From contig JAHQWL010000081.1 of NCBI GenBank assembly GCA_029856155.1, positions 32,001 through 96,000 of the forward strand: a stretch of 64,000 nt of DNA, written 5' to 3'. Source of the stretch: Promethearchaeia archaeon. GTDB taxonomy: Archaea; Asgardarchaeota; Lokiarchaeia; Sigyniarchaeales; SOKP01. The position numbers and the translations under genes were made by a program. Each line of letters opens with the position of its first letter. Positions within the stretch are counted from its first letter, which is position 1. Below the pieces are notes generated by a model, which ran no database searches, had not been told where the DNA came from, and saw nothing but the letters and a program-made list of their open reading frames with translations. This document shows positions 1 through 64,000 of the stretch, in pieces.

Positions 1-2
1 TT

Positions 3-338
3 TTAATATATTTCGGTAAAGTATCTCTGAGTCTATTTCTCATTCATTTCTTCTTTATCCCTTTGTTTTTTAATCAATTTAATATCCCCTTCTTTCTTAC
101 CATTAGCCTCTCTTATATTGGATTTTTAGGTATTTTTATGTATATATGGATGGAATATGGGAAAGGTGTAGGTTCTCCTGAATGGTTAATGGTGCAATTT
201 GGTAGAATAGGTCAAAAATCAGGTGAAGCTGTAAAGAAAACAACAAAAAAGATGTATGCAAAGATAAAAAAGCGTGAAAAAGTTAAAAAAATGGAAGATT
301 TCATGAAAAAATTGAGTGGAAACGATGATAATCCTTAA
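3..338 (+). CDS. HGSNAT/DUF1624-type membrane acyltransferase, 3' part (5'-truncated by window); paralog of 1816..3084
   Basis: Frame open from nt 3: LIYFGKVSLSLFLIHFFFIPLF...YIGFLGIFMYIWMEYGKGVGSPEW aligns with FYGKTSLSLFLIQYLFLPLY...YCGFLGLLMYIWLKYFDGVGSPEW of 1816..3084. Confidence 0.8.
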   Translation, partial: LIYFGKVSLSLFLIHFFFIPLFFNQFNIPFFLTISLSYIGFLGIFMYIWMEYGKGVGSPEWLMVQFGRIGQKSGEAVKKTTKKMYAKIKKREKVKKMEDFMKKLSGNDDNP

Positions 339-352
339 CGATAAGATTTCTA

Positions 353-1645
353 ATGTATAAAACTCGAATATTCTTTTTAATAGCTTTTATTGTCAACGGA
401 TTCTATTTAATCTTAACCTTCATATTCTTTTATTTTTTAGATAGTCCTTTAATGAGTATAGATGAAAATGATTTTTTATCTTTTTATCATGCGGGTTGGA
501 ATGTGCTAGAAGACTTACCTAATTTGTATGACTCTTCGCTTTCTCCATTTCCATTTAGATATTTACCCATTTCTGCCTACTTTTTTACACCTTTTTCAAT
601 TTTAGGATTAGAACTAGGCTATTTTGTTTTTCAGATCTTCAATTTCTCTCTTAACATCTTAATAATTTATTTAATGTATAGAATCATTCAAATTTACAAT
701 AACTTAAGTAATGATCCAAATTTTTACTTTAAATTAAACACTTTTAAGGATTCCTTTGATAAAACTGAAAATGCATCTGTTCTTCATCAATACGCTATTT
801 TCCTAATTATGTTACCGCAATTTATGAATTATTTCTTGGGCCAAATTAACCTTATAGTTTTATTTTTGATTCTCTCTTCTCTAATTTTTTTTTTGAAAGG
901 GGGCATTAAAAATGATCTGATAGGAGGATTTTTAATAGGATTAGGTTTATCAATAAGACCAACTCTAATTTTAATTTTGCCATTTTTAATAGTCTTAAAG
1001 TACAATAGAGAAACTAAGAAATTTCTCTTTAATTTAAAAACAACTGTGATAAGATTCTTAGGACCTACAGTTTTATTATTGATCTCAGGAATCTACTTTT
1101 TAATATATCCGCAAATGTTTACAGATTTTATTGATGTAAATCTTACCGGAGAATATACCTATACTACTGAAGGAGGTATAGAAATTAATCCATCATTCAG
1201 TCTTACTAGAATTGTTTTAATTTTCTTAGATTTGATCAGAGTGGATATTAATGGGTTTTTGATTTTTATAATTATCACTTTAATATTCTTAATACCAATT
1301 TATTATTTTTATATTCAACACTCAGACCAACCTATAAAATTAATCTATGGATATTTATTAGGAATTTTAGTAATGTTAATTGTATATTTTGATTCTTGGC
1401 CTCATCATATTGTTGTTTTGACACCATTTTTAATTTTTTTTCTTCTCATCAATAAAAATTTCAAATACTATAAACTGTTCAAATATCTTCATTACTTAAT
1501 AGCGATATTAATGGTCATTTTTTGGGGGATTTATTATCTAACTTATCAATTTTTTCCTTTTAACGCGGGAGGATTAATATTATTGATGCTATTATACTAC
1601 TGCTTAGTTATGTATTATGTAAATCAAGTTAGAGAAAAACCATAA
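353..1645 (+). CDS. GT87/DUF2029-like polytopic glycosyltransferase (GT-C)
   Basis: DFLSFYHAG...LY...PFRYLP, GQINL, GLGLSIRP and SWPHH motifs; about 11 TM segments. Confidence 0.75.
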   Translation: MYKTRIFFLIAFIVNGFYLILTFIFFYFLDSPLMSIDENDFLSFYHAGWNVLEDLPNLYDSSLSPFPFRYLPISAYFFTPFSILGLELGYFVFQIFNFSLNILIIYLMYRIIQIYNNLSNDPNFYFKLNTFKDSFDKTENASVLHQYAIFLIMLPQFMNYFLGQINLIVLFLILSSLIFFLKGGIKNDLIGGFLIGLGLSIRPTLILILPFLIVLKYNRETKKFLFNLKTTVIRFLGPTVLLLISGIYFLIYPQMFTDFIDVNLTGEYTYTTEGGIEINPSFSLTRIVLIFLDLIRVDINGFLIFIIITLIFLIPIYYFYIQHSDQPIKLIYGYLLGILVMLIVYFDSWPHHIVVLTPFLIFFLLINKNFKYYKLFKYLHYLIAILMVIFWGIYYLTYQFFPFNAGGLILLMLLYYCLVMYYVNQVREKP

Positions 1646-1815
1646 CAAATTCATACTAACCCTTTTAAAAAAAGGAGCTTTTCATGCTTACAGTGTCCCA
1701 ACTATAATGATAACAAAATTTTAATAGGTTAAATGTTCAATAATAATAATACCAAAATTTTTCTTAGGAAATTATCTTTTTCCTTAATTATTCGATAAAT
1801 TGAGTAGGATCAAGA

Positions 1816-3084
1816 ATGTCGACAACAATAGAGGAAGAATTCAATACTGATATCAAAAAGGATACATCGAAACGTATTGCTTCAATAGATTACGTCAAAG
1901 GATTTGCTATAGTTTGGATTGTCTTAGCTCATGTAGGTCTCAGTTGGCTTGATCGTGATTGGAAGTATGTATATGGACTTGTTTTTGCATTTTTAGATGT
2001 TCTTGGGCCTTCATTATTCGTATTTCTTTCAGCACTCAGTGTCGTTTTCAGTTATAAAAGAAAACAAGGCAAAATGTCAGAAAAGTCAATTCGAAATGGG
2101 ATTTTGACAAGAGGAGTCGTAATTATTGCTATAGGAGTGTTATTCAATCCAATTTCTTTATTAACTGAAGCTGAGGCGGTTCCTTTCCCTGCAAATTTAT
2201 GGGGTTGGAATATACTTATGTTTATTGGATTCTCTCAGATTTTCTCTTATTATGCAATAAAATTTAACAAAAAATGGCGAGCTGTGATTGGTCTTATAAT
2301 TATCTACTTCTCCCCTTGGATTCGAGACGTTCTATACGAGTATAAAGAAGCAGGAAACATATCCGTAAGTGTAATTCATTTTATTGTAACTTCTCCACTT
2401 CCTCAAGTACCAATTTTTCCATATTTAGCAGTGTGTTTTATGTCTACAATATTTGGTGAGTTTCTATACGACGCAATGATAAAAGGGACTAAAAAAGCTT
2501 ATTATAAGTTATTTCGAATATTTTCCATTTATGGGATTGTATTTGTATTATTGGGAATATTCTTAATTGTTCCAAGGGGAGTTGCTTTCAACATCTGGGA
2601 AACTGGGTTGGCACGATTAATTCCTGGAACTCAGGTATCTCCAGGAATTATTGTAAAATCAGAATATTTGCATATTGACTTATTGGCTATTGCTAATCAG
2701 CAAAATTATGCTCACTTTGACGGAATGCCAATTTTTATGGTTAGATGCACCGCTCACAATATGTTCTACAATCTTGGTGTTGCTTTTTTACTTATTGCAA
2801 TATGTTTTTATATCCTTGATATAAAAAAGAAAATGAATGATGTCATAAGGTTAGTTCTATTTTACGGAAAAACAAGCCTCTCTCTCTTTCTAATTCAATA
2901 TCTATTTCTCCCCTTATATACAGGCCAGTTCTCAATCATCTTTTTACTTGGTGTTTGGGTTGGTTATTGTGGCTTTCTAGGTTTACTTATGTATATTTGG
3001 TTGAAATATTTCGATGGTGTCGGCTCACCTGAATGGATTATGAGTAAAGTTGGGAATTTGGGGAAAAAAAAGAAAAAATCTTGA
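1816..3084 (+). CDS. Heparan-alpha-glucosaminide N-acetyltransferase (DUF1624)-like membrane acyltransferase
   Basis: RIASIDYVKGFAI..IVLAH, DVLGPSLFVFLSALS, WNILMFIG, PIFPYL and GKTSL motifs; polytopic. Confidence 0.75.
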   Translation: MSTTIEEEFNTDIKKDTSKRIASIDYVKGFAIVWIVLAHVGLSWLDRDWKYVYGLVFAFLDVLGPSLFVFLSALSVVFSYKRKQGKMSEKSIRNGILTRGVVIIAIGVLFNPISLLTEAEAVPFPANLWGWNILMFIGFSQIFSYYAIKFNKKWRAVIGLIIIYFSPWIRDVLYEYKEAGNISVSVIHFIVTSPLPQVPIFPYLAVCFMSTIFGEFLYDAMIKGTKKAYYKLFRIFSIYGIVFVLLGIFLIVPRGVAFNIWETGLARLIPGTQVSPGIIVKSEYLHIDLLAIANQQNYAHFDGMPIFMVRCTAHNMFYNLGVAFLLIAICFYILDIKKKMNDVIRLVLFYGKTSLSLFLIQYLFLPLYTGQFSIIFLLGVWVGYCGFLGLLMYIWLKYFDGVGSPEWIMSKVGNLGKKKKKS

Positions 3085-3285
3085 AAAACATTTAATTAAA
3101 GGTACTTAAAAAATAATAAAGCTATATTATAAAGATATAAATATCTTTAAAAGATAATAAGAAATATTAAGAGATGAATTAATTATTATTATAATTAGTT
3201 CTAGTTAATTCAAATCATATTAATATTACAATATTGATTTTTAAAAAAATATAGTAAAAATTTATTTCGTACGAGGAAATTGAAG

Positions 3286-3807
3286 ATGAGTCCAGAAACT
3301 TCGTATAAATTCAAAATCACACTTTTTGGGCCAGGTGGGGTGGGTAAAACTTCCTTATTGTTACGCTACATAAAAGATTACTTCAGCGATGACTTAAAAA
3401 AGACAATTGGAAGCAATTTTTTAATTAAAGATGTGGAACTTGAAGGGAAATTAGTGCGTCTGCTTTTATGGGATATTGGGGGTCAGCCTCAATTTCATAA
3501 GTTAAGAACTATATATTTTAAAGGGAGTAATGCAGCATTAGGTGTTTTTGATTTAGCTTCTAGTCAAACTCTCTTAAAAATTCCGGGGTGGATTAGCTCA
3601 ATTAAAAAAACGGTCAAAAAAACTATTCCTATGATTCTTTTAGGTAATAAGGCAGATTTAGAGAGAGAAATTGATAGAACTGAAGCTGAAGATACAGCTA
3701 AAAGACTTAACTGTGACTATTTAGAGACATCAGCAAAAACGGGACAAAATGTAGAATTAGTGTTTGAAAAAATAGCAAGAGCTTGCTTAGAAGATATTAG
3801 TGTTTAA
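3286..3807 (+). CDS. Rab-like small GTPase
   Basis: G1 GPGGVGKTS, G2 TIG, G3 WDIGGQ, G4 NKAD, G5 ETSAK; ATG at 3286 preferred over TTG at 3280. Confidence 0.93.
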   Translation: MSPETSYKFKITLFGPGGVGKTSLLLRYIKDYFSDDLKKTIGSNFLIKDVELEGKLVRLLLWDIGGQPQFHKLRTIYFKGSNAALGVFDLASSQTLLKIPGWISSIKKTVKKTIPMILLGNKADLEREIDRTEAEDTAKRLNCDYLETSAKTGQNVELVFEKIARACLEDISV

Positions 3808-3830
3808 GAACATCAATATTTTTTCTTATT

Positions 3831-4448
3831 CTAAATAATTTTTAACTTCTTTAATTCTTTAATAAGTTCAACTAAGTTAGTATATTTTATACCAATAATA
3901 CCTAGTTGCTTAGCAGAACGGATATTATTCAATCCATCATCTATGAAAATAATTTGTTCTGGTTTGCAAGCAGCTTTTTGTATAGCATATTTAAATATTT
4001 CAGGATCAGGTTTAATCAAATGAATCTCATGTGAAAGAATAAATTCATCAAAATAATCTAAAAAATCCCAATTTTTTTTTAATATGAAATTCCAATGGCT
4101 GGAATTTACATTAGATAACGCAATTAGTTTAAACTTATCTCTATCTTTTATTTTTTTGATGATATCAATTACATCTAGATTGATATCAGATATTATACTA
4201 TTAAATGCTTTAAAAAATTCAGATTGATCTAGCATACAAACTTGGAGTAAATCACATGCAAGTTGGTAAAATTCATCATCAGTCATATTTCCTTGATGAT
4301 AGATATCAGACTGTCTAAAAAATTCTAACATTATTGGTGTTTGGGGTCTATTGAGAGGAGACTGAGTTATAATCCTATTATAAAAGTGTGTGAAATCTAA
4401 GTCCACAACTACTCCTCCTAAATCAAAAATAATTGCCTTAACTTTCAT
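3831..4448 (-). CDS. HAD family phosphatase (YihX-like)
   Basis: FDLGGV, LSN, KPDPEIF, FIDD motifs. Confidence 0.9.
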   Translation of the reverse strand: MKVKAIIFDLGGVVVDLDFTHFYNRIITQSPLNRPQTPIMLEFFRQSDIYHQGNMTDDEFYQLACDLLQVCMLDQSEFFKAFNSIISDINLDVIDIIKKIKDRDKFKLIALSNVNSSHWNFILKKNWDFLDYFDEFILSHEIHLIKPDPEIFKYAIQKAACKPEQIIFIDDGLNNIRSAKQLGIIGIKYTNLVELIKELKKLKII

Positions 4449-4525
4449 AATGAAAAAAAAAGTAACTTTATGGTTTAAATAACAGATTAAATAAATATTT
4501 TATTTAATAGAAATTAAACGTATTT

Positions 4526-6586
4526 TTAGCGTCTAAAATAAATTTTGGTTGAAAATTTCCTAAAGGGTACTGGTAATTTATATTTTGGAAAATTTCTCGT
4601 ATCATCTTCAAGCATTTCAAGCAATTTATCTAACTTTACATTATTAAATTGCTCAGATGTTTGCTTTTTTTGACCGAAAGGTTTATTTATCAATCTTCTT
4701 CTAATAGAAATCGTTTTATTATCCTGTTCTTTTTTACCAATGATTATTGTATAAGGTATCCATTCAATTTCAGATTGTCTTATTTTTTTTCCTATAGTTT
4801 CTTCTCGATCGTCGAAATCTGTTCTGAATTCTTCGCTATTAAGAATTTTAAGTAATCTTTCAGCATATTCATTCTGTTCATCACTCACTGTTATTATTCG
4901 TACCTGTATTGGAGACAACCAAGTTTTAAACCCTGGAACGAGTCTATCTTTATTTCGAATAGCAGATTCGATTAAACCCCATAAAACTCTTTCTACAGCA
5001 CCAGTTGGAGAATTATGAAGAATAATAGGATGTTTCACTTGACCGTCAGTATCAATGAAAGATATATTGTATTTTTGTCTTTTAACTCCATCAGTATCAA
5101 ACATATATTCCAAGGAACTCTCTACATCTATTTGATTAGTAGCTAATGTAGCACTCTTACCATGTGCTGAAAGAACATTTCTTTCAAATTTTAATATATA
5201 ATAATAATATCTATCTTCCCATAATTCTAATAATGCGGGATATTGTTCTGATTTGATTAAATCGATGATCCAATGTTTGTTTTCTTTATAAAATTCCTGA
5301 GTAACTCTGAAGATAACATAAGTATTTATACCTAAATCTTTTTCAAGACTTTTGATTAATTTATATTGCTTTTTAAACTCATCAACAGAAGATTCAATAT
5401 CTTTACACATCGTGTGCATATCTGGCATTATAAAACTTCGCAACCTCCTTAAACCGCTTAATTCACCTTCTAATTCACGTCTAAACGCATATTGTTCATA
5501 TTCATAAACTCTTAAAGGAAAATAATGAGGTTTCAAATTCATTTGAGAAAATAAATCAAATAGAAGGAAATCACATGCATATCTTAAGAGATATCTATCA
5601 CTTCCAGATTCAACCCAATAACTCCTTGCTGGAAACCGAGCAGTTTGCGCTGTTAGTTTCTTATTTTTAACAGTATACATAACAGGTGTATCAACAAGTA
5701 TCGCCCCATAATCTATTAATCTATCTTCTATATAATTTTTTATGAGGTTCTTCATAATGATTCCTTTTGTATACCATCTAAAGTTCCCTGCATCAGTGTT
5801 AGGATCAAAATCTAATAATTCAAATTCTTTCATAACTTTTATATGAGCTGGTTCAAATGCTCTCTCCATTAATCTTGACCCTAATTCAGAATTCAGAAAA
5901 GTATGAAATTCTTTGTCTTTAATCTCCTTTGGTGGCAAAATCTTCTGGTCTTCATCAAAATTTAGATTAAGTTCTTTTCCTGATGTTGTGATTATTTTAA
6001 ATACTGAGTTTTTAACCTGTTCCTCAGGTTTAATAGCTAGTTTAACATCTCTATACATCTCTGCTAATTCATGACCCAAACAGTTGATTTTAAATGATTT
6101 ATACCAGCCAAAAGGGGAGAACTTTGACTCAATACCTCTCTCTTCTAACCTTTTTGCGATTTTAGGGCACACTTCCATAGCATTGTGTTCATTACTAAGA
6201 AATTTACTTAAATGTGCCCATGGATAAACTAGAACTTTATCAACATGATACTTATCGCGATCTTTAATAAGCTCTAAAATCTTCCTTGGCTTTCCCTTTA
6301 TTTCGCCATTCTCAATCCTTTTATTATACTCTCTTATTTCTTCATTTTTTTGTCTTAACTTATCTGGAAATCCGGTAATTTGTAATATTGCAGCCTCAAT
6401 TTCCTCAGCTCCCTGTTTAGCAATTAAATCTGTATCATAAGTATCTTGATCTTCAACGGAGACAAAACAAACAAGAATTAAACCCTCCATTTTTATAATG
6501 TCCTCTGTAAATTCTTGGGGGTTACTCGTTGCTTCTTTATTTTTAATAACTTCCACATCTTGAGAGTGAATTAATAAGATTTTCAT
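4526..6586 (-). CDS. thrS: Threonine--tRNA ligase, archaeal type with N-terminal editing domain
   Basis: MKILLIH start (ATG 6586 after AAGGA); YPWAHLS and PFGWYKSF editing motifs; FRRELEGELSGLRRLRSFIMPDMH; Zn ligands ACD/DMH/HNSP; anticodon-binding domain. Confidence 0.96.
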   Translation of the reverse strand: MKILLIHSQDVEVIKNKEATSNPQEFTEDIIKMEGLILVCFVSVEDQDTYDTDLIAKQGAEEIEAAILQITGFPDKLRQKNEEIREYNKRIENGEIKGKPRKILELIKDRDKYHVDKVLVYPWAHLSKFLSNEHNAMEVCPKIAKRLEERGIESKFSPFGWYKSFKINCLGHELAEMYRDVKLAIKPEEQVKNSVFKIITTSGKELNLNFDEDQKILPPKEIKDKEFHTFLNSELGSRLMERAFEPAHIKVMKEFELLDFDPNTDAGNFRWYTKGIIMKNLIKNYIEDRLIDYGAILVDTPVMYTVKNKKLTAQTARFPARSYWVESGSDRYLLRYACDFLLFDLFSQMNLKPHYFPLRVYEYEQYAFRRELEGELSGLRRLRSFIMPDMHTMCKDIESSVDEFKKQYKLIKSLEKDLGINTYVIFRVTQEFYKENKHWIIDLIKSEQYPALLELWEDRYYYYILKFERNVLSAHGKSATLATNQIDVESSLEYMFDTDGVKRQKYNISFIDTDGQVKHPIILHNSPTGAVERVLWGLIESAIRNKDRLVPGFKTWLSPIQVRIITVSDEQNEYAERLLKILNSEEFRTDFDDREETIGKKIRQSEIEWIPYTIIIGKKEQDNKTISIRRRLINKPFGQKKQTSEQFNNVKLDKLLEMLEDDTRNFPKYKLPVPFRKFSTKIYFRR

Positions 6587-6711
6587 GATGAATCCTTTTT
6601 TTAGTCTTGTAACCAATAGAATATAATAAATTCTAAATATTTCTTTTACTTTTGATAAATAATTATATTCAAAATTCAAATTAATTGTTATTGAAATTAA
6701 TTTCTATTATA

Positions 6712-7323
6712 ATGAATCTTAAAAAAGCTTTTTCAGAAATAACTGAGTTATTAGATATATTATATCAAGATAGAGAAGAGATTTTAAAATTATCTCGTGA
6801 TGTAATTAGAGACTGCAGTATAGCTATAAAAAATGTTCATAGAAAAGAATTTGATAAATTTCATGAAAGAATAAACCAGATTAAGATTAACCATAAGAAG
6901 TTAATCGAAATAGTCAATAAAAATCCTGGTATATTTTTCAAATATCTAAAGACACCTGAGCAAGAATACGTTGAATCAATTGCTTTTCATTCAATTATTA
7001 GTAAAAAAGAGATTCCTTCACCTTTGGAATTAAATGTTAATCCTTTAAATTTTCTACTAGGATTAGCAGACGTTATTGGAGAATTGCGGAGATATGCTTT
7101 AGACAATATTAGAAATTCTCGTGTTGAAGATTTAAATTCGATCTTAGAAAAGATGGATGAGATCTACACTTATTTATTCACTATTGATTATCCCTCTGGT
7201 GTAACTCAAGATTTAAGACATAAAGTAGATGTTGCTAGAAATATAATCGAAAAAACAAGAGGAGATATATCCCTAGCAATTCAAATGGATGATTTGAAGA
7301 GATGTTTTAAAAACAAGATGTAA
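6712..7323 (+). CDS. Translin/Trax family protein (archaeal C3PO)
   Basis: REEILKLSR, QEYVE, LLGLADVIGELRR and LRHKVDVAR motifs. Confidence 0.9.
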   Translation: MNLKKAFSEITELLDILYQDREEILKLSRDVIRDCSIAIKNVHRKEFDKFHERINQIKINHKKLIEIVNKNPGIFFKYLKTPEQEYVESIAFHSIISKKEIPSPLELNVNPLNFLLGLADVIGELRRYALDNIRNSRVEDLNSILEKMDEIYTYLFTIDYPSGVTQDLRHKVDVARNIIEKTRGDISLAIQMDDLKRCFKNKM

Positions 7324-7366
7324 TTTTAACATTAATTATCTGAAATAGGTATGTGAGCAGAAAAAG

Positions 7367-7819
7367 ATGAATATAGAAAAGAAGAGGATAATGATAGCTG
7401 GAACGTTTGATCTTATTCATGCGGGTCACATTTACCTAATTAATGAAGCGGCAAAATTAGGAAACGTGTATGTGGTTGTTGCTACTGATAAAAATCGTGA
7501 ATTATTCTCAGGAGAACGACCTATTATTTCCCAGGAACAAAGATTAGAAATTATTAAGAATTTAAAAAATGTAACAGACGCTAGATTAGGAAGAAGTGAT
7601 AATGATACACTTAAAACAGTTGAAGAAATTAATCCAGACATAATTCTATTAGGGCCAGATCAGAAATATAGTATTGAAATTCTTAAACAAAAGCTTAGAA
7701 AAGAAAATCTAGATCATATTGAGGTAAAGAGACTAGAAACTTATTATGATAAATACAAATTACATAGTTCAAGCTTAATAAAACAAAAAATAATTGAAAA
7801 ATATAAAGAAAAAAACTAA
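7367..7819 (+). CDS. ribL: FAD synthase
   Basis: GTFDLIHAGH, PDIILLGPDQ, SSSLIK; directly upstream of ribK. Confidence 0.88.
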   Translation: MNIEKKRIMIAGTFDLIHAGHIYLINEAAKLGNVYVVVATDKNRELFSGERPIISQEQRLEIIKNLKNVTDARLGRSDNDTLKTVEEINPDIILLGPDQKYSIEILKQKLRKENLDHIEVKRLETYYDKYKLHSSSLIKQKIIEKYKEKN

Positions 7820-7832
7820 ATCAATTGTGATA

Positions 7833-8555
7833 ATGGAGGATAAAGAAAGTATCTCTTCAGAAAATTATGCAAATTGGTTTGCACTTTATCATCTTTGCCA
7901 AAATATTGGAAGTCGAAAAGCTATCCATATTAGTAGTGTTGAATTTGGGAAAATACTTAATTTATCTCAACAAACAGCTTCAAGAAGAATAAATCAATTA
8001 GAAGATATAGGCTGGATACAACGAAAGATTGCGGGGAAAGATCAGATTATAAGAATTACAAAGAAAGGTGCTGCTGTTATGCTTGCAATGTATAAAGATT
8101 TAAAACAAATATTAGAAGACATATTAATTGTGGGAGAAGTCACTGAAGGAATGGGTGAAGGAGGTTATTATGTTAGAATTAAGGAATATTATGATCAATT
8201 TAGAGAAAAATTAGGATATAAACCTTATTTTGGAACATTAAATGTTCAGTTAAGTGATCTTAATAAAGAATTATTGGATGAAAACTTAAAAAATCGAATA
8301 CCCCTTATAATTCAGGGATTTGAGAAGGAAGAAGAGGGATATATTAAACGAAAATACGGTTCTGTAGAGTGTTATGATTGTATTATATCTCGTTTAGATG
8401 ATCAAACAAAAAAAATAAATAGTGCAATTTTGAAGATTAAAAGAACACACCATAAGAAAAATATAGTAGAAATTTTAGCAGAACCCTATTTAAGAGACAC
8501 ACTTAAATTAAAAGATGGTGTTCGTGTTAGAATAGAATTGATAAAAAAGAGTTAA
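7833..8555 (+). CDS. ribK: CTP-dependent riboflavin kinase with N-terminal winged HTH (RbkR-type)
   Basis: SQQTASRRINQLE HTH; GMGEGGYY, PYFGTLNV, RTHH and LRDTLKLKDG. Confidence 0.93.
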   Translation: MEDKESISSENYANWFALYHLCQNIGSRKAIHISSVEFGKILNLSQQTASRRINQLEDIGWIQRKIAGKDQIIRITKKGAAVMLAMYKDLKQILEDILIVGEVTEGMGEGGYYVRIKEYYDQFREKLGYKPYFGTLNVQLSDLNKELLDENLKNRIPLIIQGFEKEEEGYIKRKYGSVECYDCIISRLDDQTKKINSAILKIKRTHHKKNIVEILAEPYLRDTLKLKDGVRVRIELIKKS

Positions 8556-8571
8556 TTGTATACTACACTTT

Positions 8572-9192
8572 CTATTGATTTTCTACTTTTTTAATTTGAA
8601 GGGAAATTTTTTTAACTCTATAAAGATATGTGCCTATTACAAGCCACATATAAATAAATAAAAATTCTGCGGTAAAACCATAGAAAAAAGCGAATAACAT
8701 TGTTATAAAAATATAAAATAATCTTTCAGATCTAGCCATCAAACCTATGTCAAAATCTCCTTTGAAAAAAACCTCCACTCTAGCTCTACAATAACTAATC
8801 ATAAAAGAAATGAGATACGATATAAGTAAAATAAGTTTCATATCAATATAATTCCATAAATAATTATTCCAATTAAAAATAATAAGTCCCAAGAATATAA
8901 AAAATTCTGATATTCTATCCATCACAGAATCAAAAAATCCGCCAATCTTTTTCACTTTCCCAGTCAATCTAGCAATGGCACCATCACAGCCATCCATGAT
9001 TCCCGTTGTAAATACTAAAATAGAAAATATTAAGAGATTTCGAAAAAGTGCTAAATATATAAAACTAAGAAACGCAAAACAGAGCATAAAAATTGTGGCT
9101 AAATTTGGAGTTATACCAATTTTGCTTAAACCTTTAGAGAGTACTGTTATTAAAGGTCTGAAAATATACCGTAACCGATACCGTGAGGGCAT
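8572..9192 (-). CDS. CDP-alcohol phosphatidyltransferase (archaetidylinositol-phosphate synthase-like)
   Basis: TPNLAT; DGCDGAIAR...GGFFDSVMDRISE signature; SYCRAR; GLMARSER. Confidence 0.9.
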   Translation of the reverse strand: MPSRYRLRYIFRPLITVLSKGLSKIGITPNLATIFMLCFAFLSFIYLALFRNLLIFSILVFTTGIMDGCDGAIARLTGKVKKIGGFFDSVMDRISEFFIFLGLIIFNWNNYLWNYIDMKLILLISYLISFMISYCRARVEVFFKGDFDIGLMARSERLFYIFITMLFAFFYGFTAEFLFIYMWLVIGTYLYRVKKISLQIKKVENQ

Positions 9193-9324
9193 AACTAGAC
9201 TTTATTTTACTTTATTTATAATTTTAATATAATATATTTTACATATTAATATAGGATAATTTTTTTATTTTGATCATTTTAAATATATAATTAACTCATT
9301 ATTCAATAGAGAGATTGATAACTC

Positions 9325-9630
9325 TTGAAATTACGTTTGATTTTAAAAACAAATACAAAGAAAAAAAAAGAAATAATATTAAAATTAAGTATCCCACCAA
9401 GTAAACATATTGGTTTTATAAACTTTATAAACTTAGCCTTAAAACAAGATTTACCAATAGAATTATCTTTTGAAAAAATATCAAAAACGGGAGAAAGAGA
9501 AGAAAGCAAAATATTTGGGCAATTCAAATTACAAGGTAAACCAGATTCACAATTATATGGATTAGAACAAGAAATCCAGGAAGAAGAGCGCAAGAAAAAA
9601 AAATTGCAGCAAAAAAGAAAACAAAAATAA
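9325..9630 (+). CDS. Hypothetical protein with basic C-terminal tail
   Basis: 101-aa ORF with TTG start and typical coding composition. Confidence 0.6.
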   Translation: MKLRLILKTNTKKKKEIILKLSIPPSKHIGFINFINLALKQDLPIELSFEKISKTGEREESKIFGQFKLQGKPDSQLYGLEQEIQEEERKKKKLQQKRKQK

Positions 9631-9682
9631 TTCCTCTGGTATGAAAAACTCTCTAAAAGTCTCTGTTTCTGGACGTATTTGC

Positions 9683-10703
9683 TTAAAGTTTTCTATACTC
9701 AAACTCCCAAGTTTTTTTAACGCAAAGTAAATCATTTATTGTATCATAAATTATCGCTCTTTCACTAAGCCCGCCAGATCTTCTCCCTCTATCTCTATTT
9801 GTCTTAATTCTAATTCTCTTTTTATGTTGTCTATGTTTTCTTGGTATGTCATATCATAATCTAAAAATAATTTTGCTCCTCCAACTATAAGAGCTTTAAT
9901 ATTTCTTTTATTTGCACCATGATAGAGTAAATTATTATATAAATCTTTAACTGATGTGTCTACAAAGGTATGAGGGAAAAGTAGATGATAACCTTGTTTC
10001 GAAGCTGATGACGAGGGCAACGATATATGCGACATTGTAAAGATATTATTCACTGTATCTTTAAGAATTAGAGCAATACCTGATCCTAATCTATGTATAA
10101 TAAATTTAGTTGCTGCTTCATCTTTGTCGAAAGAATTTATCAAACCATAATATCCCATAGGAATTTTTAATTCATTATTATTATTTGGATGATCTATTCG
10201 ATCTAAACGTTCTTTTTCATATTCATTGAGATTTTTATTATTATCTATCCTTTTTTTTGAAATTCCATTAATTTGAACTTCTTGTTGTACAACTTGTCTT
10301 GTATAATCTCCTACTTGCCTTACTCGGAGCTCAAACTGTTTCTCTTTTTGTTCTACTAATCTTTCTCGTTGCTCTACTTGTTTAGTAAGACGCTCTAAAA
10401 TTTCTATACGGTTTTTAACTTCTTGTTAAAATACTCAAAAACAGAATAATTTCGGAAAAAATACGTATAGTTTATTGTGAACTTATCGAGGAACAGCTCT
10501 ATTTCTCTAGGATAATTGCGCAAATAATCGATATAGTCCTGATAATAATTTAGGTTTAAATTCTTCATCCTAAAATCAATTCGCTTTTCAAGGAATTTCC
10601 TTTGATAATGATCAAACTTCATTCCTGTTGCGTTTTTTAGCTCTTCTATAAGAGCATCTATAGATGATGGATTGATCGATGATGATGCTGAAATTTTTTA
10701 CAC
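9683..10703 (-). pseudogene. Decayed CheR(N-terminus)-coiled-coil-CheD fusion
   Basis: GTG followed directly by TAA; CheR N-domain IDALIEELKNATGMKF...DKFTINYTYFFRN; out-of-frame join at ~10425 to a coiled coil continuous with CheD (LGSGIA, SHISLP, VGGAKLF); 1-nt deletion at ~9777 displaces GGLSERAIIYDTINDLLCVKKTWEFEYRKL*. Confidence 0.8.
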
Positions 10704-10851
10704 CAAAGCGCCTGCTATTACGATTTTTTACTCAATTGTAATATGAGTATGCTAATATTAATATTCATTGGAAGTAAAATTTGTGATTAAGGGTGTAACA
10801 TAACATTTAAAACAAGTTTTGTGGTAAAAAAATCTATTGACATTATTTTAT

Positions 10852-11601
10852 TTAATTAAATGATATAAATCCGAGTTTAATGAGATTTTTGCATACATTA
10901 TAAACTTGGTTTTGATCCACATTTAGTTCTATGGATATCTGATTAACTGTTTTTTTTCCATTTATCTTCTCATAGATTACAATTGACGTCTCTCCTGTTA
11001 GATAATATTTAGGATTAATTTTTTTGGATGTTGTGAAATTGGGTACATATTCATAGAATTCGGGATCTTCTTCTGCACTAACTGTCTCGTCTTTTAGCTC
11101 TAACGGTTTTATATCATAATCTACAAAACTATTGAAAAACTCAAATATTTTATTATTAGTTTGATCTTGAACTTTTTTATTTTCTTCATCAAGAAATCTT
11201 TCAACAGAATATTCGAATTTTTTAAAATAATCTAACTTACCGTTCCAATTTGAAATTTGATCAATACTAAACTCATTTAAAAAACTGTTGGAAATTTTAT
11301 GTAGAAATTGTTGTACTTCTATTAATTCTGATTTGCTGTCATAAGTAGCAAGATAAATTAAATCTGGAACATTTGAATCTTTTAAGAAAGATAATTTCAG
11401 ATTATTATTTGATAATTTCAACTCAGAAATTGTCCCCATTGACTCAAACGAATCTGAAAAAGAATTCAAAGCTGAAAAAAATCCAGATACCATAATAAGA
11501 TTGTCTTCTTGAGACAGAAGATGGTTAATGTTTGAATTAGAAAAATTCTTAGAGAATAAAGGTAATCCATCTTTAATTATAATAACGTCGCAAATCATCA
11601 A
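10852..11601 (-). CDS. Longin-like domain plus C-terminal winged HTH protein
   Basis: VIIIKDGLPLFSKNF...MVSGFFSALNSF longin-type pattern; C-terminal INGKKTVNQISIELNVDQNQVYNVCKNLIKLGFI. Confidence 0.7.
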   Translation of the reverse strand: MMICDVIIIKDGLPLFSKNFSNSNINHLLSQEDNLIMVSGFFSALNSFSDSFESMGTISELKLSNNNLKLSFLKDSNVPDLIYLATYDSKSELIEVQQFLHKISNSFLNEFSIDQISNWNGKLDYFKKFEYSVERFLDEENKKVQDQTNNKIFEFFNSFVDYDIKPLELKDETVSAEEDPEFYEYVPNFTTSKKINPKYYLTGETSIVIYEKINGKKTVNQISIELNVDQNQVYNVCKNLIKLGFISFN

Positions 11602-11736
11602 TCTCAGAAATTTATATCATATATTTTTCAGAATGTTTAAAAGCTATTTAATAATTCAAAAGTATCTATGTATTTGGAAAAAAAAAGAGTTATAATACAT
11701 CTGTGATATCAGTGTAATATAACCATTCAGTATATT

Positions 11737-12843
11737 ATGATTCGTATACGCGCTCCTGGCCGGATTAATTTATTTGGTGAGCATCAGGATTATTTAAATT
11801 ATCCTATTATTGCCATGGCAATATCGAAATATATATATCTAGAAGCAAAAAAGGTATCTAAGCCTTTCTTTTCAATAGAGCTCTCAGATTTAAATGAGAA
11901 TCTCGAAATCAAATTAAATAATAAAGAGTTGGAATATTTTTCAAAAAGAGATTATCTTAGGAGTGCTTATAATCATTATATACGAAAAGGGTTCAGATTT
12001 CATAGTGGGTATAATATCAAAATTACTGGAGACATCCCAGTTAATGCTGGAGCTGCTAGTTCCTCTGCATTAGTTATAGCTTGGCTATTTTTTTTAAATT
12101 CAATCAATAAAAATCATAAAAAGCTAAATAAGTATCAATTATCATTGATGGGATATGATACAGAAGTAATAGAATTCAAAGAACATGGTGGTTGGATGGA
12201 TCACTTTACCTCAGTTTATGGAAATCTAATATATCTAGAACCAAAAAATGATGGACCTGAGGTAATTCACAAAAGTCTAAACCTTGATGGTTTTGTATTG
12301 GGTAATTCTTTAGAAAAAAAAGAAACTGTGGAAGATTTATTTAAAGTTAAAGAGATTACAAAGAAAGCTTTTATAGAAATTAAAAAGATCATGCCAAATT
12401 TTAACCAATACCGCACTTCATTAGAAGAAGTAAAGAAATTTTTACCTAATCTTAAAAAAGAATATCAGAAAAAAATTATTGGAAATATAATAAATCGTAA
12501 TTTAACAATAAAAGCAAAAAAATTAATTTTTAATAGCTTCTTTGATGAAAAATATAATAATAATAAGCTTAGAAATAATTTTTATGTAAAACTAGGAAAT
12601 TTATTGAATGAACACCATTATCAATTGAAAGAAAATATTGAAATTTCAACAGATAAAATTGAGAAAATGATATCAAATTGTTTAGAATTAGGTGCTTTAG
12701 GTGCAAAAATTAATGGCTCTGGCTTTGGGGGAACAATGTTTGCGTTTTTTCCTAATAATGAGGATCGACTTGTTGAATCGATCGAAAAAATAGGAGGAGA
12801 AGCATTTAAAATAGAAACAAGTAATGGTGTGGAGATCTATTGA
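11737..12843 (+). CDS. Galactokinase-like GHMP sugar kinase
   Basis: APGRINLFGEHQDY, IPVNAGAASSSAL, GWMDH and GAKINGSGFGG. Confidence 0.88.
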   Translation: MIRIRAPGRINLFGEHQDYLNYPIIAMAISKYIYLEAKKVSKPFFSIELSDLNENLEIKLNNKELEYFSKRDYLRSAYNHYIRKGFRFHSGYNIKITGDIPVNAGAASSSALVIAWLFFLNSINKNHKKLNKYQLSLMGYDTEVIEFKEHGGWMDHFTSVYGNLIYLEPKNDGPEVIHKSLNLDGFVLGNSLEKKETVEDLFKVKEITKKAFIEIKKIMPNFNQYRTSLEEVKKFLPNLKKEYQKKIIGNIINRNLTIKAKKLIFNSFFDEKYNNNKLRNNFYVKLGNLLNEHHYQLKENIEISTDKIEKMISNCLELGALGAKINGSGFGGTMFAFFPNNEDRLVESIEKIGGEAFKIETSNGVEIY

Positions 12844-13598
12844 AAGCCGTTATATTATGTGCAGGTTTAGGAAAACGTTTAAGGCCATATACAGATTCAT
12901 TTCAAAAATCAATGATACATATTCATGGTAAACCATTATTAGAATATATCATAAATGGATTAATCTATGCTGGATTCAAAGATCTAATAATAGTTGTAGG
13001 ATATAGGAAAGAACAAATCATTGAGTATTTTAAGGATGGAAAAAGTTGGGGGATAAAAATTGAATATCTTGAACAAATAAAACTTAATGGTACGGGTGGA
13101 GCAGTATTAGTGTGTGAAAATTTAATCCATAATTCGCATTTTTTTTTAACTTGGGGTGATATTTTAGTTCCATATAATATATATAAAGATGTAGTAGAAA
13201 AATTCAAAAAAGAGAATCAGAATTTTATACTGGTTACTAATTATACAGAAGATCCATATAAGGGTGGAGCTGTTTATTGTAAAAATGATTACTTATTAGA
13301 TATTATAGAAAAGCCATCTATAGGTAAATCTAAATCAAACTTGAATAATTGCGGAATTTTTATCTTCTCAGCAGAAATTTTCGAAGTCTTAAAAACTCTT
13401 GAACCTTCTAAACGAGGTGAAGTTGAATTAACAGATGCAATAAGGAATGGAATTAATTTAAGGAACTGGAAAGTTAGAGTAATTAAAATGGGAAAAAATC
13501 AATTTAGAGGAGATTTTGGAGATATTACATCATGTGAGAAATTACGTGAAAACTCATCCTGGCTTTCTAAATTGGTTAATGATAAGGAAATTATATAG
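12840..13598 (+). CDS. Sugar-1-phosphate nucleotidyltransferase
   Basis: AGLGKRLRPYT, GTGGA, WGD, EKP and SKRGEVELTDA; TTGA overlap with the kinase stop codon. Confidence 0.9.
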   Translation: MKAVILCAGLGKRLRPYTDSFQKSMIHIHGKPLLEYIINGLIYAGFKDLIIVVGYRKEQIIEYFKDGKSWGIKIEYLEQIKLNGTGGAVLVCENLIHNSHFFLTWGDILVPYNIYKDVVEKFKKENQNFILVTNYTEDPYKGGAVYCKNDYLLDIIEKPSIGKSKSNLNNCGIFIFSAEIFEVLKTLEPSKRGEVELTDAIRNGINLRNWKVRVIKMGKNQFRGDFGDITSCEKLRENSSWLSKLVNDKEII

Positions 13599-13708
13599 AA
13601 TAGATTTTCAAATTTAAAGATTTAATTCAAAACTTAAATAAAAAGAGATCAAAAATATATTATTAAACTAAATTCAAAAAAGAACCTTATTATTATCTAA
13701 TGATCTAA

Positions 13709-15325
13709 ATGAGGATAAGAACACGAAAAAATCTTAAGAAAAAAAATGCAGTAATTACAATTTTCTTTCTACTTCCACTTATTAGTTTTGGGGCTTATGC
13801 TGGTTTATGTTTTTATATAATTGAAGATGTTGCTTCCTTTACCCAGAATCTTGATCCGCCAAATACAGAATATTTTTATAAATTAGATGAGATATTAGGA
13901 AATTCAACATACTTAGACAAAATGGCTAATATTTATGATAATCAGATGGAACATTTCCACATGCCTACAAATATTAGTGTTGATATTACCTTTAAAAATG
14001 ATAACTATACTGAAATTGAGACATGGCATGATACAGATAATGGAGCGTTAAAAATTGGATATACTTTGGCTTCCCAATGTTTCCGATATAAAGCAGCTGT
14101 AGATGAAGGAGATGCTAATGAACTTTTAAATGCCACTCGAATGGTAAAAAAATGTGTGTCTGCTTTTAGTAATATGATGGCAGCAACTAATGGGGGTATA
14201 GGTCCAGATTATCCAGGAACTCCCGCTAGATTTGTTTGTGCCCCTGAAAATCGAAAGTATCATCCTTGGATTTTTGAAGAACATCCACGACATTTTAATG
14301 GTACTGGAAAATATCAAAAATGGCGAGTTCGACTTCATACAAGTAGAGATGAATTAGCGGGCTATTATTTAGGATTTGCGTGTGTTCTAAAATTTATTGA
14401 TCCCAATCTTGATAGTAATAGTAAATGGTGTGTTGATCGTATTAAATTACTCGTAGAACAAATGATTGAAGGATTTAAAAAGACAAATTGGCTTGTTTTA
14501 GGTGGAGAGGGGGAACCAGTTGGTTCTGATTTAAATCCATATTTTGAAGGTAGTATGTGGCAATTAACTTTGCTTAGGATTGGTGCCACAGCTCTACCCG
14601 AAAAATACACTTCACTTTATCAATATTCAGCTGCTAAGATGCTTTCTATGAATGAAGCAGCTATGGGAGGGAAGCAGAATACTGTATATGATACATATGC
14701 ACTAGCTTTTGGGATGGATGTTGAAATTGCTTTAATTCTACTTGAAGATAATCCTTCATTGCAGTATCATTATATTAAAAATTTTGAAAATAAATTTTAT
14801 AGATATGTCAGATATCATCGAAATGCATTTTTTAATATTGGGCATCTAGTTTTTATGACCTTAATAGAGAATCCCTCTAAATTTGAAGATTCTTATTATC
14901 CAGACGAAATGATAAGATGGGATGTACTTGATCAATTATGGAGATTCAATACTTCTGGATGGGGGAATGGAATTAGAAATTACAATCTTACAGTAAGGCC
15001 AAATTCAACACGAGCAACAAGTCTTAACCCTGAAATCTCTCAGATGGAAATTGAACCTAACAAAGAAAAATGGCGAAATTTCTTCGATAATAATGTCTAT
15101 GGTGGACTTTTTTCTTGGCTCGAAGATGTTATCGATTTCGAAGACCCATTATATATTTTACCTTTAACAGTTTCAGAAATGGGAATACACAGCTACCTTT
15201 GGGAGCACTCTAAATTTTATGGAGAGGGTGGTAATAATGAACCAAGGGATAATGGCTTAAGTCAAGCAGTACCTACATCTTACCTTGTCGTTTATTGGAT
15301 GGGAAAAGCATTCAATATTTTTTAG
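13709..15325 (+). CDS. Membrane-anchored extracellular hypothetical protein, possible alpha/alpha-toroid hydrolase
   Basis: Basic N-terminus plus TM helix; DTDNGAL..G..LA...FRY and TSRDELAGY motifs; Trp/Tyr-rich. Confidence 0.55.
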   Translation: MRIRTRKNLKKKNAVITIFFLLPLISFGAYAGLCFYIIEDVASFTQNLDPPNTEYFYKLDEILGNSTYLDKMANIYDNQMEHFHMPTNISVDITFKNDNYTEIETWHDTDNGALKIGYTLASQCFRYKAAVDEGDANELLNATRMVKKCVSAFSNMMAATNGGIGPDYPGTPARFVCAPENRKYHPWIFEEHPRHFNGTGKYQKWRVRLHTSRDELAGYYLGFACVLKFIDPNLDSNSKWCVDRIKLLVEQMIEGFKKTNWLVLGGEGEPVGSDLNPYFEGSMWQLTLLRIGATALPEKYTSLYQYSAAKMLSMNEAAMGGKQNTVYDTYALAFGMDVEIALILLEDNPSLQYHYIKNFENKFYRYVRYHRNAFFNIGHLVFMTLIENPSKFEDSYYPDEMIRWDVLDQLWRFNTSGWGNGIRNYNLTVRPNSTRATSLNPEISQMEIEPNKEKWRNFFDNNVYGGLFSWLEDVIDFEDPLYILPLTVSEMGIHSYLWEHSKFYGEGGNNEPRDNGLSQAVPTSYLVVYWMGKAFNIF

Positions 15326-15518
15326 AAATTTTTAAATGACGTTTTTATTACGCAAAATCCTCTGAGATTTAAATTTCTGATTGATTTTATAAAAATCTTG
15401 AAAAAAAAATTTACTTCTTTTTATATCAGATATTAGATTAGTATTTGAAATAACTATCAAAAAGTCTATATGTTAATTTCATTGGAAAAATAATTAATTA
15501 AACAAAGGGAACTAAAGG

Positions 15519-16034
15519 TTGGAACAAATTCTCGAGAAAAGAAGGATGATTATCTTCTGTGATCATGCTAATTTATTTCATAACATTGAAGAACTTAAAA
15601 TTAGGATTAATTATTTAAAATTAAAGGAACTTTTTACTAAAAATCATCACCTAGTTGGTTTTATCATCTACATGGGAATTCCAGATAAGATTTTACCTAA
15701 AAAACTAAAATTTTTAAATTATTTGAAATCTCAGGGATTTATCATCCAACCAAAAAGGGTAATTATTTCTCCAACAGGAATAAAAAAACAGAAAGGAGTA
15801 GATATTTTTATATATAAAGATATTGTAGAATTAGCTGAAGAAGATTCGTATGATAAGGCAGTTTTAATAAGTGGTGACTCAGATTTTCTCGATGTTGTAA
15901 AAAAACTTAAAGAATTGAAGAAAGACATTGAAATTTGGAGTTTTAAGAAATCAATCTCGCGAGTGTTAATAGAGGAGGCAGGTCAGGAAAATGTTCATTA
16001 TATTGATACTATATTAGATGAAATTCGATATTAA
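15519..16034 (+). CDS. NYN (LabA/DUF88) PIN-like domain protein
   Basis: FCDHANL, KQKGVD and ISGDSDF motifs. Confidence 0.9.
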   Translation: MEQILEKRRMIIFCDHANLFHNIEELKIRINYLKLKELFTKNHHLVGFIIYMGIPDKILPKKLKFLNYLKSQGFIIQPKRVIISPTGIKKQKGVDIFIYKDIVELAEEDSYDKAVLISGDSDFLDVVKKLKELKKDIEIWSFKKSISRVLIEEAGQENVHYIDTILDEIRY

Positions 16035-16108
16035 CCCATCAAAAAGTTACAAGTTTAAAAATAACAAGTAAGAATAATGATCGTTTTTTTGAATAATTTT
16101 CTCCTACC

Positions 16109-16193
16109 AGAGAGAATGGTGAGAAGATTTTCTAATTAAGTCATTCGCTAATCTCTTTTCCCTTCGAAAAAACTCTTCTCAAAAATTCTCTCT
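16109..16193. repeat. Imperfect long inverted repeat / hairpin
   Basis: AGAGAGAAT-GG-TGAGAAGA-TTTTC pairs with GAAAA-(AAC)-TCTTCTCA-AAA-ATTCTCTCT. Confidence 0.55.
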
Positions 16194-16340
16194 TTTTTTC
16201 TTTAAATTTCTGGCTTTAATATGGACACATAATTCTGATTGTTTTATTTAATCAACTTTATAAAAATTGGACTATTCAAGAATTATTAACAAAGTATCTT
16301 TTTGATTGTTATAGTAAAAGCTATTATCAAAAAAAAATAA

Positions 16341-16919
16341 ATGATAGAAATGAGTGGAGAAAATAAATATCGTCATAGGTATTATTATAAAGAATCTTAT
16401 GAAGCAGCTATAGGAACTTTTGCTACAGGTATAGTTTTTCTTTTTGTGGCAATATTATCACTGTTTTTTAGAACCTTTGATATAACGTTTATAGGACTTG
16501 CATGGTGGGGTTATTGGCTTTTCATTCCTGCTTTTTTCATCTTCATTGGAGGATTTGACCAACTTTATCGAAATTATAAGTATAAAGAAGTTGTTAAGAA
16601 TGCTGTTGCTCAACGAGATTTTCAAGGAACATATAAACTGGAGCATATCGCATTGGAAATAGGTATGAAACCAAGCGTACTACTACGTGTATTAGTAGAT
16701 CTAAGAAATAAAGGAATATTAAAGTATAGTTTTGATGCGGATTCAGGACAAATTATCTTAGGCCAAACAATAAAATATACTCAAGCGACTGAATATGTTC
16801 CACCTCCTAAAAAGATAGAAGAGCCTTTACCAACAGAAGGAAAAAACTTTTGCGTCTATTGTGGTCATAAACTTGAATCAAGTGGAAATTTCTGTCCTAA
16901 TTGTGGGTCTAATCTTTAA
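16341..16919 (+). CDS. 2-TM protein with PCI-like winged helix and C-terminal double Zn ribbon
   Basis: Two hydrophobic segments; YKLEHIALEIGMKPSVLLRVLVDLRNKGILKYSFD; CVYCG...CPNCG. Confidence 0.75.
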   Translation: MIEMSGENKYRHRYYYKESYEAAIGTFATGIVFLFVAILSLFFRTFDITFIGLAWWGYWLFIPAFFIFIGGFDQLYRNYKYKEVVKNAVAQRDFQGTYKLEHIALEIGMKPSVLLRVLVDLRNKGILKYSFDADSGQIILGQTIKYTQATEYVPPPKKIEEPLPTEGKNFCVYCGHKLESSGNFCPNCGSNL

Positions 16920-17008
16920 ATTTCTTTTAAAATCTACACCATTTTTTCTTTTTTCATTAATCCTTTTGGCAATTTTAAAAGCTTTTTTTTAATGAACTTA
17001 TATCTAAA

Positions 17009-17203
17009 TTAAGTTCTTCTTCTATCAGAAATTAAAATTCCACCAATACCAACATTTTCTGGCAAGTTTTCTTTAATAACTATAATAATGTGTTCTTTTG
17101 GAATATTATAGGCTCTTTCGACAGCAATAGTAATCTCTTTAATTAAATTTCGTTTTACTTCTAGATTTTCGATTTTAGGCCCATCTATTGTGATATTCGG
17201 CAT
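17009..17203 (-). CDS. 4-oxalocrotonate tautomerase family protein (DmpI-like)
   Basis: Catalytic Pro-1 (MPNITID), ENVGIGG, 64 aa; GGAGGT RBS. Confidence 0.9.
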   Translation of the reverse strand: MPNITIDGPKIENLEVKRNLIKEITIAVERAYNIPKEHIIIVIKENLPENVGIGGILISDRRRT

Positions 17204-17541
17204 AAATTAATACCTCCTTATATTTTTTAAAATGTAATGAATTAATTTTTTTATATTTTAAATAAATACTTAAATGATTAAATAAATTAATCATAAAAAT
17301 CAAGAATACATCTTGGTAAAATGAAGAATTTTCTAATCCCTAAACCTAAATCTGGGGGGTCAATCCTTTCTTATAAATGTAACGGCAAATTTAAACATTG
17401 TATGTATTTTATCCATGTTTGCTTTGATATCAGAAAAGATGTAGTTTTGAAAACTAATAAAATAAATGAACTCACCCCTGCTGAATTATATCATCACATT
17501 AAAAAAAAAAAAGAAAATTTAGAATAGATTTAAATTTAGGA

Positions 17542-18948
17542 TTAAAGGTTTATCTTTTTCTCAGAGTGAAGTTTCCTTGCATCTTCAGTTAATTGAGTAT
17601 ACTTTTCTTTATCGATTGGGAAATACCTCATAGCTATTATTCCAATAATTAAAAATACTATTGGTAAGATAACCATGAGACTTCGAAGACCAAATTCCAC
17701 CGCATATTCTGCTGTGCTAAGATCGAAGATATTCCAATCTGTTCCAATGAATACTAATCCTATTGAGAGAAATACTACTACATTGGAGAATTTTACGATG
17801 AAGCCGTTTATTCCATAGAAATTACCCTCCCTTCTTACTCCCGTTTTTAATTCATCCTCATCGATAATTGCAGCAATTGTAATATCTCTAACAATTAATA
17901 CTCCTGCCAGCCCAATGCCTAATAAAAAGAAAAATATAAAACCTAAGAGTACTCCTCTAATAAACATGAGAGGTAACAATGTTATAATAAAAACAATCAA
18001 AGACAATATATAAGATCCTTTAGCACCAAGTTTATTTACAATTATTCGCCATGGAAATACAAATATTGCAGCTGAAACAAAACCAGTACCAAGTATTAAA
18101 GATAGCGTACCGGCATCTGAAACGCCTAAACATACCGCTCCATAAATTGGCATTATAGTAGGAATCATATTAAATGCATACCATAATGAAAAATTCCCAA
18201 GAACATATAGCTTGAACGATTTGTATCCAAATGTATATTTTAATGCTTGTCTAAACGGGGGAACCCTTTCATAGTCCTTAGAAAATTCAATTCTTTCTTT
18301 CAATCCAAATTTAATAAAAATAAACGCCCCAATTGCGCAAATAATTGAAATAACTGCAGCAGCTATTATGTATTGCAAATGTGTAGTTCCAATAGGTATA
18401 TTTTCACTGGTGAAGCTATCAATTAGAACTCCAGGTAATAAGAACGCAATCAATAATGATATCACTTGAAAAAATTGGATTGAATTATTAGCTTTAGATC
18501 TTTGATCTAAATCTCGAAACATCTCTGGAAATAAACTCGTTTGGTTTAATGAATACATTGTATAAAACAGTTCCCAAATTACAATTATGATTAAGAAATA
18601 AAAAAATGAAAGAAGATCAGATCCCCTAGGTGCCGTAAATAGTAGAATATTTAGAACAAGCAGTGGAATTATACCTATTATGATGAATGGTTTTCTACGA
18701 CCCATTTTAAAGTGTGATCTATCAGAAATTGCCCCGAGCATTGGATCATTAAAAGCATTCCATATTGCCCAGAGTATGAAACCAAGAGATATCAATCCTG
18801 CAGGCAATTCTATTATAGAAAAATAAAATGTAAATATTAAGAAAGTAAAAGATTGCAAAAAAATAACATCCGTAAAGCCAGCAAAACTATAAAGCACAGC
18901 TTTTTTTAAAGAATATTCTTCCTCTACATTGGGTTTTTCTTTAGACAT
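17542..18948 (-). CDS. MFS transporter, GPH/MelB family
   Basis: WNAFNDPMLGAISDR, GRRKPF, IIDEDELKTGVRREG; about 12 TM segments. Confidence 0.92.
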   Translation of the reverse strand: MSKEKPNVEEEYSLKKAVLYSFAGFTDVIFLQSFTFLIFTFYFSIIELPAGLISLGFILWAIWNAFNDPMLGAISDRSHFKMGRRKPFIIIGIIPLLVLNILLFTAPRGSDLLSFFYFLIIIVIWELFYTMYSLNQTSLFPEMFRDLDQRSKANNSIQFFQVISLLIAFLLPGVLIDSFTSENIPIGTTHLQYIIAAAVISIICAIGAFIFIKFGLKERIEFSKDYERVPPFRQALKYTFGYKSFKLYVLGNFSLWYAFNMIPTIMPIYGAVCLGVSDAGTLSLILGTGFVSAAIFVFPWRIIVNKLGAKGSYILSLIVFIITLLPLMFIRGVLLGFIFFFLLGIGLAGVLIVRDITIAAIIDEDELKTGVRREGNFYGINGFIVKFSNVVVFLSIGLVFIGTDWNIFDLSTAEYAVEFGLRSLMVILPIVFLIIGIIAMRYFPIDKEKYTQLTEDARKLHSEKKINL

Positions 18949-19251
18949 AATTTTTTCCTATTTATTATTATTAGAACGATCTATGTAAAAAGTTAATAAT
19001 ATTTTGTTCGCAATATTTATAAAAATTCTTTAAACAAAATAATTATTTTATTTTAATTTTCAATATCATTTTAATGCAACAACCAGCTATTCAAATTTCC
19101 ACTAAATTCAGAGAGGCTTTTTTTTTAAATATCAGATCAGTTTTAAATGTTACAAATTTAAATTTCTCCGAGCTGACAAATAATTTCAAAAGGATTTATT
19201 AATAAAGATCTCTCTGATACTTCTTTTGAAAAAACCCCTAATTTAGGGAAT

Positions 19252-19656
19252 TTGAACCTTTTTGATCGTAATGATTTTCAAAATTCAACGAATAGTGTAA
19301 TTTCGAATCTTGTCACGGAGTTATTTAATAACATCAAATCAAAGGAAGAGTTTAAATATATTTCTGATTTGTTAATTACTTCTCTACATGAATATAAAAA
19401 GAGATTTCCAATTGATATAGAAACTGAGAATATAGAAAATTCTTTTATTGAATTCAATAAAAGTGAATCTAACAACTCGAGATATAACTTTAATGATTCA
19501 TATGACGAATATCTTTCCATTTCAAATGATATCCACACTATATTATCAATTTGTCAGGATTTAACTAACACGCAGAAACTTGATTTCTGTAATAATCAAA
19601 GGTATTTCATGAAATTGTATTTAAAAGAATTATTACTAAAAATTAATAAAGCGTGA
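19252..19656 (+). CDS. Hypothetical protein
   Basis: 134-aa ORF; its 3' part has a diverged copy at 20602..20741, which supports coding status; start uncertain. Confidence 0.55.
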   Translation: MNLFDRNDFQNSTNSVISNLVTELFNNIKSKEEFKYISDLLITSLHEYKKRFPIDIETENIENSFIEFNKSESNNSRYNFNDSYDEYLSISNDIHTILSICQDLTNTQKLDFCNNQRYFMKLYLKELLLKINKA

Positions 19657-19753
19657 GTTTTGCTTAGAGTTTTAAGAATATTTTTCAAAATTAACTTTAA
19701 TATAGTAATTGACATTAAAAAATTAAAAAAAGGAAAAATTTAATTATTTTCTT

Positions 19754-20464
19754 TTAAGTTTTTAAACCTAGATACATCCAGACAGCAAATGTAGCCATAA
19801 CAACCCTTATAACGCCAATAGCAAGAGGAAGAGTAAGAATTGAATCTAAAGCTCCACATAGGACAAAAATTATGAAACCAATCGATAAATAGGTAAATTT
19901 TTTCCTTAATAAACCTGTTGCTTGTTTTGCCTTTACTGCCATTCCAATTCCTAAGAAGATTAACGATGTCACTAGAAATGCAGCCACCATAATAAACGTT
20001 GGATGAGTTTTATTAAAACCTGCATCAATTAGACCATCAACGGGGGGTCTAACTTCGATAAATTCAAATGATTGCCCAGGATTTGGCTGAGTCCATAGAA
20101 AAAATTCAAATATTGCACCCAAAACTATAAAAATCCCAACCAAAACCCATTTATACTTCGGTATCAGAAGTTCCCCACCTAGATACATAGCAAAAAACAG
20201 AGCTGGTGCGACCCAAGTGTAACTTAAAAATACATAAATTACTACAGGACTAATATTTGTATCTGTAATTAATTTGAAAAAGAAATCAGATGTTGGTCCG
20301 AGCCATAAGAAACCAACGAAAATCATAACTAAACCCGCGAAAGTAAGTAGTTTTGCTTTCAGTTTTATTGATTTATAGATAGAAAACAAACCAAAAATAA
20401 CCGAGGAAAAAACTATTAGGGAAGCAGTTATCCCATCCAGCCAACCTTCAAAAACGATTGCCAT
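19754..20464 (-). CDS. 7-TM membrane protein (HisKA_7TM-like, stand-alone)
   Basis: Seven hydrophobic helices; close paralog of 20790..21488. Confidence 0.75.
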   Translation of the reverse strand: MAIVFEGWLDGITASLIVFSSVIFGLFSIYKSIKLKAKLLTFAGLVMIFVGFLWLGPTSDFFFKLITDTNISPVVIYVFLSYTWVAPALFFAMYLGGELLIPKYKWVLVGIFIVLGAIFEFFLWTQPNPGQSFEFIEVRPPVDGLIDAGFNKTHPTFIMVAAFLVTSLIFLGIGMAVKAKQATGLLRKKFTYLSIGFIIFVLCGALDSILTLPLAIGVIRVVMATFAVWMYLGLKT

Positions 20465-20601
20465 TTGTATTTATACCCCTTTTTTATAAAAATTCAATTC
20501 AATTATAAAATTATATATTTATTTAACTTAATTCTATTTATAATTATGTTTTTTGATGTAATATAAGAATATAATATATACTGAACAACTAAATTAAGAT
20601 C

Positions 20602-20741
20602 TCTATTTCAAATGATATCCATTCGAATTTATCTAATTGCTCAGATTTAACTAACTCGCAGAAACTTGATTTCTGCAATAATAGAAATATTTTATAAAAT
20701 TTTATCTAAAGGAATTCTTAATGCAACTTAAAAAAACCTAA
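20602..20741 (+). pseudogene. Frameshifted remnant of the 3' end of 19252..19656
   Basis: SISNDIHSNLSNCSDLTNSQKLDFCNN / KYFIKFYLKEFLMQLKKT* versus SISNDIHTILSICQDLTNTQKLDFCNNQRYFMKLYLKELLLKINKA*. Confidence 0.8.
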
Positions 20742-20789
20742 TTTTAAATTAAACAAATTAAAAAAAAAGAAAAAATATTTTAATTTTTC

Positions 20790-21488
20790 TTATGTTTTAA
20801 GTCCTAAGTACATCCATAAAGCGAAAGTAGCCATAACGACTCTAATAACTCCTATAGCAAGAGGTAATGTAAGAATTGAATCTAAAGCACCGCATATTAC
20901 AAATATTATATTTGCTATAGACAAATATGTAAATTTTCTTCTTAATTGCCCTGTAGATTGCTTCGCTTTTATTGCAAAACCAATACCTAAAAACACAAGT
21001 GCGGATACTAGAAAAACAGCGACCATTAAAAATGTTGGATGAGTTCGTACAAAACTTGCATCTATTAAATCTTCACCTGGTTTTGCTAATTCCCATGTAA
21101 ATGATGCATCTGTTTGAAACCATAAGAAGTATTCAAAGATTAATCCCAAGACTATAAAAATCCCTATTAAAGTCCATTTTCCTTTTGGAAAAATTAATTC
21201 ACCTCCAAGATAGATCGCACAGACTAAAGCAGGGGCAACCCACAGATAGCTTAATAAGGAATACACTTCAATTGGAGCAATATTCTCACCGGTCAATAAA
21301 ACCATAAAAAGATCTACTGTTGGTCCTAACCATAAACAACCAACAAAAAACATCATTAATGCTGCTACAGAAAGAAGTTTAGCTTTTAATTTTATTGATT
21401 TGTATAATGATAATAACCCAAAAATCACTGAAGAAAGAATAATTAATGTTGCTGTCGATCCATCTAACAATCCTTCAAAGGAGACCAT
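20790..21488 (-). CDS. 7-TM membrane protein (HisKA_7TM-like, stand-alone)
   Basis: Seven hydrophobic helices; CGALDSILTLPLAIGVIRVVMATFA identical to the paralog. Confidence 0.75.
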   Translation of the reverse strand: MVSFEGLLDGSTATLIILSSVIFGLLSLYKSIKLKAKLLSVAALMMFFVGCLWLGPTVDLFMVLLTGENIAPIEVYSLLSYLWVAPALVCAIYLGGELIFPKGKWTLIGIFIVLGLIFEYFLWFQTDASFTWELAKPGEDLIDASFVRTHPTFLMVAVFLVSALVFLGIGFAIKAKQSTGQLRRKFTYLSIANIIFVICGALDSILTLPLAIGVIRVVMATFALWMYLGLKT

Positions 21489-21652
21489 TACATATTACAC
21501 CTTATTTTATAATTCATTTATTCAATTTTTAAAATTAAATATTTATTACTTCTGATTTTATTTATAACTATATTTTTTGATGTAACACAAGAATATAATA
21601 TTTGCTGAATAATTATATTAAGATTATTCTCTTCCTCATAATTTTAAATCAA

Positions 21653-22210
21653 TCATGAAATTTTTTTATAAATGAAAGTAAAAATTTTTTGTTTTTCTCT
21701 CTTATGAGCTAGTATATATTTTTCTTTCAAAATAGAGCTAAAATTTTCGAGTTTATGCCTATGAGATATAATAACTGCTCCTTTTTTTGCCGTTCTGAAT
21801 AGATGTTTAAGATATCTATGCATTGAAGGGAGTGAATAAATGTAAATATAATCGTATTCTTTTAAATTATGCAGAAAGAAATCTCCAAGCTTAATTTTTG
21901 TCTTTTTTAATAGTCTTTTTTTATATTTTCCCTCCTTTTTCAATGATTTGATGCGATTATTTGCTTCTTTTTTTAGGTTTTGATTAATTTCAATTCCATG
22001 GGCTCTAATACAATAATTTAAAACAGTAAAAATTACTATAGTTCCATTTCCCGCTCCTAAATCAATCAATTTTTGATTAGAGGCGTATTTTAAACCAAAT
22101 TTAAGTTCAAGTGTTTTAAATATCTCTCTTAAAAATTCATTATTTGTCTCTGAAAAAGGTAGATCTAATTGCGAATGAAATTTGCCAAAATTCTTTACTT
22201 TCTTTTTCAA
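21653..22210 (-). CDS. Class I SAM-dependent methyltransferase (Dot1/aKMT-like)
   Basis: LIDLGAGNG, GIEIN, GDFF, YDYIYIY. Confidence 0.8.
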   Translation of the reverse strand: MKKKVKNFGKFHSQLDLPFSETNNEFLREIFKTLELKFGLKYASNQKLIDLGAGNGTIVIFTVLNYCIRAHGIEINQNLKKEANNRIKSLKKEGKYKKRLLKKTKIKLGDFFLHNLKEYDYIYIYSLPSMHRYLKHLFRTAKKGAVIISHRHKLENFSSILKEKYILAHKREKQKIFTFIYKKIS

Positions 22211-22437
22211 TCTAATATCAATGCCCTTTTAGTTAAAATTTAGGAAGATCTAATATATAATAATTGAAGCTTTTTAATAAATGCCTTATAAAATGGATAT
22301 AAAAATCTTTTATTATTTATTCCGAGTTTTCCTAATATTAAAAGATGTAAATCTCACAAGCCTTTAAGATGTCACTTTAATACGATGTAACCTTTTACTA
22401 TTTTAAAATTTCTTTATGATACATTAATATTCTTGTC

Positions 22438-23433
22438 ATGGCAAATATATTAATAACTGGTGGCACGGGTTTTATTGGAGTACCTTTAGTAAGGAAACTA
22501 CAAAGTTTAGGATATAACTTAAAGTTATTAGTAAGAGAGAGTAGTGATATAACTCCATTTGAAGGATTAAAAAACATTGAATATTTCTATGGTGATGTTC
22601 GAGATATTGAGATTCTTTACAAAGCTGCAGAAAATATAGATTTAATATATCATCTAGCAGCTTATACCAGAATGTGGGCAAAAGACAAGTCAATTATCGA
22701 GGACACTAATGTAAAAGGCACTGAAAATATTGCTCAAATAGCTTTAGAAAAAAAAATTCGCCTCATCTATATCAGTTCTTTTATTGCTTTGGGGGGAACT
22801 CCGATTGATCCTGTGGATGAAACCTATGAGTGTGAGGATGGATTATATCTTGATTATGCAAAGACAAAATTTCAAGCCAAAAAACTAATAAAAGATTTTA
22901 TTAACAAAGATCTTAATGTAACTATATTTTACCCGGGAATAGTCTATGGTCCTGGAGATTTTAATATATTTGGTCAAATAGTTTTAGACATTACGGCAAG
23001 GAAGTTCTTAGGATGCCCTGGAAAAGGAGACAATATCGGAAATTTTGTATATGTGAATGATGTTGTTGATGGAGTTATAAGTGTTATTGATCGAAACGAC
23101 TTAAAAGGCGAAGATTTCATTCTTGGGGGAATTAATATCAAATTTAAGGATTGGTTAGATTTAATTGCTGAAATAGCAGGAAATAAAAAAAATCCACGAC
23201 ATTTTCCAATGAGTTTTGCCAAATTATATGGCTTATTATGTGAATTAAAAACAAAATTGACTAAAACAATGCCATATACCAATAGATCAACCGTTAAAAT
23301 GATTAATCATAATTGGTCATATTCCTCTGAAAAAGCAATTGAAAAATTAGGTTACAAGATTACTCCTTTAAGAGAAGGATTAGAAGAGACGATAAAATGG
23401 TACAAAGAATATATAGAAAAAGAAAAAAATTAG
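22438..23433 (+). CDS. NAD-dependent epimerase/dehydratase (extended SDR, HpnA/3beta-HSD-like)
   Basis: TGGTGFIG, HLAA, YAKTK, VYGPGD, YVNDV. Confidence 0.92.
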   Translation: MANILITGGTGFIGVPLVRKLQSLGYNLKLLVRESSDITPFEGLKNIEYFYGDVRDIEILYKAAENIDLIYHLAAYTRMWAKDKSIIEDTNVKGTENIAQIALEKKIRLIYISSFIALGGTPIDPVDETYECEDGLYLDYAKTKFQAKKLIKDFINKDLNVTIFYPGIVYGPGDFNIFGQIVLDITARKFLGCPGKGDNIGNFVYVNDVVDGVISVIDRNDLKGEDFILGGINIKFKDWLDLIAEIAGNKKNPRHFPMSFAKLYGLLCELKTKLTKTMPYTNRSTVKMINHNWSYSSEKAIEKLGYKITPLREGLEETIKWYKEYIEKEKN

Positions 23434-23451
23434 GAAGAGTGTTTTAAGGAA

Positions 23452-23922
23452 ATGCTGGAAGAAGAAATGACGAGTAAAATTGTAGATAAAGAAGCTTACA
23501 AGACAAAAATTACAAAAAAATACACCACATTTCTATCAAAATATCCTGAAATTTTTTCTGATCTAATTAGTGGGTCAGATTTTGATTTTGCCCTTTATGA
23601 TTCGATTGAAGCATATGATAAGAGAGCTCCTATAGATATTTTTAATGTCTATCGAAATGGAAATGGGATTGAAATAAAACCGGGGAGTGCTATTGATTCA
23701 GATTTGGAACTAGCACTCTCATTAGATGCCGTAGAAAAATTAATCCAAACAAAAACGAGGTTAGAATATGCACAACTTTTAGGATCTTTTTATAATGATC
23801 CAGACGAGAAAAATGGATGGATTGATTTTATGTTGCATAAAAGAACACAAACCTTAATTGATATGGGTTATGGTAAATTTGCTCAAACTGCCGGCATCCT
23901 CAAAGATGAAGACGAGACATAA
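23452..23922 (+). CDS. Hypothetical protein, possibly SCP2-like fold
   Basis: IEIKPGSAIDSDLELALSLDAVEKLI resembles the SCP2 beta-beta-alpha core. Confidence 0.5.
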   Translation: MLEEEMTSKIVDKEAYKTKITKKYTTFLSKYPEIFSDLISGSDFDFALYDSIEAYDKRAPIDIFNVYRNGNGIEIKPGSAIDSDLELALSLDAVEKLIQTKTRLEYAQLLGSFYNDPDEKNGWIDFMLHKRTQTLIDMGYGKFAQTAGILKDEDET

Positions 23923-23974
23923 GGTTTGCACTTTTTATTCTATATTTGATATTGAAAAAAACTAATTAAGAATT

Positions 23975-25468
23975 ATGCCAAAATTACAAGAATTAGAAAT
24001 AAAAAATAAGTACACTGGTGAACTTATAAGAACAGTTCCCGCTGATACACCGGAAACAGTTAGAGCAAAAATAAAAAAGATACATAAAAATGAACATCTA
24101 CTAAAAGAGATGGATTTTTTTGAGCGTTCTCAACTTCTTTCTAAATTTGCTACTAAATTACGATTTAAAAAATCCCAATTGAAGGATTTGGTTGTGGCAG
24201 AAGGAGGTTTACCCATTAAGTATTCTGAATGGGAATTAAATATTGTAATGAATGGTTTTAAATTTTGTGATTGGTATTATCAATTCTTAGAAGAAAAACC
24301 ATTAACAAGTATAGAAGGAGAACAACTCGTTAAAATCAGGTACATTCCGCATGGTTTAGCAGCATGCATTTCTCCTCGTAATACTCCTTTAAGTCTTCCT
24401 CTCTATCAATTAGGTGCAAATTATCTAGTAGGAAACGGAGCTATAGTAAAACCCTCTACAGCATGTCCATTAACAATGATAGAAGCTTATTCAATAATGA
24501 AAGAAATGGATTTACCAGCTCTTGAAGCTTTAGATTTAGCTATAGCTCCTGGAGAATGGGCAGTAGATGAATTCATTAAATCACCCTTAATTAAAACTTT
24601 GATGACAATTACTGCATCTCATACAGCAAAGGATATCTTAGCACGTTATGGTAGATTTTTGAAAAAAACCGTCGATAGGTCGATGGGAGTTCCTATGTAT
24701 ACTCAACCATTTAAAAACTTTTTTTTCGAATGTGCTGGTAACGATGCAGGTATAGTAATGGATGATGTAAATTTAGAAAAAGTAGCAAAATGGAATGTCA
24801 TGGCTAGTTATACTAATTCTGGACAACAATGCTTTTCAATGAAAAGAATTATTGTTCATAAAGACATTTATGATGAATATTTAGAATGTCTTGTAAAAGA
24901 AATTCAAAATTTAAAGTATGGAGATCCAACCGATCCAGATGTAGATATTGGTCCTTTAGGGAGTAGGAGAATCTTGATGATGATGGAGGTAATGGTAGAG
25001 GATGCAAAAAAATATAATGCTAAAATCTTTACGGGAGGTGAAAAAATCGATACAGGGGAGGATTATGGGTTGTTTTACACACCAACTCTAGTTGAGATTA
25101 AACCAGAATTGTGTGAAGATTTATTAAAGGCTCCATTTCTATGGAGAGAGGAAGCATTTGGACCTGTCCGTTCTATTACTAAAGCTAATGACATAAAAGA
25201 TGCAATAAGATTAGCAAACGCGAGTAACTATGGTATGAGGGCAGTTGTTTACACATCAAATTTGAAAAATATCGAGACTTTTAAGAATGATTTAGAAGCA
25301 GCGAATATTTATATAAATGCAAGACCCATGCTTGTTGATATTACCGTTTCATTAGGGGGAATTAAAGATTCTGCTTATCCCGCAGGTTGTAAATATTACC
25401 CTCAGGAATTAGTTTATGGAAAATACATCTACGATGGGACTCCAATAAATTTAGAGAAAATTAAATAA
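23975..25468 (+). CDS. Aldehyde dehydrogenase family protein (divergent)
   Basis: PRNTP, KPS, ECAGND, NSGQQC (catalytic Cys), EEAFGP, ANASNYGM, GGIKDS. Confidence 0.92.
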   Translation: MPKLQELEIKNKYTGELIRTVPADTPETVRAKIKKIHKNEHLLKEMDFFERSQLLSKFATKLRFKKSQLKDLVVAEGGLPIKYSEWELNIVMNGFKFCDWYYQFLEEKPLTSIEGEQLVKIRYIPHGLAACISPRNTPLSLPLYQLGANYLVGNGAIVKPSTACPLTMIEAYSIMKEMDLPALEALDLAIAPGEWAVDEFIKSPLIKTLMTITASHTAKDILARYGRFLKKTVDRSMGVPMYTQPFKNFFFECAGNDAGIVMDDVNLEKVAKWNVMASYTNSGQQCFSMKRIIVHKDIYDEYLECLVKEIQNLKYGDPTDPDVDIGPLGSRRILMMMEVMVEDAKKYNAKIFTGGEKIDTGEDYGLFYTPTLVEIKPELCEDLLKAPFLWREEAFGPVRSITKANDIKDAIRLANASNYGMRAVVYTSNLKNIETFKNDLEAANIYINARPMLVDITVSLGGIKDSAYPAGCKYYPQELVYGKYIYDGTPINLEKIK

Positions 25469-25480
25469 TTTTAATGCACA

Positions 25481-25888
25481 ATGGATACTGAAGAATTATT
25501 CAAAAAATTGAAGGGTTATTTTTCAACTAATCTGGATTTAATGAGACATCTTAATGTACACGCATGTTGGGAATATATTATTGCTACAAATTCTACGAAT
25601 GAAGAAAATTTCAAACTACACTATTTTTTGTATAAAGAACAAGAGAAAAAATTGGAAATAACGAAAGATAATCCAAATATTAAACCAGATTTAATTTTAT
25701 ATTTTACTGAAAAAGCAATATTGGATTTAATTAAAGGAGATCCGAGTGCTGAAGAATATTATTCTCGGTATCGTGAACTAATGAATAATTCTAAACCTGG
25801 AATTGAAGTGGATAATAAAGTGAATAAACCTCGATTGAAACTATGGCAAATGGGATATAAAAAGTGGCAGTCTGATTTTAAATTTTAA
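25481..25888 (+). CDS. Hypothetical protein, possibly SCP2-like fold
   Basis: LEITKDNPNIKPDLILYFTEKAILDLIKG; ends in L..MGY as does 23452..23922. Confidence 0.5.
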   Translation: MDTEELFKKLKGYFSTNLDLMRHLNVHACWEYIIATNSTNEENFKLHYFLYKEQEKKLEITKDNPNIKPDLILYFTEKAILDLIKGDPSAEEYYSRYRELMNNSKPGIEVDNKVNKPRLKLWQMGYKKWQSDFKF

Positions 25889-26023
25889 AACAATTAATTT
25901 AATCATTTACGTCCTTATTTTAATCTAACAATTTTAGATTCTATTTAACATTTTAAAGAGTAATTTTTATATTAGTTAATATCACAATTAATTCTATTGA
26001 TATTAATTAAATAATTGGTTAAA

Positions 26024-27442
26024 ATGAATAAAGAAGATATTTGTTTTATGTCTGCTTATGACATGAAAGACGCAATAATAAGACAAGAATTAACTTCACA
26101 AGAAATTACAGAGATAATAATTGAAAGGATCGAAAAAATAAATCCAATTATTAACGCATATTGCACTCCAACCCTCGATATCGCGAGGGAACTCGCAAAA
26201 AATGCAGATGAAGCTGTTAAAAGGGGTGAAAAACTAGGTTTATTACATGGAATTCCTACCTCCATTAAAGATTTATTTTTAACTAAGGATATTAGAACTA
26301 CTTTTGGAAGTATGATTTATGAACATAATGTTCCTGAGCGAGATGATGTCGTCGTAAAACGCTTAAAAAAAGCAGGAATTGTACTTCTTGGAAAAACAAA
26401 TACACCCGAATTTGGATATGCTGGTGTTACACATAATTTTGTTTTTGGCAAATCTCGGAATCCTTGGAATACAGATAGAATACCTGGCGGTTCAACTGGA
26501 GGTGGAGCTGCTGCTGTAGCTTCAGGTTTAGGACCATTGGCTTTAGGAAATGATGGTGGTGGTTCAATAAGGATCCCCGCTAGTTGTTGTGGTGTTTTTG
26601 GGCATAAGACAAGTTTCGGGAGAGTTCCAGTCTATCCTAGAACAGAACTTCATGCTGAATCTTATGTTCATGTAGGACCTATAGTAAGATATGTAAGGGA
26701 TGCCGCTTTAATGTTAGATGCAATAAAAGGACCTCACGATGGAGATAGGTACAGCCTACCTGAGGAAAAAATCAATTATTCTGATTCCGTTTCAGAAAAA
26801 CCAGATAAATTAAAAATTGGGTATTCCTTAGATTTAGGATATGCGAAAGTGATTGACCCTGACGTTGAGAAAAATGTTATTAACTCAGCTGAAAAATTTG
26901 AAGAATTGGGTTGGACTGTTGAAAAGGCGACCTTCAAAATGAGAAAACCAGAGGTACCATTCTACACATTATATACTGCTGATTATGCATTTGATTTAAA
27001 GTCGAAATTAAATGAATGGAGAGAGAAAATTGATCCCGAATTAATGAAAATGGTGGACGCGGGGTCTGGGTATTCTGCATTTGATGTAATGAAAGCTATG
27101 AGTCAACGCACCAAGATTTATGAGACTTTCTATAAATACTTCAAAAACTTTGATATTCTAATAACTCCAACAATAGCTATTCCTCCTTTTGAGTTAGGAA
27201 TTATGTTTCCACCAAAAATCAATGGAAAAAATGTATCACCCACAGCATGGATGCCATTTTCCTTCCCTTTTAATTTAACAGGTCATCCTGCGGCATCTAT
27301 TCCTTGTGGTTGGTCCAGTGGAGGGTTACCGACAGGTATGCAAATTGTTGGGAATAGATTCAATGATCTACTCGTTTTACAAGTATCTCAAGCTTTCGAA
27401 GAATTAGCGCCTTGGCAAGATAAAAAACCTAAATTTGAATAA
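26024..27442 (+). CDS. Amidase signature family protein
   Basis: LHGIPTSIKD, GKTNTPEF, PGGSTGG, DGGGSIRIPA and NLTGHPAASIP. Confidence 0.95.
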   Translation: MNKEDICFMSAYDMKDAIIRQELTSQEITEIIIERIEKINPIINAYCTPTLDIARELAKNADEAVKRGEKLGLLHGIPTSIKDLFLTKDIRTTFGSMIYEHNVPERDDVVVKRLKKAGIVLLGKTNTPEFGYAGVTHNFVFGKSRNPWNTDRIPGGSTGGGAAAVASGLGPLALGNDGGGSIRIPASCCGVFGHKTSFGRVPVYPRTELHAESYVHVGPIVRYVRDAALMLDAIKGPHDGDRYSLPEEKINYSDSVSEKPDKLKIGYSLDLGYAKVIDPDVEKNVINSAEKFEELGWTVEKATFKMRKPEVPFYTLYTADYAFDLKSKLNEWREKIDPELMKMVDAGSGYSAFDVMKAMSQRTKIYETFYKYFKNFDILITPTIAIPPFELGIMFPPKINGKNVSPTAWMPFSFPFNLTGHPAASIPCGWSSGGLPTGMQIVGNRFNDLLVLQVSQAFEELAPWQDKKPKFE

Positions 27443-27478
27443 TTTTTTTCAAATTAATTTAATCTTTTTTTGAAATAT

Positions 27479-28567
27479 TTAAAATGACTTCATATTAGAA
27501 GTAGTTATATAAGAGGAATCTCCTATTGTAATGCTTTTCTTAATTAAATCCTCTAATATCGAATAATCACCGACAATACTCTCTGAAGAAATAATTTTTT
27601 TTAATTTTGCTCCATCCCCTATTACCGATTCAGATAATATACATTTTTCTAAAACTACATCATCTCCTATAGATACATTTGGCCCTATAACTGAATCAGT
27701 AATTTTTGTATTTTCACCAATAAAAACGGGTGCAACGATTTTTGAATCAACTATATTATTAGATTGAAATAATTTCTCGTATGTGGGATCTTCTCCTTTG
27801 ATTTCTGCTAGTAATAGACGATTTCCTGCGATTAAAGTTTCAGGTCGACCAAAATCTAATATATCTCCTTTCATTTCATTTATTTTTAATTTAAACCCTT
27901 CTTCGACTAATTCTTGAATAATTGGTGTTATATGATGCTCCTGTCCATTTTCTAATGGAATTTCACTTTGTTTTTCTAACAACTCAAATAATCGGGATAT
28001 CATACTCATTCCAAATAAATATGCTCCTGATACCGCATAATTTGATTTAGGTTGGTCTGGTTTTTCAACAATATTTTTCACCGTACCATTTTCATCTAAT
28101 TCAATTACTCCGTAAAATTGCGGATTTTCTACTTGTTTAACATTCACAACACCATCACAAATATCTTGATGAAAATTCAATAAGATTTGTGAGTAATCTT
28201 CAATAGGAAGCCTATCACTCAAAAATATGAAACAATCATCATTTTTGGCAAGATCTTTGGCCAATAAAATAGCATCTCCAAGACCACTAAAGAATGGTGT
28301 ATCTGCTTCATATCCTAATGGTTTTTGCTTGATAAAGTGGAGATTAAAATAATCTGAATGATTATTTTTAAGATATTCGGTTATTTGTCGTTTTTTATAA
28401 CCAACTATGAAACAAATGTTAGTTCCTTTAGGAAACGAGTTTTTCAATTTTATAAGAATATGATCAATTAATCTTTTTCCAGCTATTTTCAAAAACGCCT
28501 TTGGCTTAGAATATGTAAAAGGTTGTAATCTTCTACCCACGCCAGCAATAGGACAGATAAGCCACAT
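27479..28567 (-). CDS. Sugar-phosphate nucleotidyltransferase with left-handed beta-helix C-terminus (glucose-1-P thymidylyltransferase, long form)
   Basis: AGVGRRLQPFTYSKPK, EKP, DFGRPE; hexapeptide repeats (SVIGPNVSIG). Confidence 0.88.
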   Translation of the reverse strand: MWLICPIAGVGRRLQPFTYSKPKAFLKIAGKRLIDHILIKLKNSFPKGTNICFIVGYKKRQITEYLKNNHSDYFNLHFIKQKPLGYEADTPFFSGLGDAILLAKDLAKNDDCFIFLSDRLPIEDYSQILLNFHQDICDGVVNVKQVENPQFYGVIELDENGTVKNIVEKPDQPKSNYAVSGAYLFGMSMISRLFELLEKQSEIPLENGQEHHITPIIQELVEEGFKLKINEMKGDILDFGRPETLIAGNRLLLAEIKGEDPTYEKLFQSNNIVDSKIVAPVFIGENTKITDSVIGPNVSIGDDVVLEKCILSESVIGDGAKLKKIISSESIVGDYSILEDLIKKSITIGDSSYITTSNMKSF

Positions 28568-28655
28568 TTATTACATTCAAAAAAGTGTCTAATTCTTAAT
28601 ATAAAAAATATAAAAATCGATAAAATAAAAAGTATTTTGAAATTTGCTAACAATG

Positions 28656-29189
28656 TTAGAATTTTTTGATTATTTCATCCAAAATCTCATAATATTCTCC
28701 TTCTTTTAGCTTTTCTTGAATAAGACTTTTTAATTTTCTTAAATAATAGTTGTCTGAATTAGTTCTTTTTGTACCATAAATTTTTTTATTTATTGCAACT
28801 CTGGTTTTCTCATCCAGAAGTTTAGGTGGAATTTCTTTATATTTTTTAATAATCTCTCTTTTTTCATCTTTTTCAATTAATTTTTCCTTCTGCTCAATTA
28901 CAGATTGAACTGTTGAATGTAAATTTCTTATCCATATTTCAATTTTATCAATATCTCCTTTTAGATAAGTTCTCTGGTTTAACCAATCCTTAAATTCAAT
29001 CACTTTATTTAAAATCCTATCTTCCTCTAAAATTTTACTGGAGATTTGACTCTTTTTTTTTACCATATCTCGAATTTTCTTCTTTTTTAACTCCTGAACC
29101 TCATCCTTTGTAAGACGCTTAAACGCAGCTTCTCTTTTCATTCTATCTTCTTTTGAATCTTTTTCAGAGAGCCATTTATCAATTGACAT
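28656..29189 (-). CDS. Hypothetical charged helical protein
   Basis: Long ORF with Lys/Glu-rich coding composition; likely start MSIDKWL. Confidence 0.7.
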   Translation of the reverse strand: MSIDKWLSEKDSKEDRMKREAAFKRLTKDEVQELKKKKIRDMVKKKSQISSKILEEDRILNKVIEFKDWLNQRTYLKGDIDKIEIWIRNLHSTVQSVIEQKEKLIEKDEKREIIKKYKEIPPKLLDEKTRVAINKKIYGTKRTNSDNYYLRKLKSLIQEKLKEGEYYEILDEIIKKF

Positions 29190-29328
29190 TTTAATTCTCA
29201 CTAGTATTAAATGCCTTTGTTAATATTTTATTTTTTATTAAGGATTTAACAGAAACGAAAGTTATCACACTTACGTTTTAATTTGGTTAAATTAAAATTG
29301 AGAATCGATTTTTATTATTATTAACACG

Positions 29329-30099
29329 ATGATGATTAAAGGAGTAATTTTTGATTTTGGTTTTACTTTATTCTATTTTGATAATCCTTCTGTTGAGAGG
29401 TATTATGAATGTTTTAAGAAAGGTTTACTAAAATCAATCGCTAGATTAAAAGAGAAGCAAGTTTGGAATGAAAACTTAACAAATGAAGCATTCGTGAAGA
29501 ATTTTAGTAAAAAAAGAGAGCATTTCTTTAGAAAAAGCCTTAAAACAAAAATGGAATACCCGACTTCTTTGATTTTCCAAAATGTTTTAGAATCACTCAA
29601 GGATGAGGAAATAATCGATAATTTAGATAATTTAACAGAATCTGCATATAACGAATTAGCTGAACTTTATCATTCCTGTGAAGAGGATGAATGGGAACCT
29701 TTTGAAAATACTAAAGAGACATTAGAAGAATTAGGTCTGAAAAATTTGAAACTAGCTTTAATCTCTAATCATCCTAATCATAAAACCATTAAAAATGTGT
29801 TAAAAAAACATGGTTTATTTAAATTTTTTAACGTTGTAGTAACATCTGCTAAATATGGGAAGAGAAAACCAGATCCAAATATCTTCTATCATACATTAAA
29901 GAAAATGGGTTTAGAGAATCAAGGTAATTCTGTAATTATGTGTGGAGATGAATATGCTGACATTATTGGGGCTGAAAGAGCGAACTTGCAATCAATTTTA
30001 TTCGAAAGAAAATATAAATTTCCCTTCGAAAAGGAAATTAATGTATCAAATTTAAGAAAGATCAATAATATTTCAGAAATCTTAGATTTTCTTGAATAA
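29329..30099 (+). CDS. HAD family hydrolase
   Basis: FDFGFTL, ISN, RKPDPNIF, CGDEYADIIGA. Confidence 0.9.
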   Translation: MMIKGVIFDFGFTLFYFDNPSVERYYECFKKGLLKSIARLKEKQVWNENLTNEAFVKNFSKKREHFFRKSLKTKMEYPTSLIFQNVLESLKDEEIIDNLDNLTESAYNELAELYHSCEEDEWEPFENTKETLEELGLKNLKLALISNHPNHKTIKNVLKKHGLFKFFNVVVTSAKYGKRKPDPNIFYHTLKKMGLENQGNSVIMCGDEYADIIGAERANLQSILFERKYKFPFEKEINVSNLRKINNISEILDFLE

Positions 30100-30130
30100 T
30101 TTTAAAAAAAAGGCAAGGAGTTTAAAATAA

Positions 30131-30205
30131 TGGCCTGGGGGGGATTTGAACCCTCGATATCTGGCTCCGCAAGCCAGCGCCCTATCCAAGCTGGACTACC
30201 AAGCC
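30131..30205 (-). tRNA. tRNA-Arg(GCG)
   Basis: GGCTTGG acceptor; D arm GTCC/GGGC; CTGGC-TT-GCG-GA-GCCAG; T arm GAGGG-TTCAAAT-CCCCC (one A-C mismatch); no encoded CCA. Confidence 0.95.
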
Positions 30206-30342
30206 ATTATAATCTTTATATGTAATTCTTGATAAATAATTATTTTCTCTAATAAGTATTGTATTTATTTTAATATTTCAAGATTAAAAATGTAATCTAA
30301 TGCAAAAAAATTAAAAAAAAGATAAAAAAAGGGTTAATAATG

Positions 30343-33300
30343 CTAGTATTCTCTCATAATTTCTGTATAGAGATTCTCAATAAATTTGCTAAAATTGTCT
30401 TTATCATATTTGACATTAAGTAAGTGCCATAATATCTTTGGAATATGCTTTTGATCTTCATATACGGGAATCAGTTTTATCAAACCTTCTTTTCTCATTT
30501 GGAACGCTGCTTGCCATTCATCTTTTACAGCTTTAGATTTCACAGAATTTTCGCTACAAAAGAGTAGAAAGGTATTACTTACTTCTAGTGTTTCTTCCAT
30601 GAATTCTACGATGTTTGGTTTGCTATCTTTTTCCCAATACGAGACTTGGTTGATGTTAGGATACTTTTTGAGCTCTTCACAATCTTTTCTATCTGAAAAT
30701 GATCTCGATCAGCGGTAGAATAACTTATAAAGAGATTATACTTTTTTTCTTCCTCTTTCTTTATTATAGGTGGAGGGATAACCGCTTTTTTTATTTCTCT
30801 TTCTTTAACGGGTGGAGCTACTTCTTCCTTTATAACTGGTTTAGAAATTTCTACTTCTAATTCTTTACAATCTTCAACCTTTTCATTTGCTCTGTTAAAA
30901 ATGTAGTAGAAATCATACATATCCGCGGTATCTTGAATTTTTCCTAAATTTTTATAAGCTAATTTAATTTTCCTTTCCCTTATGAGATAATCGACAAAAT
31001 CCAGCTTTTCTTCAAGTTTAGCTCTAACTTTTTCTTTTTTCTTCTCACTTATTTCTTTTTCCTTCTTTGTTGGAATTGATATTCTCTTTTTTATAATTAT
31101 GGCTGCCCCCGTAACTCCAACAACTACTAAACCAATTATCAAAACGATTATTAAAATATCAAAAGGAAATCCACTAGGTAGCCTTGGTAAAATATTATTT
31201 AAACCAATATTATTTCCAACACCCGTATCTACAATTGCTTGACCATTATTCAATAGAGTGTTCCAATCAATAGAATTATAGTTAGACTGATCCAGAAATA
31301 TTCCTATTCCGTTGTTGTTTATTATATTATTTGTTATATTATTATAATGACTGTTAGATAAATGAATACCATATAGCTCGTTAAAATTTATTGTCTCTTT
31401 ATTATTAAGGATATCGATATTACTACAATCAATCAATACAATTCCAGACCTCTCATTGTTATTAATTGAATTCTCTGTTATCAAAATGTTTTGACAAGAA
31501 TCTAAAATTATTCCATTCGCGTTATTAAACGAACAATTATTATAGATTAATTCACCATTTATCGTTGAGTCTAGTTTAATTCCCCCATCATAAAGATCGT
31601 CGCCAGAATTATAAAAAGTACAATTTTCAATCCTGAAATCTACATTCGAATTTCTAATTGTAAGACAACTAGTTGAATTCAAGCCATCAATTGTAATTAA
31701 TCCAATTATATATGGATCATTTAAAGTACCAGAACCATAAATCCATGCTAATTGGCTAATACATTCTACCCACGTAAAATCTCCAGTTCCACTATCATCA
31801 ATAATAATTGGATCTGTGAAACCATTTTCAACATTCCAATTAAAGATATTATTTACACCACCACTTTCATAGATACTATATAAGTTTCCAATGAATACAT
31901 TACCTATGACCTTAGTATTATTGCTGCTCCATAAATACAGTCCCGCAAAAGTGTTATAATTTGCTATATTACTTGCAACGATGGCATTATTGCAGTTCCA
32001 TACAAATATTCCATTCCAACCATTATTATCTACGATATTTCCTACAACTTTAATATCTTGACCATCATATATGTCTATTCCATTGTCACCATTAAAGGTA
32101 ACATTGTTGTTCATTATAGTATTGTTATTACTTGAAGATGATAAATAAATGCCTTTTTGGTCATTATTAAAAGCTGAGTTTTCTGAAATTGTATTATTGT
32201 TACTTAAACCTAAATACATCCCATCAGAATTTTCATTTAAAATGTTTCCCGAAAGAATATTATTATGACTTACTTCTAAAAATATTCCAGACTCTTCATT
32301 ATTGTTTACTATATTTCCATCAATCGTAACGTTTTGACTTTGGTATAACCCAATTCCGACACCATTATTATTTGAACAGTTATTGGTTATCAATTGTCCA
32401 TTAATAACATTTGTTAATTTAATACCTGCATTATACACTCCTGAACCGGAATTAGAAAGTGTGCAACCTACTATCTTAAAAAATACCGTAGAATCCCTAA
32501 TTTCTATGCAGCTACTTGAATTTTGACCATCGATAATTAAATTTTGAATTATAAACGGATCAGAGTAGCTGCCAGAACCTGTACACCAAATAAACAGATA
32601 AGCTGCTTCTACCCATATAAGATCGCCTCCTCCATTGTTATCTATAACAAATGGAGAAAGCATTCCATCAAAATAATTTAAAATAAAATTGTTATTTACA
32701 CTTTCAAATTCACTAATGTGTTGAAATAAGTTCCCAATGAATGAATTACTTATAACATCTGTATTATTGCTTCTATATAACCTTAATCCGAATAAATCGT
32801 TATTACTTAAAGTGTTTCCAATAATTGTATTATTATTGCTTTCCCACAACCACATTCCATAATCGTTATGGTCTACCGTATTTCCTATTACTGTATTATT
32901 ATGACTATGAGCAATAAATATTCCTTCATCATTATAGGAAAAATTATTATTTAAGATCCAATTGTGATTACTTGAAGATTCTAAATAAATCCCTCTTTGG
33001 CCAATATTATTAAAAGCTGAATTATCTGAAATGTTATTGGCGGTACTTAATCCTAAATAAATCCCAGAATAATAATTCTCATTACAAACATTTCCCGAAA
33101 GACTGTTATTATGACTTGTTGCTAGAAATATGCCATACTCATCATTATTACCTGCAGTATTTCCTGAAATTGTAATATTTTGACTATCAGATAAACGCAT
33201 TCCATTGCCGTTATTATTTGAAAAGTTATTGGATATCAATTGTCCATTAATCACATTTATTAATACGATTCCTGCATTATCTAGCCCTGAAGAAGAATTA

Positions 33301-35645
33301 AACGTTATACAGCCTACAATTATAAAATACTCATCGGAGTTCTTAATCGTGATACAACTGCTTAAATTTAATCCATCTATAATTAAATTTTTTATAGTAT
33401 AAGGATCCTTAAATGTTCCAGATCCAGAACACCACGCTAATTTATTTGATGCTTGATCCCATTTAAAATCCCCTCCCCCACTATTATCAATGGTAAATGG
33501 AGAACTTTCATTATTAATAACATTCCAATGAAATGTATTATTAAAGCTATTTATTTCATTATACCATCCGTTTACATTATCATTCAAAATATTACCACAT
33601 ATAAAGCTGTTATTACTATCATGTATAGTTAATCCAAAATCATAGTTTTCTTTAATTAAATTTGCGATAATAAAATTATCTTCACAATTATATAAATAAA
33701 GCGCGCTTAAAGTGCTCTCTGTTATAGTATTTCTTGAAACCGTATTATTATAAGAGTCTGAGTATAACATAATTCCATAAGTGTTGTCTCTAACTAAATT
33801 TTCTAGAACTGTATGATTATTACCAAAAGATAAAAAAATCCCATACATCGAATTAGATTGTAACAAATTTCCTAAAATGGTACTATTTTGACACCAGGCC
33901 ACAATAATTCCTCCTAAATTATTGTTATTTAAATTGTTACCTGAAATGGTGCTATCATCACTCCAACTTTGAATCCCACGTTCATCATTATAACTTATGT
34001 TATTTCCTAAGATTTTACTATTATCACTGTGAAAAATATGTATACCATCGTGAACATTATGGTTTACGATGTTTCCTATAATAGTACTATTATCACCTTC
34101 CCAAATGTATATTCCATTTCCATTATTATTTGAACAATTATTACCTATTAATGTACCGTTATTTGAATGGTCTAACTTAATTCCTGCATGATTTAAACCT
34201 GTGGCGGAATTAAAAACTGTACAATTTTCAATCTTAAAAAAAACATCAGAATTCTCAATTGTGATACAACTGCTTAAATTTAATCCATCTATAATTAAAT
34301 TTTTTATAGTATAAGGATCATTAAGAGTTCCCGAACCAGAACACCATGTTCGAGTTTTAGCCCAATTCCAGTTATTAGATGCACTATCATCAATGGCAAT
34401 CTTACTTCCATTATGTCCATCATCCCATAAAGGGAAATGATCTTGACCTCCTGCAATACCTGAAATATTATAAGGTGAATCTCCAATACCATCATCATTT
34501 TGATCTATTCCTGTATAATCATCCCAGAAATTTCCCATATTTGTTTTATTCCACTTATTATTTGTACCAGTACCTCCATCAAAAGCGTTAATTCCATTTT
34601 TAATAAAAGAATTATTATAAAAAAGATTATGATTACTATCTGTGAATGCGTCTTCAATATAGATACCACTATTATTATTTTCATGAATCTCATTATTAGT
34701 GAAATTATTATAATCACATTGATCGCTTAACCATATTCCAATGTCATTTTTACTCAAATTATTTCGCGAAAGCACGCTATTATCAACATACATGAAATAT
34801 ATTCCTTCACTAGTACTATTATATATTATATTATCAGAGACTGTGTTAAAATTACTATGCTGTGAGAAAATACCCTGATCATTATAATATAATGTATTTC
34901 GGACAATAATATTACTATCACCGGAGAAGTAAATCCCACTATGACCATTATTATATATTTTATTGTCTGTAACATTATTATGGTTACCACCCGATAAATA
35001 AACTCCAATCCAACCATTATCAATAGTATTTTCAGAGATTATATTTTGGGTACTTATAACCTCAATAATTGCATTATGGCTATTATCAATAGTATTTATT
35101 GAGATGTTATTTTGATGACTGTATCTTAGAGCTATTCCTGAATCTCCATTATCTTTTAAAGTGTTTCCTGTGATTGTGATATTATTACAGGTTTCAATCC
35201 ACATTCCAGAACGTCCGTTATTAGAACAATTATTGTTTTCTATTGTTCCATTGTTGACATTTTCTAAAAAGATTCCCCCATATAGATTATCATCCTTTGA
35301 ATTAAAGAGAGTACAGTTACGAATGATAAAATATACATTAGAATTCCGAACTGTAAGACACCTAGCAGTCGTTTGTCCATCAATCGTTACATTTTCAATA
35401 ATATATGGATCACTCCATGTACCTGAACCTGAGCACCAAGGTTGACCTACTGCCCAAGTCCAATTATTACTAGGATTTAAATCATTAATAAGAATTGGAG
35501 TACCGGTGAGATCCCAATATCCTGCATTTTTTAAGCTAGTTTCATAATTATTGTTAGGTTGATCAAAAGTATCTAAAATGAAATTAGTTAAAGTTATAAA
35601 TGTAATGATTCCCATTAAAGACATTATTTTTAAGTTCTTTTTCAT
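30343..35645 (-). CDS. Receptor-like protein: signal peptide, five NosD/parallel beta-helix modules, TM helix, TIR domain; 1-nt frameshift at ~30676 within the TIR
   Basis: ORFs 30606..35645 and 30343..30600 join into LFISYSTADRDHFQIEKIV/ELKKYPNINQVSYWEKDSKPNIVEFMEETLEVSNTFLLFCSENSVKSKAVKDEWQAA...LIPV. Confidence 0.88.
33349..34319. repeat. 59-bp exact direct repeat (33349-33407 and 34261-34319) within beta-helix modules
   Basis: GTGATACAACTGCTTAAATTTAATCCATCTATAATTAAATTTTTTATAGTATAAGGATC present twice. Confidence 0.9.
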
Positions 35646-35794
35646 AATTATTCAACTCTATAGATCATAATACCCTCTATTTTAATTCATAATTATGTTT
35701 TCTTAATATTTAAATCAATTTCTAATTGATATTTTAAAATCTTAAATCCTTAATAAGAATGTATTTTAAACATTGAATGAAATTTTGATCTAAA

Positions 35795-36472
35795 ATGAAA
35801 TATAATACTATTTATTCACAATATTGCATTATTTTTGATATGGATGGTGTCCTTGCTGACACAGGTCCTATTCATTTTGAGAGTTGGGTAAATTTAGGAC
35901 GAGAGATTGGAGTAGAGTTTACAAGAGAGTTTTTTGAACAAACTTTCGGTCAGCAATCACCTGCAATCACACAAAAATTAGTAGGTCCAGAAGCAGATGA
36001 AGAACTTATAGAAGAATGGTCTGATTTTAAAGAAAAAAATTATCGAGAAATTGTAAGGGACAAATTAGTGCCTTTACCCGGAGTTTTGGAAATTTTAGCT
36101 GATCTAAAATCAAAAGGTTTTAAACTAGCCATAGGGTCTAGCGGTCCATCTGAAAATGTAGATTTATTATTGACTAGTTTAAAAATAAAGTATTATTTTG
36201 ATGTTATTATTACCGCAGCAGAGGTTAAAAAAGGAAAACCCGAACCAGATGTTTTCCTAATTATTGCTAAGACTTTAAATATTGACCCAAAAAATTGTAT
36301 AGTTATTGAAGATGCGCCAGTGGGAATAGAAGCAGCGAAGAGAGCAAGAATGACATCGATTGCCGTTACAACTACACATAATAAGGTAGAACTTCTTGAT
36401 GCAGATTTAATTATAAAGGATTTAACAGAGATCAGTATTGAAGATATACTGAGATTATATAAGTTAAAGTAA
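35795..36472 (+). CDS. HAD phosphatase (beta-phosphoglucomutase-like)
   Basis: FDMDGVLAD, GSSG, GKPEPDVF, IEDAPVGI. Confidence 0.92.
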   Translation: MKYNTIYSQYCIIFDMDGVLADTGPIHFESWVNLGREIGVEFTREFFEQTFGQQSPAITQKLVGPEADEELIEEWSDFKEKNYREIVRDKLVPLPGVLEILADLKSKGFKLAIGSSGPSENVDLLLTSLKIKYYFDVIITAAEVKKGKPEPDVFLIIAKTLNIDPKNCIVIEDAPVGIEAAKRARMTSIAVTTTHNKVELLDADLIIKDLTEISIEDILRLYKLK

Positions 36473-36574
36473 AAATAACCAAGAAAATGAAATTTTTTAT
36501 TTTTTACTGTAATAGATTCTATCAATTAAATTAAATTAAATTTTTACAATATTTTAAAAAGAAGTGATAGATTT

Positions 36575-37540
36575 ATGATAAAAACGAAAGTTACAGAAAT
36601 GTTGGGGATAAAATACCCAATTTTCTGTGGAAATATGATGAATATAAGTTATCCCGCTTTTGCCGCTGCATGTTCAAATGCAGGGGCCCTTGGAATTCTC
36701 GCTTCAGTTATGTACAGAACATCTGAACCACTACGTGAAGCTCTTCATGAATTACAAACTTTAACGGATAAACCATATGCAGTAAATGTAAATTTATTTC
36801 CTATGCTCAAACCGGTAAAACAAATCGATTTAGTTAAAGCAATGATTGATGAAGGTGTTAAAATTATTGAAACATCAGGACATCAAGCTCCAGAAAAATA
36901 CATCCCTTTATTTAAAAAAAATGATATTATTTGGATCCATAAATGTGCGGGTTTGAGATACGCAAAAAAAGCAGCTTTATTAGGAGCAGATATAGTAGAA
37001 GTTGTCGGTTGGGAAAATGGGGGCGCTACCGGGCGATATGATATTGGTACGCTAGTACTAACACCTGCTACGGTTGATGCATTAGATATTCCTGTTGTTG
37101 CGGGAGGGGGGATTTCAGACGGAAGAGGTGTGGCTGCTGTTTTAGCATTAGGAGCCAAGGCAGCGTTAATTGGTACCCGTCTTTTAACTACTCAAGAATG
37201 TCCTATTCATGATAATTTAAAGAAAGCTCTAGTTAATATTAGTATCTATGATACAACTATCATTATGCGATCACTTAATGCTACTCATCGAGTTTGGAAT
37301 AATGATGCCGCTAAACTAGTCCTTGAGCTAGAAAACTCAAAAAGTGACCAAATGGAGATATTTAATGCTGCTGCCGGTGCAAAATCAAAGCTTATGTATG
37401 AAGAAGGTGATTTAACTGCTGGTATAATCTCTGTAGGGCAGGGTATTGGACTAATTCACGATATACCTACAGTTAAAGAATTAATTGATCGAATTATGAA
37501 GGAGGCTAATGATATCATTCAAAATCTTTACAATTCATAA
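36575..37540 (+). CDS. Nitronate monooxygenase / FabK-like flavoprotein
   Basis: LGIKYPI, SNAGALG, KPYAVN, PVVAGGGISDGRG, IGTR. Confidence 0.9.
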   Translation: MIKTKVTEMLGIKYPIFCGNMMNISYPAFAAACSNAGALGILASVMYRTSEPLREALHELQTLTDKPYAVNVNLFPMLKPVKQIDLVKAMIDEGVKIIETSGHQAPEKYIPLFKKNDIIWIHKCAGLRYAKKAALLGADIVEVVGWENGGATGRYDIGTLVLTPATVDALDIPVVAGGGISDGRGVAAVLALGAKAALIGTRLLTTQECPIHDNLKKALVNISIYDTTIIMRSLNATHRVWNNDAAKLVLELENSKSDQMEIFNAAAGAKSKLMYEEGDLTAGIISVGQGIGLIHDIPTVKELIDRIMKEANDIIQNLYNS

Positions 37541-37561
37541 AATACCAATTTTAAAGAAAAC

Positions 37562-38842
37562 ATGATGAGCTCAACAGAAGAGGCAATGGATAAATGGTTC
37601 GGTAATTTTCCATCTAAGCCATTTGCAGATGATTCTTGTTATCTTATCGGAGCTTGGGCCAATGTTAGTGTGATAAAAACTAATCAGGGTTTAGTTGTTT
37701 TTGATCTGTCCAATAGGATATATCATCGTCGCATATTCAATAAAATTCGAAAGTTTTCAGATAAGCAAATAAGATATATCATATATTCTCATGGGCATTT
37801 TGATCATTGCTTTGGATATGCTTCGATTGTTAAAGAAATCAAGAATAAAGGTTGGGAGATGCCTCAAGTTATTGCACATGAAAATATTTTAAATAGATTT
37901 GAGAAATATAGAGAATTAGACAGTTATCATAGTTGGATCAATAGTCAGCAATTTTCTTCACTAGGGAATATACCAAAAGAGGGGGTTTCTGCTCATGATA
38001 CACTCAACCCAACAATAATAATTCATGGAAATAACAAATATGACTTTAAATTAGGAAATTATTCTTTTGAGCTTTATCATGATAAAGGGGAAACAGATGA
38101 TAGCTTATGGATGTTTTTTCCTGAAAAAGAAGTTCTATTTTCTGGGGAGTTAGTATCGAATCCTACATTTCCTAATGTAGGAAATCCATTTAAAGTACAA
38201 CGTTTCCCTAAACAATGGGCTATAGCTATGGAAAAAATGTTAGAAAAAGATGCCAAATATTTGGCACCTGGTCATGGACCACTTATTGAAGGTAAAAAAA
38301 GTGTTCAAGAGGCTTTATCAATTAGAGCAGAAGTACTGCATTTTGTGTATGATGAAGTCGTAAAAAGATTAAATGAGGGAAAATGGTTCGAGCAAATTTA
38401 TTATGAGATGCTTGATATTTATCCTGAAAAATTCAAAAAACACAAATACCTAACTCCCGCATATGGTTGTTATCGATTTGCAATACATGCTGTTTATAGA
38501 CTTTTTCATGGCTGGTATACTACAGGAAATCCAACTGATCTTTTTCCCGCTAAATCTAATGAAATTGCAGAAGAGTTTTTAGCAATTAATAATGAGGAAA
38601 AATATCTTTCTCACGCAAAGAAATTATATAGTCAAGGAAAACTCCAATTAACTTTACATATTCTCGATGTAATAATTAAAGGTTCAAGTTCAATAAATAA
38701 AAGCGTACTTTTGGAAGCTTGTTCTTTAAAATCAATGATCTTAATGCAAAAAGAAGAACAAGAATCTTCATTCATAGCAAAAAATATACTAAGAAATGCT
38801 ATTAATGAATTAGAAACCAAAATTACAGAATTGAAAAACTAA
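37562..38842 (+). CDS. Metallo-beta-lactamase fold protein, alkyl sulfatase-like
   Basis: YSHGHFDH, GETDD, PGHG, GWYTTGNP dimerisation region. Confidence 0.85.
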   Translation: MMSSTEEAMDKWFGNFPSKPFADDSCYLIGAWANVSVIKTNQGLVVFDLSNRIYHRRIFNKIRKFSDKQIRYIIYSHGHFDHCFGYASIVKEIKNKGWEMPQVIAHENILNRFEKYRELDSYHSWINSQQFSSLGNIPKEGVSAHDTLNPTIIIHGNNKYDFKLGNYSFELYHDKGETDDSLWMFFPEKEVLFSGELVSNPTFPNVGNPFKVQRFPKQWAIAMEKMLEKDAKYLAPGHGPLIEGKKSVQEALSIRAEVLHFVYDEVVKRLNEGKWFEQIYYEMLDIYPEKFKKHKYLTPAYGCYRFAIHAVYRLFHGWYTTGNPTDLFPAKSNEIAEEFLAINNEEKYLSHAKKLYSQGKLQLTLHILDVIIKGSSSINKSVLLEACSLKSMILMQKEEQESSFIAKNILRNAINELETKITELKN

Positions 38843-38868
38843 AACAATTAATTTGATGAAAAAATTCA

Positions 38869-40629
38869 ATGAAAGATGAAGAAATAAGAGAAATTCTTTG
38901 GTTAAGTGGTTTGAAGAACGCAGTTAAATTTGATGGTAAGCCAAATAAAAAAGCTATAATGGGAAAGCTTATGGCTTCAAAACCAGATTTGCGCTCACAA
39001 GCTAAATCAATCATTCCTATATTGGATTGTATCATTTCTGAAATCTTAAAACTTAGTTTTAAGAAACAAAAAGAAAAATTATTAGAATTAGATCCTCATG
39101 CATTAGATAAAAAAGAAAAAACAGAAGAAGAAAAAGAATTACCAGAGTTACCGAACCTTTCTGAATTTGATAAAGTAATAATGCGTTTAGCTCCTTATCC
39201 GAGTGGAGCGTTACATATTGGGAACGCAAGAATGATCGTACTAAATGATGAATATGTCAAAAGATATAATGGTGATCTTATTCTATTTTACGATGATACG
39301 ATCGGAAGTCCAAAATCTTTACGAGATAGCCCTAAAGCTAAATACGTATTACCAGAAGCTTATGATTTAATTAAGGAAGGATTGGAGTGGTTAGGTGTAA
39401 AGTATAACAAAATTTATTACAAAAGTGATCGATTAGAGATTTTTTATGAATACTGTGAAAAACTCATCAAAGATAATATTGCTTACGTTTGTTTTTGCTC
39501 CGCCGATGAATTTAGGGAAAAATATAAGAAAAGTAAAAAAGATTGCCCACATAGGAATCAATCGATAGAAAAGAATTTAGAATTATGGAAGGCTATGCTT
39601 AATAAGGAATATCACGAAGGTAAAGCTGTAGTAAGACTAAAAACAGGAATGGACCAAAAAGATCCAGCTTTAAGAGACCAAATTATTATGAGGATTTCTG
39701 AAGCAGAACATCCTAGAGTTGGTAATAAATATACAGTATGGCCAATGTTAGAATATTCTTGGGCTATTGATGATTACCTAATTGGAGCAACTCATATATT
39801 GAGAGGTAGTGATTTAGTTAAAGAAGGTATTATCGAAGAATTTATTTGGGACCATTTTGGTTGGAAGAAAGCGGAGTTATTATATTATGGAAGACTCAAT
39901 TTTGCTGATATGAAATTAAGTAAAACTGAATCGAGAAATAATATTCAAGACGGAATCTATGAAGGATGGGAAGATCCAAGGACATGGAGTTTACAATCTC
40001 TCAAAAAACGTGGAATAAGACCAGAAGCATTAAGAGAAACATTACTTGAACTTGGTATGTCTCAGTCAGGAATAACTTTTTCTGTAAATTGGTTATATTC
40101 AAAAAATCAAGATATTATAGATGAAATCTCCAACCGTTACTTTTATGTTGAAGATCCAGTTTCAATTACAGTCGATAACATTCCTGAAAATATATACATC
40201 GCGGAACCTCTATTACATCCATCAGAGCCAAAAAAAGGAAAACGGAAAATAAATTGTATATCAAAAAATAACCAATTGAATTTATTGATTGCTTTATCTG
40301 ATGGGAAAAACTTGGATAAGAATCAAATGGTCCGATTAAAAGATTTAATGAATATCGAAATTAAGTCTGTTGATTTGAATAATAAAAAAATAAGTGCTTC
40401 TTATCAAAGTAAGGCGTTGGATCGAGATTTTCCAATTATTCAATGGGTACCAAAAGATGAAAATATAAGTGTGTCAATTTTAAAACCCGATGGGACAATG
40501 TCAAAAGGGAATGGAGAAATAAATCTTTTAAAAATACCCATGAACCAAACGATTCAATTCGAACGTTATGGATTTGTCAATCCCATAAATCTTGAAAACA
40601 ACCATCTTTTCTGTTATTTTACTCATTAA
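38869..40629 (+). CDS. gltX: Glutamate--tRNA ligase (archaeal)
   Basis: RLAPYPSGALHIGN, AYVCFC, THILRG, KLSK, WEDPR and QFERYGF. Confidence 0.97.
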   Translation: MKDEEIREILWLSGLKNAVKFDGKPNKKAIMGKLMASKPDLRSQAKSIIPILDCIISEILKLSFKKQKEKLLELDPHALDKKEKTEEEKELPELPNLSEFDKVIMRLAPYPSGALHIGNARMIVLNDEYVKRYNGDLILFYDDTIGSPKSLRDSPKAKYVLPEAYDLIKEGLEWLGVKYNKIYYKSDRLEIFYEYCEKLIKDNIAYVCFCSADEFREKYKKSKKDCPHRNQSIEKNLELWKAMLNKEYHEGKAVVRLKTGMDQKDPALRDQIIMRISEAEHPRVGNKYTVWPMLEYSWAIDDYLIGATHILRGSDLVKEGIIEEFIWDHFGWKKAELLYYGRLNFADMKLSKTESRNNIQDGIYEGWEDPRTWSLQSLKKRGIRPEALRETLLELGMSQSGITFSVNWLYSKNQDIIDEISNRYFYVEDPVSITVDNIPENIYIAEPLLHPSEPKKGKRKINCISKNNQLNLLIALSDGKNLDKNQMVRLKDLMNIEIKSVDLNNKKISASYQSKALDRDFPIIQWVPKDENISVSILKPDGTMSKGNGEINLLKIPMNQTIQFERYGFVNPINLENNHLFCYFTH

Positions 40630-40820
40630 ATCCTTTTTTTAAAAATTAAAGAAAAATATTTTCAATTACTATAAATCACTTGATTTAAAATCATACTTTA
40701 AAAAACACATCAAAATATTATGATTTAATAGACTCAAAGGATAAAATTTTAATAATCGAGTAGCAATTTGTAATATGAAAGAATTTTTATGATATAAAAT
40801 TTGAGAGAACACTTGTTTTT

Positions 40821-42737
40821 ATGGTTTCATTCTTTCCGTGCAAAAAGTGCGGTTCAGGACTTCCGGTGATCAAAGGATCAGCAGCCCAGTGTCCTTATTG
40901 TGGGGCAAGGACGTTATATATGGAGTCATTATATTCCCTCAAATATTATTTAACTGAAATTCTAAACCTTGCGTTATTTAAAACTGAAAAAGCAGTCAAA
41001 AATTCGGAACTTGAGAGAAGAAAATCTTTAATTGACTCTTATTTTTATAGTCTTAATTCTGATTTTAATGAATATAGGCATTTAATTATTACTAAACTAG
41101 ATAATATAGACATTAACACTATAAAATTATTCAATTCAATACGCTCTGCAGGCAATTTTGGGATAATTATTGAGGAATTTTTAATACCCCATATAAAAGA
41201 TAATAAAATCAAAAGAAAGTATGAAGAATTCAGAGATCTCTCATATATTATTAATAAATCATTATTAGGATTATATTATAGTTATTTGGCAAAGAATTCC
41301 TTATATCTTGAAAAATGTGCCAACTACTACCAATTTGCTGAGATAAATTATCAGAATATAGTAGATTATTGTAATATCATAAACCTAGAAAATAACAGAT
41401 TTAAAATCTATGCGAAAAAAGATATCTATATAATTCTTTCTGAATTTGCTGCAATATTGAGAGGGATTCTAAATAGAAATCCAAAATATTATTCTGACAA
41501 GTTAGAAGATTTGCTTGAGAAATTAATTAAAATCAAAGCAGATGATTTTCAGAAATTCAATTTGTATACACAAATAGAAAATATCTATCAATTGGAGCGT
41601 AATACAAGCGTAGTATTAGAAAAAGTAAAAATTGATTGTCCACTGTTATCTACAGATACTTTAGAAGAAAATATAATATTCAATAAAGAAGAAAATCTTG
41701 AGAAACTAAATAGTGTTGGTAATTGGATAAAAAATGTATCTGAAAGATATCAAAAATATCAAAGAAGCCTACTAAAATTACATTCTGGTAAATTAATTAA
41801 ATATTTAGAATCTTACCGTGCAGAATTCATTAATTATAAGAATAAAAATGTTACTAAATTAAATAACTTATTAGAAGCTATGATAACAAAGGCTTTTGAT
41901 GCCTATAACTCTGAAGCTGTTGAAGTATTAAATTCTTTAAGTGATTTTTTACAAGATGATAAATTGAATGGGAAAATTTTTGAGAAATTTGAAATTGAAC
42001 ATAAAGACTTAATCCATTTAGATGAGCTCTTAAAAAATTTTATCAAGGAGATTTTCGAGAAACCTTTACCTCAAAATCTTGAATCCGAATATTACAAGAA
42101 ATTAATTTCTTTTATATTTGTTAAACATTCAGAATTTGACAAATACATCTTAAAATATATTAATCGTATGCTTCAAAGTTTTGAAGAATCGAGGAGTAAA
42201 CAAGTTCTTTCTTTAGAAGAACAAAAGAATCAATTTATATTAAATCTAAAACCTAATCTTCAAAAACTCATTAATTTAAGTTTTGATTTAACCGAAAAAA
42301 TCTTACCATACCCTATTTTCATAGATATCAAAATACAAAATAAAAAATTAAAGTTAAATCATCCAGAAATTATCACAATTATAGTCGAGAATCCTAACTT
42401 GACTGAAATAAAGGATATAAAGATTTACTTTTTTATGTCTGATTCATTTGAATCCAAGTTAGAATATACAAACATTAAAAGGTTAAAAGCTAATGAAATG
42501 ACAAAAATAAAAACTAAAATTATCCCGAAAAAAGTAGGAAACTTTCTTTATATGGTTATGGCTGAATACCAGCATAGCAATAAAACATTTTGGATGCCAT
42601 CAATAAAGCTAGAATTATTAGTTGATAAAAGCGAAGAGACCGTTAAATACAATTACTATAATTTGACAGATCCTGATATTTACCATAATGATATTGAAAC
42701 CAACATGATTTTTAAGCATATAAGAAGTCAAATTTAA
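40821..42737 (+). CDS. Hypothetical protein: Zn ribbon, helical region, C-terminal Ig-like domain
   Basis: CKKCG...CPYCG; C-terminal beta sandwich IIVENPN...IKDIKI...LKANE...IIPKKVG...AEY. Confidence 0.7.
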   Translation: MVSFFPCKKCGSGLPVIKGSAAQCPYCGARTLYMESLYSLKYYLTEILNLALFKTEKAVKNSELERRKSLIDSYFYSLNSDFNEYRHLIITKLDNIDINTIKLFNSIRSAGNFGIIIEEFLIPHIKDNKIKRKYEEFRDLSYIINKSLLGLYYSYLAKNSLYLEKCANYYQFAEINYQNIVDYCNIINLENNRFKIYAKKDIYIILSEFAAILRGILNRNPKYYSDKLEDLLEKLIKIKADDFQKFNLYTQIENIYQLERNTSVVLEKVKIDCPLLSTDTLEENIIFNKEENLEKLNSVGNWIKNVSERYQKYQRSLLKLHSGKLIKYLESYRAEFINYKNKNVTKLNNLLEAMITKAFDAYNSEAVEVLNSLSDFLQDDKLNGKIFEKFEIEHKDLIHLDELLKNFIKEIFEKPLPQNLESEYYKKLISFIFVKHSEFDKYILKYINRMLQSFEESRSKQVLSLEEQKNQFILNLKPNLQKLINLSFDLTEKILPYPIFIDIKIQNKKLKLNHPEIITIIVENPNLTEIKDIKIYFFMSDSFESKLEYTNIKRLKANEMTKIKTKIIPKKVGNFLYMVMAEYQHSNKTFWMPSIKLELLVDKSEETVKYNYYNLTDPDIYHNDIETNMIFKHIRSQI

Positions 42738-42823
42738 ACACTTAATCCATAAATTTATTTGTATGAATTTCTAATTAGAAAAGTAAAGCTTTTAGTAATT
42801 TAAAATCTTTTTGTAGTTTAATC

Positions 42824-43966
42824 ATGGACGATAAAGAAGTTCAAGATCTTAATCTTCATAATGAACAAGAAACAAGTAGATCTAAAGAAGGAATCGAATT
42901 AAATGATACTAGTTGGTTATTTTGCCCCGTTTGTGGGAAAAAAATTCCAAAAATTCATAAACTTAAATTCTGTATGAGTTGTGGAATTAATCTTGACTAC
43001 CTTAAGGAACATAGAACTTTGCAGCAAGAAAATGTAATTAATCCTTATATAAAACCTTTAAAATATCCTCAACCTTACACTCCTCCAATTTCTTATGGAC
43101 CTAAGAAAATTTCGGATGATGAAATAATTGATACGAAAAATCATGAATTATGGGGTACTACCACTTCTATTGGAGTACCTTTAGGTGCCTTTCTTTTAAT
43201 GAATTTTTTAACTGCGGGGATTTTAGTTATAATTATTTATGCTTCTTTTGATTTGGAATTATTATATGAGATCCTCTTAAATCCGTATTTTTTAATAATT
43301 AGTTCCTTCTTTGAATTAATATTTATAATAGTTCCAGTTGTATATGTGGCTAATTATCTACAAAATCCAACTTTGGAAAATAGATTAGGACTATTGGGTT
43401 TTACTACAAGGGGATTTGAAAAAAAAGGAGTATTAAAAGAGATATTAATAGGATTGGGATTTGCTGTAATCGGGGTTTTATTAGTTGGATTAGTATCTTT
43501 TTTAACTGAAATCGCTCTCGAGACACTCTTTGGGGTTGAAATAGTAAGTGATCTTGGTAGTGGTACTGGTGATGTTGAATCTATCATTTATTCCGCAGAT
43601 ATTCTAAGTTTAATTCTCTTATCTATTGTTATGATTTTAATAATTGGAACATCTGAGGAAATATTGTTTAGAGGATTCATGCAAAAGGGGTTAATGCGGA
43701 GCTTAGGAAATAAATGGGGGATTTTAATTACAGCATTTATTTTTGCTATGATTCATGTAATAGGCGTAATTTTGTTAGTGCTAGATAGTCCATTAATCCT
43801 GCTAATTTCCTTTCTCTTATCTTTTATTCCTTATTTTGCCATTTCCCTTTTAATAGGATTTATTTATTATTGGAGAAATGAAAATTTACTCGCAGTTATT
43901 ATAACTCATGGTGTATATGATGCACTTACTATCATTTTAGCTTTCTTTTTTTATAATATATTTTAG
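42824..43966 (+). CDS. CPBP (CAAX protease II/Abi) intramembrane metalloprotease with N-terminal Zn ribbon
   Basis: EEILFRG, FAMIH, THGVYD; CPVCG...CMSCG. Confidence 0.9.
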   Translation: MDDKEVQDLNLHNEQETSRSKEGIELNDTSWLFCPVCGKKIPKIHKLKFCMSCGINLDYLKEHRTLQQENVINPYIKPLKYPQPYTPPISYGPKKISDDEIIDTKNHELWGTTTSIGVPLGAFLLMNFLTAGILVIIIYASFDLELLYEILLNPYFLIISSFFELIFIIVPVVYVANYLQNPTLENRLGLLGFTTRGFEKKGVLKEILIGLGFAVIGVLLVGLVSFLTEIALETLFGVEIVSDLGSGTGDVESIIYSADILSLILLSIVMILIIGTSEEILFRGFMQKGLMRSLGNKWGILITAFIFAMIHVIGVILLVLDSPLILLISFLLSFIPYFAISLLIGFIYYWRNENLLAVIITHGVYDALTIILAFFFYNIF

Positions 43967-43987
43967 AGATGATATTCTAACCCAAAC

Positions 43988-44845
43988 ATGATATTTCAAA
44001 AATTTGAAGCAGGAGCAAAAAAAAAAAGTAGCATTATCGGTATAGGATTAGGGGCTTCTGAATATCATAACCAAAAAATCTTACAAGTAAGCCTAAATTT
44101 TTTACAAGAGTATAATTCAGAAGTTTCTTTTATTGGAAAAAAAAAAAATTTAAATAAACTTCTTGAACAAAATCCAGATTTAATTAACAATTCAAGAGTG
44201 AGCTTTATTGAAAGTGAGGATCCTGAAAATTCTATTTTTGAATTTTTAAAAAATAAGTCTCTTCAATCTATTATAAGAGGTTCTTTAAGCTCAAGCAAAT
44301 TCATCGAAAATATCAAAATTCATTTAAAGAGCGAAGATATTAATAGATTAGCATTACTGGAAACTTATAATGGTTATCAATTCTTTTACGGTCCAGTTGG
44401 TATTGATGAATGTAATAACTTAGAAAATAAAATTATCTTCCTGGAATCAGCTATAAAAGAATTAGATAAACTTGATATCAATCCTAAAATAAGCATTTTA
44501 AGCGGAGGCAGAATAGGTGATATTGGAAGAGATGCCAAGGTTGATCAAACAATACAGGAAGCAGAGAAAATTGTAGAATTTGTAAACGAAAACTATCCAA
44601 ATATTATAATATCTCACGATGAAATATTGATAGAAAAAGCAATTGAAAAAAAATCTAATTTAATTATAGCTCCTAATGGTATTTCTGGAAACTTAATTTA
44701 TCGTACATTGGTTCATTTAGGCGGAGGTAAAGCATATGGTGCTATTTATATGGGTATAGAGCCTACGATTATTGACACATCTAGAGTTGGCAACTACTCT
44801 GAAATTTATGGTGCGTTAATAATAGCTGTTGCTTTATCGAAATAA
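43988..44845 (+). CDS. mtxX: MtxX / methanogenesis marker protein 4 (phosphate acyltransferase-like)
   Basis: IRGSL, RLALLE, PVGIDE, LSGGRIGDIGR, APNGISGNLIYRTL, DTSR. Confidence 0.88.
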   Translation: MIFQKFEAGAKKKSSIIGIGLGASEYHNQKILQVSLNFLQEYNSEVSFIGKKKNLNKLLEQNPDLINNSRVSFIESEDPENSIFEFLKNKSLQSIIRGSLSSSKFIENIKIHLKSEDINRLALLETYNGYQFFYGPVGIDECNNLENKIIFLESAIKELDKLDINPKISILSGGRIGDIGRDAKVDQTIQEAEKIVEFVNENYPNIIISHDEILIEKAIEKKSNLIIAPNGISGNLIYRTLVHLGGGKAYGAIYMGIEPTIIDTSRVGNYSEIYGALIIAVALSK

Positions 44846-44896
44846 TCTAGTAATTTATTGATTTAATAAGGTAAACTTTTCACATTACCAATATAC

Positions 44897-45772
44897 TTAG
44901 TAAACATTTTTAAAATCCTTAACTAAATTTGAAAAATCCTTTTCTTCATCTGAAGCGTTTAGAAAGGCAAGATTTTCTTTTAATTCTTGAGTATTTTTTA
45001 CTCCGGGTATAGTAGTTGAGACACCAGTTTGAGAAAGGGTATAATTTAAGCATTTAATAGGAGTAATCTCCCTAGGAATCTTTTTTTTTAAATTAAACCC
45101 TCCAGATTGATATTTTGCTATATAAACAGTTCGGTTAGTTTGTAATAATTTTCCTCCAGCAAATGGTTTAATAGCTACAAGACCTATGCCTTCTTTTTTA
45201 CATGTTTTTAAAAAATTTTCTCTCCCAGGGATGCTATCATTTACAATATTAACTTGATTCATTATTATATCAAAATTACCACTTTTAACAGCTTTTTGAC
45301 CTATTGAAATACTATGAGTGCTTAACCCTATAAATTTTGCTTGACCTTCTTCCTTTAATTTTTTCGCAAGGTCTAATAATCCTCCTGGGGCTAATATTGA
45401 TTCATATTCTTTTTCTTTAACAAATTGTATATTAACAATATCAATATAGCCTTTACCAAATTTTTCAATTGTATTGATAATAGTCTGTTCACATTCTTTA
45501 ACATTGCGGGATCTTCTAACTTTTCCATCTTGATCTATTGATCCTAAGTGGCAAGTAAGGATTATATCATCTCTATGGGTTTCAATCGTAGCACTAATAT
45601 TCTCAACATACTTAGATACATTAAAAACAATATCAAAATAATTAATTCCATTCTTAATGGCTTCAGAGATCACTGAACTAACTGTTTCCTTAGGCTGGCT
45701 GAATAGATATTCAGTTCCTAAGCCGATTTCACTAACTTTTAAACCTGTTCTTCCTAATATTCGGAATTTCAT
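44897..45772 (-). CDS. Aldo/keto reductase
   Basis: LGRTGLKVSEIGLG, GINYFD, IGLSTH, KPFAGG, IPG. Confidence 0.92.
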   Translation of the reverse strand: MKFRILGRTGLKVSEIGLGTEYLFSQPKETVSSVISEAIKNGINYFDIVFNVSKYVENISATIETHRDDIILTCHLGSIDQDGKVRRSRNVKECEQTIINTIEKFGKGYIDIVNIQFVKEKEYESILAPGGLLDLAKKLKEEGQAKFIGLSTHSISIGQKAVKSGNFDIIMNQVNIVNDSIPGRENFLKTCKKEGIGLVAIKPFAGGKLLQTNRTVYIAKYQSGGFNLKKKIPREITPIKCLNYTLSQTGVSTTIPGVKNTQELKENLAFLNASDEEKDFSNLVKDFKNVY

Positions 45773-45800
45773 AAAAAAATAAGAAAAAAGTAATTAAAAA

Positions 45801-46103
45801 TTAAGTAATAATCCCAAGAGCTGCCGCGAGAAGTACAATTATTCCACCAATCCAACTTCCAAATACTAATATTAAAATCCCTATAACTACAAGGATTGCT
45901 GGAGTATAATGTATTGGTTTTACTCCTAATAAAATAGTAATAATAGCAAGAACCACCGCAATAATCTCAGTGTATATACCAAAACTCCACACTTCCAGAA
46001 ACCCAATCATATGTATTATTGTTTCTATTAGTGCAACAATTCCCCCAATTATTGCTACAGTGCACATAACTTTATCTGATTTTTGTAACTCACTCCATGG
46101 CAC
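45801..46103 (-). CDS. Small membrane protein
   Basis: 3-4 hydrophobic segments; GTG start. Confidence 0.7.
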   Translation of the reverse strand: MPWSELQKSDKVMCTVAIIGGIVALIETIIHMIGFLEVWSFGIYTEIIAVVLAIITILLGVKPIHYTPAILVVIGILILVFGSWIGGIIVLLAAALGIIT

Positions 46104-46236
46104 TTTTAAATCACTTTTATTTTTTTATGTATTTTTGATCTAAAAAATAGATTGCATCTACTTATAAAGTTTAACAAAATAAATAAGGTTCAATTAATAT
46201 ACAAGATAAGGGTTTTTTATTTGTTATAAAAAGAAA

Positions 46237-46455
46237 TTAAGAATATTTTTCAATTATATAATTTTGTAGAGAACAAACATACTTTTCAAGATTTAGGCTT
46301 AAAATCCTCTGCTCAACTTCACGAAGATATGTGACATCTAAACTATTAAATAACTCTTTCAATCTGTTAACCGTATCAAATAATTTAACAATAATATTCC
46401 AATCATTTGCCCATTCATAATCTTGAATATCTTCTAATTGTATAATTTTTCTCAC
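46237..46455 (-). CDS. Small hypothetical protein
   Basis: 72 aa, amphipathic helical, GTG start. Confidence 0.65.
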   Translation of the reverse strand: MRKIIQLEDIQDYEWANDWNIIVKLFDTVNRLKELFNSLDVTYLREVEQRILSLNLEKYVCSLQNYIIEKYS

Positions 46456-46587
46456 CCTTTTTATTTAGACTTTATAATTTTTGAGTAAATCAAGATAATT
46501 CTTAATAAAAAATGTTCAGATACTAACGGAAAAGTAATTTATAAAAGTTAGAAATTATTGAAAAGAAGTTTATAAGAATAATTAATT

Positions 46588-46621
46588 TGGGAAAGGGCAG
46601 ATTTGAATTTTCGCAACACTA
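46588..46621 (-). repeat. Degenerate copy of the tRNA-Pro 3' end plus part of its intron
   Basis: TGGGAAAGGGCAGATTTGAATTTTCGCAACACTA versus TGGGAGAGGAGGGATTTGAACTTTCGGAAGACTA (47056-47089), 27/34 identical with no gaps. Confidence 0.6.
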
Positions 46622-46751
46622 CTAAAATCTTTTCGTCATCTTCACAAAATTCACGTACACCGGGCTTTCTCTTTTCTTTAAAAATTGAGTGATTTCGAGC
46701 TTTTCAATAATAATTCTCTTTAAGACTTTTTTCTAATTATAACGCAAGATA

Positions 46752-46964
46752 TTAAATTTTTTTATTCGAAGTTCGGATAATTAAAATAATTAGAATCATA
46801 ATGACAATGAACCATTTTACTATATCTAAAAATGGGATAGTAATATATAAGAAACTAGCTAAGTCGAACATAACAATAAAAGCTAATATTATTAATAGAA
46901 TACAATCTATATTTGAACCAAAAGGTCTTTTTTCTCCTTCTTCCTTACTGGTAATATTAAACAC
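46752..46964 (-). CDS. Small 2-TM hypothetical protein
   Basis: GTG start after AGGTG; two hydrophobic helices. Confidence 0.55.
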   Translation of the reverse strand: MFNITSKEEGEKRPFGSNIDCILLIILAFIVMFDLASFLYITIPFLDIVKWFIVIMILIILIIRTSNKKI

Positions 46965-47055
46965 CTAATATTGAATAACCTTCAATTAAATTTAAGATTT
47001 TTTTAAATTCTATCTCACTTATTTAATATATCTAAATATGCCCAAATTTCAACAA

Positions 47056-47160
47056 TGGGAGAGGAGGGATTTGAACTTTCGGAAGACTATCGATATGATT
47101 AGTCTTTCCCCGACCACTTGGCCCCCAGCCAAGTATCATACCAATCTAGACTACTCTCCC
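47056..47160 (-). tRNA. tRNA-Pro(GGG) with 31-nt non-canonical intron in the T arm (position 52/53; intron 47077-47107)
   Basis: GGGAGAG/CTCTCCC acceptor; CTTGG-CT-GGG-GG-CCAAG; BHB with helix TCGG/CCGA and bulges GGA and AAG; splicing gives GGGGG-TTCAAAT-CCCTC and a 74-nt tRNA. Confidence 0.92.
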
Positions 47161-47321
47161 ACTATAAAAAGTGTCTTTTATGCTATGTTATGAATAGTGA
47201 AAACTGGTAATTAAATCTTTTTTGCATTAATTCTAAAATTTTAAACCAATAATTTTTAAATTATTTAGAGAGTTTTTATTCTTATCATTTCTATTTGAAA
47301 CTTTATTTAAATGGTAAATTC

Positions 47322-47618
47322 ATGAGGTCAAGAAAACCTTTTTTGATATTTTGGCCGCAATATTTTGACGTAAAGAGAAGTCGGAGTAATGGTAGAAGAC
47401 TTCCCAGAAAATTCGCAATAGAAAAAGTTAATTTAGAGGAAATCGTGAATGCTGCTAAAAATTTAGGTTATACTGCTGAAATTGAGAGAAATTATAGATA
47501 TTCTAGGACGTGGTGGGACGATCCTGGTAGGATATTGGTAGATGCAAAAGGGAAGAAAAAGGCTAAAGTACTAATTGAAATTGCCAAAGAACTTAGAAAA
47601 TCACATTCAAAAACTTAA
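47322..47618 (+). CDS. srp19: Signal recognition particle protein SRP19
   Basis: WPQYFDVKRSRSNGRRLP...YSRTWW...GRILV...K. Confidence 0.93.
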   Translation: MRSRKPFLIFWPQYFDVKRSRSNGRRLPRKFAIEKVNLEEIVNAAKNLGYTAEIERNYRYSRTWWDDPGRILVDAKGKKKAKVLIEIAKELRKSHSKT

Positions 47619-47628
47619 TTTATCAATT

Positions 47629-48000
47629 ATGCATGAATTTTCCTTTGCCTATAATATTTTTAAAGTCGCTGAAGCTACAGCAATTAAATATAATGCTAAA
47701 AAAATTACAGAAGTATTACTAGAAATCGGAGAATTAACACTTATAGTTCCTGAGCTACTTCAACGATCCTTTGAAATGGCTACCAAAGGATCAATAGCAG
47801 AAGGGGCAAAATTGACTATTGCAATGACTCCAGGGAAAATTAAATGTCGAGAATGTAGTAAAACATCTGAAGTATCATTGACTCGTGAAGCACAATTGAC
47901 TGGACTTCAGCTGTTTAAATGCTCAAATTGCGGCAGTAATAACACAGAAATCATTGAAGGAAAAAAAGCTAATGTGAAAAATATTAAAATTCAAGAATAA
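47629..48000 (+). CDS. hypA: Hydrogenase maturation nickel metallochaperone HypA
   Basis: MHEFS start, IGELT, CREC...CSNCG. Confidence 0.93.
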   Translation: MHEFSFAYNIFKVAEATAIKYNAKKITEVLLEIGELTLIVPELLQRSFEMATKGSIAEGAKLTIAMTPGKIKCRECSKTSEVSLTREAQLTGLQLFKCSNCGSNNTEIIEGKKANVKNIKIQE

Positions 48001-48023
48001 TTTTAATTAAGAATATTAGAAGT

Positions 48024-48761
48024 ATGGAAGATTATAAAGATTTAAAAGCAATTTGGGAGGGAGAATTACCACTCGATCAAATTAAGTGGAGAAATAGATC
48101 TTTTAAAGAATTTCAGCTATCAAATAAGCATGAATCTAAAAAAAAATTAAATTGGGATGAGCATATGAAAGATTATCCTAATGATTATGATGGAAAATTA
48201 CTATTTTTAGATAATTTTCAGTTTAAAGACAACTATATATATTTAGATATTAGTTTTGTCAAGTTCTCTACAATAATTTTTATGGTCAAAAATAAAATCC
48301 CCGTGAAAAAAGGAATAGGAATGTTAGGGACTCAATGTCTTATATTTTCTCCAAACAAGGAATTTATTTTAGTTGGAGAACGTTCATTATCTCAAAGCTA
48401 TTATCCAGGAGCAATAGTAAATGTTGGTGGTATGTTAGAATTGGACGATTTAAAAAAAACACCTAAAGAAGCTCTTATGCGTGAAGCTTATGAGGAGACT
48501 CAATTAAATCTTAAATCTGATGCCTTTCTCAAAGCAATTCTGGTTGGATGGAACAATGTTTCTGTTACATTTCTAATATCAACAACATTAAGTTCTATAT
48601 ATAATTTTAATCCCGATGAGGAGGTTATACCTGCTGATAAAAATGAGTTTGAAGGCAATCTCCATTGGCTTTCTATTCAAGATTTAAAAAAACTACAACA
48701 AGGTAAGTATCTTGACGGTTTGTTTTATTATAAATCCAAACTTCGAAATATTTTAATCTAA
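48024..48761 (+). CDS. NUDIX hydrolase
   Basis: GGMLE...EALMREAYEETQL Nudix box. Confidence 0.85.
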   Translation: MEDYKDLKAIWEGELPLDQIKWRNRSFKEFQLSNKHESKKKLNWDEHMKDYPNDYDGKLLFLDNFQFKDNYIYLDISFVKFSTIIFMVKNKIPVKKGIGMLGTQCLIFSPNKEFILVGERSLSQSYYPGAIVNVGGMLELDDLKKTPKEALMREAYEETQLNLKSDAFLKAILVGWNNVSVTFLISTTLSSIYNFNPDEEVIPADKNEFEGNLHWLSIQDLKKLQQGKYLDGLFYYKSKLRNILI

Positions 48762-48788
48762 AATTACTATAAGGAAGATGTAAGAAAA

Positions 48789-49166
48789 TTAAACGAGAAC
48801 TCCATTCATAGTTCCCGATTGTCCTGGACGACTTGTTATTTTTGCATTGCCTAATTCAGTTTCAACAATTGCTCCTTTAGTTAAGATATGCCTTCGATTC
48901 AAATCCTTCGAAGCTAGATTGCTTTCAAATCGTAAGATTTTTACTTTTGAAGTCTTATTCGTACTTGGATCTGTTACATTAATGAACTTTGTAGAAAACA
49001 ATTTAACCTTAACATTACCACCTAAAACACGTTGTTTCTTTTTCTTTTCTTCACCGATGATAGTATCAATTCTCGGACGTTCAAGTTCTCTTTTTCTTTT
49101 CTTTCTAAAATGTCTGTATTTTTTTCCGGTGTATTTTCGTTTACTTCGAGCGTGACTTCTTGCCAT
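48789..49166 (-). CDS. rps8e: 30S ribosomal protein S8e
   Basis: RSKRKYTG...RKKRKREL; TKGAIVETELGNAKITSRPGQSG. Confidence 0.97.
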   Translation of the reverse strand: MARSHARSKRKYTGKKYRHFRKKRKRELERPRIDTIIGEEKKKKQRVLGGNVKVKLFSTKFINVTDPSTNKTSKVKILRFESNLASKDLNRRHILTKGAIVETELGNAKITSRPGQSGTMNGVLV

Positions 49167-49347
49167 GAAATAATTACCAAATTTATTCCAATTTAATAGG
49201 TAAGATAAGAAAGAATATCTTTAAAATTTTTTGATTAATATCATGAAATTATGATTTATTAAGGCAAAGTAAAAATAGAACAAATTTTTATTTATAATAT
49301 ATCATTTATTAAGCTATATATTAAAACAGACATTATTTCACAGCAAA

Positions 49348-49986
49348 ATGATGGAAAATAACAATAAATTAAACCAACTGGATCAAGAACAAATTGAGAA
49401 AATACTACAAACCGGTACAACGACAGTTGGAATAATTGTAAAAGATGGTGTAATTATTGGTACTGATTCACAAGCGACCGGTGGTACGTTTGTAGCATCC
49501 AAACAAGCCCAGAAGTTATTTGAAATAAATAGTTATACTGCGGCTACCATTGCGGGGGGTGTAGCAGACTGTCAGTACGTAGTTAATCAGTTGCGCGCCT
49601 TATCTCGACTAAAAGAAGTTGAAGAGGGAAAAGTGCCAGAACCTAAATATGTAGCTAGCATTTGTCGTAATATATTATTCAGTGGTAGAAGCTATTTCAT
49701 TGCTATGATGATTGTAGGTGGTTACTCACTGAGAGAAAAAACGGGGAAACTCTTTGGAATTGACTTACTTGGTACACTTTATGAAGAAAATGAATATCTC
49801 TCTTTTGGAAGTGGTAGTCCTTTTAGTCTTGGTGTTTTAGAATCTGAGTGGAAAGCGAATTTACCTAAAGCTAAAGGGATTGATTTATTAAAAACAGCGA
49901 TTTCAAGTTCTCGTGAAAGAGATGCGGGTTCAGGGTATGAACTGCAAATTTGTACCATTGATAAAAATGGTTTCAAACAACTCTAA
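49348..49986 (+). CDS. psmB: 20S proteasome beta subunit
   Basis: Propeptide then TG|TTTVG, DSQAT, AGGVAD, GSGS, RDAGSG. Confidence 0.95.
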   Translation: MMENNNKLNQLDQEQIEKILQTGTTTVGIIVKDGVIIGTDSQATGGTFVASKQAQKLFEINSYTAATIAGGVADCQYVVNQLRALSRLKEVEEGKVPEPKYVASICRNILFSGRSYFIAMMIVGGYSLREKTGKLFGIDLLGTLYEENEYLSFGSGSPFSLGVLESEWKANLPKAKGIDLLKTAISSSRERDAGSGYELQICTIDKNGFKQL

Positions 49987-50005
49987 TAAAATACTTTTAA
50001 TAATA

Positions 50006-50491
50006 TCAATTTTCTCTAAATTTGATTAAAATTTGTTTAAGTTCATCTAAAATATAAATAAATCCATTTAATTCTTTACTTTTAGCATCAATAATCGTCC
50101 ATATTAAATGTTTAAACTTAGTAATTCCACTTTCATAATAATTTTTCATATATGGAACATCTACACCACTTGGATAAGCATTTCCGGGATGAGAATGAAA
50201 AATACTTAAGAGTTGAAAATCTTCAGAATATTTGTTAGAAATTTCAATTAGTTTTTCATAATCATCCATTAAAAATGCGGCCGGACTTTTACGTGAAGAA
50301 TCAATACACTCAAATTTATACCCACAATAGTAATAAGCATATTCATCTTCACTATCTAGTTTTTGCTGTTCTTGGATTTTTCCAAAAATTAATCCACAAG
50401 CTTCATTAGGAGAAGCTTTCTCAACACAACGTTCTATTTCCTTAAAAAGGTTTTTATTAATAAATAGGACTATATCGTTCTCAAATTTCAT
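50006..50491 (-). CDS. JAB/MPN+ (JAMM) metalloprotease
   Basis: EACG...FHSHPGNAYPSGVD (E-x-HxH-x7-S-xx-D). Confidence 0.9.
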   Translation of the reverse strand: MKFENDIVLFINKNLFKEIERCVEKASPNEACGLIFGKIQEQQKLDSEDEYAYYYCGYKFECIDSSRKSPAAFLMDDYEKLIEISNKYSEDFQLLSIFHSHPGNAYPSGVDVPYMKNYYESGITKFKHLIWTIIDAKSKELNGFIYILDELKQILIKFREN

Positions 50492-50515
50492 GTGATATAT
50501 ATCTAACCCCCAATA

Positions 50516-51202
50516 TTATAGTATTGTTAAAGCAGCATTTAATGCAGCTAAGCGTGCCTTTTCTGGATTTTTACCTAATCCTATTATGACTACGTCGTTT
50601 TCTTCTAATTGAGAATTTTTTTTATTAATTAAATTGTGAATATAATTAAAAATATTATCGTCAACTTTCATTTGGTCTTTTTCATTATAACTAAGACTAT
50701 GAGATGGAAAAATTAAATTTTTACCATCAAAAAGTAAACAGGTTGCTCCAACACCCCCAATTTTTATAGCTGCATCTCTTTGTTCGATACCATTTGATAT
50801 TTTTTCAATTGCCTCCCTTACTAAACAAAAAAAAATGTGATTTCCTTCTGGTTTGATAATTATGTCTTTAAGTATCGATGGTTCCCCCTCCTCTATTAGT
50901 AGGATTTTTCGTTTTAGCTTTTTTAAAAATTCAAAACCATTTTGAGTCAGAATATGACCTTTTCTTTTATTTTCATCAGTTAAGACTCTAATGAAATTTA
51001 TTACTTGATTCAATTTTTTAATAAGAGATCTTGCCGTACCTGAACCAATTATCAATTCTTTTTGTAGGCGATATCTACCAATTCCTTCCTTATTTTCCTC
51101 AAATATGAATAGAGCTAAAATAACATGGACTATCTCAAATGATGGTTTAATCGTAGGGCTCTCAAATAACGTATCTAATTCTTCAAACATTATTACACTC
51201 AA
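50516..51202 (-). CDS. Winged-helix protein with DUF4443-like C-terminus
   Basis: KPSF, IGRYRLQKELIIGSGTARSLIKKL, GIEQRDAAIKIGGVGAT. Confidence 0.75.
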   Translation of the reverse strand: MSVIMFEELDTLFESPTIKPSFEIVHVILALFIFEENKEGIGRYRLQKELIIGSGTARSLIKKLNQVINFIRVLTDENKRKGHILTQNGFEFLKKLKRKILLIEEGEPSILKDIIIKPEGNHIFFCLVREAIEKISNGIEQRDAAIKIGGVGATCLLFDGKNLIFPSHSLSYNEKDQMKVDDNIFNYIHNLINKKNSQLEENDVVIIGLGKNPEKARLAALNAALTIL

Positions 51203-51319
51203 GTATAATTAATTAATATAAGAAAAAAATAAATATAAATCAGAATGTAATTTTATTAACTATCTAAATCCCGAAAATTCAAATAAGATATCCATAAATT
51301 GAAATTTCTGTAAAACAAA

Positions 51320-52309
51320 ATGGCTAAAAAAGAGAATGATAAAAGCTTTTATGAACCTCATGATTTAGTTTACTTTAAAACTAAAGAGGATGACGAAAGA
51401 AAGGCGATCGATAAATATTCATTTGAAAAGATTGATCAAGAAGATAAAATCAAACTTGTTAACAATTACCAACCATTTGGAAGTCATTTTCAATACTCGA
51501 TACTTGTTGATAACCAAAGTTTAGCCCCCATAACAGAATTAAAAATTAAAGTTAACATTCCTTCCTTCTTAACACTTTCAAGGTGCTACCCTCCTTCAGT
51601 AAGTATTCCTCTTTTGAATCCTAATAAAGATTCTAATCAATTAACTCTAGAGCTCGATGAATTAAATGAGAAAAGTAATAAACAAATACATTTACATTTT
51701 ATACCAAATGCTTTAGATAGGAAAGGAGAAATAAGAACAATTGTTACTTATGTTAATAATAAGGATACTATACGAGTTCTTGATAGTAGACCTGCAGAAA
51801 TAACCATTGATAATATATCTATTGAACCTAAGGTGGTCCCTTCTAGTTTCATTAGAGATTTCTCTCAAACTCCTGGAATTAAAAAAGCAATCAAAAGTAT
51901 GGGTATTGCTATTAATCACCAAATTGATCCTGGTATTTATTTTGATCTTTTAGAACAAATCTTTTTGCTTAATAATTTTCAGTTAGTCGCTAAGGATGCA
52001 GAGAAAAAAATTTTATGGTATTTTGGAACTGAATCTATCATAAAAGAAGATATCCTCGCGATTGGGCAAATTATTTCGAATAAAGTTGAAATAATAGCTA
52101 GTTCTTTTAATCATTACCTGTTAGTCTCTTTTTTGACTTTGCTCTCAAATGAGTTTAAAGAAGCAATTTTATCGAAAGGTATAATAAAATCAAAAGATCA
52201 AATTTTTAATTTAGAATGCCGGTATTGCGGAGCGATTCTCCCTTTTTTTCCAAACAAAGGTAATTCAATTGGTTGTACTAAATGTAATAACGAACAAATC
52301 GTTTGGTAA
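51320..52309 (+). CDS. Hypothetical protein: Ig-like sandwich, alpha/beta platform-like domain, Zn ribbon
   Basis: SILVDNQSLAPITELKIKV...LDEL...IHLHFIP...VTYVN; C-terminal CRYCG...CTKC. Confidence 0.7.
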   Translation: MAKKENDKSFYEPHDLVYFKTKEDDERKAIDKYSFEKIDQEDKIKLVNNYQPFGSHFQYSILVDNQSLAPITELKIKVNIPSFLTLSRCYPPSVSIPLLNPNKDSNQLTLELDELNEKSNKQIHLHFIPNALDRKGEIRTIVTYVNNKDTIRVLDSRPAEITIDNISIEPKVVPSSFIRDFSQTPGIKKAIKSMGIAINHQIDPGIYFDLLEQIFLLNNFQLVAKDAEKKILWYFGTESIIKEDILAIGQIISNKVEIIASSFNHYLLVSFLTLLSNEFKEAILSKGIIKSKDQIFNLECRYCGAILPFFPNKGNSIGCTKCNNEQIVW

Positions 52310-52395
52310 GATTATTAAAATGAACACTCAAATTTATTTAATTTATATTATTCTAAATTTGTATATTTAACTTCTTCTTAATAAAAGTAAAAATT

Positions 52396-53814
52396 ATGAG
52401 TTCACTGAAAAAGGAATTAGTGCCTTCAACTGCAGAAATGATGAGTTGGACTTCAGAGATATTCAAACAAGGTATTAGACGTCCAGGTTACCCCGCTGAT
52501 TATTGGGCAGAAAACTGGGTGAAAAAGCAATTTGATAGAATGGGTTTACAAGATGTTACTCTTGATCCTGTTCAAATAAAAAAATGGGAGGCTAATGAAA
52601 CCAAACTAAAAATTTGGTTGGTTGATAGTCCTAAAGACAAGTATGATATACCTTGTTTCCCTATACCTTATACTGCACCCATAAACGATCTCGAAGCAGA
52701 ATTATGCTTGATTTCAGACAACATGTCAATACCAGGGAAAATTGCTGTTTCAGAATTAAATTTACTTACGTTTCCCGTCAAGACATTAAAATCTTTATCC
52801 GGGATAGATCGATTTTATGATCCTAAGAATGATTTTGATAATTTAGAGCAAACAGTTCCTTTTGATTATAAAATACGTGCATTCTTAGAACCTCAATTAA
52901 AAGATAAGGTTGCTGGGTTTATTGGGATTTTATCAGGTTACCCTAGGGAAACAGATGAGTATTATGTTCCCTATGATGCTGTTGAGAGAGATATCCCTGG
53001 GGTTTATGTTAGTCGAAATAATGGAAAAATAATATTAGAATTAATTAAAAAAGGCGTAGTGAAAGCTAAGTTGTCATATAAAGCTACTATCTCCGAAGTT
53101 CGTTCCCATAACATTACAGGTTCCTTAGAAGGAATGTCTGACGAATGGATTATTATTGGTACTCACCATGATGGACCCTGGAACTCCGCAGTAGAGGATG
53201 CATCTGGCATGGTATTAGTCCTGGCTCAAGCTAAATATTGGTCTCAAATTCCTAAAGAACAACGTCCTTTCAATTTATTATTTCTAATGAACTGTGCACA
53301 TATGGCGGGAGGAAAAGGGGCATCAACCTTTTCAGAAAAAAATAAAGATTTTTTGAAGAAGGTAGTGGTTGGGATTCATTTAGAACATGTTGCTCGCGAT
53401 ATAAAAAGTGAAAACGGAAAGTTAGTTCCATTAGATGATCCTACTGTACGTTGGTGGTTTGTAAGTCGAATATTACCTCTTGAAGAAATTGTTGAAAATG
53501 CTATAATACATGAAGATTTGCAACGCTCCATTTTACTACCACCAGATGGATTCCCTCCTGGAAGAGAGAGTCCTCCTACAGATGGAAGTTTTTATCACCT
53601 AGGCGGAATTCCGTTCGTATCATTTTTAACAGCTCCTCCATATTTATTTGATACTGCCGATACAATGGATAAAATCCACGAAGAGAGTTATCACCCTCTC
53701 ACTCAAGCAGTTATTCTGATAATCAATGATTTAAAGGATTATACAGCAAGAGGATTAAGAAGTCTTGTTTTAAGTAAGAAAGAACGACATAAATTAAGAA
53801 AATACATGAAATAA
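52396..53814 (+). CDS. M28 family peptidase with PA domain
   Basis: IRRPG, HNITGSL, GTHHDG, AVEDASG, HLEH, TDG. Confidence 0.85.
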   Translation: MSSLKKELVPSTAEMMSWTSEIFKQGIRRPGYPADYWAENWVKKQFDRMGLQDVTLDPVQIKKWEANETKLKIWLVDSPKDKYDIPCFPIPYTAPINDLEAELCLISDNMSIPGKIAVSELNLLTFPVKTLKSLSGIDRFYDPKNDFDNLEQTVPFDYKIRAFLEPQLKDKVAGFIGILSGYPRETDEYYVPYDAVERDIPGVYVSRNNGKIILELIKKGVVKAKLSYKATISEVRSHNITGSLEGMSDEWIIIGTHHDGPWNSAVEDASGMVLVLAQAKYWSQIPKEQRPFNLLFLMNCAHMAGGKGASTFSEKNKDFLKKVVVGIHLEHVARDIKSENGKLVPLDDPTVRWWFVSRILPLEEIVENAIIHEDLQRSILLPPDGFPPGRESPPTDGSFYHLGGIPFVSFLTAPPYLFDTADTMDKIHEESYHPLTQAVILIINDLKDYTARGLRSLVLSKKERHKLRKYMK

Positions 53815-53823
53815 GTAGTTAAA

Positions 53824-54267
53824 ATGGAATATAAAGATTTATTAAAAGTAATTGCTCCATGTGGTCTTAATTGTTATAAGTGTTTTGCTAACTCTGAAGG
53901 ACCAATAAGAAAGACTAGTCTAAAGCTACAAGAATCTTTAGGCTCATTCGATATATATGCCGAAAGATTTTCATCGGTTCTCCCTATATTCAAAGAATAT
54001 CCTTCTTTTAAAGCATTACTCCAATATTTATCTGAAGAGAATTGCCTTGGATGTAGGGAAGGTTCATGTTTGTATCCCAACTGTGGAGTAAGAAATTGTT
54101 ACAAAGCTAAAAATGTCGATTTTTGTTTTCAGTGTAATGAATTTCCTTGTCAAAAAACTAATTTTGACTCCCACCTTGAGCAAAGATGGAAAAAAATAAA
54201 TAATCGAATGAAAGAGATTGGGATTGAAGCTTATTACCAAGAAACTAAGGATTTACCAAGATACTGA
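53824..54267 (+). CDS. DUF3795 Cys-rich protein
   Basis: APCGLNCYKC, CLGCR, C.VRNC, FCFQCNEFPC. Confidence 0.88.
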   Translation: MEYKDLLKVIAPCGLNCYKCFANSEGPIRKTSLKLQESLGSFDIYAERFSSVLPIFKEYPSFKALLQYLSEENCLGCREGSCLYPNCGVRNCYKAKNVDFCFQCNEFPCQKTNFDSHLEQRWKKINNRMKEIGIEAYYQETKDLPRY

Positions 54268-54800
54268 TAATAGAATAATTATAAATTGGAAAAAATCAAT
54301 TGTTATTTTCTTTTTATTTTAAAATTATTTATGTAAGATCATTCCAAATTGATTCTCCTCTTTTGGACTGGGAATATCATCGAAAAATCCAATTTTAAGG
54401 ACTCTATACATCTTAATTTTTAAAAAAAGTCATATAGCAAATCTTCAAAAATTTATTAGTATAGCGTTTCACAATTTGAATAAATTTCCCCTATCCTTTC
54501 TAATTTCATCTTTATTAATTTTTTAACAAACTACAGATAGGAAATAATATTATATCTTCCCAAATTTCAACAAAAATCGAAATTCCATAAAAATGTTCTA
54601 ACTTACACGAGATTGATCATTTTATTAATTTTGAATTTTGGCGTTCAATTCTTTTGTTTTTTATCTCCATAAAATGAAGCACTAAGGAAAATCTTTAAAT
54701 ATGTCAAAGAACATAGATATTATAATAAAATTAATTTAATCAAAAACTTTAAAATTAAAATTATTAACCAAAATAATAAAAAAGTGGAGGAATGAAAATT

Positions 54801-55010
54801 ATGAGCGAATATATATCCTGGTCTCCAATTAGAAGATTAATGAAACATAATGGTGCAATTATCGTTGCTCGTGATGCTGTGAATGAATTAGTTGATTGGA
54901 TGGGTACATCTGCTACCAAAATCACAAAAACTGCTTTATCCTTAACCAAGCATTCGAAGAGGAAGAAAGTAACTCGGGACGACATTCTTTTAGCAATTAA
55001 ATACTTCTAA
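54801..55010 (+). CDS. Archaeal histone
   Basis: SPIRRLMK..GA..VARDA...HSKRKKVTRDDI histone fold; GGAGG 10 nt upstream of ATG 54801. Confidence 0.92.
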   Translation: MSEYISWSPIRRLMKHNGAIIVARDAVNELVDWMGTSATKITKTALSLTKHSKRKKVTRDDILLAIKYF

Positions 55011-55035
55011 GGATTAAGAATCGTTTATTAAATCT

Positions 55036-55527
55036 TTATTTTATTTTTTTTTTACTCTTAAGTCTCATATTTTTATAAAATTTCTTTCTAATAACAATTA
55101 TCATATAACCAGCTGCAATTGAAATACCTAATCCCCAGAATGGAGTTTTAAATATTAATATAATACTCCCAACCGGATAAAGAAAGCGACTCAGAAATTT
55201 GATTTTTCGATTTTTAAATGGTTTGTTTCTTATACCTTGAATCGAGTACTGTAAAATTGAAGGGATCCAACAAAGTAAGAAAATTATTATAATTATTGGC
55301 AAACTAATGAAATTTATGATATAAAAATAAAATATATTGCAAAATATTAACGCGACTATAGTACCCAAACTAAAAGAAAAACATCCTATACAAATTGCAT
55401 AGTTAAATAAATAAAGTACATGATCATTAAAATCTGGACGATTTGGATTATGATGTGCTAACCAACTGATGATTATCTTCTTATCCTCTTGAATATCTTT
55501 TTTTTGGTCATGCATCTTTCTGTCCAA
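55036..55527 (-). CDS. DUF2085-like membrane protein
   Basis: AHH...DH......ICIGC followed by about 4 TM segments. Confidence 0.6.
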   Translation of the reverse strand: MDRKMHDQKKDIQEDKKIIISWLAHHNPNRPDFNDHVLYLFNYAICIGCFSFSLGTIVALIFCNIFYFYIINFISLPIIIIIFLLCWIPSILQYSIQGIRNKPFKNRKIKFLSRFLYPVGSIILIFKTPFWGLGISIAAGYMIIVIRKKFYKNMRLKSKKKIK

Positions 55528-55605
55528 TTTAAATAGTGAATAATCTAATGATCGTTTGATTGCAAAATAGAGATTGATTTTTCTTAATTACTGGGAAAAA
55601 TATAT

Positions 55606-56019
55606 TTATGAACAATCACAATCTCCACAATCGCAACCACTACAATCACACCCTCCACCACCACCACCACATGATCCTCCTCGGCGCTTTCCAGATCCAC
55701 ATGCTGTAGACCCTATGCAACAAATTATAATAGCACCTATAACAAGAAATGAAATTCCAATGGGAGTTCCTCCAATCATCATCGGTAGTCCAAAATAAAT
55801 TAATATAATTCCGACTACTACAACAAGAAGAACAGCAATAGCTGCACCCCCTTTAGTTTTTTTTGGTTTTGAAGGGGTATAAGGAGCTGCTTGATATGTT
55901 GGTTGTGTTGGTTGTGTTGGTTGAATATAAGGACTAGTGGAACTACCAATTGGTTTTGCACAAAAAGGACAAAAAACTGCCTCGTCAGGTATTTCTGAAC
56001 CACAATTAGTACAATACAT
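55606..56019 (-). CDS. Zn-ribbon plus 2-TM protein with Cys/Asp/Gly-rich C-terminal tail
   Basis: MYCTNCG...FCPFC; (QPT)3 linker; two TM helices; GGGCDCSGCDCGDCDCS*. Confidence 0.82.
   Translation of the reverse strand: MYCTNCGSEIPDEAVFCPFCAKPIGSSTSPYIQPTQPTQPTYQAAPYTPSKPKKTKGGAAIAVLLVVVVGIILIYFGLPMMIGGTPIGISFLVIGAIIICCIGSTACGSGKRRGGSCGGGGGGCDCSGCDCGDCDCS
55897..55923. repeat. 9-bp tandem repeat x3 (encodes QPT)
   Basis: TGTTGGTTG three times. Confidence 0.85.
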
Positions 56020-56339
56020 TTCAAACTCTAATTTATTTTGTTAAATTTCACATATTAATTCCTATAAAATAAAAGAAGAAACTTTTCAATTTAAATATAC
56101 ATAAATTAGAGGGAGATAAGTAATAGTTAAATCTTTAATCGTCTTAAAACCCATTTTTTATCTTTCTTTGAGATTGTTTAAGTTTACCAAAAGACTACTA
56201 TATATCTGAAAAACTAAAATAATTATACAAAGCTGTCAATGCTAACTTTCCTCATCAAAAGTAAGAACAATTGCATACAGCATAATTATAATCTTTATAA
56301 GACCAAGTAATAAATATTTTGAAAATTTATAAAGATTGA

Positions 56340-57353
56340 ATGAAAGAAGTTTATCCCGGTATTTTTCTAATAAAGGAAAAAGGGACATCTGGAGCAATAA
56401 AACCACCGGAAAATATATATGTGTTAGCTGGTTCAGATGGTATCATTTTTGATGCGGGATACGGAACTAAAAAAGCTATAAAGCACTTAATCACAGAATT
56501 AAAAAAAATTGAAGAAATCTATAAAGAACAAAATGAAGAGTTTAAGCTTACAAGAATCATCGTATCTCATTGCCACCCCGATCATTTTAGTGGATTAAAG
56601 CGAATAAGAGAGGCATTAGGAATAAAAATATCTCTTACAAAAAAAAGTGCTGAAATTATAAAAGACAAAAAAAGTTTTATTAAAAGTTTTGAAACAGATG
56701 CATATAAAGACTATATGAGAGTGAGGAAAAACATAACTCGAAGAATAATAAATGTATTAAGAAATGTTGGTTCGAGATTATTTTATCAACGCATATACGG
56801 TGTTTCTTATATAGATGATCCGGAGGAAATCCTTGATGAAAATGAAGATATCATAATAAATGGTGAGGTATGGCAAATTTTTCCCTCACCAGGACATGCT
56901 ATAGACCATATATCTCTTTATAATAAGGAAAAAGGTATTTTATTCTCTGGAGATAATATTTTAAGGAGTATAACTACTTGGCTTGGACCTCCAAATTGTG
57001 ATATATCAGAATATATAAAATCTATTGAAATGATTCAGAACTTACCTAATCTTAAATTAATATTAGCAGCTCATGGAAGTCCTATAGAAAATCCAAAAGA
57101 ACGAATTGCAGAGATCTTAACACATAGAAAAGAACGGGAGAAACAAGTACTTTATATAATTTATGAGAATTCAGACAATGGAATCTCTCCAAAAGATATA
57201 ATTAAAGCTATCTATCCAAAGGATAGTAGATTTCTCCATCAAGTTGCTCGTGGCTGGATAGTATTAACTTTAAAAATGCTAGAAGAAAAGAATTTAATAA
57301 AACGACAAGACACGAAAAAAAAGATAATATTTTTCCCTATCAATAAGGATTAG
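56340..57353 (+). CDS. MBL-fold metallo-hydrolase with C-terminal winged helix
   Basis: SHCHPDH, SPGHAIDH, SGD, AAHG. Confidence 0.9.
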   Translation: MKEVYPGIFLIKEKGTSGAIKPPENIYVLAGSDGIIFDAGYGTKKAIKHLITELKKIEEIYKEQNEEFKLTRIIVSHCHPDHFSGLKRIREALGIKISLTKKSAEIIKDKKSFIKSFETDAYKDYMRVRKNITRRIINVLRNVGSRLFYQRIYGVSYIDDPEEILDENEDIIINGEVWQIFPSPGHAIDHISLYNKEKGILFSGDNILRSITTWLGPPNCDISEYIKSIEMIQNLPNLKLILAAHGSPIENPKERIAEILTHRKEREKQVLYIIYENSDNGISPKDIIKAIYPKDSRFLHQVARGWIVLTLKMLEEKNLIKRQDTKKKIIFFPINKD

Positions 57354-57500
57354 ATTATCCATATCCTTAATTAGTTTACACATTCTTATACTTATTTCTA
57401 AATTAATAATAAGATTCTATTAACTGGAGGTCAATTTAATATTATAAAAATCTTACAGCGATATAGCTTTTAAAAATAATTAATCTAGAGTTTTTATAAT

Positions 57501-59654
57501 ATGCAAAAAGAGCTTAATCAATATTTAAATGGACCGTTCTTAAAAAAAAATCAGATATTTTGGAGAGATTATCAAAAAAATGTTGTTAATAGCTGTAAAA
57601 ATAAAAATTCTTTAGTAGTTCTACCAACAGGTTTAGGAAAAACAATAATTGGCATTTTATTAGTATCTACTTGTTTGAAAAAATATCCTAAAGCAAAAAT
57701 TATTATTCTTGCTCCGACACGGCCCTTAGTTTCACAACATAAAGCTTCATGTGAGCAATTTCTTGATATTAAGTTGGAAGAAATTACCTCATTTACGGGA
57801 AGAATCTCTCCAGAAAAAAGAATGTTATCATTTGAAAGCTCAAGAATTATAATTTCTACTCCCCAAGTAATAAAAAATGATTTGTTGAGGGGTAGATATG
57901 GATTATCTCAGGTCGCTCTAATTATTTTCGATGAGGCTCATAAAACTAAGGGAAATTATGCCTATAATTTTATTTCAGAAGAATATATTAATACGTGTAA
58001 AGATCCCCTAATCTTAGGATTAACTGCCTCACCCGGAAAAGATTATGAACGCATCCAGCAGATATGTGATAACTTGTATATAGAGAATATTATTTTTAAA
58101 ACTTATCAAGATAAAGATGTTAAAGATTACATTCATGATATCGATGTTTTCATAAATCTAATTGATTTACCGATTAAAGTGAGGGAATTAAGTGCTGTTT
58201 GGTACAATTTATTCGAAAAATTCTTAAGATTTTTTATTAAAAATAACCTCATTCCTCCAAATAAAGCATTTTATTCAAAATTAGATTTTTTGGGAATTTC
58301 TCGTGATTTAACATTTTCTTTACACTATGAAAAAGGAAATGAATTCGATTTATCTGAGGATGAATATTTGGAAAGTCTATATTACAAATCTCCAAAGATT
58401 ATTGATATTGTTAAAGAAAATCAACTTGATATCCCTTCTGTATACTCCTATTGTTCAAGTTGTATATCCATACTTCACGCTAAAGATTTACTGGAAACAC
58501 AAGATATTTCTCTTTTTAAATCTTTTCTAGATAAAATAAAATATAAAGCAAGCAGAGATATCTTATCTGCTAAAAGAATTATAAATTCAGAGCATTTTGA
58601 TCACATAAATTCTGTAATTGAAAATGAAGAGCAAAGTAATCTATCTCATCCTAAATTAAGAAAGGTTACTTCCATCATTAAAGAGGAAATTAAAGAATTT
58701 AGCAATAAAAAAATCCTAATTTTTACTCAATACCGGGAAATGGCAGAATTTCTTAAGAATAAGCTACAAAAAGAATTTAATGAACAACTAAATATTGAAA
58801 AATTTATTGGTCAAACAACTAAAAAAGATGATTGTGGATTTCCACAAAGGCTACAAATAGAAATATTACATAAATTTAGAGAGGGAGGTATACACATATT
58901 AATTGCCACAAGTGTTGCTGAAGAAGGATTAGATATCCCCAATGTGGATGCTATTATATTTTTTGAACCTATCCCTTCAGAAATAAGGTTAATTCAAAGA
59001 CGAGGAAGAACTGGAAGATATGCGCCTGGAAGATGCTATATACTTGTTACAGAAGAAAGCGTTGATATACCATTTCATATTGTTGCAAGACGAAAAGAAC
59101 ATTCAATGAACTCTGTTTTATCTAATCCTCAACAGTTAACATTAGTAAGTGGATTGGAACGCGAAAAAATTGATTTCTCTGTTAAAAATGATAAATCTAC
59201 TGGCTCTCAAGTTGTTAAAAATTTTAGAGAAAGAAGGGACTTAGAGCAAATCTATTTAGCAAATCGCGCTATTGAAGAAATTATTACACAGATTGATAAA
59301 TTTTGTAATAGTGAAGAATACAAGAATCTCAAGGATAGTGGCATTATTTTTTTTTCAGATATAATAAATATCGATGAACAACATTTGCGCCAGAAAATAA
59401 CTAAATTGAAAAAAAGAAGAATCAAACCTCCTACTAAACAAAAAGTTTATTTAAATAAACACGTAAAGTCATTGATAAATTTGGTTAAAATTTATGGCGT
59501 GAATGGAAGATTAGATTATACTGAATTTCAGAAACTTGCACGCGATGAGGAAATAGTTGACCAGAAGTTTACCATTCATTTCAATCAAGCATGCTTTTTA
59601 GGATATCTTGAAAAACTAGATGATTGTGTCCATTTTGTCATGGATTATGATTAA
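57501..59654 (+). CDS. Hef/FANCM/Mph1-family DEAH helicase lacking a recognisable ERCC4 nuclease domain
   Basis: RDYQ, LPTGLGKT, APTRPLV.QH, DEAH, LTASPG, HPK, ATSVAEEGLDIP, QRRGRTGR. Confidence 0.93.
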   Translation: MQKELNQYLNGPFLKKNQIFWRDYQKNVVNSCKNKNSLVVLPTGLGKTIIGILLVSTCLKKYPKAKIIILAPTRPLVSQHKASCEQFLDIKLEEITSFTGRISPEKRMLSFESSRIIISTPQVIKNDLLRGRYGLSQVALIIFDEAHKTKGNYAYNFISEEYINTCKDPLILGLTASPGKDYERIQQICDNLYIENIIFKTYQDKDVKDYIHDIDVFINLIDLPIKVRELSAVWYNLFEKFLRFFIKNNLIPPNKAFYSKLDFLGISRDLTFSLHYEKGNEFDLSEDEYLESLYYKSPKIIDIVKENQLDIPSVYSYCSSCISILHAKDLLETQDISLFKSFLDKIKYKASRDILSAKRIINSEHFDHINSVIENEEQSNLSHPKLRKVTSIIKEEIKEFSNKKILIFTQYREMAEFLKNKLQKEFNEQLNIEKFIGQTTKKDDCGFPQRLQIEILHKFREGGIHILIATSVAEEGLDIPNVDAIIFFEPIPSEIRLIQRRGRTGRYAPGRCYILVTEESVDIPFHIVARRKEHSMNSVLSNPQQLTLVSGLEREKIDFSVKNDKSTGSQVVKNFRERRDLEQIYLANRAIEEIITQIDKFCNSEEYKNLKDSGIIFFSDIINIDEQHLRQKITKLKKRRIKPPTKQKVYLNKHVKSLINLVKIYGVNGRLDYTEFQKLARDEEIVDQKFTIHFNQACFLGYLEKLDDCVHFVMDYD

Positions 59655-59705
59655 ATGCTTACAAATTAAATATGTCATAAATCTAAAACAAGAAAAATTC
59701 GATTA

Positions 59706-62700
59706 TTAATTTATTTTCTCCTCTTTTCCCTTTCTAAAAAAGTATAAAACCAAAATAATGGTAGTAATAATTGCAGGAAACGCAAATATTGCGGGATTGC
59801 CTCCACTGAAAAGGAATAGATAATATGAAATTGTTACAATTGAAGCAAAAAAAGCTATAATACTCCCATATTGGCTCGCAAAATTTTTTAGATGTCGTAG
59901 CATCATATTGACTTTATAATTTGTGCTTTTGATTACTTCTAATTCTGTTTCATCAATTTCATCTAAAACTTCTGGATTTTCATAATAAATAGACAATACT
60001 GGATTATATTTACCATTTAATTTTCCAGCACTGATTAAAAATAATAAATGGTCTTGGATATTTTGTTTTTTTATTTTTAACTCATTATTCAAAAACCCTA
60101 CTGTCAAATATTCGTTTGCTACAGCCTTTATAGTCATATCAATGTAGGATTTTAATATTAAACGTTCTAACGCTTTCACTTTTTCGTTTAAAATCTCAGA
60201 ATATTCATCTATAAAGTTATTAAAGTCTTCTAAAATAAATTTCGATATTTGATTAAAGTTTTTAGATTGTTTAGAAAAATCCTTGAATTTCGCTTCAACA
60301 CTTTTTTTAATCTCTTTTATCTCTGAATCAATTGTCTTAGCTCTCCTTTGGATCAAAATATTGCTTTTCTTAAATTCTTTGATTTCTATATTATCTTCTA
60401 CTTTTCTTTCTAAATTTCCAAGTAATTGGCTTAAATTTATCTTATTTTTATTAATTAAAGTTAATAATTGTTCACGGTATGATTCATTCTTCATTGCTAC
60501 TATCTGATCACTAATTTTTTGTATCTTGTTGTTATACTCATTAACGAAATTATTTTTGGCTTTTACATATAACTCTCTAATTTCAGGTACTAGTTTAGCT
60601 AAATCGCCCGATTTGTGTAATAAGGCATTTATTTTGTGTTCAATTTTATCTTGAGATTGTTTTAGATTCTCCTTAAAAATAAGTTTTTTATTTACAAATG
60701 TTTCTTGAATTTTAATATAATTCTCATAACCTTCGGTTTTTTTAAAAACTTTAGCAATATATCCCTTTAATTCAGTATTGAGAGAGTTAAATTGTTGTTC
60801 GATGAAGATATGTTTTTTATTGAATTGATTTAAACCGTGTTTAATATTATTTATAGCACTTCTTTCATTTTCTAAAATAGATTCAAAATATTTTTTAGAT
60901 TCAAGGAATTCTTCTCGTTCTTGATTAATTTGAAGTTCTTTTACCTTTTCATAGAATTGTTTTGGTAGTACTTCTTTAAAAATTCTTAAATCATTGATTC
61001 TATTTTGAAGTTCTAACATATTTACATTCAATGTTCTATTCCTAATACTCGAATCATATAAGGCAAGAATTTTTCCAATTCTTTCCCTATTTAGTTTTAA
61101 TAAATTATTATCAATATAATTCTTGAGTTCTTTATTTAAATAATAATACTTTGTGTACACCAAAATGGTTTTTTCCTTATCGTCAAGTTCCGCATTAATT
61201 TTAGATATATCGATCATAGCTTTTAATTTATTTATAAGAACTTTACATGATAAGTTGACTTCTTTCTTCAAATCCACTAATTTAATGTTATTCGTTTTTT
61301 TCTCGACAATTATTGCACTTATTTTATTTGAAATGATATTATTTATGAGATCATCTTTCAAGAGAGATATTTCATTTATAAAATAGTTATTGAATTTTTC
61401 CCATTGGATTATGCTTAATTCTGACTCCTCTTTAAAATTCTCTCTATATTTAACACATTCATTTAGTTTTTTTTGGTAAGTCTTATTTATCTTATTAAAA
61501 TTAGATTCAAGAGTGTCAAATTCATTCATTATAGCTTCAATTTTTAGATTAGTTGAATTTTCTATATTACTTTTGACACCATTTAGTTGAGATTTAAATT
61601 TAACAATCTCTTGAGAGACAAAATTATCAAAATCTTCTATTCTCGATCGATTTCTTTCTTCAATAATTTTATTCTTTAAAATTTTTACTTGGTTTGCAAT
61701 TAATTCAATTACATTAGTTTCTAACTTTTCTACCTTTTCTTGAAGGTGACGATAAAGTAAAGAAAGCTTTTGTTTTCTTTTGATTTCTAGTTTTATTGTT
61801 GATTGAAGTTCTTTAATTTCATTTAGCCTTTCATTCATTAGAAAATCTGATTCTTTTTTGGTAATATTGAAAGCATCCTGAAACTTATTTTCTAAAATTT
61901 TACTTTTAGCTTTTTCTTCAATTTCTTTTATATCAGTCTCTATTCTATTATTGATCTCTTCAATTTTTTGTTGGTTAATGTTAAAAAATTGGAAACCATC
62001 TGTATAATAATTAAAATCTTCATCGAATTTTTCTTTAATTCTTATCCAATTATCTATTACTTTCTTATGTTTCTTAACTATTTTTCTTTCTTTAGTTGTA
62101 ACCTGTTGAGATACATTATAAATAATTTTATCATATTTCCTTACATTTTGAGATATTTTATCCAAATCATACATTATAAGATTGACTTTTTCACCATCAT
62201 ACTCCTTTTCTAGAGTTTCACAAAAAATCTTTCTAAATGAGTCTATTTTTTTATCTAAATCTTCTTCTATGATTCTTATTTTTTCTTTAAGAGTTTCTAA
62301 TAGATTATTTAAATTTCTTACTTCTTCTTTTTCCTGAATTTTACTTTTCAGATATGAATCTACTTCAGTTAACCTTTTTTGCAGAACTGAGTATAATTTT
62401 TTCCAATTTGAGATTTCTGAACCTAAACTAGCTTGTATATTAACATAATTAAGTTCTTCATAGAATGAGTTTTCAATATTTTCATTTAAAAAATCCGCTT
62501 CCATTAAGGCATCCCTTATTACAAATTTTAATCTCTGTTTAGCATAGTCGATCTCATTAATTAGAAGATAACTTTCTATTTCTTCTCGTATCTGAGAAGT
62601 AATACCCTCTAATTTCAAAGTCATATTATAAATATCATTCTTTATATCCACCAATTTCTCTTTTTCTTCAAATAATCTTTCCACATTTAGATCCATGTCA

Positions 62701-64000
62701 GATACGATTATATTTTTAAAAAGATAATTCAAATAGAAGAAATATTTTGTTTTGATACCTAAAAAGACTTTTTTTGTTCTTATATTTCCATTAAAAAATC
62801 TTTTCTCAACCATATCTCTAATAATGGGAAAGATTTCTTCCTTTAATTTCAATGGTTCATTATGGAGAGTTCTATACCTTTTAAAAAGATCGGAAAGAGA
62901 AACTATGCTATTATTTAACAGTTTTTCATAGAATTCTTGAAAAAATACTTTTTTACCATAGCTAAAATTACTAATATAATTCTTGAATTCAGTCTCATTG
63001 TTTAGAACGCATAAATTAAAATTATAGTTAAGATTAATATATGAAATAAGTTCATCTATATATTCTTCTAAACCAAAAGTGGTTTTAAGTTGATTTATAT
63101 CAATAAATTTTTCCTTTTCTAATTGCTTAAAAAGTAACCTCTCAATTTCATCAATAAATTTCTTCCAAACCAAGGATAAAAGAATTATTAACTTTGAAGC
63201 TTCACTCAATTTATCAGAATCCAAAATAGTTTGATTATCTAATATTAAATTTAGTTTTTTATTTATAAAAGAAAAAACTCCAGCGGGATTATAATCTAAA
63301 ATCCAAGAATATAATTCAAGAGTATAAACAAGCCAAAAAGTTATTTCAATATTATCCATTTGATTAAAACTAAAACCACCACTTTCTTTTTGTAATTGTT
63401 GAAGGAATTGAATTTCTTTTTCTTTTACTTCTAAGTCGAGATCCAAATACTTAAGACAAAGAAATCTGAAAATTAACGAAGGACCTCTTTTTTTATCACC
63501 GAGATATAAGCCAAATTGGTCTCTATTAACGCGAACATCAATACAAAGAAGAGAGAAGATTTCTAGAACATAATACAACGTCTGAGCGGAGGTGATGTTC
63601 TTATCAATATAACACTCTTTATCTTGACAGTGTAAGAATTTATTACCCTTTTTAAGTGACAATACAAAATTTTTAATTTCTCCTTTAATTTGGTCAGGTT
63701 CTTTAGAAAAGAGATATTGTTTTAATAATCCTAAATTCTTAAGGCAAGATAAAGCTAAATAGGTGGAGTGGAGATCAGGAATATTTTCCGAATGTGGAGA
63801 GCGTTTAAATCCTAACTGTTCATATTGTTGAATTTCACAATTCTTTATATAATCAAAGATTTCATCTCTATGAAATGTTTTTTCTTGTTTAAGGTATTTC
63901 CTAAGTAAAAGAAACCAAAAAATTGTCTCTAAATTTAAATTAGGGTCTTTTAATAAGTTTTGATTATAATATTGATAGAAATCAACTAATCTATTATGCT
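59706..64000 (-). CDS. Giant protein (>1430 aa, 5'-truncated): prenyltransferase-like repeats, PCI-like winged helices, coiled coils, 2 C-terminal TM helices
   Basis: Frame stays open past 63662 to the window end (…GFKRSPHSENIPDLHSTYLALSCL…); LQKESGGFSF; PCI-like segments; hydrophobic C-terminal hairpin. Confidence 0.8.
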   Translation of the reverse strand, partial: HNRLVDFYQYYNQNLLKDPNLNLETIFWFLLLRKYLKQEKTFHRDEIFDYIKNCEIQQYEQLGFKRSPHSENIPDLHSTYLALSCLKNLGLLKQYLFSKEPDQIKGEIKNFVLSLKKGNKFLHCQDKECYIDKNITSAQTLYYVLEIFSLLCIDVRVNRDQFGLYLGDKKRGPSLIFRFLCLKYLDLDLEVKEKEIQFLQQLQKESGGFSFNQMDNIEITFWLVYTLELYSWILDYNPAGVFSFINKKLNLILDNQTILDSDKLSEASKLIILLSLVWKKFIDEIERLLFKQLEKEKFIDINQLKTTFGLEEYIDELISYINLNYNFNLCVLNNETEFKNYISNFSYGKKVFFQEFYEKLLNNSIVSLSDLFKRYRTLHNEPLKLKEEIFPIIRDMVEKRFFNGNIRTKKVFLGIKTKYFFYLNYLFKNIIVSDMDLNVERLFEEKEKLVDIKNDIYNMTLKLEGITSQIREEIESYLLINEIDYAKQRLKFVIRDALMEADFLNENIENSFYEELNYVNIQASLGSEISNWKKLYSVLQKRLTEVDSYLKSKIQEKEEVRNLNNLLETLKEKIRIIEEDLDKKIDSFRKIFCETLEKEYDGEKVNLIMYDLDKISQNVRKYDKIIYNVSQQVTTKERKIVKKHKKVIDNWIRIKEKFDEDFNYYTDGFQFFNINQQKIEEINNRIETDIKEIEEKAKSKILENKFQDAFNITKKESDFLMNERLNEIKELQSTIKLEIKRKQKLSLLYRHLQEKVEKLETNVIELIANQVKILKNKIIEERNRSRIEDFDNFVSQEIVKFKSQLNGVKSNIENSTNLKIEAIMNEFDTLESNFNKINKTYQKKLNECVKYRENFKEESELSIIQWEKFNNYFINEISLLKDDLINNIISNKISAIIVEKKTNNIKLVDLKKEVNLSCKVLINKLKAMIDISKINAELDDKEKTILVYTKYYYLNKELKNYIDNNLLKLNRERIGKILALYDSSIRNRTLNVNMLELQNRINDLRIFKEVLPKQFYEKVKELQINQEREEFLESKKYFESILENERSAINNIKHGLNQFNKKHIFIEQQFNSLNTELKGYIAKVFKKTEGYENYIKIQETFVNKKLIFKENLKQSQDKIEHKINALLHKSGDLAKLVPEIRELYVKAKNNFVNEYNNKIQKISDQIVAMKNESYREQLLTLINKNKINLSQLLGNLERKVEDNIEIKEFKKSNILIQRRAKTIDSEIKEIKKSVEAKFKDFSKQSKNFNQISKFILEDFNNFIDEYSEILNEKVKALERLILKSYIDMTIKAVANEYLTVGFLNNELKIKKQNIQDHLLFLISAGKLNGKYNPVLSIYYENPEVLDEIDETELEVIKSTNYKVNMMLRHLKNFASQYGSIIAFFASIVTISYYLFLFSGGNPAIFAFPAIITTIILVLYFFRKGKEEKIN

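Follow-up and report, generated by a model that had tools for sequence, protein, structure and literature searches.

Toll-like receptors (TLRs), Toll and the IL-1 receptors are type I single-pass membrane proteins, in which a large repetitive solenoid ectodomain of the LRR or Ig type is followed by a membrane helix and a C-terminal cytoplasmic TIR domain. TLRs exist as many paralogues with varied ectodomains. The prokaryotic TIR systems known to us sense events inside the cell. In Thoeris, the TIR protein ThsB is cytosolic and senses infection from within, and the output of the effector is a SIR2 or transmembrane (TM) domain. SARM1, AbTir, SPARTA TIR-APAZ and Cat1 are TIR NADases that are activated by assembly. 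A prokaryotic TIR protein with a TM helix is found in the Rst_2TM_1TM_TIR defence system, which is reported to be over-represented in Asgard genomes (PMC11291487). The Glu at the catalytic position is critical for TIR NADase activity, and the same residue is also common in TIR groups without reported NADase activity (PMC7075850).

At the locus described here, a frameshift interrupts the gene for a surface protein that crosses the membrane once, with an ectodomain outside the cell, a TM helix and a TIR domain inside. The locus lies in a window of 64,000 nucleotides (the whole stretch of DNA that was analysed) from an Asgard archaeon; the Asgard archaea are the archaeal group closest to eukaryotes. 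The ectodomain-TM-TIR architecture had been noted in a preliminary description, and this observation is confirmed. So is the assignment to the Asgard archaea made there; a genome of the same genus is a named Promethearchaeota (Lokiarchaeota) MAG. A large family in which one membrane helix connects TIR domains with binding domains outside the cell would extend TIR signalling to an outside-in mode.

With the TLRs the gene shares the single TM helix and the cytoplasmic C-terminal TIR domain, and its family likewise has many paralogues with varied ectodomains; TLR TIR folds superpose on the family TIR at TM-scores of 0.64-0.76. Unlike in TLRs, the ectodomain is a right-handed parallel beta-helix (NosD type), a helical linker of ~115 aa separates the TM helix from the TIR, the TIR is best fitted by Pfam TIR_2 and retains the catalytic Glu, adaptors of the Death-domain or MyD88 type are not known, and the neighbourhood of relatives points to a SLOG-RelA effector.

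The other systems each match in part. Thoeris also has a TIR with Glu at the catalytic position, the TIR of an intact orthologue exceeds the ThsB_TIR Pfam cut-off (27.9 bits vs 21.2), and in relatives of our gene, too, a SLOG-bearing gene adjoins the TIR gene. However, the family TIR forms part of a membrane receptor that also has an extracellular domain, and the neighbour is of RelA/SpoT type with a SLOG domain of the TRPM/LSDAT type. PADLOC ThsB models gave weak matches or none with the family, and no ThsA-type effector was found adjoining the window gene. The resemblance to Thoeris is one of logic, not of membership. The assembly-activated NADases have a fold in common with the family TIR, whose Glu aligns with those in Cat1 (WDELEQ) and the TPR-TIR protein 9m0n (VKKEI), but the sequences are only weakly similar (best E 2e-4), and in the family TIRs, which are putative enzymes, Ala replaces the Trp that is usual in the S-x-W-x-x-x-E motif. 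In the case of Rst_2TM_1TM_TIR, the TM-linker-TIR parts that were tested, among them the window TIR piece and the orthologue, gave no match to any PADLOC model; the family proteins have ectodomains 300 to 1900 aa long and were not seen with a 2TM partner gene. Repeats of surface beta-helix (PbH1) proteins match the window gene very strongly, whereas here five tandem modules are followed in the same protein by a TM helix and a TIR. NosD proper, the nitrous oxide reductase maturation protein (NCBIfam NosD_copper_fam, TIGR04247), was rejected at 111 bits against a cut-off of 300, only the repeat type being common to both.

Layout and topology of the gene

All features lie on the reverse strand, and coordinates are those of the window. 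The long ORF (30606..35645; 1679 aa) encodes a signal or anchor, five beta-helix modules, the TM helix, a linker and the first 25 residues of the TIR, after which 22 out-of-frame codons lead to a TAG stop at 30608-30606. Its N-terminus (35568..35645), MKKNLK with hydrophobic residues at aa 7-25 in a hydropathy scan, is a putative signal peptide or membrane anchor; the feature is also present in most full-length relatives. The extracellular region (31158..35567), delimited by Pfam, motif and hydropathy, matches only NosD (E 1e-126) and Beta_helix (E 2e-117), and an LRR domain is absent from the gene. It consists of five right-handed beta-helix modules of the NosD type, each opened by W[CI]xG[ST]G, at aa 70, 434, 738, 1020 and 1301 (nt 35438, 34346, 33434, 32588 and 31745). 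Asn makes up 19% of the ectodomain, which has 49 N-x-S/T sequons, or 3.3 per 100 aa, compared with 0.4 in the cytoplasmic part and 0.65 as the genome background.

The sole strong internal hydrophobic segment, aa 1497-1518 (31092..31157; ILIIVLIIGLVVVGVTGAAIII, hydropathy 3.02), is the TM helix; it is followed by KKR (positive inside), at the start of a segment with net charge +4 (KKRISIPTKKEKE), and is 100% identical in the orthologue P0029. The topology is predicted to be outside-in with a cytoplasmic TIR, from the one hydrophobic helix, its positive-inside flanks and the location of nearly all sequons N-terminal of the helix. The juxtamembrane linker (30750..31091), for which no Pfam family matched, has a charged helical module of ~75 aa and then a Pro/Lys/Glu-rich spacer. 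The helical module is found again in other receptor types, with aa 467-551 of P0093 matching 30822-31082 of the window. The Asn-rich ectodomain, single helix, charged linker and TIR-inside topology of the preliminary description thus all held up. The neighbours of the locus are housekeeping genes (HAD, NMO, metallo-beta-lactamase, Glu/Gln-tRNA synthetase-type and amidase), and no signalling or defence genes were found among them.

The TIR domain and the frame break

The TIR appears only when two reading frames are joined, as had been proposed. Its first part (30675..30749), with strand betaA (NLFISYS, beginning at nt 30737) and the start of alphaA, lies in the frame of the long ORF and is placed by alignment to paralogues and orthologue. 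The second (30346..30675; alphaA to alphaE) is in the -1 frame, which is open at 30708-30346 and ends in a TAG stop at 30345-30343. This post-break piece matches TIR_2 (PF13676) at 45.6 bits (cut-off 28, E 1.2e-11); the TIR of the intact orthologue scores 61.2 bits and those of paralogues 50-65 bits. PF01582, the animal/plant TIR model, is not the best model for this TIR: it gives 22.1 bits for the orthologue and 15.2 bits for the window piece, under its cut-off of 21.3. The conserved Glu pointed out in AVKDEW (codon GAA, 30517..30519) follows betaC and lies where TIR NADases have their catalytic Glu; it is retained in 117 of 118 family members. The fold, flavodoxin-like with five parallel strands, was checked on the orthologue TIR, 89% identical to that of the window, in place of the broken sequence. 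The AF2 model has a pLDDT of 88.9 and a pTM of 0.84, and its top Foldseek matches are Hydra TRR-2, MyD88, TLR1/2, SPARTA, RPS4, SARM1 and AbTir; all 50 of the listed PDB matches are TIR or SEFIR domains, and 71 matches have E<=0.001. Going by this model, the joined C-terminus is a TIR domain.

The gene is split by a one-base deletion at 30675..30678, where DNA alignment sets GT-GAAGAG in the window against GTAAAAGAG in the orthologue (codons ATT GT-G AAG AGC and ATT GTA AAA GAG CTA, respectively). The extra base is present in all four related metagenome contigs that cross the break (three runs), and insertion of a single X gives a gap-free alignment with four intact paralogues. The TIR part after the break has a dN/dS of 0.14 at a dS of 0.41 against the intact orthologue. 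It is thus under purifying selection, and the break is either recent or an artefact; the deletion may be a real mutation or an assembly error. The chance that it is a sequencing or assembly error, such that the organism has an intact receptor of about 1767 aa (1707 aa in the syntenic orthologue) and only the annotation is split, comes close to even. The 121 open codons past the break with their low dN/dS, the base in the related contigs and the nature of the genome, a MAG of 104 contigs, all speak for it. However, there is no long homopolymer at the break (AA vs AAA), eight neighbouring genes are equal in length to those of the orthologous locus, so that indel errors seem infrequent in the region, and broken family copies also occur in other genomes (G273, G294, G125 and G071). 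Nor was a public run with the window strain found that covers the break, the best share of words being 0.34. The TIR carries on in the -1 frame without further defects, as would also be expected if a programmed -1 ribosomal frameshift or transcriptional slippage gave TIR-less and TIR-bearing forms. That is hardly credible and close to refuted: an X XXY YYZ slippery heptamer is absent at the break, and the junction is in a single frame in the orthologue, the four paralogues and all related contigs, so that recoding is not conserved. Unless the deletion is an assembly error, the assembled copy would yield an ectodomain-TM protein that lacks the TIR. In either case, because one base splits the gene, gene callers report a beta-helix protein and an orphan 85-aa ORF, and the architecture is missed, as the preliminary description had warned.

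Relatives in Asgard archaea

Intact ectodomain-TIR proteins were looked for and found. The syntenic orthologue joins ectodomain to TIR, with an identity to the window gene of 42-64% in modules 1-3 and 85% in modules 4-5, and four intact ectodomain-TM-TIR paralogues are encoded in the window's own genome. Beyond these, dozens of relatives share the layout, and the gene belongs to a large, apparently undescribed family of receptors in Lokiarchaeota-type Asgard archaea. At least 244 relatives were found, all of those with organism names being Asgard, and a library of representatives gave 196 clusters at E<=1e-30. All of the 120 best hits carry the TIR at the C-terminus, and in 98 of them an internal TM helix precedes it. 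In the table of relatives, the ectodomain is NosD/beta-helix in ~68, SBP_bac_5 in ~11 and Peripla_BP_6/ANF_receptor in ~9; propellers, PKD, fn3 and FG-GAP/PQQ are further types. Judging from these domain matches, the ectodomains are of ligand-binding types. The same TIR clade is also borne by cytosolic LRR-WH-TIR and Band7-TIR proteins, and the LRR-TIR relatives lack a TM helix.

The clade occurs chiefly in a single Asgard family, in 36 of 68 genomes, and most of the other families sampled yielded no member (e.g. 0/76, 0/28 and 0/19). The TLR-like layout is convergent, as the family is confined to part of the Asgard archaea. The family would be evidence of more than one origin of the Toll-like layout, and a way into the question of how Asgard archaea perceive partners, viruses or nutrients at the cell surface.

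Possible functions and the RelA_SpoT-TPR-SLOG neighbour

We put moderate trust in the following account, in which the locus belongs to this family of type I membrane receptors and has been disrupted by the deletion of one base. The intact receptor would be exported through its N-terminal signal or anchor and display five glycosylatable NosD-type modules outside. A surface or soluble ligand, for a beta-helix member most plausibly a glycan or other surface structure, would bind the fast-changing membrane-distal modules and alter the packing of the cytoplasmic TIR domains. These would then cleave NAD+ by means of the conserved Glu, giving an ADP-ribose-derived signal. In many relatives, a RelA_SpoT-TPR-SLOG protein encoded alongside would sense this signal through its SLOG domain, with its RelA/SpoT-type pyrophosphokinase domain as the output. 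The putative NADase activity and the clustering by ligand are inferred, as are the binding of a ligand, activation of the TIR, the NAD-derived signal and the step in which SLOG reads it.

It is also conceivable, if unlikely, that the proteins are surface adhesins or envelope glycoproteins, in which the TIR is a non-enzymatic docking or oligomerisation module and no second messenger is made. NosD-type beta-helix proteins are common on archaeal surfaces, so that a structural role is possible; beta-helix, FG-GAP/PQQ, PKD and fn3 ectodomains are typical of adhesins, and the best fold matches include TIR scaffolds of animal TLR, MyD88 and Hydra. Such a TIR might cluster adhesins or tie them to cytosolic TIR proteins, and the LRR-WH-TIR and Band7-TIR proteins could serve as partners. 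Against this, the Glu at the catalytic position is nearly invariant, SBP_bac_5, Peripla_BP_6 and ANF_receptor are sensor and not adhesin domains, and the TIR genes recurrently adjoin a gene with a SLOG nucleotide-sensor domain. All characterised prokaryotic TIRs that we know of are NAD+-processing enzymes. The preliminary description had left open whether the protein is a convergent or an ancestral-like counterpart of TLRs, and only the former stands. Common ancestry with animal Toll/TLR, from an Asgard ancestor of the ectodomain-TM-TIR receptor, is very improbable. The order of parts and the topology are identical, and the top fold matches include Hydra TRR-2, MyD88 and TLR1/2 (18-25% identity), but the prokaryotic TIRs of SPARTA and AbTir match the fold equally well, TIR_2 scores 61 bits against 22 for the animal/plant model, the ectodomain is a beta-helix and not LRR, and the clade is restricted as described above. 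To our knowledge, TLR-type receptors are confined to Metazoa.

Returning to the receptor account, its concrete and testable downstream route is the recurrent SLOG-RelA/SpoT neighbour. In a survey of 69 family loci from 12 MAGs, a RelA_SpoT-TPR-SLOG gene (product ~856 aa) adjoins the TIR gene in 12; in 11 it is downstream on the same strand, with gaps mostly of 127-710 nt. In the genome sample, each full-length copy with contig context adjoins a family TIR gene, and the linked TIRs branch at no fewer than four positions in the TIR tree, one of them sister to the clade of the window gene. This adjacency hints at NAD-derived signalling from the cell surface, and suggests that a Thoeris-like relay, and not TLR-style adaptor signalling, may operate. 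The gene occurs in 11 of 43 TIR-positive genomes of the sample (3 of 28 in the genus richest in TIR genes) and, being in a minority, cannot be a universal partner.

RelA_SpoT and SLOG (LSDAT_prok) domains are both present in 9 of 9 members of the neighbour protein, together with TPR repeats. Its consensus retains RVKxISSFANK, DLCGxRI and EIQIRT, which we take to be RelA/SpoT synthetase motifs. The SLOG region matches the MHR1/2 domains of TRPM proteins (including ADPR-bound TRPM2) and LOG proteins in fold, on a low-confidence model with a mean pLDDT of 48.5, and in the window's genome its Pfam score is just at the cut-off (25.4 vs 25.4). A full pathway, in which up to about a dozen receptors per genome act through an NAD-derived messenger and a TRPM-type SLOG on an alarmone or translation-arrest response, is a tentative proposal that we rate as possible. 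If true, prokaryotes would have their first outside-in TIR pathway, a convergent TLR counterpart that uses Thoeris-like chemistry. One RelA/SpoT-TPR-SLOG effector would on this reading serve receptors with interchangeable ectodomains (beta-helix, solute-binding and propeller). The window's genome has a single RelA-SLOG gene (C92:82832-85387) and at least five receptor genes, so that several receptors could feed one effector in trans.

The receptor gene and the break in its TIR domain

The receptor gene is encoded on contig C82 of a 4.1 Mb genome (104 contigs) of the Promethearchaeota, the current name of the Lokiarchaeota within the Asgard kingdom. Its long ORF (35645-30606, minus strand) translates into 1679 amino acids, with Pfam matches to NosD (E 1e-126) and Beta_helix (E 2e-117). 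The N-terminus consists of MKKNLK and a hydrophobic stretch (amino acids 7-25), followed by five modules of about 300 amino acids that start at residues 70, 434, 738, 1020 and 1301 and each open with the motif W-x-W...W[CI]xG[ST]G...DPY. Internally, just one segment is strongly hydrophobic, the predicted TM helix (amino acids 1497-1518; nucleotides 31157-31092, minus strand), and directly after it comes KKRISIPTKKEKE, with a net charge of +4. The region N-terminal of the helix is 19% Asn and contains 49 N-x-S/T sequons (3.3 per 100 amino acids), compared with 0.4 per 100 C-terminal of it and an average of 0.65 in the long ORFs of the genome. Since signal, charge bias and sequons all agree, the beta-helices are predicted to be outside the cell and the C-terminus, including the TIR domain, inside.

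A helical, charged linker connects the TM helix to the TIR domain. After the linker, the frame of the long ORF reads KYNLFISYSTADRDHFQIEKIVK, the part with betaA, and then runs out of register until a TAG stop at 30608-30606. The remaining part of the TIR domain is found by Pfam in the -1 frame (minus strand, open at 30708-30346), where TIR_2 reaches 45.6 bits (cut-off 28; E 1.2e-11) and ThsB_TIR 21.6 bits, barely above its cut-off. The preliminary description had claimed a signal peptide, beta-helix ectodomain, single TM helix and TIR domain, the last of them split over two ORFs; Pfam, hydropathy, charge, sequons and the TIR_2 score bear this out.

Joining the two frames with a single X gives a C-terminus that can be aligned gap-free to four intact paralogues from the same genome. 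It also aligns to P0029, an intact syntenic orthologue of 1707 amino acids that reads QIEKIVKELKKYPNIN across the break site. In the DNA, one base is missing: two independent orthologous contigs read ATTGTAAAAGAGCTA at the site, and the window ATTGT-GAAGAGCTC. The site is also crossed four times by contigs of three public runs from marine sediment and salt marsh, representing relatives that are 90-95% identical, and each crossing has one extra base at 30675-30678. The same strain was not found in the public runs, the best share of sampled words being 0.34.

The missing base may be a real mutation, leaving the window copy truly broken, or an error of the assembly. The 109 aligned TIR codons 3' of the break have a dN/dS of 0.14 (dS 0.41) against the orthologue, which means that the event is either very recent or an artefact. 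Indels are not widespread in the assembly, as eight neighbouring genes have the same lengths as their orthologues. Gene decay recurs within the family: several other genomes of the group carry TIR copies that contain in-frame stops or are divided between frames (G273:C15:38660-38959, G273:C41:11759-11980, G294:C6:5194-5568, G125:C570:5171-5509 and G071:C47:30338-30903). The odds between mutation and error are about even. A programmed frameshift was rejected, because there is no slippery heptamer and the junction is in one frame in all relatives.

The orthologous locus is syntenic with that of the window. On one flank are genes for HAD, NMO, metallo-beta-lactamase and a Glu/Gln-type tRNA synthetase; on the opposite flank, HAD is accompanied by a 177-aa protein, NTP_transferase and amidase. 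These are housekeeping genes and do not form a defence island. In the orthologous loci, a gene for a class I tRNA synthetase of 377 amino acids (tRNA-synt_1b; L007:11245-12378) is located between the receptor and HAD genes, and the same position in the window (30100-30342) has only 244 bp of intergenic DNA.

Divergence from the orthologue is uneven along the gene. Identity is 85% in modules 4-5 (dS 0.40-0.43), 100% in the TM helix (dS 0.38), 85% in the linker (dS 0.63) and 89% in the TIR domain (dS 0.48). It falls to 42-64% in the membrane-distal modules 1-3, with a dS of 0.9-1.3 and a dN/dS of 0.25-0.47. Such a threefold rise in dS inside a single gene suggests that the distal ectodomain has recombined or exchanged modules.

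The TIR domain and its receptor family

The TIR domain of the orthologue, 89% identical to the joined one of the window, was modelled from a 118-row alignment (pLDDT 88.9, pTM 0.84) and has five strands alternating with helices, as expected. The joined C-terminus, taken as a TIR domain in the preliminary description, therefore has a close relative that models as one. In a Foldseek search of the PDB there were 71 matches at E<=0.001, and the 50 listed were all TIR or SEFIR domains; among the matches, with TM scores of 0.55-0.76, are Hydra TRR-2, MyD88, TLR1/2, SPARTA TIR-APAZ, RPS4, SARM1, AbTir and BtpA. By profile, TIR_2 is the best model (61 bits), ahead of ThsB_TIR (28) and the animal/plant TIR model (22). 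By sequence, the only TIR matches among solved structures are weak (9m0n, E 2e-4; Cat1, E 3e-3).

In AVKDEW, the Glu (codon 30519-30517) corresponds in alignments to that of the CRISPR-associated Cat1 (WDELEQ) and to that of 9m0n, a TPR-TIR protein. It is present in 117 of 118 family TIRs; the sole exception, with Gln, is the 799-aa paralogue of the same genome, which has the longest branch among the own-genome copies on the TIR tree. The aligned position is needed for TIR NADase activity (PMC7075850), and the same Glu is also common in TIR groups without reported activity (PMC7075850). The fold matches prokaryotic enzymatic TIRs and animal scaffold TIRs about equally well. Next to an enzymatic receptor, an alternative is that the protein serves as a scaffold or adhesin, and with the Glu so widely kept in the family we regard this as unlikely.

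The four intact paralogues, of 1039, 1262, 799 and 514 amino acids, all have an ectodomain, TM helix, linker and TIR domain, and their TIRs are 49-63% identical to that of the window. As an example, the 1262-aa paralogue shares linker and TIR with the window gene, is 72% identical to it in the last beta-helix module and 88% in the TM helix, and has a distal part made of a LivJ-type binding domain and FN3 repeats. The recombination or exchange suggested for the distal part of the window gene fits such a pattern, seen across the family, in which a constant cytoplasmic cassette stands behind interchangeable sensors. The genome also encodes a cytosolic ankyrin-TIR of another clade. Two TIR receptors, one of them the 799-aa paralogue, are in tandem on contig C79 (7659-11626; loci L003 and L004), and a more distant TIR is found in a 559-aa open frame on contig C31 (39267-39671; E 1.5e-8 to a family TIR).

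A profile built on the five TIRs retrieved at least 244 longer proteins. Among the best 120, all at E<1e-56, the sources that are named are Asgard lineages without exception; all 120 have the TIR at the C-terminus, and in 98 a TM helix precedes it. Together with P0029 and the four paralogues, these intact proteins confirm the link between ectodomain and TIR that had been proposed from the broken copy. The ectodomains of the 120 are NosD/beta-helix (about 68), SBP_bac_5 (about 11), Peripla_BP_6 or ANF_receptor (about 9) and FG-GAP/PQQ or other propellers (about 6), with PKD and fn3 domains also present. Some members have a four-TM N-terminal domain in place of an ectodomain, and a few cytosolic ones are LRR-winged helix-TIR proteins without TM helix (P0084, P0101, P0111) or Band7/SPFH-coiled coil-TIR (P0106). 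Tandem arrays of two to four TIRs of the same clade also occur (P0003, P0125). In public databases the intact members are labelled 'TIR domain-containing protein'.

Searched exhaustively with a profile, a set of 1.84 billion representatives yielded 196 clusters at E<=1e-30. In an evenly drawn sample of 301 genomes of the phylum, the clade, counted at E<=1e-25, is present in 43, with up to 11 copies per genome. These are 36/68 in the own family, 3/7 in a sister family and single hits in three others (1/1, 1/1 and 1/21); in the other large families of the sample it was not found (0/76, 0/28 and 0/19). When 185,579 prokaryote species, each represented by a single genome, were scanned with a pattern, 69 loci were recovered, every one of them in an Asgard or unnamed archaeal MAG. 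Copies labelled Thor-, Hermod-, Odin- and Hodarchaeota (L021, L031, L046, L049) come for the most part from short contigs and hardly differ from those of Promethearchaeota, and may be binning errors rather than signs of a wide distribution.

A candidate partner with RelA_SpoT and SLOG domains

The ORFs lying up to 6 kb from any of the 69 loci were all clustered. The commonest non-TIR neighbour is a protein of about 856 amino acids, found at 12 loci in 12 different MAGs; in 11 of these it follows the TIR gene in the same orientation, mostly at a distance of 127-710 nt from the stop. RelA_SpoT (best E 1e-11), TPR and a TRPM-type SLOG domain (LSDAT_prok, best E 5e-7) were found in all nine full-length members scanned. 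The consensus of this RelA-SLOG protein retains RVKxISSFANK, DLCGxRI and EIQIRT, which we take to be conserved motifs of RelA/SpoT synthetase domains, as well as the Gly-rich loops IIAGGTD, ISGGTKSG and INGGxIAAFE typical of SLOG/LOG. Its C-terminal half had no match by sequence among solved structures and was modelled poorly (pLDDT 48.5, with 54-82 in the SLOG core). The fold matches of this poor model, almost all to TRPM MHR1/2 (including ADP-ribose-bound TRPM2) and LOG-type proteins, are supportive only.

The TIR genes upstream of RelA-SLOG vary, being either 4TM-TIR types (686-833 amino acids) or beta-helix receptors (876-1900 amino acids). Their TIRs fall in at least four places on the TIR tree, one of them sister to the clade of the window gene. 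In the 301-genome sample, seven full-length copies have contig context (G189, G276, G273, G207, G147, G177 and G071), and each of them adjoins a family TIR gene or lies within 2.6 kb of one; variants of 671 amino acids have no such linkage. A RelA-SLOG homologue is present in 11 of the 43 TIR-positive genomes, so it cannot be the sole output.

The own genome has one copy, 68% identical (C92:82832-85387; L078:1477-4044, minus strand), at the very end of a contig, and for this reason the preceding gene is not visible. In close relatives the 4TM-TIR type usually precedes RelA-SLOG; its orthologue was not found in the own-genome assembly with the query used. A second neighbour, of 526 amino acids, accompanies the TIR/RelA-SLOG pair in eight loci (L028, L034, L045, L046 at 5030-6610, L048, L050, L051 and L066), sometimes between the two genes. 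It has no Pfam match, and only weak coiled-coil matches to LmuB and JetC besides unnamed Atlas clusters.

Proposed working and relation to known systems

The reading we find moderately probable is that of a ligand-sensing TIR receptor that makes an NAD+ product for a SLOG-RelA effector. It builds on the architecture, topology indicators, TIR fold, conserved Glu, the family and the SLOG-RelA adjacency in relatives. The distal beta-helix modules would bind an external ligand, and binding would alter the packing of the cytoplasmic TIRs, which would then process NAD+. The SLOG domain of the RelA/SpoT protein could read the product, in the way that ThsA responds to the product of ThsB in Thoeris, and a single effector might serve several receptors in trans. 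With its rapidly changing and recombining distal modules, the protein of the window gene would be suited to recognising variable surface structures. Because many paralogues have solute-binding ectodomains, the family as a whole suggests a general receptor class that is not purely antiviral.

The proposed chemistry resembles that of Thoeris, but there is no ThsA at the window gene. Membership in Thoeris was rejected on this ground and because PADLOC results were weak or null: there was no match for the window TIR piece, the TM-linker-TIR part of the orthologue and two of the four paralogue parts tested, and two paralogue proteins gave weak matches only, to ThsB, bSEFIR or TIR-NLR. A 2TM-1TM-TIR system is listed as enriched in Asgard genomes by a survey of their defence systems, which does not describe these receptors (PMC11291487). 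A limited search of the full-text literature found neither an account of Asgard receptors with ectodomain, TM helix and TIR nor one of TIR genes paired with RelA-SLOG.

The sequence observation of the preliminary description is confirmed, and its overall interpretation, a counterpart of Toll-like receptors that is "convergent or ancestral-like", is supported in part. The layout of the window protein would work in the same way as theirs. It is not itself such a receptor, as LRRs are absent and the TIR differs in type from that of animal receptors, and shared descent was rejected since the phyletic spread is too narrow for an ancestor of the eukaryotic receptors. The ancestral-like part of the claim thus finds no support, and the likeness to Toll-like receptors is taken as convergent.
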